Origin: Mobula hypostoma
Taxonomy: Eukaryota
DNA: 64,000 nt
Assembly: GCF_963921235.1 (NCBI RefSeq)
Contig: NC_086097.1
Location: forward strand, 170,688,001-170,752,000
Reading direction: 5' to 3'
The stretch's first letter is position 1, and the number at the start of each line of letters is the position of its first letter. A program made the position numbers and the translations under genes. The notes under the pieces are model-generated. The model saw only the letters and a program-made list of their open reading frames with translations. It was not told where the DNA came from and did not search any database. Of the stretch, positions 1 to 64,000 are shown piece by piece.

Positions 1-787
1 TTCTGCCTGTTACTGTGCTTCGCTCAGTTCTTTACTCTTTTGTCCTGTCCCTTTCTCTCTGTGCTGCACTTTCTTTACCACCCTGCTCTAGGTGTGAAAT
101 TTGGTGTAACTCAATAAATTATACAACATCGTTTCCTTCTGTTCCCTGTGGAGATATGACTATGAAACTCCAATGTCGTTAATAGTACTTTTTTGAACGG
201 AAGCATGTCTTAATATTGAGTGTATCCAATCTAATCTTATGCTGCCATTGTGACATAGCCCCAGTTGGTGCTGTAATTTTGTTTGCTATCATTCCCGAGA
301 AAGGGGTTCCATTCCACGCTTTGTTTTCTCTGCTGTTGTTTAGTGTGAGGTGGGGGGGCCTCCCTTCTGTTCCCAGGCTGGTGGCTGGAATTGCCCCCAA
401 TTTGTTCCGGCCCTCTCCTGCCAACCACAGAATGCAGAAGGAACTCGGGTCATTAGGCTGAGCAGGAAGCCTGACCCTGGTCTGAATGCAGAAGGTTCAT
501 CCTTTCAGCTGTGCCAATCAGGCATGTGTGTGAACACATTTACTGTGGGGAGGCGGGGCAGAGGCATCCACTAGTTCAGTGATTTAAAGCAAAATTCTCT
601 TTTTTATGTCCCTCTCCTTTTTTTTATGTTATTCAGTTGTTTTTTGTTTGGCCTGAGAGCAGCTCTGCCAGCATCTGCCACCTCTCAAGCAACTGAGGGT
701 TATATCTTTTTAAAGAACTGGCAGTAATTCAGTGGCAGAGAATGAATTCTTTCAAACTGAATGTTGCAACCTTGTTTTAAAGTGCAT

Positions 788-788
<1 letters not shown>

Positions 789-827
<39 letters not shown>

Positions 828-1078
828 AAATGCAAACACAGACACAAACCCCACACACTTACTCACCTACACAAAAGCCTACCCACACACCCACAAATAC
901 AAACACAGACACACGCACAACCATCCAGAAACACACATACTGAAATAGTGACAAAAATACACCAAGTTCGATGGCCATGTAGACACAAGAACACACACAG
1001 CCAGGTATACGGATACACACGTGAACACAGACTTGCACATATTGCAAGCATGTATAGACCCACTCTGAAACACACAGA
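789..1078. repeat. (CA)n microsatellite followed by CA-rich low-complexity sequence
   Basis: Perfect CA run 789-823, then degenerate CA-rich tract; explains the HTHT/CVCV ORFs. Confidence 0.95.
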
Positions 1079-1384
1079 GGCAAAGGCATACTTACCTCCT
1101 CAGTGAGCAGCTTAAAATCTGTTCTTGTGCCAATGGATCAAAACCTTGATAGGATTTACCAAGCAAACAGGATTGAAATAGTACCGGTGAAGTCACTGCA
1201 GGAATTCTATGCAGGGTATTATGCTGCAATGTTCATTCAAGGGAGTTTAACATCTCTTACTTTACCACAGATTTCTGTCGGCAGAAAGCTGCAGCAAAAC
1301 ATGAAGATGGTACCGAGTCTCCCACTGTCATTTTAACTACAATATCCACCCTCCATGCTACAGGCAGGACATGGTTCAAGTATA

Positions 1385-1570
1385 GAAAGTGCTGGAAACA
1401 CTCAGCAGGTCAGGTAGCATCCATGGACAGAAATATGGATTTAGCATTTCAGTTCAAAGACTTCTGATGAAGATTATCCACCATGAAACATGAATTTTCT
1501 TTCTCTTTCTACAGGTACTGCCTGACCATCTGAGTGCTCCCAGTATTCTCTATATTTATTTTTGAATTCC
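1385..1570. mobile_element. Degenerate Penelope-like terminal repeat pair in inverted orientation
   Basis: Minus-strand arm (GCTGGAAACACTCAGCAGGTCAGGTAGCATC) faces a plus-strand arm (CTGATGAAG...GAAAC...CTGCCTGACCATCTGAG); same motif family as 22455-22585 and 55860-55966. Confidence 0.65.
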
Positions 1571-1932
1571 ATGTAAATGGATAGGATGGTAAAGAAGGCA
1601 TATGGTATGCTTGCCTTCATTGGTTGGGCACAAAGTAGAAGAGTCAGGAGCTCAATGGTTAAGCCACACTTAGAGTATTATGTGTAATTCTGGTTCCTTA
1701 TTACAGGAGGGATGAGGAGGGTTGGAGAGAGTGCAGAAGTTTCTGTTTAAACATCCTCTATACTGCTTGGATTAGAGGGTATCAACTTTAAGGAATGGTT
1801 GGGCAAACTTGGGTTGTTTTATATGGAGTGTATATGGCTGAGGCAAGATGTGATAGAAGTTTATAACATAATGACAGGCACAGATATACAGTCAGAAACT
1901 TCTTCCCAGGGTAGTAATGTTAAGTACTAGAT

Positions 1933-2708
1933 CAGGGATCCCCAACCTTTTTTGCACCACGGACCGGTTTAATATTGACAATATTCTTGCGGACTGGCTG
2001 ACCGGGGGAGTGGGGTGTTCAAGTCGGGTTGCAACTTTCTCAATCCCAAATAAGGGACAGAAGTAGCAGTCAAATTCCGGGACACTTGTGTTTACCCCGA
2101 GAAAGACTACCATGACCATGAAGCCTTGCGCAGGCACCTGTGTGTGCATGTGTGACATGTGTACGTGCCGATTTTTTTTCTACAAATTGGTTTTGGCTTA
2201 ATCTTCCCGATTCTGTTAATTGAAACTACACTGTACATACCTTATTTCTACTTTATATAGGCTATGTATTTATCATATCATTCCTGCTTTTACTATATGT
2301 TAGTGTTATTTTAGGTTTTATGTGTTATTGGTATGATTTGGTAGGTTATTTTTTGGGTCTGGGAACGCTCAAAAAATTTTCCCATATAAGTTAATGGTAA
2401 TTGCTTCTGCGCTTCATGCCATTTCGGCTTAGGAACGGTTTCAGAGGAACGCTCTACCTCAGCAGGGGAAATACGGGACAAGGGCGGTCCTGTATGGGAC
2501 AAACCAATTTAGCTCAATATACGGGATGTCCCGGCTAATTTGGGACAGTTGGCAACCCTATGTTCAAGTTCAACAGCGCGTGGTGGGGAATGAGGAAAGG
2601 TGCAGCTGACTGATATCGTTTCATATTGCCAAATCATATTGTTTCTTCACGGCCCCTTAGCACATGCTTTGCGGTACCGGTCCACGGCCCGGTATTTGGG
2701 GACCGCTG
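1933..2708. mobile_element. Non-autonomous hAT (Charlie-like) MITE
   Basis: TIRs CAGGGATCCCCAA / TTGGGGACCGCTG (11/13 match); 8-bp flanks TACTAGAT / TAGTAGAG consistent with a decayed 8-bp TSD at a CTAG-centred site; no ORF. Confidence 0.85.
2024..2560. mobile_element. Nested hAT MITE with TAGGGTTGCCA-type ends (Tip100-like), containing a Tigger-like fragment (~2225-2470)
   Basis: Perfect 8-bp TSD TGTTCAAG (2016-2023, 2561-2568); ends TCGGGTTGCAACT / AGTTGGCAACCCTA; repeated subterminal (C/T)GGGAC motifs. Confidence 0.85.
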
Positions 2709-3379
2709 TAGTAGAGGACATGCACTTAAGGTGTGAGAGGAAAGTTTAAAGGAAATATGTGGAGCAAGTTCTTTACACACAGAGTAGTAGGGTGCTGGAG
2801 CAGGCTGCCAAGAGTAGTAGTTAAAGCAGATATGATAGTAGTGTTTAAGAAGCCTTCAGATAGACACATGGCTATGCAGGGAATGGATGGATAGGGATCA
2901 TGTAAAGGCAAAAAGAGATTGGGCATAATTTGACACTGTGCTCAGCCCAGACACTGTGGGCCGAAGGGTCTGTTTCTGTGCTGTACTGTTCTATGTTCTC
3001 TCTTCTGTTCCAGCATGGGTTAGAAGCAGCTGACTGAGTCATGCAGCGAAAAGCTTATATTCTCAAGACCAATGTGACCAGTTGTTAGCCAGCACAACAT
3101 GAAAACACATTGTGGATTTCATCATCATAAAAATGCGGCAGATGTGAGGTTGGTCTTGATGGGGAAATTCCTCCATCTACCAATTTAACACATGTGTCAG
3201 TGGTTCAGTTCTGTGGACCCATGCCTGTGAAGAAATATACAAATATCATGGAAATAGGATCACAGCCCTAAGGAGAGATGAGGCAGGAAATGTAAACTTA
3301 TCCAGCTGGGAGGAATGCATTGCTGGGGATGTAATTGAGATAGATCGAGGTAAAACTTTTATTGGTAACATACAATCTT

Positions 3380-3555
3380 TGGGAGAGCTCAACCTTTTGA
3401 GCAATATCTGCAAGGGGGTAAGGAATTCCCAAAGTTTCGGCTCAAAACCCTTTATCAACACTAGTGTAGGGTTTTGAACCGAAATGTTGACAGTTCCTTT
3501 CACCCTACAGATGTTGCTCGACTCGCTGAGCCCCTCCAGTGGATTATTTGTTACG
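3380..3555. mobile_element. Penelope-like terminal repeat pair, inverted
   Basis: Inverted repeat TTTCGGCTCAAAACCCT (3435-3451) / AGGGTTTTGAACCGAAA (3468-3484), followed by the CAGATGTTGCTCGACTCGCTGAG..CCAG tail of this family. Confidence 0.7.
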
Positions 3556-3844
3556 CCGGAATACAGCTTTATTGTTCAAAGCTAAACATTCAAAATAAAT
3601 TTAATATCAAAGTATGTATATCTTACCATGTACTACATTAAGGTTCATTTTCTTGCAGGCATTTACAGAAAAGAAGAAATACAATAGAATTTTTTGAAAA
3701 ACTATACATAAACAGCCAAAGACTAACAAGCAACCAATGTGTAGTAGAAAATGAGCTGGGCAAATAAAAATAATATTGAGGACGTGAGTTCTGGAAGCTT
3801 TAAAAGAGAGTTTAACTCATATATAAGATCTTATAGTTAAAGAC

Positions 3845-4040
3845 GTAAAAGGGACCTGCATTTATATAGTGCCAGTCCTGGCAATGTGAGGACCCAAAGC
3901 ACGTATTGTTGAAGTAATTGTAGAGTGAAATCACTCCTGTGCTATGAGAATTGCGATAGGAAGTTTCCTGCTGGCAAGCTCTCACAGACAGTAATATTAT
4001 ATGACCATACGTTATGTTCTTTTGTGAGTGGAGCCACAAG
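3845..4040 (-). mobile_element. Ancient Deu-domain-like SINE fragment (3' tail)
   Basis: TGCATTTATATAGTGCC...CCCAAAGCAC...GCAAGCTCTCACAGACAG resembles, from memory, the reverse strand of the shark DeuSINE tail; related pieces at ~10420-10560, 17690-17930, 29830-29920, 38900-38990 and 62800-62895. Confidence 0.5.
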
Positions 4041-4184
4041 GTATCCTTCTAGGTGTTAGCATAAGGACATTATATTCAAGAGACTCTTAATATCATGGGT
4101 AACATGTAAGCAAGACTGTAGCCACAGGTGTAATGCCAGATGACTGAAGGACAACAAATATGGTACTTTTATTCAGAAAACAGT

Positions 4185-7100
4185 AAGACTATAAAACATA
4201 GGAACAGAATAAGGTTATTTGGCCCAATGACTTTGCTTGCCATTCTGTCATGTTTGATTTATTATCCCTCTGAAGCCCATTCTCCTGCCTTCTCCCATTA
4301 CCTTTGACACCCTGATGAATCAAAAACCTACCAACTTCTGCCTTAAGTATACCCAATGTTTTGGCTTGCACAGTCATCTCTGGCTAAAGGAATTTTTCCA
4401 CATCTCTGTTCTAAATGGATGGTCCTCTATTCTGAAGCTATTCCCTCTACTTTTAGACACCACCACTACAGGAAACATACACACTACATCCACTCTATCT
4501 TGGCCTTTCAATATTCAATAAGTTTCAATGAGATCCCCCACTCATTCTTTTAAGCTTTATCGAGTACAGGCCCAGTGCTATCAAACACTCCTCAGTATGA
4601 TATGTTAACCCTTTCATTTCTGGGATTATTCTCATGAACCTCCTCTGGGAACTCTTCAATTTGAGCACATCTGTTCGTAGATAAGATGCCCAAAACTGCT
4701 CACAATGCTCCAAGTGCAGTGTGACCAATGCCATATAAAGACTCAGCATTACATAATTGCTTTTATATTCTTGTCCTCTTGAAATGTATGCTAACATTGC
4801 TATTGCCTTGCTACTGCCCCCCCCCGCCTATCATTGTATTGTCTGTACACCTTGCCATAAAGCTATTAATTCCTTTGTCCAACATGAAACGAAGTAGTCT
4901 CCACAATGACCCCTGCGGAACAGCACTAGTCATTGGCTGCCAAACAGAATCCTGCCCCTTTATTCCCCCTCTTTGCCTTCTGCCTGTTAGCCAATCTATC
5001 CATGCGTGTATCTTTACCTCTTATCCTGTTAGCGGCCTCATGAAAATTGAAATAAACAACATACACTGTCTATCCTGCCTGTTAGTTTCTCAAAGAATTC
5101 CACTGATTTGCCAAACAAGATTTCCCCTCAAGGAAACCATGCTGATTTTAGCCGAGTAACACTCTCAAAATGCTGAAGGATTTCAGCAGGCCAGGCAGCA
5201 TCTTTGGAAAAGAAACGTCAACAGTACTCTTTTCCATAGATGCTGCCTGGCCTGCTGAATTTCTCCAGCATTTTGTGTGTGTTGCTTGGATTTCCAGCAT
5301 CTGCAGATTTTGTTTTTCTTTATGATTTTAGCCTCCTTTGTCACATGCCTCCAAGTAGCCCAAAAGCTCCATCTTAATAGTAATGGACTTCAACACCTTT
5401 CCAATCACTGAGGGCAGACTAACTGGCCTAAACTTTATTTTCTTCTGACTCCCTCCCTTTTTAAAGAGTGGAGTGACATTTTGCAATTTTCTAGTCCTCC
5501 GAACCATTCCGGAATCTAGTGACTCTTGAAAGGTCATTACTAATGCCTCCACAATCTCTTCAGCTGCCTCTTTCAGAATCATGGGGTACAGTTACTCTCA
5601 AACTTCCAGCTTCAAAAGCACCTTCTACTTAGTAATAATAAAGTCACACACAGTTCTGCCCCCTGAGGCTCACGCATTTCTGATAAGCGCTAGAGACTTC
5701 TACAATGAAGACTGATGCAAAATACTTAATTAAGTTCCTCTGCCATTTATTTGTCCACCATTACTATCTCTCCAGCCTAATTTTCCAACGGTCTGATATC
5801 CACTGCGGTATATCTGAAAAAAAATCTTTTGTATCCTCTTTTACATTTTTGAATAGTTTATCTTCATATTTCATTTTTTCTTTATGGCTTTATTCGTTGC
5901 ATTCTGTTGGTTTTAAAAAAGCTTCCCGATCCTCTGTCTTCCCACTAACTTTTGCTATTTTATATGCTCTTTCTCTTGCTTTTACGTTGTCTTTGACTCC
6001 CCTATCAGCCACAGTTGCCTCATCCTTCCTTTGGAATACTTCTTTATCTTTTAAATGGATCTTTCCTGTGCCTTCCGAATTTCTCCTAAAACCTCAGCCA
6101 TTGCTGTTCTGCTGTCATTCCTGCTAGTGTCCCCTTCCAATTAACTTTGACCTGCTCCTCTCTCATGCCTCTGTAATTCTCTTTATTTCACTGTAATACT
6201 GATACATCTGGTTTTATTTCTCCTTCTCAAACTACAGGTGAATTCTATTGTATTATGATCTCTGTTTCCTAAAGATTCCTGTACCTTAAGCTCCTTAATC
6301 AAATCTGGTTCATTACACAACACACAATCCAGAATTGCTGTTCCCCTAGTGGGCTCAACCACAAGCTGCTCTAAAAAGCCATCTTGTAGGCATTCAACAT
6401 ACTCCTTCTCTTGGATTCCAGCACCAACCTGATTTTCACAATTTACCGGCATATTGAAATCTCCCATGGCCATCCCCCATCACCGTTTATGCTCAGCCAT
6501 GATCGTACTAAATGGCAGTGTAGGCTTGAAAGGCCGAATGGCCTACTCCTGCACCTATTTTCTATGTTTTCTATCACAACATTGCCCTTTTTACATGCCT
6601 TTTCTATCTGTAGTTGTAATTAGCCACAACCTGGCTACTGTTTGGGGGCCTGTATATAACTCCCACCAGGGTCATTTTACCCTTACAGTTTCTTAACTCT
6701 ACCCACAAGGATTTTATATCTTCTCATCCTATGTCATCTCTTTCTAGGGATTTCATTTTGTTTTTACCAACAGAGCGACCCCATCCACTCTGCCTATTGG
6801 CCTGTCCTTTCCATACAATATGTATCCTTGGATGTTAAGCACCTAGCTATGATCTTTTAGCCATGACTCAGTGATGCCCATGCCATCATACCTACCAATC
6901 TCTAACTGAACAACATGATCATCTGCTTTATTCGGTAAACTGCATGCATTTGGATATAAAACCCTCAGCCTTCTATTTATCACCCTTCTCAATTTTGTTT
7001 CCCTGCTACTTAACTTATCCTATTTACTTTAATTTCATCTTATCATCTGCCTTTCCTTCCTCACAGTCTCACTACACACTGCCTTTGCTTGGATACCAAC

Positions 7101-7285
7101 TGTCCTATCCTCAGTGCTATCAATCCAGTTCCCATCCCCCTACCAAATTAGTTTAAACCCTCCCCATCAGCTCTAACAAGCCTATCTGCAAGGATATTTG
7201 TCTCCCTCGGGTTCAGGTGTAACTTGCCCTTTTTGTACAGGTCGTACCTTCCCCAGAAGAGATCCCCAAGATCCTGAAGTGAATC
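4185..7285 (-). mobile_element. Long decayed CR1 LINE (APE endonuclease through RT and 3' tail)
   Basis: ORF fragments MGDFN..V..ENQ (6183-6473), NVTPLFKKG..RPVSL.SV.GKVL (5328-5582), LEHCEQFW..QRRFMR (4525-4797); many stops and frameshifts. Confidence 0.92.
5154..5322. mobile_element. Palindromic Penelope-like mini-insertion with 11-bp TSD
   Basis: 48-bp inverted arms 5166-5213 / 5228-5275; TGATTTTAGCC duplicated at 5143-5153 and 5323-5333; interrupts the CR1. Confidence 0.85.
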
Positions 7286-7950
7286 ATTTAAATATTACAC
7301 ACAAAGACTGACAAACAACAAATGTGCAAAAGGAGACTAACAGTACAAATACAAAAATAATTATGATAATTAAGTAAATAAGTAAATAAATAAATAATAC
7401 TGAGAACATGGATTGTACAGTCCTTGAAAGTGAGACTAGAGCGTGTGGAATCAGTTCAGAGTCAAGGTGAGTGAAGATATCCAGATATCTACACTGGTTC
7501 AGCATCCTGAGTGTTGAAGGGTAATAACTGTTCTTGAAACCTGGTGAGTGACCTAGGCTTCTGTACCTGCTTCCCGATGGAAGCAGCAAGAGAAGATCAT
7601 GGCCAGGATGGTGGATGCTGCTTTCTAGTTGCAGGACACTGGTAGATATGCTCAGGGTCTGATCTTTGCTTGTGATGGATGGCTGTATCCATCACTTTTT
7701 GTAGGCTTTTCCATTCTTGGGCATTGGCATTTCCATACCAGGTCATGATGCAACCAGTCAGGATACTCTTCACTGTACTTCTGCAGAAGTTTGTGAAGTT
7801 TCAGATGATATGCTGAATCTGTACAAACTTCTAAGAAAGTAGAGGTGCTGTTGTGTCTTCTTTGTAATGGCACTTACAGGCTGGTTTCAGTGTAGATCCT
7901 CTGATATAACACCAAGGAATTTAAAATTACTGATAATCTACACTTGTAAT
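7285..7950 (-). mobile_element. Rex1/Babar-type LINE 3' fragment
   Basis: LLPSGSRYRSL...FKNSYYPS.LRML C-terminal motif (ORF 7284-7589) plus AT-rich 3' UTR. Confidence 0.8.
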
Positions 7951-7964
7951 AAACAATGATTAAT

Positions 7965-8330
7965 CAAAGGCAATCAATATGACTTTGCAGAGGATGATAT
8001 TGTCTGACTAATTTGTTTAAATTTTTTGAAGATGTAATAATGCAAATCAATGAGGACCGCGTGTTGTTCATGGAGGCTACATGGACTGCAGTAAAGCCTT
8101 TGCTAAGGTCCCACATGGGAGATTGGTCCATAAGTTTAGAGCACATGGAATCCAGGACGTTGGAAAACAGGATCCAAAATTGCCTTGGCAATAGGAGGCA
8201 GAGAGTGATACTGTTTGTTACATTCATTGAAGATTTTGATACGAATGTATGAGATATGGTGAGGAAGTTTGCATATGATATGAAAACCAGCAGTGGTATT
8301 TATACTGCAGAAGGTAGTCTGAGGCAACTG
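7965..8330 (+). mobile_element. CR1 RT fragment
   Basis: CLTNLFKFFEDV...IQNCLGNRRQRV...KFA.DMK motifs. Confidence 0.8.
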
Positions 8331-9162
8331 TTATTGATGAGTTTATTGTTTTATTATTGTCACTTATACTGAGATACAGTGAAAAGCTTGTCTTGTGTAC
8401 TGTTCACACAGATCAGACTATTACTGTGCATTGAGGTAGAACTAGTTAATAGAATAATACAGCACAGAAACAGGTCATTTGGCCCATCGAGTCTATGCTG
8501 ATAGAATAATAACATACAGGATAAAGTGTAACAGCTGCAGAGAAAGTGCAGTGCAGGTAGACAATAAGGTGCAAAATCTTAATGAGGTAGATTGTGAGGT
8601 TAAGAGTCCATCTTATCATACTAGGGATCCCTTTAAAAAGTCATTTAACAGTGGGATAGAACCTGTTTTTAAGCCTGGTGATACATGCTTTCAGACTTTT
8701 GTGTCTTCTGCCTGTAGGAAGAGGCAAGAAGAAAATATGGAGAGGATAGGGAATTGGTAAGCTAGGTAGATCAACAGCAAGTAGAGTTTACCTTGTTGTA
8801 TCATAACCATTAAAAATCATATCATAACCTCCCTGGTCTTGCATTCCAGCCCAGGCTAATGAAAGTTAATGAATACAAGTATGTCTTAAGCTTTCTTCAT
8901 CATATTATCTATGTGTGTTAACATCTTCATGGATTCTTGGACTTATGCCAAATCAAATCTGCCTTTCATTACTGCACTGTGATTAATTGCCCCTGTAAAT
9001 TGCTCCTGGTGTCGTTGGGTAACCATAAGGATCTGGGGAGATGTGATGGATTGATGAGAGAGAATTAGTCACAGGGAAATAAACAGGGGATTGGGACTGA
9101 TGAGTCCGCACAGAAGCGATGGGATGAATAGACTCCTGTATTCTAAGAACAATATGAGCAAT

Positions 9163-9420
9163 GGGGTAACAGTAATGTAATGGCTAAATTGATTAGCTAG
9201 TACCCTAAGGCTTACACTATTGATCGAGAGACAGAAGTTCAAAACCCGCCACGGCAGCTGGGGAAATTAAATTCAAGCCATTAAGTAAATCTGGAATTTA
9301 AAAAGCTTGAAACAGTAATAGAGATCATCAAGCTACTAGATGGTTGTTAAAAAACTGTCTGGCTCACTTATGTGCTTTAGGGAAAAAAATCTATCATCCT
9401 TACTCAGTATGACTGACACT
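9163..9420 (+). mobile_element. tRNA-derived SINE (second family)
   Basis: Box-B-like GTTCAAAACCC and AAATCTGGAATTTAAAAAGCT...GGCTCACTTATGT core; homologous copy at 11660-12005. Confidence 0.6.
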
Positions 9421-9619
9421 CAGCTGGAGGATATGGATTTCCTCAAAGTAATTTATGGAAATTGGGGAAAAAAAAGGAAAATACTGAAGGTGATCAACAT
9501 TTCAGGCAGCATCTGTGGACATATGGGTAGAGTTACTGTTTTAGCTCAGCAAATGGAAAAGTTAGACTTTTTATGTTATACTCTGAATGAGATGATGGGG
9601 GTGGGGTGGGGGGGGGGGG

Positions 9620-10160
9620 AGAAAAGGCTGGAAAGACATCCAGAGTATTGTGTACAGTTTTGTCACACTATTGTAGGAAGTATGTCATTAAGCTGGAAAG
9701 AGTGCAGAGAAGACTTATGCCAATGCTGCCAGGACTCAAGTGCTTTAGTTAAGGAAGAGGTTGGGCACTTTGGAGCATAAGAGGCTGAGGGGTGATTTTA
9801 TAGAGGTGTATAAAATAATGACAGACATGGCTAGGATGAACACACGCAGCCTTCTTTTTCCTCATAGAAATTAAGCTAAAAACTAAAGGGCATCAATTTA
9901 GGATGAAGGAGAAAGATTTAAAAGGAACCTGAGGGGCAAATTCTTCATATAGTAGGTGATGGGTGTGTAATGAGCTATCAGAGAAAGCAGTTTGGGCAAA
10001 ATAACATATAAAGTCATTTGGATAACTACATGGATAGAAAAGGTTTAGGGGGCTATGGGCCAAATGTGGACAAATGTAATCAGCTTAGGTGGGAACTTGG
10101 TTTGGCCTGGAGAAATTGGGCCAAAAGGTCTACTTCCATGGTGCATTATTCTATGGCTTT
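9620..10160 (+). mobile_element. CR1 3' fragment
   Basis: HPEYCVQF, RLRGDFIEVYKIM motifs and CR1 tail. Confidence 0.8.
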
Positions 10161-10799
10161 GGAAAATTAAATGGTGGTGCTGGGTGAAATGTCCCAGCAA
10201 AGCATTTAAATCAGCTGCAATTGGGAATGGGCTGCAAATGTTGGCATTGACAATGAGTTTATGCTATAAATGCAGGCAGATAGTGCCATAAATATCCAGT
10301 GAAGAAATAAATAAAAAAACTAAATTAGCCAGATAATATGTTTTACATAAAATGTTTTACAGAAAAAATACCTTTGAAAAATCAGCTCTTGCATTTTTTA
10401 TGTTGGACTTGAAAAACAGATGACACTTTAATTTAACCTTTCTTCCAAAATTTTGCACCTTAGGCAGTGAGGTTCTCTCTCAGTACTGCAATGGAACATC
10501 TATGCAGATTTTTGGGTTCAGGCTGTTGGAGGTGAATGTTAGCTCCCACCCTTGAGAGTCACCTCATTATCAGAACAAGACAGCCCAGAATAGATTGGCT
10601 ATGATCACATTGAATGGTGGGGCAGGCTGAAGGACAGAGTCACCTGCTGCTGCTCTAATTTTCTGAAAGAGGGTTATTCAAAGTATGAAATTCTCAGCAG
10701 ATCTGTTGGGCTATCATTACTGACCAATAACTTCATTTCAGGCGTTGGATTCTTATCACTGGGTGTAAGCTTTTAACTCAATCCATTCAATGTGTTCTC

Positions 10800-11635
10800 A
10801 TTTCAAAGTTCAAAGTAAATTCACTATCAAAATATGTACCGTATAAGTCAGCATTTACAACCCGAGATTCATTTTCTTGTGGGCTTTCACAGCAGATACA
10901 AAGAAACACATTAGAATCAATAAGAAACTACACACAAATTCAAACAACCAACCAATGTGCATTAGTAGACAAACTGCAATTAAAAAAAACAAATAACAAT
11001 AACAATACTAATAAATAAATAAATAGCATTGAGGATATAAGTTGTAGAGTCCTTGAAAATGAGTCTATAGGTTGTGGAATTAGTTCAGTGTTGAGGTGAA
11101 TTAAGTTATCCATGCCAGTTCAGAAGCCTGATGGTTGCGGAGAAATATTTGTTCCTTAACGTGGTGGTATTGAACATAAAGCTCCTGTACCTCCTTCCCA
11201 ATGACAGCAGTGAGATGGCCTTGATGATGGATACTACTTTTTTGTGGCAGTACTCCTTGTAGGTATACTCATTGGTGGTGGTGGGGGGGGGGAGGGCTTT
11301 TCTTGTGATGGACTGGGCTGTATTCACTACATTTTGTGGGCTTTTCTCTTCATGGGCAATGGTGTTTCCATACCAGGCAGGATACCCTCCAACGTACATC
11401 TATAGCAGTTTGTTATGCCAAATCTGTACAAGCTCCTAAGCAAGCAGAGGCATTGCTGCATCTTATTTGTAATGCCACTAGTATGCTGATACCTGGACAG
11501 ATCCTCGGAAATGATAATGGCAAGGAATTTAAAGTTACTGATCCTCTCCACCTCCAATCCCCTCTTCCTGTGGTCAATAATCAGCTCTTTGGTTTTGCTG
11601 ACACTGAGTGAGGGGTCGTTGTTGTGGCACATAAG
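10800..11635 (-). mobile_element. Rex1/Babar-type LINE 3' fragment
   Basis: SVSKTKELIIDHRK..VERISNFKFL (DUF1891-like) and SLGRRYRS..KYFSATIRLLN motifs. Confidence 0.85.
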
Positions 11636-11659
11636 TTAGCTGGAGCTTTCCTTGAGAAT

Positions 11660-12005
11660 GGTGGGGTTGTGGTTAAGTTAATGGACTAACAGCAAGAAAT
11701 TGGAACTGATGATTCAGAGATATGTGTTTGAATTCTGCTGTGGAACAAAGAGAATTTAAATTAAAGTAATTAAATAAATCTTGCCTAAAAGTAATAATCT
11801 TTGAATTACTGTGACAATGAAAGAACTACATTGTAAAATAAAAAAATCATTTGGTTCACTAATGTCCTACAGGGAAGGAAGTCTCTTGTCCTTACCCAGT
11901 GTGGCCTGTGTGTGTCTCCAGACCAGCTAATGGAGTTTGGTCTTAACATCCTGCTCTTAGGTAAGTAGGGATTCACCATAGATATCACATAAATTCCAAC
12001 ATCCC
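11660..12005 (+). mobile_element. tRNA-derived SINE (same family as 9163-9420)
   Basis: Shared core GGTTCACTAATGTCC..AGGGAAGGAA..CTTACCCAGTGTGGCC. Confidence 0.6.
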
Positions 12006-12119
12006 ATATTATTTATTTATTTACTATATTTTTGCGATCTGTTTATTTCTGACAAGACTAGAATTGATCAGCTATCCCTAATTACCCTTGAGGAGATGGT
12101 GGTGAGCTGCTATCTTAAA

Positions 12120-12740
12120 ACACCCATCCTTCTTAGGCATCTGAGAAAATTCTACAAGTCCACAACTATTCTTATGAACTTCAACAGACGCACTGTAGAA
12201 ACTGTCCTGGTGGGTTGCATCTCAGCTTGGTATGGCATCTGCTCAGCTCTGGACCGACAGAATTTGCAGGGAATGAGCAACACTGCCCAGTCCATCACAG
12301 ACTCAATACTTTCTTCCATCCAGTTCATCTTGACAATGTGCTGCTTCAGGACATCCAACAGTAACATCAAGGGTTCCTGCCACCCTGGCCATTCCTTTTT
12401 CTTTTCTGCCTTCTGGAAGAAGAAACGTAAGCTTGAAACAGCAAACAATTAGATTCAAGAACAGCTTCTTCCCCACTGCTGTCAACTCCTGAACCAGTCA
12501 CCTCTTTCGCATCCTCTACCTGGTGTTGCTGCTACATTCTCAGAATACTATCTCTACCTTTTCCATGAGGGTAGAATTTATTTTTGCACCACTACCATTT
12601 GCACTACTGTACTTTGCACCATTCCATTGTTTATGCACTCTTCATCATATTTATTATTGTGTTTCTTATTACCATGTATATTGTTTACTCTGGGAACTTC
12701 ATGTGAACACTGTAGTGTTAATGACAATAATGTAAACTAA
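12120..12740 (+). mobile_element. Rex1/Babar-type LINE 3' fragment
   Basis: LRHLRKF...ETVLVGCISAWYG...HPGHSFF and RFKNSFFPTA motifs. Confidence 0.85.
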
Positions 12741-13902
12741 TTAGCCAACTAAAATCATAAAGCCGTAGAGTTGTAGAGTGTAGAAAGAGACTCACCTGTT
12801 ATCCGGCACTTTATCTACAGCCAGAAAAGATTTAAGAATCTCGTTCAGAATCCTCCTTTGCCTCCCATGACAGTCTGGAATGCATTTCATTAGTGCTGGG
12901 GACTTATCAGTGCAGCACAGGATCAGGCCCTCAAGTCCACTAAGGTTATCTACCCTTAGGCCCACTAAGACAGCTAATACCACTTCTTAAGAATAGCACC
13001 CTCCCTTCCCCCCAGTTCTCCAACTACAATATCCTTCTCAATGGTTAGAACAGAAGATGTTTTCATTTGAGACATCACTTACATCCTCTGTGTCCATGCC
13101 CAGACATTGGTCTGTAATGGGTTCCTCTATTGCTGGTTATCCTTTTGCCCTTAATATATTTATTAACTCTTTGGGATCCTCATTTTTATATATATATATA
13201 AATAGCTACTGATAATATCTACATTCCTGTTGAGACTTGAACATTTAACACTATTTTTCTTTATCTAACCCCAAATATCACGACATTAAAGGTTCCTAGG
13301 TGGCCTTTCTGTTATCCATTACAAGATCATGGGGACTATGAACTCTCTCTACTTTTGATTAATTCCTTCTTGTCAGATGCAGACTAACAAGCTAGCAGTT
13401 TCTGTCAGTTTAATCTTGGTGGACAGTATGGTACTGAAATTGGCTGTCCCACAATTCTGGTTGATCGTTGATGTTTTCTGTAACTACCTCAACTTCCAGG
13501 GTCACGGTCACTCTCTCCAAAATGCTCACCCACTGACACTTCAGTCACTTTGCTAACTACATTCCCTAAGATTTGGTCCAGTACTGTCCCTTCTCCACGT
13601 GCTGGCTCATATACAGAGTCACTCCTGTACTGGTGAGCTCTGCATGTTAAGCGCTGTCTGGATTAAACAGGTCCTGCTGTATTCCCCATTGGATTTATTA
13701 CCATTTGCTTTATATTAAGGTCTCTGTCATCATACGAATGAGTCAGCCTAGAGGAGTGATTCACCGTTGATAGTTTGATCATTAAGTGTCAGCACAAGTG
13801 ATGTCTTTGGTCACGTTTGTCTAAGTTAAACTTGCTAAGACTGTGGAGAATAGTAGGTCTCTATACCCGGGTGGTAAACTGGCTGAGTGACTTCCCCTGC
13901 AT

Positions 13903-14135
13903 AGTGGTGCACCTGGTAGGGGCACAACCTCACAGTGCCAGTGACCAGCTTCAATCTTCACTTCAACTGCCGTCTGCATGAAGTTTCCCCTTTCTTCCTG
14001 TGACCATGTTGGCTTCTTCCGGGTGCTCCAGGCTCCACCCATATCCCAAAGACATGTTGCTTGTTTTCTCCTGCATCGTAAAGACATGTAGGTTAATTGG
14101 CCACCATAAATTGTTCCTAGTGTGTAGGTGAGTGA
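13903..14135 (+). mobile_element. V-domain SINE (HE1-like)
   Basis: tRNA-like head plus V core TCCGGGTGCTCC...CCCAAAGAC..GGTTAATTGGCC..AAATTG..CCTAGTGTG. Confidence 0.75.
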
Positions 14136-14944
14136 TATTAGCTTGGATTGGCATCATGGCTGGCACTGACATTGTGGGCTGAAGAAACTGTTCCTGTGCT
14201 GTACTGTTCTATGTTCTAACAGCCGTCCTTCCTTAAACAAGGAGAACAAAACTGTACATGGTCAGTGAAACCTTACAAAGGTGCTCTATAACTAAACCAT
14301 AAATTTCTCCTTTGTGTTCCTTTCCCCTAACAATACATAATAACATAAGCTTTTGTAATTATTTTCTGTAACTGTATACCTGCCTTTCTGTGATTCGTCC
14401 ATCCTGAGTACATCTGTTGAGTCTTCCTGGATCCCAAATGGGATTTGAATCCAGAACCAACAGACTCAGGTGGTTTCCTGAGCTACTACCAGCTTTCTAC
14501 AGGTGGCAGAAAACCAAAGCAGAAACATTTAATAAATGAAATCCTTCTTGTATGAGCTTTGCAAGTGGCATTGTGAACTGTGAGAGAACATGCAACTTGT
14601 GTCCGCGTACGTGTTCCTGTAGGTGTCAGACCAATGAATTCATGGCCTTGGCATTAACTCCCTCATCAACACCCCTAGAGGGTGGTTTTCCATGTCCTAC
14701 TCCTCATAAACCTGACATTATTCTCTATTTCCCATGTTAAACTCATGTCAGGTGTCATTCACCTATCACCCCTGTGCTCTCCCAACAACGCTTCAGCAAC
14801 AATCATAGACTTCTCAAGCTTTTAGTTTCTTCTGTAGTCTGGCCTTCCTTCCAACCCTACAAACAATTTTGTCTGTCTCTGCCTCCTAAACAATTCACCT
14901 TTGCCTTCAGTCCTGTAATTCCCAATCCAGGGAATGTAAGAGCA

Positions 14945-15730
14945 CAGAGCAGGAGCAGGCTATCCAACCTTTCAAGCCTGCTCCACTATTCAATACAATC
15001 ATAGAGTCATAGAGTTGTACAGGATAGATGCAGGCCTATCGGCCCACTGTATCTGTGCTGACCATCGTAACCACTTAGACTAATCCCACTTGCCTGCATG
15101 GTTCTATTTTGCCACACTCTGTAAGGAGTTTGTATGTTTTCACTGTAACCATGTGGTTATTTTCTGGGTGCTCCAGTTTCCTCTCAACATTCCAGAAGTG
15201 TACACGTTTGTAGGCTAATTGGTCACATGGTTGTAACTGTGTGGCGCAGGCTCGCTGAGCCAGAAAGGCCTGTTACTATGGTGTTTCTAAAATAAATAAA
15301 TATTCCCTTTTTTTAAAGTACCTGTCTGGATACCTATTAAATGTTATTGCTGTTCCTGCCTCTACCATCTCCACTGGCAGCTCTTTCCAGATACCAACTA
15401 GACTGTGTGAAAATGTATCCCTTGGATCTTCATTAAATCTCCTCTTCCTCATCTTAAACAGACATTATTTACCCTATTTATGCTTTTCATAATTTGAAAT
15501 ACCTCTATCATGCGATCCCTCAGCCACCTTTGCTCCAGGGAAGGCAGACCTAACTTAGCAGAGCTCTCCTGATAATACCAGCCCTACAATCTAGGTAACA
15601 TCCTTATGAATCTTTTCGCACTCTCTTTGGCTGATCCACACCCTTCCCATAGTAGGATGACCAGAACAATAGGCAATGCTCCAAGTGCAACCCAACCAAT
15701 GTTTTGGACAACCGCAACATGACTCTTGTA
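14945..15730 (-). mobile_element. CR1 3' fragment(s) with an inserted V-SINE (+ strand, ~15100-15300)
   Basis: Reverse-strand CR1 tail (CATAGAGTCATAGAG) and ORF2 remnants; V core GGAGTTTGTATGTT..GGGTGCTCCAGTTTCCTC. Confidence 0.7.
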
Positions 15731-17574
15731 CTCACAGATGATCACTGATCTGATTACTGTGTCCTTGGACTCTCCCCATTCCTCCTAATGCCTTTTGTGT
15801 TGAGAAATCCATTTTCCTCCTTCAAAGTCAAAGAATCCACATTCTCCACAAGTCTACCAATCTCAGTTTCACCTGCTGCGATCAAAATCATTTTCAACAA
15901 TGAGGATGCCCATCTATGGTAATTGGAGAGAGGTTTCCTGACTACTTCTCAGAGGTAAGGACATCCTCAGCTGTCAGTGACCAATGAGCTACTCTTGAGA
16001 ATTCTATCTGTCCAGAGGCAGAGTGAACATGATCTTTGGGGTGCAACAACTCCAAGGCAATGGCAGGGAACAGCACCAATTAAAATACAGTATATGGTCT
16101 TTGATTACATCATTTGGGAAGAAATGTGGAAAGCACCCACCCTCTCCCCCCAAACTGGTCTACCCACTGAAAGTTTTCTCCTTCTTGCACCTAGAGCCAT
16201 AAAGCAATACAGCATGAAAAAGGTTCTACAAAATAAATGGTCCATGCTGACCAAGATGCCCATCTCAACTAGTCACGTTTACCCATGCTTGATCCCTATC
16301 CCTCTAAACCTTTCCTCTCCACATACCTCTCCTTGCTTGGTATTGGAATTGGTTTATTATTGTCACATATACAAAGATATACTGAAAAACATGCCTTGCA
16401 TATGGCTCATACAGATCAACTCACTGCACAGTGCATTGAGGAAGAACAAAGTGAATCAATGAAAGTGCAGAATATAGTGTAAAAAACTACAGAGAAAGTG
16501 CAGTGCGGACAGACAATAAGGTGCAAGATCATAATGAGTTATATTAGAAAGTCAAATGTCTGCCTTATCATACAAAACATCCAATCAGTGATAATAGCAG
16601 GATAGAAGCTGTCCTTGAGCCTAGTGCATGTGTTTTCAGGCTTTTGTATCCTGCTCGATGGGAGAGGAGAGAAGAGAAAATGTTTAGGGTGGGTAAATAT
16701 CTGAATATTGTTTTATAAAATATTGCCAAAGAACCTGTCTCCACCAGTTCCTGTTCAGAATGTTCTGAGAGATTCTCATTAAATGCAGATCTTGTTCCAT
16801 ATTGGAATGATTGGTAGATAAATTCAATGGCCTTCCTTCCATTTCTACATGGGCAGAGGCTCACCACACTCTGGGTGATGATATTTCTCAGATTCGTTCC
16901 AAATGTCTTATTCCATAGCATGGAACTCAGTCTCCTCTCGTCACTCTCCTTGTTGTTTACTTCCCGTCTGATGCTCCTTGAAACATAAACCTAATATCAA
17001 ACTGCTTGCCAGCTTCTATAGATTGTCAATGCAGCTCAGTGGTAGCTTTGTTTGCCAGCACCCCTTAAAACACCTTGGGTCATTTTCATGTAATAAAAGG
17101 TGCCTTTTGAATGGAAGTTGTTCATAATCCTTCCATAAATGGCTGAACACATCGGTTTCTCCACTGAATTCTGCGGTAGCCTATAATTTGAAAGTCATTA
17201 TGATCAATGGAAATGCTAGTAAACTGACCGATATTCTAATAGTCACAGTGGTTTCCAGAAATCATTGAAATGGTTCGTTGAGTTAATCGAGAGCCTGAAG
17301 ACCCACAGTCAATGATTCGGAAACTGGTTCCTCCCCACGCCATCAGATTTTTGAATGATCCATGGACACGTGCATACCATTTTATTGTTCCTTTTTGTAT
17401 ACACTATTTATTTTTGTAATTCATAGTACTTTTCTATCCCTTTGCAGACAACAATTTCCATGCCAGATAAGTTAGTGATAATAAACCTGATTCTGATTCC
17501 TGGAGGCTGGATACAGAGAGAATGGTTTGCATTTACTATATGTAACATCTGTTGGAATCTGGAGTAAAAATGAA

Positions 17575-17680
17575 TTCACCTCCTGATGCAGGATTTTGAC
17601 CTTGAAATGTCGACAACTCCTTTCATCCTGCAGATGCCATTTGACTGACTGAGCTCCTCAGCAGATAGTTTGTTATCCCA
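17575..17680 (+). mobile_element. Degenerate Penelope-like terminal repeat
   Basis: CTGATGCAGGATTTTGACCTTGAAATGTCGAC...CAGATGCC..GACTGAGCTCCTC. Confidence 0.6.
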
Positions 17681-17924
17681 AAACTCCTTACAGCCAATGG
17701 GAGGAGCAGTCACTATTATAAAATAACAGCAATTATGCACACGGACGATGTACAAAGGGAAAGTAATATGTCCAAGGGGTTGGTTAGGGGATTTCTACTT
17801 GTCAAAAGAAATCTTGCTGGTTGGAATATTTTCCATCCAGACAGAAGGCTCTTGTTATTATCATTTATAAGAGAGAACATCTCTACAGTATCAACCTAAA
17901 TTTAGCACTTAGTGTCAAATGAGT

Positions 17925-18990
17925 GTCCCATGATACCTGTGCTGACCACGATGCCAAACTAGACTAAACCTCATTGCTTACATTTGATCAATTTCCCACC
18001 ATTCTTTGTACAGTATGTTCAATTTGGACCTCTTGTACGATAAATGGACTCAGCCTCAAAATCTACCTTGTTAAGACCTTGCACATTATTGTTTACTTGC
18101 ACTGCACTTTCTCTGTAGCTGTCATAATTTATTCTACATTCTGAATATTGCCTTACCTTGTTCTACCTCACTGCACTGCGTAATGATTTGTTCTGTGTGA
18201 ATGGTATGGAAACAAGTGTTTCACTGTATCTCAGTACATGTGACAATAATAAAACAATTCCAATTCCAACTACTATGTCTGCTTCCACCTCCCTTGCAGG
18301 TCATTCCAGATGCCTACAACTCTCTGTGTAAAAACTTATTCCCACACAACCCCTTTAGCGATCCCGCCTCTTGCCTGAAACCTATGCCCTCTAGTACTGA
18401 CATTTCCACCCTGGCAAAAAGACACTGTCATTCTAATTGATCAATTTTTCTCATAATTTTCTAAATCTCTTTTGAGTTGCCTCACACCCTCCGACACTTC
18501 AATGGAAGCATGCTAATTTTATCCAGCCTCTCATTATAGCTCATAGTCTCCAATCCAGGTGAACCTCTGGTGAACCTCTGCTGCACCCTTTCCAAAGTCT
18601 TCAAATGCTTATTGTAATGAGGGCAATCAGAACTGCAGACAACCCTCTTAACGTAGCCTCACCAAAGTTTTATACATTTGTAACATGACAGACATCTTGA
18701 CTCTCATATACTCAATGGCCTAATCGATACAGGCACACATGCCATATATATTCTTTTTCATTTTGTCTACTTGTAGTGCCACTTTCAGAGGACTATAGAC
18801 TGGGATCCCAAGATCCCTCTGTAAGGGATCTGCCATTATGATGCTTATCTGATGCTATGTTGCTGTGATGCTGCTACAAGAACATTTTTCATTGCACCTG
18901 TGCATCCATGTACTTATGCATTTGACAACGAACTTTGACTGGCTTTGATTTATGGTGTACTTTCCTCTTACATTTGACCTCTCAAATGCC
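17925..18990 (-). mobile_element. CR1 fragment interrupted by Rex1-type 3' UTR pieces
   Basis: Reverse-strand CR1 ORF2 remnants (QRRFTR, LQF.PHY, RDLG..V); inserted 3' UTR at ~18025-18270. Confidence 0.65.
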
Positions 18991-19399
18991 AGCCTTCGAT
19001 GGAGGAGGCAGAAATGACATGGATTTGCCAATCAACACAAGAAAAAAAACTCAACTTTGACTATTTGAATGGAGATTTGAAGGTGACCTATTTTAGGCAG
19101 TTTCGAAAGGGTGCAGAGCTTGGCTAAGAATGGGCTTCAGAGCTATTTTCAAATAGACGCTAATGATTTCTGTATCTTGAGCTTTGCTGAAAGATTCACA
19201 GGTTGATCAATTGTCTAGGAATTCTGAATGCTGATGATACATTCTCCCACAGCAACATGATCTTATTACAGACTACCATTAACACCCTGAGGTGCACTAA
19301 GACTAAGATTTATTGCGACAGGAACCCATCTTCTGTCACTAAGCTAGAATCTGGTGCATGCCACCCAAGTGAAGAGAAGCTGATGCTCGGTGGTAAATA

Positions 19400-19835
19400 T
19401 GGATCAGGATCAGGATCAGAATCAGTTTCATTATCACTGACTCAGACGAAGTGAAATTTTCTGTTTTGTGGCAGCAATACGGTGCAAAGGCACGCAGTAA
19501 AATTACTATAAATTACAAAATAAATAGTGCAATCAATTACAAATAATAAGGTTCATGGCCTATTCAGAAATGTGATGATATAGGGGAAAAAACTGTTCCT
19601 ATTACATTGTGCATGGGTCTTCAGCCTCCTGTACCCCCTCACCAATGGTAGTAACAACAAGAGGGAATGATTTGGGTGATGAAGATCCTTAATGATGGGT
19701 GCTACCTTTTTGAGTTACTTCCTGCTGAAGATGTCCTTGATAATGGGGAGGGTTACACCCATGCTGGATTTGGCTGCACCTACAACTCTCTGCAGCCTCT
19801 GGTTATCCTATGCATTGAAGCCTTAATACCACCAA
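19400..19835 (-). mobile_element. Rex1/Babar-type LINE 3' fragment
   Basis: (ATCAGG/ATCAGA)n tail and reverse-strand LP.GRGYRRL motif. Confidence 0.7.
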
Positions 19836-21054
19836 GCAACATTAAATTCAACATTAAATTTTTGAATGTTAAGTGGTATGAGGTAAATGGAAATTCATAA
19901 CTTGCATGTTGGCAGTCTGGTGGAATGGTGGAATGGAGGAAGTGGTTGGATCAAGCACAGTTATTGTGAAGTTAGTAGGGTCTAAATTGATACATTCTTG
20001 AAATTGTTTTGAAGTCTTTTTATTACACACAATGCTTTGTATCCTTGATTCTACCAGCCAAAGGAATCACACTGAAATACACTGTGACCATTTCTGTAAA
20101 GATTGGTCAATTTGAGATTCTTTGCCACAACTGAAATGGAATGAAATCTCCTAGAAAGCTTTGTATTTTAAGCACTTGGCAAGATTACATGTAAACAATT
20201 TGATGCTTTGTGTCAGAGGTTCAATCACTGATGGTTTCCTCTTGTAGCTGGAAGAGGCAGCACTGTACCATGTGTAGTAGCATTGTGAGTAAATTTGAAG
20301 AGGCTTTCTAATGCATGATGATACAAAATGTGCTTTGGATTTCTCTGAAAGTAATGACCAAAAGAAATCACTCTAAATTCACTGCTGGGAATATGACATG
20401 CTAGACACAGTGAAACTATTGCCAGATTCTTTACTGCTCATTCTTCATTAAGTTTTTCACTGTTAATTGAGCAATAATTTTATTGTAACAGCATACATTT
20501 ACATTTAGATGGAGTCTTTAAGGAAACGAAATGCCACAGAGGACTTGACTGAAGTGATACCAGACAAAAAATTGACACCAAGCTACATTAGGAGATGGTC
20601 AAAACCATATCAATGAGGTAGACCATAAAAAGAGGATCAGGAAAAGAAATTGTTTTATAGGCCAAGGCTCTCAAGCAAAAGAATTGGAAAGCAGACTTAA
20701 GGACAGATTCTGTCCTGCTCTAGAATATGTTCTTCATCCACAAAATTTAAGTTCCTGATCCCCAATCTACCTTATCATTGCTCATGCATTCTGTTTGTTT
20801 ACCCGCACTTCACTTTCTCTGTGGTTGGTACACTTTATTCTGTTTTCTGTTTTCCTTTTCCTCATGATTTGCCCGGATGGTATACAAAAAACTTTTCAAT
20901 GCATCGTGATACACATAACAGCCATAATAATAATAAACCAATTCTAATCTTATTCCAAAAACTATGAACCATTCCAAAAAGTGTAAACCAAAGAAACCTA
21001 CAGCTAACAGAAATTAGAAATAAAAGAATACTGAAAATGTTGGATATGATTACA

Positions 21055-21640
21055 TTCAAATTCAAGTTCAAGTTTATTGTCATTCAACAGTATACATGCA
21101 GTATGTATTGCCAAAGGATACAACATGACCCCAGACAACACAGTACATGTAACTTACACACAACACATAAAGAAATATTATCACAAATAAATTAACAAAT
21201 AATAAGATGCATTTATGACACAAGTTAAAAAGTAAATACTATAACACTACTGGATGTGATGAGACCCAGCTGGAGGCAGGGAGTTCAGTAGTCTTGAAAC
21301 TGACAAAGTTGTTTCCCAACTTAAAAGTGCTTATCCTGATGCTATGGTACCTCCTGCTTCATGGTCAGAGGTCAAAGAGATTGTTGGATGGATGGGAGAG
21401 GTCACTGACATTGTTAAGGACCTGTATATGCAGTGCTCCTGATAGATATCTTGGAAGCGTGGAAGAGTGACCAGGGTGATCCTCTTAGTAGTTCTCGCAA
21501 TTCTTTGTAGGGTCCTTGTGGTCAGATGCAATTTGCATTCCAGACGGTGATGCAGTTGGTCAGGACACTCTCAAAGGTGCTTCTGTAAGAATTGGTTGAA
21601 ATGGAGGTAGGACGAGCCACAGTTGACTCAATCTCCTCAG
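21055..21640 (-). mobile_element. Rex1/Babar-type LINE 3' fragment
   Basis: (TTCAAG)n tail; ORF 21331-21531 RTLQRIARTTKRI..LP..QDIY motif. Confidence 0.75.
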
Positions 21641-22269
21641 GGAATCAGTGTGCCCCATCAGCATCTGTGAAGGAGGAATCAGAGTTCAAAATTCAGGTCA
21701 GTGGTCTTTGATCAGAATGAGGAAAGTAAGAAACCAAAGACATTATATGTTGCAGAGAGGGGCAGTAGTAGAGATCTGTCTGTGATCATCTGGAGAGCAA
21801 GATTGTTCAAGTGACACAATGCTGCCAGTGCTGTCTCATTGTTCAGAGGTAATCTGCTCCCAGGAGGTAAACAGAAGAAAAATGAGGGCAGTGCAAGAGA
21901 AAAATTTTAAAAACATGAAGATGGTGGATGAGCAAGATGCCAGAACAGGAGGATGCAGAGATCTTGGGGGATTATTGGCTGGAGGAGATTGCAGAGATAA
22001 AGAATGGTAACTTGAGGTAGGCAGGCAACTATAATTAGTAATTGCCTTGGTTGTAGTGGAAGTGTTCTAAGAGGTTTCCATGGGATATAATTAGACTACA
22101 TGCAAGTTAAAGTTTCAGAAAACACATCAGTTGACCAAGAGCTTGATGAAAGGAAGGTTTTAGAAGCATCTTTGTGAGGGCAGTGAGACAGGATATATAA
22201 TTTACTGCATGGACAGGAATGTAGGAAACCGGTATATGAAATTTGCCATAATTTCTACCACTCCCAAAA

Positions 22270-22590
22270 TAGAATCCTTCTACTACCCATTGTGTTTTCC
22301 CCTATTCTTTCTTCACCTTTCCTGCCTATCACCTCCCTGCCTCCCTTTCCCCACCCCTTTATCTTTCCCCTTACTGGTTTTTCACCTGGAATCTACCAGC
22401 CTCCTTCCCACCCTCCCCCCACCTTCTTTATAGGGTTCCTGCCCCTTCCCTCTACAGTCCTGACGAAGGGTTCCGGCCCGAAACATCAACCGATCTTTTC
22501 CACGGATGCTGCCCGACCTGCTGAGTTCCTCCAGCATGTTGTGAGTGTTGCTTTGACCCCAGCATCTGCAGAGTATTTTATGTTTACGAC
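22270..22590 (+). mobile_element. Penelope-like element 3' end (pyrimidine-rich region plus terminal repeat)
   Basis: Same architecture as the GIY-YIG-linked copy at 59439-60108; contains CTGACGAAGGG..CCCGAAAC and GATGCTGCCCGACCTGCTGAGTTCCTCCAGC. Confidence 0.8.
22455..22492 (+). ncRNA. Minimal type I hammerhead ribozyme motif (stem I/III partly mutated)
   Basis: CAGTC-CTGACGA-A-GGG-TTCCGG-CCC-GAAA-C-ATC: both catalytic boxes and stem II intact. Confidence 0.6.
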
Positions 22591-23059
22591 CCCTGTTTCT
22601 TTCCTTGCAAGCTATTGCACCATTTACATCCTCTCATACTTTTGCATCTCCTTGAACATTCTAGCAGTTCTACAAACCCTGCCATTCATTTGTATACTGA
22701 TAAAAAAGGTATGTGACTAAACTAACCTAACTATTTGTACACTCCTCAGCCTTTGAGATGGCTGACCATGTCATTCCCCTCCACCACTCTAACACCCTCA
22801 CTCATATGGTTGAGAAAGGACTGGTCAGTTTCCATTGCTCTCCATTCAGTTGTGGCCGATCCTGTAATAACTTATCCTCCCCACAATGTACTTGATCCTT
22901 TTATTTCCCTCCTGTCCCTCAGCAATACCATCTGAAAGCATAATATCAGATTTACATGGACACTGAAAACACCAATGCTATCCCAAGTTTTCCTGTATCC
23001 CCTCCATCTCTGAATAATCAAACTTTAGGATTTCCTCATTCAATTGCACCTCTTTTTAC

Positions 23060-24320
23060 TGCGCTCTTTATTTTGTGCAATTCTGGTCAGCCCTCTACAA
23101 GAAGAATGCAGAAACTTTGGAATGAGTACTGAAGAAATTCAGCAGAATGCCTCCTGGATTAGAGGGTATGAGCTATAAGGAAAAGTTCAACAAACTTTAT
23201 AGAATTATGAGAGGCAGAGATAGACAGTCAGTTTCATTTTTAAATGTGAAGTACTAGAGAACAATTATTTAAGGTAAGAGGGGGAAAACCTATAAGATAT
23301 GTGCAGGGTAATATTTTTATACAGTGTGGTGGGTGACCGGAACAAACAGTCAGGGGAACGCTGGAAGCAGATGTAATAATGGAATTTAAGAGGCTTTTAG
23401 ATAGACGTGTGTACAGGAAATGGAAGGAAGTTTAATATGGCATTATGTTTGGCACAAACATCATGTGTCGAAGAATCTGTTCCTGTGCAGTACTGTTTTA
23501 TGTTCTCTGTTCTATGTTCCTCCTTTAAAAATAGGAGAAATGAGAGAAGAACCCTTGAGGTTTTCACCAGCTCAATGCACACTGCTGATCTTATCTTGTC
23601 TTCAACTCCCTGTTTGTTGCCCATGACCCTTGACTCTTTGACTGTCCACAAATCTACTTTGAATATATTTTTGACTCAGTTCCACTGCTCTTCAGGGTTG
23701 ATAATTCCTTTGAGAGAAGAAATTCTGCCCTGCCTCTATTTCAATTGGGTCTTCTCACTTTAGATTTCCCTACAAAGGGAAACAGCCCCTCAAGATCTTC
23801 CCTGACAAGGCCCTTCCTCATTCCAGCCTCATTTAACACTGAAGTCAGTTATAAAGCATTACAGCATAGAAACAGGCCATTCTGCCCATCTAGCCTATGC
23901 CAATCAGATCAACTGTCGCGTCCCATTGACTTGCACTCGGACCATACCCCTCCTAACTCCTCCCATCTATGTACATATAAATTTCTCTTAAATGTTAGGA
24001 CTGAAGCCACATCTACCGCTTCTGCTGCTGACTCATTCCACACTTGCACCACCCTCTGAGTAAGGAAGTTTCCCCTCAGAAGAGTGTAAGAATTTCTTTT
24101 CATAGAGGGCAGTGAATCTTCAGAATTATCTACCTTGCAGTTGTGGAGGCTACATCTCTGGGAGTATTTAACGAGGAGTAGATAATTTGACAGAGATGGA
24201 GTGCTACAGGAAACTGGCACAGAGGAGGAGGTGAGTTGTAAGGCAGATCAGCCTTGATTATACTGAATGATGGACCAGATTTGAGGGGCCAAATGGCTTC
24301 CTCCTCCATTCTGTGTTGTT
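23060..24320. mobile_element. Cluster of CR1 3' fragments in both orientations
   Basis: Plus-strand copy 23060-23520, minus-strand copy ~23850-24080 (LRGNFLTQRVVQVWNE), plus-strand tail ~24085-24320. Confidence 0.75.
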
Positions 24321-24409
24321 TGGCTGTATTCATGAGTAATCATGTATGGTTGAATGACACTTGAACTTGAATTGAACTGAAGTCTTCCAAATTCTCCCCT
24401 GAAGAGATA

Positions 24410-24665
24410 GAGCACAGAAACAGGCCTTTATATTCAGTCTACGCTGACTGTCAACAACCCTTTCACACCAATACTACATTATTCCAATTTAGTCTCTCAC
24501 CTTCTCATCAGATTCTGCTGCTCACCTGGGCACTTACACACTGGGGGCAATTGAGACCGGGCAGTTATGTGACCACGTTGCACATCTTTAGGAAATGGGA
24601 GGCACCAGGACACCCCGAGAAAAGGGACACAGTCACAGCGAGAGCGTGCAAGCTCCACACAGACA
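24410..24665 (-). mobile_element. V-domain SINE fragment
   Basis: Reverse-strand V core (CACTTACACACTGGGGGCAATT...TGGGAGGCACCAGGACACCCCGAG). Confidence 0.65.
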
Positions 24666-25686
24666 AAATTCAAAGTTGAATTTATTGTCAGTGCACAGAT
24701 ACATGCGTGGGAAGGTACGCACAGCAGTGAAAACTTACCTGCCGCGGCATCACAGGCACATAGCATCTGTTAAGCAGCATTCAGAAGAACACAAACGTAA
24801 ATTGTATGCAATACTTTTTACAAGAACGATGTTACCTGAGGTCAAGATTTGCACACAGGTGTCTAGTGCTGTGAGGCTGTGGCCCCCCCAGCTGTTCCAC
24901 CGGCGCACCCTTCGATGTTTCAATAACGTGTACAGTTTGGAACAAGGCACCAGAGAAAATAGTTGAAGGGGATACAATAATATTTAAGAGTCGTGGATAG
25001 GAAAGGGGATATGGGCCAATTGCAGGCAAATGGGACTAGCTTAAATGCAGATCCTAGTCGACATGTACAAGTTGGGCTGAAGGGCCTTTTTCCCTGCTGT
25101 TTAACTCTGTTACTTGTGAAATTTCTCTTCAACCGCTGCCCCAGTCTGAACTGTTTTGGATTCCTTTCCCGCAAAGCCCCTTGGACTATTTCCCTGAATT
25201 ATATTTGCCGAACATACTGCTCCAGGAGTCAGCTCCACCAATGCAAGGAGGAGCTGATCTAGATGAAGGTGGGAGGGAAATCGGTGTCAGTCAGCTCTGC
25301 AGGTAAACGCATCTTCCCTTTGATGTGGCAGACTTACATTTCTGTTTAGCTCCTGGCTGTGGGGAGGTAACATCAGGGGAAAGGATCAGGGTCATGTTGT
25401 AGACAATCAAGTTTGTTAAACCAGTGCACCTAGGGAGGGCAAACGGTCTTTACAACCCGGGAGACCACCCCCCACCCCCCGTCACCAATGCCTCTGGAAG
25501 AATGGGAATGAACGGGAATGAAGTTCTGGGAGCGGACAACCTGTAAATCCCGATTAGTTATGTGACTTTGACTTGCATCCCTCAGGAGTTCAATTCATCA
25601 CTTGTTCTTTGACAAGTTGTTATTTAAAAAAATAAAACTTATGGTCTTCACGGTGGTTAGCTGCATTCAAATGCAAATAACCTCCC

Positions 25687-25691
<5 letters not shown>

Positions 25692-25735
<44 letters not shown>

Positions 25736-25737
25736 TT
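25692..25737. repeat. (CT)n microsatellite
   Basis: Direct observation. Confidence 0.95.
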
Positions 25738-25849
25738 CAATCCCTTTCTTAACCATTGCTGATCTTCGAATCCATCTGTCTTCGAGCTGATGGACTTTCT
25801 CCTAATACCTCCTTCTTTTATTGGGTCAGGGTAGCAGAGTAAGGGGAAG

Positions 25850-26960
25850 GGGGCCCGTCTGCTTCTCGGGATCCATCTCAGAATCTCCACCCCCCCACCC
25901 GTCCCTCCCTCCTTCATGAAATCCTGTTTGCCTGGCTGAGCTGGTTAAAACCGTCGCCCGCTCCCACACACACACACATACACACAGCGGTCCAGCCTGC
26001 CGCGTAGTGCGGCTTAACACGGGGCTCAGTCCACCCGGCGCCAAGTTGCAGGTACCAAAGCGCAGTCCCTCGTCCACACTTTAGCGGACGGACGAGGCTG
26101 AGAGGAAGCCGGGCGTCCAAGCCAAACGCCTCCGCCGACGCTGTTGATACTTAGAGAGAGGCGGATAGAAGGGGGTAAGACGAAGCTGATTTTAAACCAC
26201 TTTCTCCATCCATTTGACTGATGGCTTGCATGCATAAATCTCTCAGTTCCTTGCATTAGTATTCTGCTTTCTGCAGTGTGTGTGTGTGTGTGTGTGTGTG
26301 CGTGTGTGTTTGTGTGTGCGCCCTACACATTGACTGAAAGACCCTCCGTTGATTTAGAATTCCTCTGAATCCTCTGCCTTTCTCGGGCACCCGGCTGAAC
26401 AGCAGTACGTACGCCTCTTACCCGGCTCGGATACGCGGCCATCGGCTTATTGACCCAATACAGGTGAGTGCGTGTGGGCTTCGCTCAGGAAGTTAAGTCA
26501 GCCCGGCCATTCTGCTGATCATTTTAACTGCAAACATCAATTAGTTCCCCACTACCGGGCTGTCAGTCACCGGGCGAGAACCCCCGTTAAACAGGAGCTA
26601 AATATTATTGAGAGTATCCCCTTCTCAAGCATGCACACTTGCTAACTCTTGGACTCGGGGGGCAGGTGTCCTTTAACATCACCATCCGAGACTGAATGTT
26701 CCGATGTGTTGCAATAAACCGAATGTAGTTGTGTCTCTGGTTGTCCGACTTGGCTAAAGATGGGTAAAGGAACTCGTATTTGATGTTGCTCTTCGTGCGT
26801 GTGTGTGTGTCTGCTTTAGATCATGCGTTAGAAAGGGTTCATCCACGCCGCAGCCTGCGAGAAATAACTCAGTAACCATATGCAGCTTCATGCTGCGATC
26901 ATTTTCTGAATTTTTAACAACATTATTCGATTCATTATTACTCCCATCGAGTTTGGAGCC
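25850..26960 (+). promoter_or_regulatory. CpG-rich island: probable promoter and non-coding first exon ending at 26463
   Basis: About 20 CpGs in 25945-26165 counted by eye, against a CpG-depleted background; no recognisable transposon from ~25110 to ~27650; consensus donor CAG|GTGAGT at 26461-26469. Confidence 0.65.
26276..26319. repeat. (TG)n microsatellite inside the CpG island
   Basis: Direct observation. Confidence 0.95.
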
Positions 26961-28552
26961 CGTCTGTGCTTTGCAGAGTCTAATAATGTTGGGGAATTTG
27001 AAAGAAAGCCTTTGGACTGGCTTTAGGTACACATCTGGCTACAAATGGATATTTTCCAAACTGCAACTGTACAGATCACTTTATCTGTTTACTGTCCCTG
27101 CTTGTAATATCTGGAGAAAAGTCCTCTCAGGTATTTCTGGCACTGAATAGCCTCCAGGACGGTCAGCAATCTCACCCGTTCCATTCCCCACAATCTTTCC
27201 ACTACCTTTCCAATTCCTCTTCGTGATCCCAGATTCATTCTGGTTCAGAGAGGCAGTAGGTTTCAGGTCATAACTCATCACTGTACTGTACAGGCACAAA
27301 ATGTATACAAACTATTTCACTGGAGAAGTGGCTATTCATATGGCTTGTGTTAGCCAGGTGCTGTTCCACTGGTTCACAGGATAGCTACGTGTAATGTTCT
27401 GTATTGACCTGATTGCTTTGTTTGTGTTGTGTGGGGAGGGTTATCAGTGTAGTGTTTGCCTGCTGCATAGCTATCAAACTGGTCATCTGGACATGTAGGT
27501 TGCTCTGCACAGTATGCACATGAGATAGTTATTTCTGGAGAAGTTTCCACCCAAGATTTATTTTGGACCTCATGTTGCTTAGGCACTACATGGTGTGGGA
27601 GTGTGGTTGGTGAAAATCAGCCTCCATGGGGTATAAACTAATATCAGTTTTACAAGTGGTAATGTGTTGACTGATGTACCAGGCAGTTGGTATGTCCAGA
27701 AAGCTGCATTTATGAGAAGTGTTAGTTTCTACCTGGGGTGCGCTGGTGCAGCGATCAGCCAAGTGTGGGATTGGTCATACAGGAAAAAAGGATCTCTCTG
27801 TTCAGAAGGAAGGCTGAGGGGGTGGCCTAATATGGGTCTTGAAAGTGTTGATGCGTTTTACTGCATGGATGCAGAGAATGTTTTCACTTGTGGAGAAGAA
27901 TACAACCAGAGGCTGTCCATACAGGGTGGTTATTGAGAAATCCACAGGGACTTCAAAAGTCCCAGCCCATTCAAAGGGGGGAGGTAGTGCAGAATGCTTT
28001 AAGAGGGAGGTGGATATGTGTAAAAGGGAGAAGGGAACAGAGAGCTGGACTGACAGAATGAACTGACAAATAGTGCTTCATATGGAGCATAAATTCCAGC
28101 ATGAACTGCTTGGGCTGAATGGCCTGTTTCTGTGTTGTATATTCTATACAGTGCAATGTAATAATATAAGTGCTGTGCTATTTTATAAGAGGGAGATACA
28201 TATAGAAGAGGGCTGTGTGATCATCTATGCCTATGCTTCCCACTCTATTCTTTGGCTGATTGACCTTTATCCCCAGGTTACCATCCCCCCCCCCCCAACT
28301 AGTGAAAATAATATCTTTCATCAGAGCCCTTAATAACATCAAATACCACAATTAAGTTTCCTCATAACGTTCTCTGTCATCAAGAGAACAATCCAAGAAT
28401 CCAAGCTTCACCACTCACTACCCTTCCTGCTTAAGGCTCCTTATGCATTTCTGCAAGTCACTTCTTTGCCTTCTCTTTAATTTCATCCAGAACTGAACAA
28501 AGTACAGTACCCCAGCTGGTAAATTAATAAATTGGTTTATTATTGTCATATT

Positions 28553-29517
28553 CACTCAGTGGCCACTTTATTAGGTATAGTAGCCACTGAGTGCTTGTTC
28601 ATGGTCTTCTGCTGTGTCCACTTCAAGGTTCGATGTTCACGTTTAATTGTCATTGAACCAAATATGAAAACCCATGAATACAGCCAAGCGAAGCATGATT
28701 CTTCCAGGGCCAAGGTGTAAAACACAGTACCAACAGTCATACACAGCGCAAGGGACATATAGCACATATAAGACAGCAGAAAACATCCAGTCACACAAAA
28801 TATATATATAACATAGCCCAGCTCCCTGAGTCTATGAATGTTATGGCAAGAGCTAGCCCTGCAGCAGAATGCAATCCGAACTTGTTTTCCACTATGTGAA
28901 CAGTAGAATGCAGCACCCAATGGATGCTACGCTGCACCGCCTCTGGCATCACCTCTCCTGGATGGCTGCAACAGGTGACACTGTCGCATGAGGCCTAGTC
29001 TGTGCTATAACTGAAGCCATGCAGCATCCCCACCATTGGTCCTGCCAATAAACCAGTGAACCAGACTTGAAGTATTCTACATTACCAATGTCTTGTGATC
29101 AAAAGAAAAATGTACAAGACAATCACTCCCCGTTAAACTGCACACTGCCTTTGCACACTGTTCCCTTTTTGTCACATTGAACCAGTCTGGTCATACTCCT
29201 CTGACCCCTTTCAGTAACAAGGCATTTTCGTCCACAGAACTGCTATCCACAGGATGTTTTTATTTTGTTTTTGCACCATTCTCAGTAAACTCTAGAGTGT
29301 TGTGTGTGTAAGTTCCAGGAGATCTACAGTTTCTGAGATAATCAAGTCACCCCAGCTGGCACCGATAATCATTCCAAAGTCAAAGTCACTTAGATCACAT
29401 TTCTTTCCCATTCTGGTGTTTGACCTGAACCTCTTGACCATGTCTACATGCTTTTTTACATTGGGATGCATTAGCGAGCAGGTGTACAGGTGTACCTAAT
29501 AAAGTGGACACTGAGTG
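28553..29517. mobile_element. Tc1/mariner-derived MITE with an internal LINE-tail-like insertion (~28635-29156)
   Basis: 25-bp TIRs CACTCAGTGGCCACTTTATTAGGTA / TACCTAATAAAGTGGACACTGAGTG (24/25 match); TA on the right flank, TT on the left. Confidence 0.85.
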
Positions 29518-29584
29518 TATCCTGAGGTACGGTGAACAACATTTTTATTTTTTTTTAAGTTTTTATTTTAGTTTATGTTTTAGA

Positions 29585-29825
29585 AATACAGCATGATAAC
29601 AGGTCCTTCAGACTCAATGAGCCTGCGCCACCCGAATGATACCTATGTGACCAATTAACCTACTAACCCCTATGCCTTTGAAATGTGGGAGGAAACCAGA
29701 ACACACAGAGGAAACCCATGTGATCACAAGGAGAACATACAAACTCCTTACATACATCAGTGGAAATTAAACCCAGGTCCCTGGTGCTGTTACAGGGTTG
29801 TGCTAACCATTGTGCTATTGCGCTA
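29585..29825 (-). mobile_element. V-domain SINE (HE1-like)
   Basis: Reverse-strand V core TGTGGGAGGAAACCAGAACAC..GGAAACCCA..GAACATACAAACTCC. Confidence 0.8.
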
Positions 29826-29964
29826 CCTGTGTTTTGTATGCCATCCACTCCTATCAATGTCACAAAGAAGGGCAGGAACTTTATCTCCAGCCAGCATTTA
29901 TCCCTCAATCAATATCAGTGAAAAGCAGAACAAAGGAATTCAACATTGCTATACATGGGAGTTC

Positions 29965-30075
29965 GAACAACACACACAAAATGCTGGAGGAACTCAGCAC
30001 GCCAGGTAGCATCCATGGAAAAAAGTAAACGGTTAACATCTCGGCCCGAATCATCTTCATCCCTCATGAAGATGG
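29965..30075 (-). mobile_element. Penelope-like terminal repeat with short inverted end
   Basis: CAAAATGCTGGAGGAACTCAGCACGCCAGGTAGCATC, ending in the CATCTTCAT..ATGAAGATG hairpin. Confidence 0.7.
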
Positions 30076-30514
30076 TAGAGTTTGTCATTAAAATGTCAGG
30101 CAAAATCGATACTTGTACCCAGCTGGAAGCCGAGAAGAGTTTATTCAGAATATCCACACATCCTAGTGATCGTGTAGGAGATAAAATTAACTTTGCATAT
30201 TCTACCTAGAGCTGGTAGAAAATGAGGAAAATTGCTGTTTAGATAACCAGAACCAATAAGTTATAAATACAATTTGATAGACAAGGGTTCAACAATTAGT
30301 ACAACAGTTAAAAGGAGAAGATGTGCATCGAAATAAATCACAGTACAATGATCGGGCTGGAGTGCTTGGACTGAAGAGGGTCAATCCATTATCACTATGA
30401 AAATAAGACACGGTGTGGCTGCAGTGACGAAAACAAGTGATAGTTGAGTAAGAGAGTACCAATCTTACTTTTGTTGGACAGACCTCATCTGCAGTTCTGG
30501 CAATCTAATCATAA

Positions 30515-31650
30515 GAAGGTTCAATCGTTAAGTATTAATATTGAAGTAGTAAAATGGATTCAGCAGTGGCTGGATGGGAGATGCCAGAGAGTAGTGGTGG
30601 ATAACTGTTTGTCAGATTGGAGGCCGGTGACTAGTGGTGAGCCTCAGGGATCTGTACTGGGTCCAGTGTTTGTCATAAACATTAATGATCTGGATGATGG
30701 AGTGGTAAATTGGATGAGTATGTATGCAGATGATACTAAGATAGGTGGAGTTGTGGATAATGAAGCAAGTTTTCAAAGCTTGCAGAGAGATTTAGGCCAG
30801 TTAGAAGAGTGGGCTGAAAGATGGTAGGTGGAGTTTAATGCTGATAAATGTGAGGTGCTACATTTTGGTAGTATTAATCAAAATAGGACATAGATGGCAA
30901 ATGGTAGGGCATTGAAGAAAGCAGTAGAACAGAGGGATCTAGGAATAATGGTGCATAGTTCCCTGAAGGTGGAATCTCATGTGGATAGGGTGGTGAAGAA
31001 AGTTTTTGGTATGCTGGCCTTTATAAATCAGAGCATTGAGTTTAGGAGTTGGGATGTAATGTTGAAATTGTACAAGGCATTGATGAGGCCAAATTTGGAG
31101 TATTGTGTACAGTTTTGGTCACCGAATTATAGGAAAGATGTCAACAATATAGAGAGAGTACAGAGAGGACTTACGAGAATGTTACCTGGGTTTCATCACC
31201 TGAGTTACAGAGAAAGGTTGAACAAGTTGGGTCTTTATTCTTTGGAGCATAGAAGGTTGAGGGGGGACTTGATAGAGGTGTTTAAAATTATGAGGGGGAT
31301 AGACAGAGTTGACGTGGGTAGGCTTTTTCCATTGAGAGTGGGGGAGACTCAAACAAGAGGACATGAGTTGAGAGTTAAAGGGCAAAAGTTTAGCGGTAAC
31401 ATGAGGGGGAACTTCTTTACTAGAGAGTGGTGGCTGTGTGGAACGAGCTTCCAGCAGAAGTGGTTGAGGCAGGTTCGATGTTGTCGTTTCAAGTTAAATT
31501 GGACAGCTATATGGACAGGAAAAGAATGGAGGGTTATGGGCTGAGTGAGGGTCGGTGGGACCAGGTGAGACTAAGAGTTCGGCATGGACTAGAAGATCCG
31601 AGATGGCCTGTTTCCGTGCTGTAATTGTTATATGGTTTTATATGGTTATA
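30515..31650 (+). mobile_element. Relatively young 5'-truncated CR1 LINE (RT with YADD through 3' tail)
   Basis: PQGSVLGP, MYADDTK, RPNLEYCVQFWSP, RRLRGDLIEVFKIM in near-continuous frames; (TTATATGG)n tail. Confidence 0.95.
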
Positions 31651-32589
31651 AGAGGAATATTATATTTTGTACTGTGCAGTTTGTGTTCAGTGTGGTAAAG
31701 GTGGCACCTCAGGCTGAATCCTACAGTGTCTTGTTAAGAACAAGCAGCTTGGAAGAGAATCAAGAGGAGATGGAACTTTTAACTCCTTCTGCATAGAGAA
31801 AAAAGGTGGATGCATCCAGTTCACCATTCCCCATATATAGAGCCTTGGTCAGGTAAAACTATCACAGGATTAGGAAGTGAAAATTCCAGGTACTATGTTC
31901 CAAAAACTTAGTGGAATAAATAGTTGGAAAAATCCTGATCTAGATCTGGTCAATGGCTGAAAGCTAAAGAAGTAGCTGGAAGGTGAAGTAAAAGTGCTGG
32001 TAATCTTAATAGTTGGTAATTAGTAATTGATTTACATTTATGGAATGAGCTGCTCGAGGATGTGGTTGAGACAGGTGCAATAAATTGGCACAGAGAAAAT
32101 CTTTGTTTTGCATGCCTTCCTACAGACCGTCCCATCACAAAAGTGCTACGGGATAGTATAAGGCACAAGCAGTAATAGAATGCAAAATAAAATGTTACAG
32201 TTGGTGTTAGCGCTATAGTTTAATCTTTATTATGAATAAATGGGATTGTTATCCTTGTAGGAGGGAAAGTTGATGGAATCTGGATTGGGTGTTCAAAATC
32301 ATTAAACATTTCTGGTAGAAATAGATTCTTCACATTGTTGCTTATGCAATTAATTTGGGAGATTCCATCCATCGACTCTGAGAGATTTCTAATAATTCCA
32401 GTGTCCACTTATTTTCCTATAACCTATTCCTTCTTATCTTCCTTCTAAGTATCTTGTATTCCAAGACCCCACCCCCTCAACCTTGGCGTGGGTTATAGCA
32501 GCCAGTGTACCTTCATACCTTTAACATGTGTGAAGAAAGTGACGCACTTTCCAAGAACCAAAATGGTCATAGACACCATACAGACAGTA

Positions 32590-32890
32590 CCAAAATCAGA
32601 ATCAGGTTTATTATCACTGACGTTATGATGTGAAATTTTTTTATTTTTGCAACAGCAGTGCACTGTAATACAAAATGTTTACTATAAGTTGCAATAAAAA
32701 AATAAAAAATATATAGTGCAAAAAGAGGACAAAATAGTGAGGTAGTGATCATGGGTTTATGGACCATTCAGAAATCTGATGATGGAGAGGAGGAAACTGT
32801 TCCTAAAATGTTGAGTGTGTATCTTCAGGCTCCTGTACCTCCTCCCTGATGGTAGTAATGAGAAAAGGGCATGTCCTGGATGGCGAGGCC
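32590..32890 (-). mobile_element. Rex1/Babar-type LINE 3' end
   Basis: (ATCAGA)n tail; reverse-strand HPGHALFSLLPSGRRYRSL. Confidence 0.8.
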
Positions 32891-33359
32891 AGTATCAAGC
32901 CCGGTCACAGGGACTGTGTGAGAGTTGCCCTGTCTACTGTCTCCACTTAATCACCCTTTAATGAAATTATGTAAAAATTTCAAAGTGCCACAATGACAGG
33001 CAATTGTTTGACTTGGTCAGCTCTCAGCTGTGATGCTGTTTGAATGTGTAACTGCTTGACAGGGAGAGAAAGTGGAAGTAATAATAACTTTCAAAGCTTA
33101 GAAAAGAATTGGGATGCCGGGTGGAGGAAAGTGAGAGTAAATGGAACTGATTAGTTTGACTTTCAAAGTGCTGAAAGTGCTGATGGGCCAATTGATCTCT
33201 TGAAGTACTTTGTTGCTTTACTATTCAATAAAGGTCAGTAGCTGAGGATGAAAGGTGTTCCCATATGTTATCACGGAAACTTACTCTGTGACCTGCAATG
33301 CTATCAGATCCCCAGAGCTGAGTTTCAAAGCTAGCCCAGGCTGTTCCACTGTGAGTGCG

Positions 33360-34640
33360 CGGGTCATGGAGTAATAACAGGCCCTTGGGCTCAATTAGTT
33401 CATGGCAACCAAAATATCCATTTAAACTGGTCCTATTACCTGCACTTGGCCCGTATCCACTTGAATCATTCCTCTCCGTGTTCCACACAAATGTCTTTTA
33501 AATGCTATTCCGTACTTGTTTCAACCACTTCCTCTGGCAGTTCATCCCATATACAGTGAGAAAAAGTTGTCCCTCAGATCCCCTTTAAGTCTTTTGTCTC
33601 TCATCTTAAATTCTTTGCCTTTTAGTTTTTTATTTCATGGGAATAAATGTTTGAATGCATTCAGTCTCTCTATGCCCCTCATGATTTTATACACCTCCAT
33701 AAGAACAAGCCCCAGTCTCCTGCACTCCATGGAATAAAGTCCTAGGCTGCCCAAACTCTCCGAGTATCTCAGACCCTTCAGTTCTGGAAACATTCTCATC
33801 AACTTAATGACTCTTTTCAACTTAATGATATCATTCCCATAACTGGGTAACCAAAACTGTACACAATACTCCAAGTGCAGCCTCACAAAATCTTGCAAAA
33901 TAATGTACCAACTCCTACACTCGCTGATGAAGTCCAATGTGTCAAATGCCTTCTTCACCAGTGTTGCTCAGGGCTCATTCATTCTTGGAAGTGGAGATGA
34001 CTATGCTCTGGAAGACGTGGATGGTTTCGTATGTTTGAAGCTGGTGTGCTGACAGGACAGTGAATAACGGGGGCTAGGAGAGGGGATCGGTGGATTTGTC
34101 AACATTTTGCTGCTGCCACTGAATGACTTTTCACAACAGCAATGACAGAGATTCTTAGCTCTGAAAGCTACAATACAGAAGGAGGCCATTCAGCTCATTG
34201 TCATGGCTGGAAAGTCGCAACTGAGCCTAATTGCATCTTCCAGCACTGAATCCATTGCTCTGCAGGTCATAGTTCTTTATGTACACATCCAGACACAGCT
34301 TAAATCTGATGAGGGTTTCTGCCTTTACCAATGTCCTAGGCAATAGGTTCCGTACGCAAATTTTTCCATCTTCTAAATCCTTTTGAACTTGTATCCTCTG
34401 CTCTCTCACTAAGCTAAGGGAAGTAGCTTTTGTCCAGGCCCATCGTCATTTTACACAAGTCAATTAAGTCCCTCTTCAGGCTCCCTTTGCTCCAAAGGAC
34501 ATGACTTTAGCCTGCCTGGTCTTTCCTGACAGCTGACATTTTCTGTTCCAGGCAATATCTTCATGAGTTTCCTCTGTACCGCCTCCAGTGCAATCACTTC
34601 CTTCCTGTAATGTGGTGACTGGAACTGAACACTTGCTAAT
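33360..34640 (-). mobile_element. Two CR1 3' fragments
   Basis: ORF 33635-33958 (LEYCVQFW, EVYKIMRG) and ORF 34460-34738 (VQFQSPHYRKEVIALEAVQR). Confidence 0.85.
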
Positions 34641-35094
34641 TCAGAGCAAGGAAATAATAAAAAGGTTGCAAAAACAATCTGGATATAAATATGGATGATA
34701 TTTTCTGAGACCAGATATTGTGCACTTCTTGAAAGCATTTTGTCTTCCCTAATTAACCAATAAGATGCCTTTGTATAATTTTATAGAACAGAACAAAAGC
34801 CTCCCCTCCATAGATATCTCAGTTAATGACAAACACAACTAGAAAATTATAAAATTAAATAACAATATTACACCATATCTCACAGTGATGCAGCAGTTAG
34901 TATGAGTGTGTGAGTATTAATTTGCACCTGGTCTTAATGTGATATTAATTTGTCTTCATGATTGTTTTTTTTCTGGAGAGATCAGAGGCTAATGTAGCCC
35001 TGTTCCTACTGCATTACCTTATGTCTAGAACTGTCTTCCTCTTTTACATCTTCTGAGTGTGTACATGTATGTGTATGTCATGTTTACATGTTTG

Positions 35095-35157
35095 CGTGTG
35101 TGTGTGTGTGTGTGTGTGTGTTTGTGTGACTTCGTGTGTGTTTGCGTGTGTGTGTCT
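35095..35157. repeat. (TG)n microsatellite
   Basis: Direct observation. Confidence 0.95.
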
Positions 35158-35438
35158 GTCTGACCATGAATTGCAGAAGCTGACTCCAGGATGTTTTGTC
35201 CATTTAAAAGGATCTCAAGCAAATACTCAGGACAGTTATCACTTGGAGTCTGCAGCCCGAGTTGTTGCTGTGCCATATGGCAGGGGGAGTTAATAGTGTT
35301 TGATCCCACTGACTCAAGCTAGTATAGTTGTACGCTGCTGATATCTTCTGTCCTGACTCATCACTAAGTCAGGCAAATAAACACTCGCTTTCACACAAGT
35401 GAAGGCAACTTAATTTGTTACAGTAACAATGCTGTAAC

Positions 35439-35443
<5 letters not shown>

Positions 35444-35488
<45 letters not shown>

Positions 35489-35722
35489 CCCGCTCTCTCC
35501 CCCCACTCCCCCTCTCCCCCTCTCCCCCTCTCCCCCTCTCCCCCTCTCCCCCTCTCCCCCTCTCCCCCTCTCCCCCTCTCCCTCTCCCCCTCCCCCTCCC
35601 CCTCCCCCTCCCCCTCCCCCTCCCCTCTCCCCTCTCCCCTCTCCCTTCTCCCTTCTCCCCTCTCCCTTCTCCCCTCTCCCTTCTCCCCTCTCCCCTCTCC
35701 CCTCTCCCCTCTCCCCTCCCCA
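35444..35722. repeat. Compound polypyrimidine/polypurine tract
   Basis: Successive (CT)n, (CTCCCCCT)n, (CTCCCC)n and (CCCTTCT/CCCCTCT)n arrays; almost purely C/T on the + strand. Confidence 0.95.
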
Positions 35723-35834
35723 CCATGGTATAGTCAGTAGAATAATTTGAAAATATTGCTGTAAAATACTAAGCAATCACCTGTGTAAATGAATGAAAAT
35801 ATTGCTTTCTGATCATTATTTTTTGATGGAATTC

Positions 35835-38455
35835 TATCTCCTTTACCATAGCATTGGAGAGGGATAGGAACAGACAAGTTAAGAAAGCGTTTAATTGGAA
35901 TAAGGGGAAATATGAAGCTATCAGGCAGGAACTTGGAAACATAAACTGGGAACAGATGTTTTCAGGGGATACGTGGCAAATGTTCAGGGGATATTTGCAT
36001 GGTGTTCTGCATGGGTATGCTGCAATGAGACAGGGAATGGATGGTAGGGTACAGGAATCGTGGTGTACAAAGACTGCTGAAAATCTAGTCAGGAAGAAAA
36101 GCTTACGAAAGGTTCAAAAAACAAAAGATCTAGAAGTTTATAAGGCTAGCAGAAAGGAGCTTAAAAATGAAATTAGGAGAGCCAGAAGGGGCCATGAGAA
36201 GGCCTTGGCAGACAGGATTAAGGAAAACCCCAAGGCATTCTACAAGTATGTGAAGAGCAAAAGGATAAGACGTGAGCGAATAGGACCAATCAAGTGTGGC
36301 AGTGGAAAAGTGTGTATGGAACTGGAGGAGATAGCAGAGGTACTTGATGAATACTTTGCTTCATTATTCACTACGGAAATGGATCTTGGCAATGGTAGGG
36401 ATGACTTACAGTGGACTGAAAAGCTTGAGCATATAGACAGTAAGAAAGAGGATGTGCTGGAGCTTTTGGAAAGCATCAAGTTAGATAAGTCACTGGGACT
36501 GGATGAGGTATACCCCAGGCTACTGTGGGAGGTGAGGGAAGAGATTACTGAGCTTCTGGCAATGATCTTTGCATCATCAATGGGAATGGGAGAGGTTCCA
36601 GAGGACTGGAGGGTTGCAGATGTTATTCCCTTATTCAAGAAAGGGAGTAGTGATAGCCCAGGAAATTATAGACCAGTGAGTCTTACTTCAGTGGTTGGTA
36701 AATTGATGGAAAAGATCCTGAGAGGCAGGATTTATGAACATTTGGAGAGGCATAATATGATTAGGAATGGTCAGCATGGCTTTGTCAAAGGCAGGTCATG
36801 CCTTACAAGCCTGATTGAATTTTTTGAGGATGTGACTAAACTCATTGATGAATGATGTAGATGTAGTGTATATGGATTTCAGCAAGGCATTTGATAAGGT
36901 ACCCCATGCAACGCTTATTGAGAAAGTAAGGAGGCATGGAATCTAAGGGGACCTTGCTTGGTGGATCCAGAACTGGCTTGCTCACAGAAAACAAAGTATG
37001 GTTGTACACATGTCATATTCTGCAAGGAGGTTGGTGACCAGCGGTGTGCCTCAGGGATCTGTTCTGGGACCCCTTCTCTTCGTGATTTTTATAAATGATC
37101 TGGATGAGGAAGTGGAGGGATGGGTTAGTAAATTTGCTGATGATAAAAAGGTTAGGGGTGTTGTGTATAGTGTGGAGGGATATCAGAGGATACAGCGGGA
37201 CATTGATAGGATGCAAAACTCGGCTGAGAAGTGGCAGATGGAGTTCAACCCAGATAAGTGTGAGGTGGTTCATTTTGGTAGGTCAAATATGATGGCAGAA
37301 TATAGTACAGTATTAATGGTAAAACTCTTGGCAGTGAGGAGGATCAGAGGGATCTTGGGGTCCCAGTCCACAGGACACTCAAAGCAGCTACACAGGTTGA
37401 CTCTATGTTTAGGAAGGTATACGGTGCATTGGCCTTCACCAACTGTGAGATTGAGTTTAAGAGCCGAGAGGTAATTTTACAGCTATATAGGACCCTGATC
37501 AAACACCACTTGGAAAACTGTGCTCAGTTCTGATCACCTCACTACAGGAAGGATGTGGAAATTATAGAAAGGGTGCAGGGGAGATTTACAAGGATGTTGC
37601 CTGGATTGGGGAGCATGCCTAATGAGAATAGAGTAGATTAGATTCAACTTTATTGTCATTGTGCCGAGTACAGATACAAAGCCAATGAAATTCAGTTAGC
37701 ATCTGACCAGAAATGCAAAGAATAGTGTTATTTTGTAAAATAACAGCAAATAAAAAGTGCTACAGCACACAAATATAAAAGTACTGAAACAGTATAATAT
37801 GGGTGCAATACTGCTTAGTGCTGTGTTGTGAGGTTCAGCAGGGTCACAGCCTCAGGGAAGAAGCTCCTCCTGTGCCTGCTGGTGTGGGAGCGGAGGCTCC
37901 TGTAGTGCCTACCAGATGGGAGGAGGGTAAAAAGTCCATGGTTAGGGTGAGATGCATCCTTGATAATTATGGTAGATGTTCTCAATGGTGGGCAATTGGG
38001 TGCCAATAATCCGCTGGGCAGTTTTCACCACACGCTGGAGTACTTTGAGTGAACTCGACCTTTTCTCCTTGGAGCAACGCAGGATGAGAGGTGACCTGAA
38101 AGAGGTGTATAAAATGATAAGAGGCATTGATCATGTGGCTAGTCAGAGGCTTTTTCCCAGGGCTGAAATGGCTAACATGAGATGGCATAGTTTTAAAGTG
38201 CTTGGAAGTAGTTACAGAGGAGATGTGAGGGGTAAGTTTTTTTACGCAGAGAGTGGTGAGTATGTGGAATGGGATGCCGACGACCGTGGTGGAGGCGGAT
38301 ATGATAGGCTCTTTTAAGAGACTCCTGAATTGGTACATGGAGATCATAAAAATAGAGGGCTATGGGTAACCTGAGGTAATTTCTAAAGTACATGTTTGGC
38401 ACAGCATTGTGGGCCAAAGGGTCTGTAGGTTTTCTTTGTTTCTATGTTTCTATGA
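35835..38455 (+). mobile_element. CR1 LINE ORF2 pseudogene (about 2.2 kb plus insertion)
   Basis: 333-aa frame 35854-36855 (KENPKAFYKY, PEDWRVADVIPLFKKG, NYRPVSLTS, QHGF.KGRSCLT), then PQGSVLGP/FADD and CR1 tail; stop at 36853. Confidence 0.95.
37635..38045 (-). mobile_element. Rex1/Babar-type 3' fragment inserted into the CR1
   Basis: (GATTA)n tail; IIKDASHPNHGLFTLLPSGRHYRSL..SFFPEAV motif. Confidence 0.85.
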
Positions 38456-39804
38456 ATTCTGGGTTTAAAAGCCACTTAGAAATGTTATACTACTTGGAGT
38501 CAGTTCTACAATTTTTCATAATCCCTCAATGATGAATATTTCCTTCACTCTATTTCTCATAGAATTCTTTGTTCATAGAACACAAATTCAATTTACACAT
38601 GTTTTGTAAGTTAGTATTTTAAATCCAGATGTACCTGGATTTAAATTCTGACTTCTGTGTCATACTCTGCAGAGGAAGTGAAGCATCCTTTCACCCTGCA
38701 GGTTCAACTGCTCAGCTTTGTAATTCATCAAACAGTGATATTTGCTGGCATTTTGTATTCTGAAATCCATTCATATCTTGTCATAATCTTTGTATAAAAG
38801 AACAGCAAATCTGTTAATCGTATGGTTTTCTGACTGAAAGGAAAAGACTTAAATACCCAAACCACCTTTCAGTGCATTCCAGATGGCCTTCCATTGTGGA
38901 AGTGCATTAAGAAGGTGTTGGGCGTAGAAAAGTCGGAAATATATTAGCCAATGTTGACATAACCACCTCCCAGAAACAGCAAGGGACAATGCAGAACAGA
39001 CAAAAATAAAAGGGTTTCAAAAACAATCTGAATATAAATAAGGATGATACTTTCTGCAGCAGATATTTTGTACTTCTTGGAAACACTTTTTGTCTTCTCT
39101 AATTAACCAAAACGGAGTCTGGAGCAATCACTTTATCCCAGGAATTTGGCTTCATTTTAAATACTGGTTGACTCACCAGGAATATTTCCCAGCTGAAATG
39201 CAGTTTTAGTGTCATACGGCTGGAAGCCAGCCCACTTGGCCCACTATGTTCCCACAGACCAGAGGACAACCATCCGTATTAATAATTTTTCCAGTGCTTA
39301 GCCTGTACTTTTCTATGTCTGGTTGATTCAAAGTGCCGGTGTAGATATTCATAAATGCTGTCATAGACCTTGCTTCTACTGCTCTCTCTGGCTAAGCACT
39401 TACTGCTCTCTGGGAGAAGAGGGCATGTTTTGATCTCCAAATCTTTTACCTCTTACCTCTTACCCTCTGGTTTTATCTGATACTGGGAAAAGTTTATACC
39501 CCTGAAAAAGTTACATACTGTACCCCATCCCTTCTTAACCATTCCCAATCCAGGTTCAGTAGACTCGGCCTCTCCAAACACTTACTCCAGAGAGCAGAAG
39601 AGACTCAAAGTCTCATCCATGAAATAGCACCCATGATCAGAATCAATTTACTTGAGCTCAGTGGCACCCGACCAACACTGTCCTGTTTGTGTTGGCTGGG
39701 TTGGGTGAAAGAAGTATTTCAAGTAGTTAAGTTGGGTTTGGCTCAATACTCTTTCATCTGAAATGTATGAGCCCTGTCTTAACAGACCGTAACGTTGTGT
39801 GCCT

Positions 39805-40330
39805 GGGGTAGAATCCACTAGACAATTGTGGTTATGGCATTGGTCAGACTTGGTATGGCAACTGCTGTGCCAGAGACCCACAAGAACCCACAGAGAGTTG
39901 TGGATGCAGCTCGACACAGCATGAGAAACAACCTCCTTTCAATGAACTCTGTCTACAGTACTTGCTTCCTCGGCAGATAACATAACCAAAAAATTCCACC
40001 CATCCTAAGCATTCTCACTTGATCTCCGTCCTATGGGACAGAAGTTAGAAAAGCCTGAAAGTATGTACCACCGGGCTCAGAACCGCTTCTATTCTGCTCT
40101 TATAGGATTACTGTGTGATCAGATGGTCCCTTGACCTCTCAATCTACCTTGTTATGCCTTCCATCTTATTGTCTGCATGGACTGCACTTCCTCTGTAACT
40201 CTATATTGTGCTCTGTATTGATTTTCCCTCAACACACTGTTCTAATGAAGCAATCTGTATGGTTGGCATGCAACACAAGTTTTTCACTGCACCTTGGTGC
40301 CAGTGATAATAAAAAAGCAATTTAATTCAA
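39805..40330 (+). mobile_element. Rex1/Babar-type LINE 3' fragment
   Basis: WYGNC..RD.K..QRVVDAA remnants and 3' UTR ending in (AATTC)n. Confidence 0.7.
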
Positions 40331-41569
40331 TTCTAGAAGCCAACCCTAGTCAATATGTCCTGAAGAGACAGACCTGTCATCCCTAGGACCAGCTTGAAGA
40401 CTTTGTTCTCTGGTGCCAGACTGGAATCTCAATCTGAAATCCTGTGTTTCAGAGCTGGGACAACATTGTACAGCAAGGAAGGAGGCCATTCGACTCATCA
40501 AGGCCTTGTTAGCTCTTCGTCAAGCCCCCATCAAAAGGAACAGAAAATGTGCTGTAAAAACACAGAATTTGAAATGATCGGGGCATATTCTTTTTAGATG
40601 CAGGCTGTGTGTTTCCCGAACTATCCTAATTTACAGATTCCTGACATTTGTAGTTTTGGTTCTGATTCCTGTTCAACAAACCTTGAGTGGTTTGGTAGAG
40701 AAATGCTAGTGTTTAATGAGTTAACATCTACTAAGGTTTGAAGGTACAAAGAGAAAACTGCACTGAGGGAAAAAAGCTCTAATGCAAGAAGAATCTTCAA
40801 TCCACCTTCCTTCAAACACAGTGGTGCCTTGTCACAATAGGTGGTCCATGAGTGTTATTTCCTGAGGCACTGTCACAGGCTAACCTCTAATGAGACTGCA
40901 GTAAAGTAATGTCTGCTTATCATAACAGAAACAGATGAATATTATCTAGTCACCTTCCTTATCAGATTTGCATTCAGTGACCTTGGGATTTTTATTTCAC
41001 TTTTTGAAAATCTACACAATTAACCTTTATAGTTTTGTGAATAATTTCCAAGGAGAAGGATGACATTTTAAATAAAAGATAATTAAGGCTTTATACTTAA
41101 GCTATTGCACACATCAACATTAATTTTTGATTTAAAGATAAAATGTCTAAGTCATACTCTGCTTTGGGGGGATCTGAAAGGATATACTTTCTATTGGTGT
41201 TACTGATCACATTCTGATGGTACATTAAAAACAAGTATTTCTATTGTGTCTGAGAGTTAAAAGGATTTTCCATTCCGTCATCTATCATATTCACGGAAGA
41301 ACTCTGATGACGATTTTTATGATTCGTGATGGACCTGGTGACATTTTTACTGCACCATCAGAGAAAGTGGAGCTAGCATATAATCTCAATGGTTTATGTA
41401 GAAAACATAGGCTACTTGGGTCATCTTATTGAGGATCAATTGTGCACCCACATGGGCTTCCTCCCCACCCTTTGATCTCATCATTTCTGCCTTGGGCTCT
41501 GTCCAGATTTTTCTCAAGTTCATATACATTTTTACTTCAACTACATCTTGTGGTTGTAAGTTCCATATT

Positions 41570-42420
41570 TTGGTACTGATATTAGTTTATTACTGTCTCA
41601 TGTACAGAGCAAAGATACAGTGAAAAGCTTGTTTTGCACACTACTCATACAGATCAAATCATTGCATAGTGCATAAAGTGAAACAGTAACAATGCAGAAT
41701 AAAGAGTAAAAGCTACAGAAAAAGTGAAGTGGAATTAAACGATAAAGTGAAACGTTAAAACAAGGTACATCGTGAGGCCAGAAGTCCATTTTATCATATG
41801 AGGTCTGTTCCAGTGTCTGATAACATTGGGATAGAAGCTGACCTTGAGTTTGGTGCCTTCAGGCTTTTGTATCTACTGCCTGATGGAAGGAGGGGAAAGA
41901 GGAATTGTCTAGGTTGGGTAGGTTCTTAGATTATGCTGTCTGTTTTATGGAGGCAGTAAGAAGTATGGGCAGAGTCCATGGAAAGGAGATTTCCTTTCTA
42001 TGATGTGCAGAACTGTATCCACAACTGTCTGCAGTTTCTTGCAGTCATGTGCAGAACAGTTGCCATAAAAAAAACTGTTCTGCATCCAGGCACAATGCCT
42101 TTTATGCATTGATAAAAATTCGTAAGGATTGATGGGGACAAGGCAAATTTCTTTAGCCTCCTAAGGAAGTAAAGGTATTGGTGAGATTTCTTGGCCATGA
42201 CATCAATGTGACTGAACCAGGGCAGACTAGTGGTGATGTTCACACTTTGAAACCTGAAGCTCTCCATGCTCTCAGTCTGTTGAATAGACAGGAACAAGTG
42301 AACCATCCCCTCCCCTTTTTGAAGTCAACGATGAACTCTTTTCTTTGTTGATGATGCAGGAAAGATTGCTGTCAATTTATCTTCTTCCTTTCTCTAGTGG
42401 AAGGAGCCACAGTTTTGATG
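41570..42420 (-). mobile_element. Rex1/Babar-type LINE fragment
   Basis: ORF 41998-42306 (KKSHQYLYFLRRLKKF..LTNFY). Confidence 0.8.
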
Positions 42421-42639
42421 TCATCTGAAGCAGTATATTCTGCATTCTATCATAGTTTTTCCCATGTGCTATCTCAGTGCACTATTGGAATAAGATGATT
42501 TACATGGATGGCATGCAAAGAAAAGTTTTTTGCTATACCACAATACATGTGACAATAATAAACCAATTTACCAATTTATTAAGCCCTTGTCATCTTTGAA
42601 AGTGTCCCCATATCCGCCGAATTACAGGGTGACCGGAAA

Positions 42640-43135
42640 TTCAGAATCAGAGTCAGGTTTATTGTCACTGCCATGTGTCGTGACATTTGTTAACTTAGCA
42701 GCAGCAGTTCAATGCAATACATAATATAGAAGAAGAAGAAAAAATAATAATAATAAAAAATAAATAAGTAAATCAATTGCAGTATATGTATATTGAATAG
42801 ATTAAAAATTGTGCAATAAACAGAACTAATATATATTAAAAAAGTGAGGTAGTGTCCAAAGGTTCAATGTCCATTTAGGAATCAGATGGCAGAGGGGAAG
42901 AAGCTGTTCCTGAATCGCTGAGTGTGTGCCTTCAGGCTTCTGTATCTCCTACCTGATGGTAACAGTGAGAAAAGGGCATGCCCTGGGAATTGGATGTCCT
43001 TAATAATGGACGCTGCCTTTCTGAGACACCGCTCCTTGAAGATGTCCTGGCTACTTTGTAGGCTAGTACCCAAGATGGAGCCGACTAAATTTACGACCCT
43101 CTGCAGCTTCTTTTGGTCCTGTGCAGTAGCCCCCC
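42640..43135 (-). mobile_element. Young Rex1/Babar-type 3' fragment
   Basis: ORF 42882-43145 KKLQRVV..RCLRKAASIIKD..PGHALFSLLPSGRRYRSL..RFRNSFFPSAI; closely similar to pieces at 60109-60420 and 61770-62085. Confidence 0.9.
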
Positions 43136-43284
43136 AACTCTCCATGCCATTCCAAGTGTGGCCTGTATTATATTAGTTGAACATAACTTCTTTGCTTTCT
43201 AGTTTCATTGCTTTAAGAAATGAATTCAAACCCTTTGTTGCATTTTTAAAGCCTTATTCATTTTGTTGCTATTTGGAGTAATTT

Positions 43285-43660
43285 ATAAGACTGTGATACC
43301 CTAAGACAAGGGAGCAGAATTAGACCATTCGTCCCGTTGAGTCTTCTCTGTCTTTCAATCATGGCTGATTTATTTTCCCTCTCAATCCCATTCTCCTTTC
43401 CCCCCATCCCCACCGTAACCATTGATGCCTTTACTAATCAAGAACCTAACAACCTCTGCTTTAGGTATACCCAATGATTTAGCCAACACAGCCGTCTGTA
43501 GCAATGAATTCCACAGATTCTCCACACTCTGGCTGAAGAAATTCCTCCTCATCCCTGTTCTAAAGGGACATCCATCTGTTCTGAGGCTGTGCCCTCAGGT
43601 GCTAAACTCTACCACTGTTGAAAACATCCTCTGTCTAAGCATTTTAATATTCGGTAGGTT
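43285..43660 (-). mobile_element. CR1 3' fragment
   Basis: Homologous to 4185-4520 and 62905-63260. Confidence 0.85.
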
Positions 43661-43664
43661 TATC

Positions 43665-45294
43665 CAGTGTCTATAAAACGTACTCACACCCCTTGGAAGT
43701 TTTCATATTTTATTGCTTTACAATGTTGCATTGCAGTGGATTTCATTTGGTTTTTTGACACTGATCAACAGAAAAAGACTCTTTCATGTCAAAATAAAAA
43801 CATCTCTCTACAAGGTGATCTAAATTAATTACAAAGATACAACGCTAAATAATCGCTGCAGAAGTATTCACCCCTCTTTACTATGACACTCCAAATCATC
43901 ATTGGTGCAGGCAGTTGGTTTTAAAAGTCACATAATTAGTTAAGTGGAGGTCTGTTTTTGGAGACCTGTTTGCAGTCAAGGTGTTTCAATTGATTGTAGT
44001 AAAAATACACCTGTATCTGGAAGGTCCAATTGCTGCTAAGTCAGTATCTTGGCAAAATCTACACTATAAAGTCAAAAGAGCACTCCAAACAATTCCATGA
44101 AAAAGTTATTGAAAAGCACAAGTCAGGAGATGGAGACAAGAGAATCTCCAAGTCACTGAATATCCCTTAGAGTACAGTTAAGTCAGTCATCAAGAAATGG
44201 AAGGAATATGGTACTGCTATAGTTCTGCCTAGAGTAGGTCGTCCTCAAAACCTGAGTGACCGTGCAAGAAAGGGACTAGAGACGGAAGCCACTAAGAGAC
44301 CTATGACAACTCTGGAGGAATACAAGCTTCAGTGGCCATGATGGGAAAGACTGCACATACAACAACTATTGCCCGGGTGCTTCACCAGTCGCAGCTTTAT
44401 GGGAGAGTGGCAAAGAGAAAGCCACTGTTGAAAAAAACTCATATGAGATCTTGGCTAGAGTTTGTCATAAGGCATGTGGGACTCTGAAGTCAGCTGGAAG
44501 AAGGTTCTATGGTCTGATGGAACCAAAATTGAGCTTTTTGACCATTAGACTAAATGTTACGTTTCGTGTAAGACAAACACCGCACATTATCAAAATCACA
44601 CCATCCCTACTGGGAAGCATCGTGGTGACTGCATCATGCTGTGGAGATACTTCACTGCAGCAGGCTCTGGAAGGCTTGTGAAGGTAGAAGGTAAAATGAA
44701 TGCAGAAAGATACAGGGAAATCCTAGAGGAAAATCTGATGCAGTCTGCAAGAGAACTGGGTCTTGGGAGAAGATTTGTTTTCCAGCAAGACAATAACCCC
44801 AAGCATAAAGCCAAAGCTACACAGGAATGGCTTAGAAACAACAAAGTTAATGTCCTGGAGTGACCAAGTCAAAGTCCAGACCGCAATCCAATTGAGAATT
44901 TGTGGCTGGATTTGAAAAGGGCTGTTCACTCATGATTCCCATGCAATTTGACTGAGCTTGAGCAGTTTTCGAAAGAAGAATGGGGAAAATTGCAGTGTCA
45001 GATGTGCAAAGCTGATAGAGATCTATACACACAGACTCAAGGCTGTAATTGCTTCCAAAGGTGTATCTACTAACTGACTTGAAGGGGGTGAGTAATTATA
45101 CAATTATTTTGTGTTTTATATTTGTAATCAATTTAGGTCACTTTGTAGAGATCTTTTTTAACTTTAACATGAAAGAATCTTTTTCTGCTGATTAGTGTCA
45201 AAAAAGCCAAATTAAATCCACAGTTAGTCAACATTGTAAAATAATGAAAAAAAGCTTCGGGGTGGGGGGGGGTGAATACTTTTTATAGGCACCG
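43665..45294 (+). mobile_element. Full-length decayed Tc1-like transposon (DD34E, IR/DR-type ends)
   Basis: About 210-bp imperfect TIRs (CAGTGTCTATAAAA.. / ..TTTTATAGGCACCG) followed by TA on the right; inner and outer TATTCACCCC-like direct repeats. Confidence 0.93.
44066..45077 (+). pseudogene. Tc1 transposase pseudogene
   Basis: (M)KSKEHSKQ..ISKSLNIP*STV..GRPQ, WSDGTK, FQQDNNPKH..W*PSQSPDRNPIENLW with 34 residues between the second D and E; ATG mutated to ATA; stops and frameshifts. Confidence 0.92.
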
Positions 45295-47436
45295 TATACT
45301 TTCTGTATATCCTTCAAGGATGTGTGCAGGGATAAGGGGTTGGACAGTCATCTAAAACAAAACTATAACATGTAGTTCTTCTTATGTAGTGTTATATTTT
45401 GTAACTCCAATAGATAAAACTAATTGAAAGAAAACATAGAGCCAGGAATAACATGTGTACTCTAGTTTCATTTTCACTTCAAGTGAGTCATGCACATATG
45501 ACGTGGTGTCACTATGACATATGCCATTCACGTACTTTTGCATATAACGTGTAATGAATTATTTAAACAAAAACAATGCTTAATCAAACAATATATTTAC
45601 AGTATTACTCAAATATTACTTAAATATTAAATGCACACTTCTCCCTGCTTAACTATAAACTCCAATTCAATATAGAATGTATCTCTACTATATACTCAGT
45701 TTACTATATAATACAACAACGATATCCACATCCACAACAGAGTAAATTTTTAATTGTCCATTCAAGTCTAAAGAGTTAATTGCTGTGGGGGATTTCTTAC
45801 TGTTTGGGATAACATTTTTCTGACGTGGGGGATCACTCTGCTTAGCAAGTGAGACTTGTGACTGTGAAACAATCTCAGGCTTTCTACATAATGGTTGTAG
45901 GAGTTGACTTGGGGACTGCAGGAAGTGGTTCTGACAGCTCTGGCCACCTTTCTTATCCAGCAATTGACTTTCTTATCCAGCAATTGACTGATCAATGTGT
46001 TGTCTCCAGGTGACATCAGATGCTATCTCTCCTGTGTAGGAGCGTGGTCCTGCTCTATCTTAATCTTTCCAAGTTCCCACTTTTGATCATCTCTGTAGTC
46101 CCTCTCAAGGATTGCTTGTCCAGGAGTGAAATGGGAAACCTCCTTGTTTGAGGAGCCCTCAGTTTGACTCAGTTGTTTGCCCTGCATAGATTGGGTTGGA
46201 GGTGATCCAAGCATAAGCACAAGGAGCAAACCAGAAGCAGTATAGTTGGTGAGTTGTTGGTTGTGGACTGTGCTGCATTGTGATATGCAAGGAGGAAATT
46301 GATGAGCTTCTGATTCAGTGTCAGTGAAGTGTATTCTGCTGACATTGCTTGCAGTACGTTCTTTAGACTCTGCACAAATCTTTCTGCCAAGCAATTCGTA
46401 GTTGACGGGTATGGTGCAGATGTAATATGTCTTAATACTTTCATTTTCAGGAATGACTGAAACTGTTCCATAACAAACTGTGGTCTATTGTCACTAAGCG
46501 TTCTGGAATACCAGTCCTCGAGGAGAGGCTTCTCAACACATCAGCAGTGTGCCAACCTGTAGTGGAGGCTATTGGCAACACTTCTGGCTACTTTTAGCTG
46601 CATCCACTCCTACCAAGAAATTTGTGCCCATAAGTGGCATGTCAAAGTCCACAAGAATCCTTTGCCAGGGCAATGCAGGGTATTCCCTGATATGGAGAAG
46701 TACTGCTCTTGGCATCTTCTGAATGTGCTAGGATCTCGAACAGTGCATGGTGAGCTCCTCAATTTGCTGATCTGTCCTAGGTCACTAAACAGAGTGTCAA
46801 GCATTTTGACCACTTTGAGATGACCGGCATGTAGCCCGTCCAATGCTTTAGCTCTCAGCCTGGATGGTACAATGACTCTTAATCTCTACACAAGGCAACC
46901 TTTGCAAAGGGCAAGTTCCAAAGAGCTGGTAAAAATGGAGGAACTGGAATGTCTGCTGCATATTCTAGCCTTCTAGAGTTGCCATGAAGAGCTGAAACAG
47001 AGTGGGGTCTTTTGTGGTTTCCCTTTGGTTCATCTCTGCCATAACAGGGAGACTTTCAATTTGCATTAGGGAGAATACGTCAAAGGGTGTGTCCTCTTTT
47101 GAAAATTTTTCAAGATATTTCCTTTTCCAAGGGGTAAATGGGACAATCCATCAGAATTTCTCTTGAAGTTGATCTGTAATTGTGTCCTCTAAGAAACAGA
47201 GTCCATCTCTGCATTCATCCTGCTACTGTGAATGGAACATCCTTCTGCAGTTTGAAAATGGACACTAGTGGTTGATGATCAATAAACTCTCTCCCATTTA
47301 AGAATGGTTGAAATATTTTGCACCCTGAACCGAACTCAAGGTCTCTCTGTCAATCTGTGCATAATTTTTCTCTGCAGCGCTAGGGGAATGTGATACTAAA
47401 GCCACGGGATGTTCACTTCCATCACTCATAATATGA

Positions 47437-48910
47437 ATGAATTGAATGAATTGACTTTATTTCTTACATCCTTCACATACATGAGGAGTAAAAATCTTTA
47501 TGTTACGTCTCCATCTAAATGTGCAATGTGCTATCATAGTAATTTGTAATAATTTATAATAGATAGAACAGTCAATGTAACATAGAAATACACTCAAATC
47601 AGCGTGAATTAATCAGTTTGATGGCCTGGTGGAAGAAGCTGTCCCAAAGCCTGTTGGTACTGGCTTTTATACCAAACTTCCTCAACCGTCTGAGGTGAAA
47701 GAGGTGCTGTTGTGCCTTTTTCACCATGCATCTGGTGTGTACAGATCACGTAAGGTCCTCAGTGATGTGGATGCTGAGGAACTTAAAGCTGTTTGCCTTA
47801 CAATCCCAGATCCATTGATGTCAATGGGGGTTAGACCGTCTCCATTCCTCCTGTAGTCCACAAGCAGCTTCTTTGTTTTTGCAGCACTGAGGGAGAGATT
47901 GTTTTCTTGACACCACTGTGTCAGAGAGATGACTTCTTCCCTGTTGGCCACCTCATTATTGTTTGAGATTAGGCCAACCAATGTAGTGTTGTTGGCAAAT
48001 TTAATTAGCAGATTAGAGCTGTGGGTGGTGACGCAGTCATGGATATACAGGGAGTAAAGGAAGGGACTGAGTACACAACCCTGAGGGACTCCTGTGTTGA
48101 GGGTCAGAGGGGCAGAGTTGAGGGAGCCCACTCTTACCACCTGCTGGTGATCTGACAGGAAGTCCAGGATCTAGCTGCACAGGGCAGGGTCAAGGCCGAG
48201 GTCTCTGAGCTTCCTGTCGAGCCTGGATGGAATTATGGTGTTGAATGCTGAACTGTAGTCCAAGAACAGCATTCTCACATAAGCATCCTTCTTCTCCAGA
48301 TGTGTAAGGACAGTATGTAGAGCAGTGGCTACTGTGTTGTCTGTTGATCGATTGTGTTGGTAGGCGAACTGTAGGGGGTCCAGTTTGGGTGGTAGCAAAC
48401 TGCAGATAAAATCCTTGAAGATCCTCAAAGCATTTGGTTATTATTGAGGTGAGTGCGACAGGACGCCAGTCATTCAGGTATGTTACCTTGGTCTTTTTTG
48501 GGGCAGGGACAATGGTGGATAGTTTGAAGCAGGAGGGCACTCTACACTGAGAGAGGGAGAGATTAAAAATGTCAGTAAATGCACCTGCCAGTTGTGCTGT
48601 GCACATCCTGGGTACCCACTCTAAGTGTTGTCTGGTCCCGCAGCCTTGCGACTGTTCACTCGTTGGAAACATCTGCCGTACCTCAGCCTTGGAGATGACC
48701 AGGTTGCAAGTTGAAGAGGTGGCTTTCTTTGGAGGCTCAGAGTTAGCAACATTGAACTGAGCATAAAAGAGATCGAGCTCATCTGGGAGAGAGGCTGCGC
48801 TGTTGGCGGCACCACAATGTTTGGCTTTGAAGTCAGTGATGGTATGCAGCCCTCACCACAAGTCACATGTGCTATTCGTTGTGAATCTTGACTCAATCTT
48901 GTCCCTGTAT
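47437..48910 (-). mobile_element. Rex1/Babar-type LINE inserted in Gypsy pol
   Basis: KAAGPD, LNDWRPVALTS, LDPLQFAY, LFLDYSSAFNTI, NTGVPQGCVLSP, KTK.L.VDYRR motifs; (TGAAT)n tail. Confidence 0.92.
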
Positions 48911-50236
48911 TGTGACATGACTACACCTATACCATAAGGTGAGGCATCACAGGCAAGCTTCAGTGGATCATAATGTCTGAGTACAGTGTCAGAGGTCCTT
49001 TACCTTTTGGAAAGTCACCTCACGCCGTTTCGTCTATTGCCATTTCTTCCCAATCTGTTAAAAGGCTGGAGCGCAGCAGCCAGGTTTGTCAGCAACCTGT
49101 TACAGTAATTGACATGTCCTAAAAAGGAGCGTCACTGTGACACATCCTTTTGCCTTGGGGCATCCATCACTGTTTGAATTTTCTCAGCACACTTGTGTAA
49201 TCCTTGGGTGTCAATAGTGTGACCACAGTAGGTGATGTAAGCTTAAAAAACCCCACTTGTTGCAACGTGCACTGAGCCCATAATCTTCTAATCTTTTTAA
49301 CACAGTCTGGAGTTTTTGAACATGTTCCTTGCCAGCCTTGTGTGTAACAGTGATCCAGATAACACTGGGTGCCTGGACAGTCTTGTAGCTCCTGTTTCAT
49401 AGCTTTCTGCCAGACTGCAGGTGTGGAAGCTTCTCCAACAATAAGCTGGACTCTTCTTTCATCTCCATCTGGAGGTAGGCCTCAGCTGAATCCACTTTGC
49501 AGAAATGTTTCCTTCCAGAAAGGTTCACAGGATATCCACAATCCTGGGCAGCGGGTATTGATCTACTTTCAGTACTGGGTTGATGGTGACCTTAAAATCA
49601 CCACAGATCCTTTCTTCTTGGCTACTGGGACCACTGGCTTTTCCCATGGGCTCCACTCAACTTAAAGAAGTCTTTCAGCCTCCATGCAATGGGTACTTTA
49701 TTATAAGCTACCGGATGGACTTAGTAAAACTTGTGCTTGCCAGTTTCATTTAACACTATTTTACCCTTGATATGTTTGAGCTTAACAATGCCATCCTTGA
49801 ACACTGCTGTGGCATCATCCAGTGCCCTTCTTAATTGACTCTATTGCAGGAGATATGGAATGAAAATGGTAGATGCATCTGCAATCAAGTTGTAGCTGTT
49901 TCAGCCTATCACAGCCCCACAATGCTGGCCCTCGCTGCTTTTACCACATACAAGCCTAATGTGGCCTGTACATTGTTGTATTTCACTGTTACAGATGTCA
50001 TTCCCATAGGAGTTATTTTTTTCTCCAGTGTAAGTTGTTGGTTGGATACCTGCAGGCTTCACTGCAGTATCTATGAAATACTGTTCAAACTCATTTTGTG
50101 GAATGACTGAAACAGCTGAGCCAGTGTCCAATTCTATTTTAATTAATTTGCCGCTCACTTCTGGCATAAGTCATATTGCTTGCCTATTGTTAGTTTTCAC
50201 ATGTAAATCTCAAGGTTACCTAGTCCTGTGCAACTC

Positions 50237-52390
50237 AAAAAATAATTCAAAAATAAATTTATTATCGAAGTACATACTGCATACGTCACCACATATAACC
50301 CTTAGATTAATTTTCTTTTGACATACTCTACAACTCCATTGAACTATAGCCATTACAGAATCAATGAAAGACCACACCAACTTGGGCATTTAACTGGTGT
50401 GCAAAAGACAACAAACTGTGCAAATAAAAAAGAAAGAAATAATAATAATAATGATAATAATAAATAAAGAAGCAATAAATATCGAGAACATGAGATGAAA
50501 AACCCTTTAAAGTGAGTCCATAGGTTGTGAGAACATTTCAATGATGGGGCAAGTGAAATTAGTCTCTTTGTTTCAAGAGCCTGATGGTTGAGGGGTAGTA
50601 ACTGTTCCTGAACTGGGTGGTGTGAGTCCTGAGACTCCTGCACCTTCTTCCTGATGGCAGCAGTGAGAAGAGAGCATGTTCTTGCTGCTGGGGTTCCCTG
50701 ATGATGGATGCTGCTTTGTTGCCATAGCATTTCATGCAGATATACTCAGTGGTGGGGAGGACTTTACGTGTAATGAACTGGGCCGGCCGTGTCCTCTACT
50801 TTTTGTAGGATTTTCGGTTCAAAGGCATTGGTGATACAGCCAGTCAATATCTCTCCACTACACACCTATAGAAGTTTGTCCAAATTTAAGATGTCATGCC
50901 AAATCTTCGTGAACTCCTAAGGAAGTAGAGACATTACTGTGCTTTCTTTGTAATTGCACTTAAGTGCTGTGGACAGGACAGGTCCTCTGAAATAATGGTT
51001 ACTGACACTCTCCACCTCCGATCCTATGATGAGGACTGGCTCATGGACCTCTGATTTCCTTCTCCTGAAGTCAATAATCAACTCCTTGGTCCTGTTGACA
51101 TTGAGTAAAAGGTTGTTGTTATGGCACCACTCAACCACATTTTCAATTTCACGTGGACTGACCAAGTCACCAACAATGAGGTCCTGGCCTGCGCCCAGAT
51201 ACCCAGCCTCTTCACCCCGCTCCAACAATGCTGTCTCTGCTGGCAGGGCCACGTACACCGCATGTCAGACGGGAGGATCCCAAAAGACCTGCTGTACAGG
51301 GAACTGGTCTCCGGCAAGAGAGCACAAGGGTGGCCCCATCTTTGTTACAAAGACGTTTGCAAGAGAGACATGAAGTCACTGAAAATGAATGTCGAGAGGT
51401 GGGAGGATATCGCGGGGACATCACAAGCGATTGCTCTCACTGGAGGCTGGAACTACGCAGAGGTCTAATAAGAGAAGAAGAGAAGCTGAGGCTTGCTGCT
51501 GAAGAAAATCGCACTTGTTGGAAAAACAGCACCAAGACAACACTGGAGGACAGTGCCTTCAAGTGCAGTCACTGCAGTCGAGACTGTCACTCCCGTGTGG
51601 GCCTCTACAGCCACAACAGACACTGCTCTAACACAGACTGAAGCAAGACTTTCCAGGTGCAGATCCATGGTCTCGCGAGACTAACAGATGCCACCTCCAC
51701 AAGAGGTTGTTGTTATGGCACCACTTAACCACATTTTCAATTTCTCTTGTACCTGCTGATTCATCACTGCATTTGATTCGGTCTATGTCAGTGGTATCAT
51801 CAGCAAACTTGAATGTGGCATTGGAACTGTGCTTAGCCACACAGTTGAAAGTGTACAGCAAATTGAGCAGAGGGCTAAACATACAGTGTTTTGGTGCACC
51901 TGTGCTTATGGAGATCATGGAGGAGATGTTATGGCCAACCTGAACTGAGAGGGGTCTGCAAGTGAGGAAATCAAGGACTCAGTTGCACAAGGAGGTATTG
52001 AGGTCAAGGTCTTGGAGCTTATTGATTAGTTTTGAGGGGGTGATGGTATTGACTGCTGAGCTGTTGTTAATAAAGATTCTCCTGATGTATCCATCATGTT
52101 GCAGGGTTAAGTGAAGAGCCACTGAGATGGAATCTGCTGTGGACCTGTTGCTCCAGTAGGCAGATTGGAGCAGATATAGGTTGCTTTTCAGACAGGAGTT
52201 GATGTGTTTCATCACCAGCCTCCCAAACTCCTCATCACTGTGGATGTAAGTGCTGCTAAATGACTCACTGAGGCATGTCACCACATTCTTCTAAGGCACC
52301 GGCATAACTGAAGCTTGCTTGGAGCAGGTGGGTACCTCAGACTGCCAAAGTGAGAGTTTAAAGATTTCAGTGAACACTCCAGCCAGATAA
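50237..52390 (-). mobile_element. Rex1/Babar-type LINE inserted between Gypsy gag and protease
   Basis: KFADDTT, WCHNNNLLLNVNRTKELIIDFRR, SSAVNTI.PSKL motifs; AT-rich 3' UTR. Confidence 0.92.
51151..51700 (+). mobile_element. RTE-clade LINE 3' fragment with 44-bp TSD
   Basis: W.DQVTNNEVL..GHVHRMSDGRIPKDLLY.EL..YKDVCKRDMK and C2H2 finger CSHCSRDCHSRVGLYSHNRH; direct repeat 51107-51150 / 51701-51744. Confidence 0.9.
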
Positions 52391-53469
52391 CACTCATGTC
52401 ATTATCATATTTTTCATCAACAGCATGCAGATTAATGCTCTTTTTGAAAATCCAACTTGCCTTTTTATATTTTCTTTATTCTGTGCAGTCCATTAATTTT
52501 TGTCGGCCAGACATGCTCTTTTGTATGTGTCCTCCTTCGTTGCAGTTTTTTTTGCAAGTTTCATCCTTAAATCTGCATCAGTCTGGTATACATGAGCCCA
52601 TGTCACAATGGTAACACTATTTCTTTGGCCAGGCAGGTTTCTGTTTAGACGTTGCAATTTTGGTCAGACACACTTCCATTCTGACTGCAACGTTGTGTCT
52701 CTGCCTGCTTTTTCTATTGATACAGCAATTTCAACTGCTCATTTAAATGTTAGCTGTGCTTCAGTTAGGAACCATTTTTTGAATGCTTTCTTCTTAGATT
52801 CCACAAACTAAATGATTTCTCAGTGCACCATTAAGCCCACTACTGAACTGGCAATGATGAGACAACCTCTTCTATTCAACCATGTAAGCTGAAATGGACT
52901 TCCCATCTTTTTGATTCTATTTATGAATCCTAAAGTGTTCTGCAATCAACAATAGTGTATGTTCTGAATGTTCCCATATTACTATCATGATATCAGCAAA
53001 GCTCATTTCGGTTGGTTTGGTTGGAGCAGTCAAAGTTCTAAGCAAACTGTATGTTTTTCCATTTAGTACACAACATAAAACTAATTGAAAGAGAAATGTG
53101 ATGTCAGGAATAATGTGTATACTCTAGTTTTTACCTTAAGAGGGGCGTGTACATGTGACATGGTAACATAATGATTTATGCCATTCATGTACTATTACAT
53201 ATATCCCGTAATGAATTAGTTAAACAAAGAATGCTTAATCAAACAATATGTATGAAATATTACTCAAATATTAAATGCACAACAGGTATTCCGTTGGAAC
53301 TGGTGATGACTTGCTTTAGTGTTGTGGGTTCTGAGGAGACTGAGGAGGTTAATGTGTGAAATCACAGAGACTTCTACTGAGGGGACAGAAGGAGAGTAGG
53401 AAGTAAGGTGATGAGGTCCTGCAACCACTTATGATTGTGTGTGTGTAAAAATACTCCTAAATGGTGTTA

Positions 53470-54130
53470 AGAAGAAACAGTAAGTTGATAGGCTGGTTAA
53501 AAAGAGTATGGTGTGTTGGCCTTCATTAGTTGGGGGATTGAGCTCAGACGCTACGAGGTAATGTTGTAGCTCTATAAAATTGTGGTTAGACTACAGTTCG
53601 AGCATTTTCTTCAGTTCTGGTCACCTCATTATAGGAACGATGTAGAAATATTTAGAGAAGGTGCACAGGAGATTTATTAGTTTCTTTTGTGGATTAAAGA
53701 CTATGTCTCATGAGGAAAGGTTGAGCAAGCTAGGGCTTTTCTCTTTGAAAGAGGAGATGAGAGACAACTTGATAGAGGTGTACATGAGGATAAGAGGGGA
53801 TAGATAGAAAGGACATCCAGCATCTTTTTCCTGGGTCAGCTATGGCCAATACAAGAGGACATAATTCTAAGGTGTTTAAAGGGAGGCTAAGGGAGGGATA
53901 TTAGAGGTTTATTTTTACACAGAGAGTGGTGGGTGTGTGGAGAATGCTGGTAGAGACAGCTATTGAGGACATTTAAGAGACTCTTTGGATAGTCACATGG
54001 ATGAAAAGAAAAATGGAGGGCTATGTGGAAGGGAATGGTTAGAGTGGCCTTAGAGCAGGTTAAAAGGTCACCCACAACATCATGGCTAGAGGGCTTGTAC
54101 TGTGCTGTGCTGCTGTATGTTCTATGCTCT
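53470..54130 (+). mobile_element. CR1 3' fragment
   Basis: QFWSPHYRND, LIEVY remnants and CTGTGCTG..TTCTATG tail. Confidence 0.85.
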
Positions 54131-55824
54131 AAACCGATCGATCAACACAATTGAAAGAAAACAACAGTACTGAAGATAAAGAGTACAACCTTTGAAAGGA
54201 TGGAGAACATTCAGTGTAGCATTGTGAAGGAGTAAATGAATATTCTGAAACAAGATAGGAGTAGCTAACTGAATCAAAAAATTCTTCCACTGGCACTTTA
54301 CACAGCAACATCAAAGACCAGATGGTTTTATGCCTGGAGAAGAAAACACATCAAAATAAAGTTAACTGGCCAGATCTTGCTAGAATGTGGCATTTTACAG
54401 CATGCCCTGTTAATTAAACTTCTATTTCTGCATCTTTTCTGTTCAAATGTATCCTTGTCTCAGGAAGTGAGAGGTGATGATGATAGCAAGGGGCCACCCA
54501 GTGAATGACAGGACAAGACAGCTAATTCCTTAACCATTGAGAATGGAGGACTAGCAGAGTGGGAAATTATTTGGGAATGTTGAAAACAAATTGTGTATAA
54601 ATACAAAGAGAGAAGGAATTGAGGGCTCAAAGGGAAAGTAGAAAAAAAATGTTAATTAAAATGTGCTATTTAAAAATATATCAGAAATAACAAGTTACGG
54701 CAAGCAAGGATAATAAGCTGTTTACTGTAAATTGTTCCTTTTCTTAGCCCCAAAATTTTGATGATACTGAATCAGAATCAGGCTTTGTAGTTACTTGCTG
54801 ATGTGAAATTTGTTGTTTTGCAGCAGCAGTACAGCGTAAGACTTAAAAATTACTGTAAGTTGCAATAATTAAATATATAAATAAATAGTGCAAAAGAGTA
54901 ATAATGAAGTTGTGTTCGTGGGCTGTTCAGAAATCTGATCAGCTCCTGTACCTCCTCCCTGAAGGTGTTAATAGGAGAGCATGACCGATCTGAATTAACA
55001 ATTGTCAGATTGGTTAGCATTAGATTCCAGGTGAATTTCACAGCCAATTGATGTACAAATTTAGCAAGCTATTTCAAATTTCATAGGGTTGTAGGTGCAG
55101 GCTTTTGGGAAGATTGGGTAAGAGTAAAAGCAAAAGTATTGACCAGAATGATGTAAATCAAGCAGCAAGTTGTGAAGATTTACATCTCATGGTGTTCTCT
55201 TAACCCCTTGAGCTTGGCTGTCTGATTTGAGCATTAATAATGGCCAGCATCATTAACACACCCCCATTTCTCCAAAAGATTCAATGCTGTGCCAAGTTTC
55301 TAATAATGTATTTCATTTATTCTAAAAATCCTTTGAAGACTTAATTAGAAATGTTTAACGTACCAAATTCAATTGAAATTAAGCCGGAGAGTCAAGAAGG
55401 TGCAACAAGAATGATAAATTCATTGAAAATTCATCCCCAGTAGAGCTATGATTGCAAGCAGATTCTGAAGAAGCTTGTCAGCTATTTTTCCTAAAGTCAG
55501 GTATCTCTCGTCATCTAATCTCTCATTCACTCAATAAACGCATGATTAACAACCACAGTGCTGGGTGCTGGTCACCATTCATTTAAAAAAATATTCCTGT
55601 AATTCTTTGAAGATTCCCCTGTAGTGGAAGACTGTAAAATTGTACACCATAACCAATTCAATGGGATTTCCCCCAAACATCTGCTGGAATGTGCTTAGAA
55701 GTAGCGAGGGTGCTAAGCATTCTTGGAACTGTAATGAGACAGAGGAGAAGACAAGGAATTTGACAACAGAGAAGATTAGACATGAGGGATACAGATTCTA
55801 TATACTGTAGCAGACCAGATTCTA

Positions 55825-55966
55825 CTAGATCAGCCTTTCAAATCTCTTACTAGCTCTTCCTTCAGTTAGTCCTGACGAAGGGTCTCAGCCTGAAACGTCG
55901 ACTGTACCTCTTCCTAGAGATGCTGCCTGGCCTGCTGCGTTCACCAGCAACTTTGATGTGTGTTGC
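55825..55966 (+). mobile_element. Penelope-like terminal repeat
   Basis: Well-preserved copy ending GATGCTGCCTGGCCTGCTGCGTTCACCAGCAACTTTGATGTGTGTTGC. Confidence 0.8.
55868..55903 (+). ncRNA. Minimal type I hammerhead ribozyme motif with intact core
   Basis: AGTC-CTGACGA-A-GGG-TCTCAG-CCT-GAAA-C-GTC-GACT: stem I AGTC/GACT, CUGANGA and GAAA boxes, stem II GGG/CCU, palindromic ACGU in place of stem III, GUC cleavage triplet. Confidence 0.75.
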
Positions 55967-56029
55967 CCAGACTGCTTGCTTGCTTTTGATTGGGGTCAGA
56001 TGCATCAGGGAACGTAGTACATAGAACAG

Positions 56030-56765
56030 GAAACTTGGAATACAGTGTTCAGTTCTAGTTGCCTCATTATAGGAAGGATGTGGAAACATTGGAGAGGGTG
56101 CAGATAAGATTTACCAGCATTAGAGAACATGTCTAATGCCTTATGAGGAAAGATCAATTGAGCTCAAACTTCTCTCTTTGGAATAAAGGATGACAAGAGA
56201 TGACTTGATAAAGGTCTAGAAGATGATAAGTGGCATAGATAGAGTGGACAACCAGCATTTGTTTTCTGCAGAGGACATCCCATTTAGCTAGTGGAGGAAA
56301 GTTTAGGGAAGATGTGTGAGGTCGGTTTTTTACATAGAAAGCGGTAAGTGCCTGGCGTGTACTGCTGGGCATGGTGGGAGAGGCTGACTCTTTAGGGACA
56401 TTTAAGACAGCTTTAGATAGGCATATGGATGAATGAAAAATGAAGGGTTATATATGGTGTAGGAGGGAAGTGTTGGGTTGATCAAGGAGTAAGGTAAAAG
56501 TGCAGCACAACGCCATGGCCCATATTGTGCTGTACTATACTATCTCCCATGTTCTAGTACAGCACTGGAATGGCCATGCAGCCTACAATGTCTGTAGAAA
56601 GCATAATACCAAATTAAACTAGTTTTCTTTCATCCACATCCCTCCCTGCCTGCATGTTTATGTACCAATCTAAAAGCATTTCCAACTTCACTATTGCATC
56701 TGCTTCCACCACCACCCCTGACAGCCCATTGCAAGCACTCAGCACTCTCTGCGTGAAAGAACTTG
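56030..56765. mobile_element. Two CR1 3' ends, tail to tail
   Basis: Plus-strand copy ~56030-56555 and minus-strand copy ~56555-56765 (FTQRVLSACNGL..VVEAD). Confidence 0.8.
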
Positions 56766-57778
56766 ACAAATGTAGAATTGAAAGTGGGGGTTGCCTTTGA
56801 ACGCCTGATTTCATGTTTCCTTCGGAAGGTCATTTCCCACTTTTTCCTTGGGAAAAATACTGTGTGCTTTCACCCAAACTATGCAGTTCAGAAGTTCTGA
56901 GCGACTACCTGGGAAGGATAGGTTGTCTTATGTGGAAAACACAGGCACTTACCTGGACTAGGCACTTCACCTGCCAATCCATTGATGTACTTTATCATTG
57001 TGGGCAGGTTTGATAGAGGTGTGGAGAGCATTTAAACTAATTTGGCAGGGGGATGGGAACCAGAGTGATGGGACTGAGGATGCAACTAGATGCAGTGTAT
57101 AGTGAGACTGTGTAAGGAAGGCGCAGGAAAAATACGTCACAAGGATTCTAAAAGGAGAATGAGGCAACTGTGGGTGACAAGGGACGTCAACGACAGCATA
57201 AGAGCAAAAGAGAAGGCATATACATAACAAAAATCAGTGGGGATGTAGAGTATTGGGAAGCTTTTAAAAACCAACAGAATGCAATTAAAAAACCAAAAGG
57301 AGAAAAAAGATTAGATTAGATTAGATTAGATTATGAGGACACTCAGTCCTCATTTATTGTCATTTAGAAATGCATGCATTAAAAAAGATGCAATGTTCCT
57401 CCAGAATGATATCACAAGAAAACACAAGACAAACCTAAAACTGACAAAACCACATAATTATAAAATATAGTTACAACAGTGCAAAGCAATATCGTAATTT
57501 GATAAAGAGCAGACCATGAGCACGGTAAAAAAAAAGTTGAAGTATGAAAGTAAGGTAGCCAATAATATAAAACAGGATACAAGAAGTTTTTTTTTTGGAT
57601 ATATAAAGAGTAAAAGAGAGACTAAAGTGGATATCAGACCGATGGAAAATAAAACTGGAGGTAGTAATGGGGGACAAAGAAATGGCGGCAGATTTAAAAG
57701 TATTTTGTATCAAACTCCACTGTGGAAGGCACTAGCTGTATGCCAGAAATGTGAGAGTGTCAGGTGCCAGAAATGAGT

Positions 57779-57911
57779 CCTGTCGAAGGGTTTCAGCTCA
57801 AAACGTCGACTGTACTTTTTTCCCCCATAGATGCTGTCTGGCCTGTTGAGTTCCTCCAGCATGTTGTGTGTGTTGCTAGGATTTCCAGCATCTGCAGATT
57901 TTCTCTTGTTT
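57779..57911 (+). mobile_element. Penelope-like terminal-repeat mini-insertion with 15-bp TSD
   Basis: GTGCCAGAAATGAGT (57764-57778) / GTGCCAGAAGTGAGT (57912-57926); mutated hammerhead core CTGTCGAAGGG..AAAACGTC. Confidence 0.85.
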
Positions 57912-58683
57912 GTGCCAGAAGTGAGTGTTGTTCTATTAGTAAAGAGTGGTGCTTGGGAAGTTGAAAAGTCTGAGGGTAGGTATGTCACCTGGACCAGATG
58001 GACTACACTTCAGGGTTCTGAAAGCGGTAGCTTGAAGAGATTGAGTAGGCATTGGTAATGATCTTTCAAGAATCATTAGGTTCTGGAATAGTTTCTGAGT
58101 ACAGGAAAATTGAAAATGTCACTACACTCTTTAAGAAGAGGAGGCAGAAAAAAGGAAATTATAGGCCAACTAGTCCGACTTAAGTAGTTGGAAAGATTTT
58201 GGAGTATGTTATTAAAGATTAGGTTTTGGGTACATGGAGGCCAAAATCAACATGGTTTCCTTCAGGGAAAATCTGTTTAAATTCTTTGAGGAAATAACAG
58301 GTAGGATAGACAAAGAAGAGTCAGTGGACGTTGTTCATTTGGATTTTCAGAAGGCCCTTCATAAGGTGCCACATGTGAGGCTGATTAACAAGATAAGAGC
58401 CCATGGTATTACAAGAAAGACACGAGTATGGATAGAAGATTGGCTGACTGGCAGGAGGCAAAGAGTGGGAATAAAGGGAGCCTTTTCTGGTTGGTTGCCA
58501 GTGACTAGTGGTGTTCCATAGGGTTCGATGTGGGACTGCTTCTTTTCACGTCATGTGCCAATGATTTGGATGGTTGGAAGGAATTGATGGATTTGTGGCC
58601 AAGTTTACGGCCAATATGAAGATAGGTGGAGGGACAGGTAGTGTTGAGGAAACAGAGTGCCTGAGGCAGATTGGGAGCATGAG

Positions 58684-58892
58684 CAAAGAAGTGGCAGGTG
58701 GAAGGCAGCATAGGGAAATGTATGGTCATGTACTTCGGTCGAACAAAAAAAATAGCATAGACTATTTTCTAAATGGGGAGCAAATTTTCAAAGAAGTGGC
58801 AGGTGGAAGGCAGCGTAGGGAAATGTATGGTCATGTACTTTGGTAGAACAAAAAAAATGGCATAGACTATTTTCTAAATGGGGAGCAAATTC
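58684..58892 (+). repeat. 105-bp tandem duplication inside the CR1
   Basis: CAAAGAAGTGGCAGGTGGAAGGCAGC.. starts at both 58684 and 58789. Confidence 0.9.
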
Positions 58893-59438
58893 AGAAATTG
58901 GAGGTGCAAAGGAAATTGAGAGTCCTAGTGCAAGTAAACCTTACAGGTTGAGTTAGTAGTAAGGAAGGCAAATGCAATGTTAGCATTCATTTTGAGAGGA
59001 CTAGAATGTAAAAGCAAGGATATAAAGCCGAGGCTTTATAAGCCATTAGTCAATCCTCACTGAGTTTTGTGAACAGTTTTGGGACCCTTATCTAAGAAAA
59101 GATATGCTAGCATTGGAGTGGGTCCAGAGGACATTCACAAGAATGATCTCGGAAATGAAAGGGTTAACATATGAGGCGCGTTTGATGGCTCTCGGCCTGT
59201 ATTCACTGGAGTTTAGAAGAAAGAGGAGGATCTCCTTGAAACCTATCGAATATTTAGAAGTTTGGGTAGAGTGGATGTGGGGAGGATGTTTCCTATAGTA
59301 GGTTAATCTCAGAGCAGGGGGTACAGTCTCACAGTAGAGGGCCCTTTATTTAGAACAGAGATGATGAAAAATTTCTTTAGCTAGATGACAGTGAATCTGT
59401 GGAATTCATTGCCAGAGATGACTGTGCAGGCCAAGTCA

Positions 59439-60108
59439 TTTGGTGAGATCTGACATATATTGGGGGAAAGCTTTGTCGAGCACCATTGTTCCATCCATTG
59501 CAACAGCCAAGATCACCTGGTGGCCAGCTATTTCAGTTCCACTTCCCATTTCCGCATGACATGTCTGTCCATGGCCTTCTCTGTTGCCGTGTTGAGGCCA
59601 GAAACTGACTGAAGGAGCAGCACCTCATATTCTGTCTGGTAATCTCCATTCTGATGGCATTAACATTAATTTCCCAAACTTGTAGTAACCACTCTATGCT
59701 GTTTCCCCCACAACCCCCCTCCCATTTTACTTATCCATGTGGGCTTGTTAAACCTTCTCTTTTCCCTCCCTCACCTTCATGACCTGCCCATCACATTCAC
59801 CATCCTCATTTATTCCATGGTCCACTGTCCTCTCCTATCAGATTCCATCTTCTTCAGCCCTTTTCTTATCCACTTTTCACCTCCCAGCTTCTCACATCAT
59901 TCCATTTGTTCCCCTTTCCCTACCTACCTATCTTCCCCTTCTCACCTAGAATCACTTATCTCCTGCCAGCATGTGCTCCTCCCCTTCCCTCTACCTTTCT
60001 AATATGGCTTCTGCCCTCTTCATTTTCTGTCCTGATGAAGCAACTAAGCCAAAAACGTTGACTGTTCTTTTCCCTCCATAGATACTGCCTGACCTGCTGA
60101 ATTTCTCA
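59439..60108 (+). mobile_element. Penelope-like element 3' portion: GIY-YIG endonuclease remnant, pyrimidine tract and terminal repeat (resumes at ~62086-62125)
   Basis: My translation: GEI*HILGESFVEHHCSI..DHLVASYFSSTSH / DMSVHGLL..LKEQHLIFCL..DGIN, matching the C-terminal half of PLE GIY-YIG (IGET.R.L..RF.EH..E...I..L....G.N); followed by CTGATGAAG at 60032. Confidence 0.8.
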
Positions 60109-62085
60109 GAATCAGAATCCGGTTTATTATCAGTGGCATGCGACGTGAAATTTGTTAACTTAGCAGCAGCAGTTCAATGCAATATATCATCTAGCAGAGA
60201 AGAAAAATAATAAATAAAAAGGAAATCTATTACAGTATATGTATATTGAATAGCTTTAAAAAATGTGCAAGATACTACATATTTAAAAAAAGTGAGGTAG
60301 TGTCCAAAGATTCAATGTCCATTTTGGAATCCGATGGCAGAGGGCAAGAAGCTGTTGCTGAATCGCTGAGTGCCTTCAGGTTTCTGTACCTCCTACCTGA
60401 TGGTAACAGTGAGAAAAGGTGAAAAGACAATTTCGAACGAGGTTGGAGGTGACATTGGATGCATGGCAACTCTGGCAGGGTCTGCAAGACATTACTTTCT
60501 GCAAAGCAAAATCCAATAAATAGCATGAATGACAGCAATGCTTCACTACAAGATGAACTCAACGTCTTCTATGCTCGCTTTGAAAGGGAGAACACAACTA
60601 CAGCTGTGAAGATCCCTGCTGCACCTGATGACCCTGTGATCTCCATCTCAGAGGCCGATGTTAGGCTGTCTTTAAAGAGAGTGAACCCTCGCAAGGTGGA
60701 AGGTCCCGATGGAGTACCTAGTAAAGCTCTGAAAACCTGTGCCAGCCAACTAGCGGGAGTATTCAAATACTCAAGGACATTTTCAACCTTTTACCTCCAC
60801 GGGCAGGAGTTCCCACTTGCTTCGAAAAGGCAACAATTATAGCAGTGCCTAAGAAGTTGTCCTATCCAAGACTGGAAGAAGCTGCAGAAGATCATGAACA
60901 CAGCCCAGCACATCACACAAACCAATCTTCCATCCTTGGACTCACTTTACACCGCACGCTGTCGGAGCAGTGTTGCCAGGATAATCAAGGACACGACCCA
61001 CCCAGCCAACACACTTTTCATCCCTCTTCCCTCCGGGAGAAGGCTCAGGAACTTGAAGATTTGTACAGCCAGTTTTGGGAACTGCTTCTTTCCAACTGTG
61101 ATAAGACTGCTGAATGGATCCTGACCCGGATCTGGGCCGTAACTTCCAAATATCCAGACCTGTCTCAATTTTTTTGCACTACCCTACTTACCCATTTCTA
61201 TTTTCTATTTATGATTTATAATTTAAATTTTTAATATTTACTATCGATTTGTACTCCAGGGAGCACGAAGCGCAGAATCAAATATCGCTGTGATGATTGT
61301 ATGCTCTAGTATAAATTGTTTGGCGACAATGAAGTATAAAGTATAAAGAATAATGTGAGCTGCCTTAATGACTATCACCCGGTAGTACTCATGTTGACAG
61401 CGATGAAATGCTTTGAGAGTTTAGTCATGACTAGACTGAACTCCTGCCTCAGCAAGGATCTGGACCCAGTGCAATTTGCCTATCGCCACAATAGGTGAAT
61501 GACAGATGCAATCTCAATGGCTCTCCACATGGCTTTAGACCACCGAGACAACACAAACACCTGTTCATCGACTACAGCTCAGCATTTAATACCATCATTC
61601 CCACAATCCTGATTGAGATTTTGCAGAACCTCACTCCGCAATTGGATCCATGGCTTCCTAACTGAAAGACCACATTTTGTGTGGATCGGTGATAACATCT
61701 GCTCCTTGCTGACGATCAACACTGGCGCTCCTCAGGGGTGTGTGCTTAGCCCACTGCTCTACTCTCTATATACAGCGGCTATACTTTATTAGAAGTTTGA
61801 AGAGATCTGGCATGTCAACAAATACACTCAAAAATTTCTATAGTTGTACTGTGGAGAGCATTCTGACAGGCTGCATCACTGTCTGGAATGGAGGGGCTAC
61901 TACACAGAACCGAAAGAAGCTGCAGAAGGTTGTAAATTTAGTCGGCTCCATCTTGGATACTATCCTACAAAGTACCCAGGACATCTCCAGGGAGTGGTTT
62001 CTCAGAAAGGCAGCGTCCATTATTATGGACCTCCAGCACCCGGGGTATACCCTTTACTCACTGTTACCATCAGGTAGGAGGTACA
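60109..62085. mobile_element. Rex1/Babar-type LINE with 5' inversion; second Rex1 3' fragment nested at ~60853-61345
   Basis: 3' end on the minus strand (60109-60419); body on the plus strand (60421-62085: ELNVFYARFE, GPDGVP, DPVQFAY, ESILTGCITVW); 35-bp inverted overlap at the ends. Confidence 0.85.
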
Positions 62086-62214
62086 TTGTTTTGTGTGTGT
62101 TACTCCAGGTTTTTAATTGCAAGAGTTGAGGTGTGAGAAGGAATGAGAAGGTAGGCAAAGTCTTGAACGATATTTATAGGGTGAGGGTAATTCCTATCAT
62201 TGTAGAACCTGGAA

Positions 62215-62610
62215 CCTAGGGTGGTGCAGTAGCATAGCAGTTAGAATAATGCTTTCTAGCACCAGTGATCAGAAGATCAGGGAGGAGTTATACATTTACC
62301 CTGTGACTGAGTGCATTTCCTCCAAGTGCTCAAGTTTCCTACCACATTCCAAAAAGATGTTCTGGTTAGGTTTAGTAAGTTACATACTATGTTGGTGTCA
62401 GAAGATGTTCTGGTTAGGTTTAGTAAGTTACATGCTATGTTGGTGCCAGACGATGTTCTGGTTTAGTAAGTTGCATGCTATGTTGGTGCCAGAAGAATGG
62501 CGACACTTGTGAGCTGCCCCAGCACATCTTCAGGCTGTGCTGGTCATTAATGAAACATTTCGATTAATTTGATGTTTCGATGTACATTTGACAAATAATG
62601 CTAATCATTA
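62215..62610 (+). mobile_element. V-domain SINE with an internal 48-bp triplication (62355-62493)
   Basis: tRNA-like head GGTGCAGTAGCATAGCAGTTAG; V core TTTCCTCCAAGTGCTC..TTTCCTACCACATTCCAAA; three AGATGTTCTGGTT..GTTGGTG units. Confidence 0.8.
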
Positions 62611-62904
62611 ATCTTTTTTCTTTAACTAAAAATAAGGGGTTGTTGGCTAAAAATAAATTCCAGGCAATTTTTTTTCCTCTTAAGTTGGTTGCATGTCTTT
62701 GGAACTAAGTTTACAATCAAATCGGTCACAAACTTATTTAATGGTTTGATAACCTTAGTAATATGAATTTATATGCTTGTATGTTTCTGTGATATATTAA
62801 TCCATGGTCCTGTCTGCCCTCTTAGGCGAATGTAACAGATACCATAGACTATGTGAGAAAGAATGAAGGAGCTCCCCCAGTCTCCTGGCTAGCACATAAA
62901 CCAA

Positions 62905-63935
62905 ATGACAAAGGAGCAGAATTAGGCTATTCACCCTATTGAGTCTGCTCTGCTACTCAGTCATGGCTGATTTATATTCCCTCTTAACCCTTCTTCCTGC
63001 CTTCTCCCTGTAACTTTAATGCTGTTACTAATAAAGAACCTATCAACCTTTGCTTTAAATTTACCCAATGGCTTGGCCTCCATAGCCATCTGTGGCAATG
63101 AATTCCACAGATTTATCACCCTCTGGCTAAAGAAATTCCTCCTCATCACTGTTCTAAAGTGACATCCTAAAATTCTGAGGCTATGCTCTCTGGTCCTAGA
63201 CTCTTCCACCATAGGAAACATTGTCTCCACATCCACTCTAGTTAGGCATTTCATGATTCAGTAGGTTTCCATAGGATTCCCCTCCTCCATTCTTCTAAAC
63301 TCCAGTGAGTACAGGTCCAGAGCCATCAATAAATGCTCCTGATATGTTAACTCTTTTATTCCCAGAATCATTCTCGTAAACCTCCTCTGAACCCTCTCCA
63401 AAGCCAGCACAGTTTTTCTTAGATAGGGGCACAAAACTGCTCCACACTCCAAATGTGGTCTGGCCAATGCCTTATAAAGCCTCAGCAGCACATCAACCCT
63501 TTTATATTCTAGTCCTCTCAAAATAAATGCTAACATTGCATTTGTCTTCTTTAATACTGACTCAACTAGCAAGTCTATCTTAAGAGAATCCTGCACTAGG
63601 ACTCTCAAACTTCCAATTTCTGAGTTCTCTCCCCATTTAGAAAATAATCTATGCCATTTTTCCTTCTACCAAATTGCATGACCATACATTTCCCTGCCCT
63701 GCATTCCACCTGCTATTTCTTTGTCCATCCTCCTAATCTGGCCGAGTCCTTCTGCAGAATCCTAGCTTCCTCAACATTTGTTATCCCTCCATCTATCTTT
63801 GTATCATCCACAGACATGGCCAAAAAGCCATCGACTCCATTATTTAGTTCATTAATGTAAAATGTAAAAAGTAGCAGACCTGATAACAACACCTGAGAAC
63901 AAAACTAGTCACTGGCAGCCGTTCAGAAAAGCCTT
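62905..63935 (-). mobile_element. CR1 3' fragment
   Basis: ORFs 62961-63254 and 63258-63608 (LYKALARPHLE, LERVQRRFTRMI, RRNFFSQRVINLWNSLP). Confidence 0.92.
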
Positions 63936-64000
63936 ACTCCCTGTGTGATAGCCACCAAGGCAGACAACACAGTTTCAATGAAACTTGTGTGGAGTGGGTG

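Follow-up and report, generated by a model that had tools for sequence, protein, structure and literature searches.

A minimal hammerhead motif in an abundant, probably Penelope-like repeat family of Mobula hypostoma

In a 64-kb stretch of DNA from Mobula hypostoma (the window), the 36 bases at 55868-55903 form a real minimal hammerhead motif. Very probably, the motif belongs to the terminal repeat of a Penelope-like element, and the copy described here (the index copy) is a recently inserted, passive, and decaying 3′ piece near a young subfamily.

Results

The hammerhead motif

By sequence inspection, the 36 bases match the earlier reading letter for letter (Table 1). Every element of a minimal type I hammerhead had been claimed for this site, and all of the letters are confirmed, with the qualification that the closing pair of stem II (10.1-11.1) is G·U in the index copy, against the usual G10.1-C11.1. 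Helix I has four standard pairs (AGUC/GACU) and a possible G·U, helix III is absent, the ACGU palindrome lies at 55895-98, and the topology is type I. The predicted cleavage point is the 55899/55900 junction.

Is such a motif expected by chance? A descriptor comprising a stem I of at least 4 bp, both boxes, a stem II of at least 3 bp, a palindromic 15.1-16.1 stretch, and NUH had a single match on both strands of the 64 kb, while 0.01 per 64 kb is expected from 100 first-order Markov sequences. The two-box pattern alone has four matches against 0.40 expected, a count reached in 0 of 100 shuffles; three of the four are copies of the family, while the one at 24399 is outside it. An Rfam search found no hammerhead among 12 matches with E values up to 10, the fold stability is not unusual (z −0.97), and the nine decayed window copies show a two-sided change in one of eight stem pairs, with no excess over shuffles. 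These three results would suit a hammerhead match arising by chance inside another kind of repeat. However, the rarity of the full descriptor, the sparing of the core by subfamily changes (see below), and extras beyond the core boxes, namely the bulged A and the palindromic 15.2-16.2 positions, argue strongly against it, and a chance match is hardly credible.

Table 1. Features of the index copy and of its sister copies in the window
Feature	Positions	Strand	Evidence and remarks
Stem I 5′ arm AGUC	55868..55871	+	Sequence, descriptor
Catalytic box C3-A9, CUGACGA	55872..55878	+	Sequence, two-box pattern; family variation limited to CpG sites 55876/55877
Unpaired A at the A9-stem II junction	55879	+	Sequence; published min-HHR feature
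Stem II region GGGTCTCAGCCT / GGGUCUCAGCCU	55880..55891	+	4 bp (two G·U), 4-nt loop, closing pair G·U
GAAA box (55892-55895), C, GUC triplet (55897-55899); palindromic ACGU replaces stem III	55892..55899	+	Sequence, descriptor
Stem I 3′ arm GACU	55900..55903	+	Sequence, descriptor
Pyrimidine-rich tract ending in AG, splice-acceptor-like, overlapping stem I 5′ arm	55850..55869	+	Sequence
127-bp insert: 5′-truncated, tail-less repeat end piece	55837..55963	+	Empty site in organism C, depth jump
Tailed sister copy with mutations in both boxes and an intact substrate side	57779..57911	+	nhmmer; 15-bp target duplication, 1 mismatch
Tailed sister copy, 5′ piece inverted	5154..5322	+	Perfect 11-bp target duplication 5143-53 / 5323-33
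Longest, decayed sister copy	59447..60110	+	Broken frame 59447-59680 (three frames), pyrimidine-rich spacer, damaged hammerhead at 60028
Tailed sister copy with damaged palindrome and stem I 3′ arm; stem II and both boxes intact	22321..22590	+	
Decayed sister copy, tail-less	29968..30061	-	
Decayed sister copy	17581..17666	+	
Head-to-head inverted pair, decayed hammerhead regions	3430..3533	+	
Decayed sister copy, inverted piece upstream	1387..1540	+	

The overlap of a pyrimidine tract and AG with the 5′ arm of stem I was seen in two subfamilies (55850-55869 and 22440-22458), with the acceptor-like AG at 55868-69 and 22457-58 in the terminal repeat copies. Splicing at this AG would cut stem I down to 2 bp. 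Loose contig ends indicate a different pyrimidine tract before 55868 in other family members. Neither a spliced joint nor an RNA-specific loose end was found among the contig rows listed for 55581-56030. The end of the intron of Drosophila virilis Penelope likewise overlaps the 5′ arm of hammerhead stem I (PMC4209133).

Size and conservation of the family

The word depth at 55881-55895, relative to the unique flank, was roughly 6.7, 6.4, and 3.4 × 10^5 in three runs, a ratio that is no copy number and is read only as 10^5 or more. This suggests that the family has roughly 10^5 copies or more, and the nine loci in 64 kb agree. The earlier claim that the genome holds a very large motif-bearing family is thus supported. 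The family DNA patterns were found in 0 stretches of metagenome contigs and in 0 of viral contigs. Three bacterial matches to them were rejected as chance 21-mers in GC-rich DNA lacking the motif.

How well is the motif conserved within the family? The variation statistics come from depth-weighted contigs of at least 80% likeness, in which diverged subfamilies are clipped; the clipping and the depth weighting bias them, and organisms A and B are not independent. Ten positions of the 36-nt motif are in CpG. None of the 24 non-CpG sites of the core and stems varies at 3% of depth or more in any of the four runs, while both non-CpG sites of loop II vary. In the next 36 nt downstream, 10 of 34 non-CpG sites vary, several of them at 20-75% in one run owing to subfamily differences. 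The core and stems are thus better conserved than the downstream repeat (Fisher p 0.003 for 0/24 vs 10/34; p 0.009 for 0/20 when four edge sites are removed), as the earlier note had expected of a genuine hammerhead family. The unpaired A55879 is invariant at the 3% level in all four runs. The A of the index copy at 55887 is the minority letter, G making up 69-79% of the family depth, and the U at 55891, which gives the G·U closing pair, is a subfamily trait (C in 36, 40, and 80% of depth in X1, X5, and X9, respectively).

Since the core and stems vary solely at CpG sites, the source elements kept the hammerhead while diverging. In the three genomic runs, the CpG decay at essential letters is 3-6% for G8, 5-9% for G12, 7-12% for G16.2, and 5-9% for C17, compared with 5-9% for the loop CpG and 8-17% for the downstream CpG. 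The decay is lower in the run guessed to be RNA, where rare variants were possibly dropped. As the essential CpGs decay about as much as the non-essential ones, the inserted copies decay regardless of function. Read from these substitution patterns, there is evidence that selection acted on the source elements, not on the inserted copies.

A young insert in the index locus

Contigs from four public runs were aligned to 55581-56030 at 80% likeness. An organism C contig (one contig, depth 8.3) joins 55836 directly to 55964, skipping 127 bp, and has 14 differences in 256 flank bases (about 5% diverged). In organisms A and B, contigs cross the left junction into the insert, with 2 differences in 283 bases. 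The clean empty site in organism C favours insertion after the split over loss in C. Thus, the 127-bp insert, present in A and B and missing in C, is young and is not a conserved host element. The depth of the left flank is about 9 (X1), 42 (X5), and 8 (X9), and it is in the millions between about 55836 and 55970. A target duplication of 6 bp or more was not found at the index insert.

Sister copies and the carrier element

Related, more mutated copies had been reported at eight other positions of the window, and an nhmmer search with 55850-55970 recovered all eight (E values from 1.7e-13 to 0.004), the one at 3435-3490 via its forward half. The search also added inverted pieces at 5166-5212 and 1387-1452. 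The motif is complete at one of the nine loci, the index copy.

These copies bear several marks of insertion by reverse transcription. Target duplications (11 bp and 15 bp) are present at two of eight loci tested; the 15-bp duplication flanks 57779-57911 (57764-78 / 57912-26) and has one mismatch. Inverted pieces adjoin the repeat at three of nine loci (1387-1540, 3430-3533, and 5154-5322). A tail of about 35 nt is present in three of the five copies compared (22455, 57775, and 5211) while those at 55868 and 30030 lack it. Copies also vary in where they start at the 5′ side, the ones at 22455 and 60028 extending 130-580 bp further upstream, and the family contigs extend upstream of 55835 with common sequence; together, the differing ends and the upstream continuation form a pattern of 5′ truncation. 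The target duplications of variable length, the inverted pieces, and the tail fit what is known of Penelope-like elements, in which 5′-truncated pieces may be inverted and a tail of 30-40 bp may or may not be present (PMC8557442, PMC11167929).

The insert 57779-57911 lies within a CR1-like LINE remnant and opens at the hammerhead's 5′ edge; the AGT that closes its target duplication looks like the beginning of stem I. In 5154-5322, inverted sequence gives way to forward sequence at the GAAAC box, roughly 7 nt ahead of the predicted cleavage point.

Judged by eye, the broken frame at 59447-59680 resembles what I take to be the end of a Penelope GIY-YIG endonuclease, and a short isolated fragment at 56940-57010 on the plus strand looks like the first part of such a domain. 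Searches with the endonuclease-like remnant of Pfam (GIY-YIG), a word index, phmmer, PDB, and viral contigs gave no true match, and the fragment at 56940-57010 had none either. The single phmmer match was rejected as a tandem-repeat artefact. A Penelope reverse transcriptase was not found in the 64-kb window. With these negative results, the connection to a Penelope ORF is drawn from resemblance judged by eye and from structural hallmarks. The boxes, the short helix I, the palindrome, and the unpaired A are all present, supporting the earlier assignment to the minimal type I hammerheads of Penelope-like terminal repeats. The source element itself is inferred to be Penelope-like.

Is the family instead a non-autonomous one? 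In this alternative, a SINE-like or retrozyme monomer with a unit of about 130-170 nt would use a Penelope enzyme in trans, and the copies would not be truncated coding elements. The three delimited inserts are 127, 133, and 169 bp long, the one at 57779 begins at the hammerhead 5′ edge, and retrozymes from Penelope terminal repeats have been reported in vertebrates including one chondrichthyan (bioRxiv 10.64898/2026.07.22.740005). However, no copy is in a tandem array, the 5′ ends vary as described above, the 60028 copy reaches into coding-like sequence, and the common sequence continues upstream of 55835 in the family contigs. Such a non-autonomous unit is therefore very improbable.

Predicted folding and cleavage

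In the best predicted fold, the CGUC of the cut site is taken up by pairing with G5-G8, and the catalytic box is buried. The folding model gives an open, active-like monomer a P of 0.0008; in a 221-nt context, stem I has a P of about 0.01 and the blocking helix a P of 0.45. In the homodimer, the active fold has −9.5 kcal/mol and the best alternative −23.2 kcal/mol, and in the dimer of the index copy with 57775, the values are −5.1 and −20.6 kcal/mol. The active dimer folds are thus 14-15 kcal/mol worse than the best alternatives, although these energies ignore tertiary contacts and proteins and the misfold is a prediction.

Since the nearest same-strand copies, 57775 and 60028, have broken boxes, neither could cut the index site. 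On the other hand, the index core could in principle cut 57775, which lies 1.9 kb away and whose palindrome and substrate arm are intact. In published work, single min-HHRs showed no cleavage and dimers showed weak cleavage in vitro (PMC4209133). The motif of an anole element cleaved solely with the protein of the element and was dispensable for insertion in vitro, and no RNA-seq reads started or ended at its cut site (PMC11167929). Among frog dimer elements, one of nine cleaved (bioRxiv 10.64898/2026.07.22.740005). The lone index copy, with its G·U closing pair, a predicted misfold, and no intact partner nearby, probably cuts nothing.

Does the index copy cut a host transcript?

A CpG island at 25.7-27.1 kb (observed/expected 0.70-0.83) and a donor-like site after 26464 make a plus-strand transcript plausible. 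Pfam was run on 80 of the 82 plus-strand ORFs beyond 25.5 kb and on 154 of 166 on the minus strand, and no host coding exon was recovered from them, the 37 kb downstream of the island included. The scan covered ORFs under 40% repeat-masked, of at least 52 aa on the plus strand, and at most a minority of the 61 plus-strand ORFs that precede 25.5 kb; short exons would escape it. The Pfam matches were remnants of LINE, LTR, and Tc1 types, plus two weak matches, to Spc7 (in a CR1-like ORF) and to ZrgA (E 6e-4). With no host exon among the scanned ORFs, the cutting of host pre-mRNA lacks support.

Could the index copy nevertheless be a working cutter of host RNA? It would be intronic, would pair in trans or in cis or be folded by a protein, and would cut after GUC. 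All of the core letters are intact, the family sequence occurs in 4762 contigs of the run guessed to be RNA, the same-strand 57775 copy 1.9 kb off retains the palindrome and the substrate arm, and it is preceded on its own strand by the CpG island and the donor-like site. In the run guessed to be RNA, whose contigs reveal neither RNA ends nor strand, none of the listed contigs starts or stops at 55899/55900. Against this stand the lack of a host exon in the scanned ORFs, the energy deficit of the active dimer folds, the G·U closing pair, the absence of the insert in organism C, the decay of essential CpGs at about the non-essential rate, and the lack of RNA-seq ends at the cut site of the anole element (PMC11167929). 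A host-RNA cutter is thus very unlikely. The earlier proposal that this copy could cut intronic pre-mRNA is not supported, since no host exon was found, the insert is absent in C, the monomer is predicted to misfold, and the nearest partners are broken. Moreover, published monomers of the same type were inactive (PMC4209133), and cleavage of the anole motif was protein-dependent (PMC11167929).

The window contains other repeats. A 342-codon open stretch at 35827-36852 (+) encodes a CR1-like LINE ORF2 (RVT_1, E 6e-7), a fragmented transposase of the Tc1/Sleeping Beauty type lies at 43900-45100 (+), and at 46000-47500 (-) a broken remnant of LTR-retrotransposon type gave matches to RNase H-like sequence and to integrase. 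A short near-palindromic element with terminal inverted arms was found at 28548-28598, with a related sequence near 29470-29520. Local tandem repeats are present at 62354-62496 (48 bp × 3.1) and 58684-58891 (105 bp × 2).

Discussion

The reading that I prefer, a Penelope-like terminal-repeat hammerhead in a passive 3′ piece, suggests the following course of events. In the source element, two motifs would pair via the ACGU palindrome to form a 4-bp intermolecular helix III, as proposed for min-HHRs (PMC4209133), and each core would cut the partner strand after GUC, probably aided by the protein of the element. In line with published work, the cleavage at GUC would process the RNA of the element. 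Reverse transcription of this RNA would usually stop early, which would fill the genome with short 3′ pieces having one motif each. The stretch 55837-55963 is very probably one such piece, now decaying.

A bolder extension is that, with 10^5 or more copies of which many would lie in transcribed DNA, any two family RNAs swap strands via ACGU and form a genome-wide pool of trans-acting cutters, whose intact cores would act on substrate-only copies, 57775 for example, in other pre-mRNAs. I consider this highly unlikely. If true, no tandem partner would be needed, cutting would be switched on where the protein of the element is expressed, and selection against sense-strand intronic copies would be expected.

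Comparison with known systems

This kind of motif was already described in 2014, in the min-HHRs of metazoan Penelope-like elements (Cervera and De la Pena 2014, PMC4209133). The index copy shares with them the type I topology, the lack of helix III, the palindromic 15.2-16.2, the unpaired base after A9, a helix I of 4-5 bp, and the occurrence as mostly solitary dispersed copies. It also sits just past a splice-acceptor-like AG, like the D. virilis motif in that study. In contrast, stem II is 4 bp long here and 7-8 bp in the Schistosoma families, and the closing pair is G·U in the index copy while G10.1-C11.1, which the search descriptor does not require, is reported as highly conserved in min-HHRs. 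The highest min-HHR counts given there are about 4,000 in the coelacanth and 9,000 in Xenopus. The copy number here looks 10- to 100-fold above these maxima, a rough comparison in which all relics are counted on the present side. No shark or skate is named in the text and supplement of that paper as available. Setting aside the preprint that sampled one chondrichthyan, none of the literature matches listed treats such hammerheads in sharks or rays; one of them uses 'shark' for the shape of the head.

Poseidon of Anolis carolinensis (Frangieh et al. 2024, PMC11167929) resembles the present family in its terminal-repeat hammerhead, the optional 30-40 bp tail, and the short 3′ pieces. The Poseidon ORF starts inside the hammerhead, and its activity was assayed (protein-assisted), whereas the index copy is known from its sequence and has no ORF. 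Vertebrate non-LTR retrozymes (bioRxiv 10.64898/2026.07.22.740005) are likewise of type I, originate from Penelope terminal repeats, and have many monomeric copies. However, a retrozyme is defined there as a tandem of units in which at least two consecutive hammerheads are complete, while 0 of 17 tandem-repeat rows in the window overlap a copy. With this and the single complete motif in the window, identity with a tandem retrozyme was rejected. Amniote intronic hammerheads such as that of RECK (PMC6155905) are also of type I, and the index copy is possibly intronic as they are. RECK-type hammerheads are conserved at one locus across species (PMC6155905), while the index insert is missing in organism C; because of this empty orthologous site (one contig), a domesticated intronic hammerhead of the RECK type was rejected.

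What is new here is the empty site at the level of the locus and the evidence of selection on source elements and not on inserted copies. The single index copy adds little by itself. The family, being young and having dated copies in the hundreds of thousands, is a test bed: presence or absence between close relatives and the comparison of G-C and G·U subfamilies could serve to test if cleavage by Penelope hammerheads takes place in vivo. The same test bed could serve to test if selection acts against intronic copies in sense orientation.
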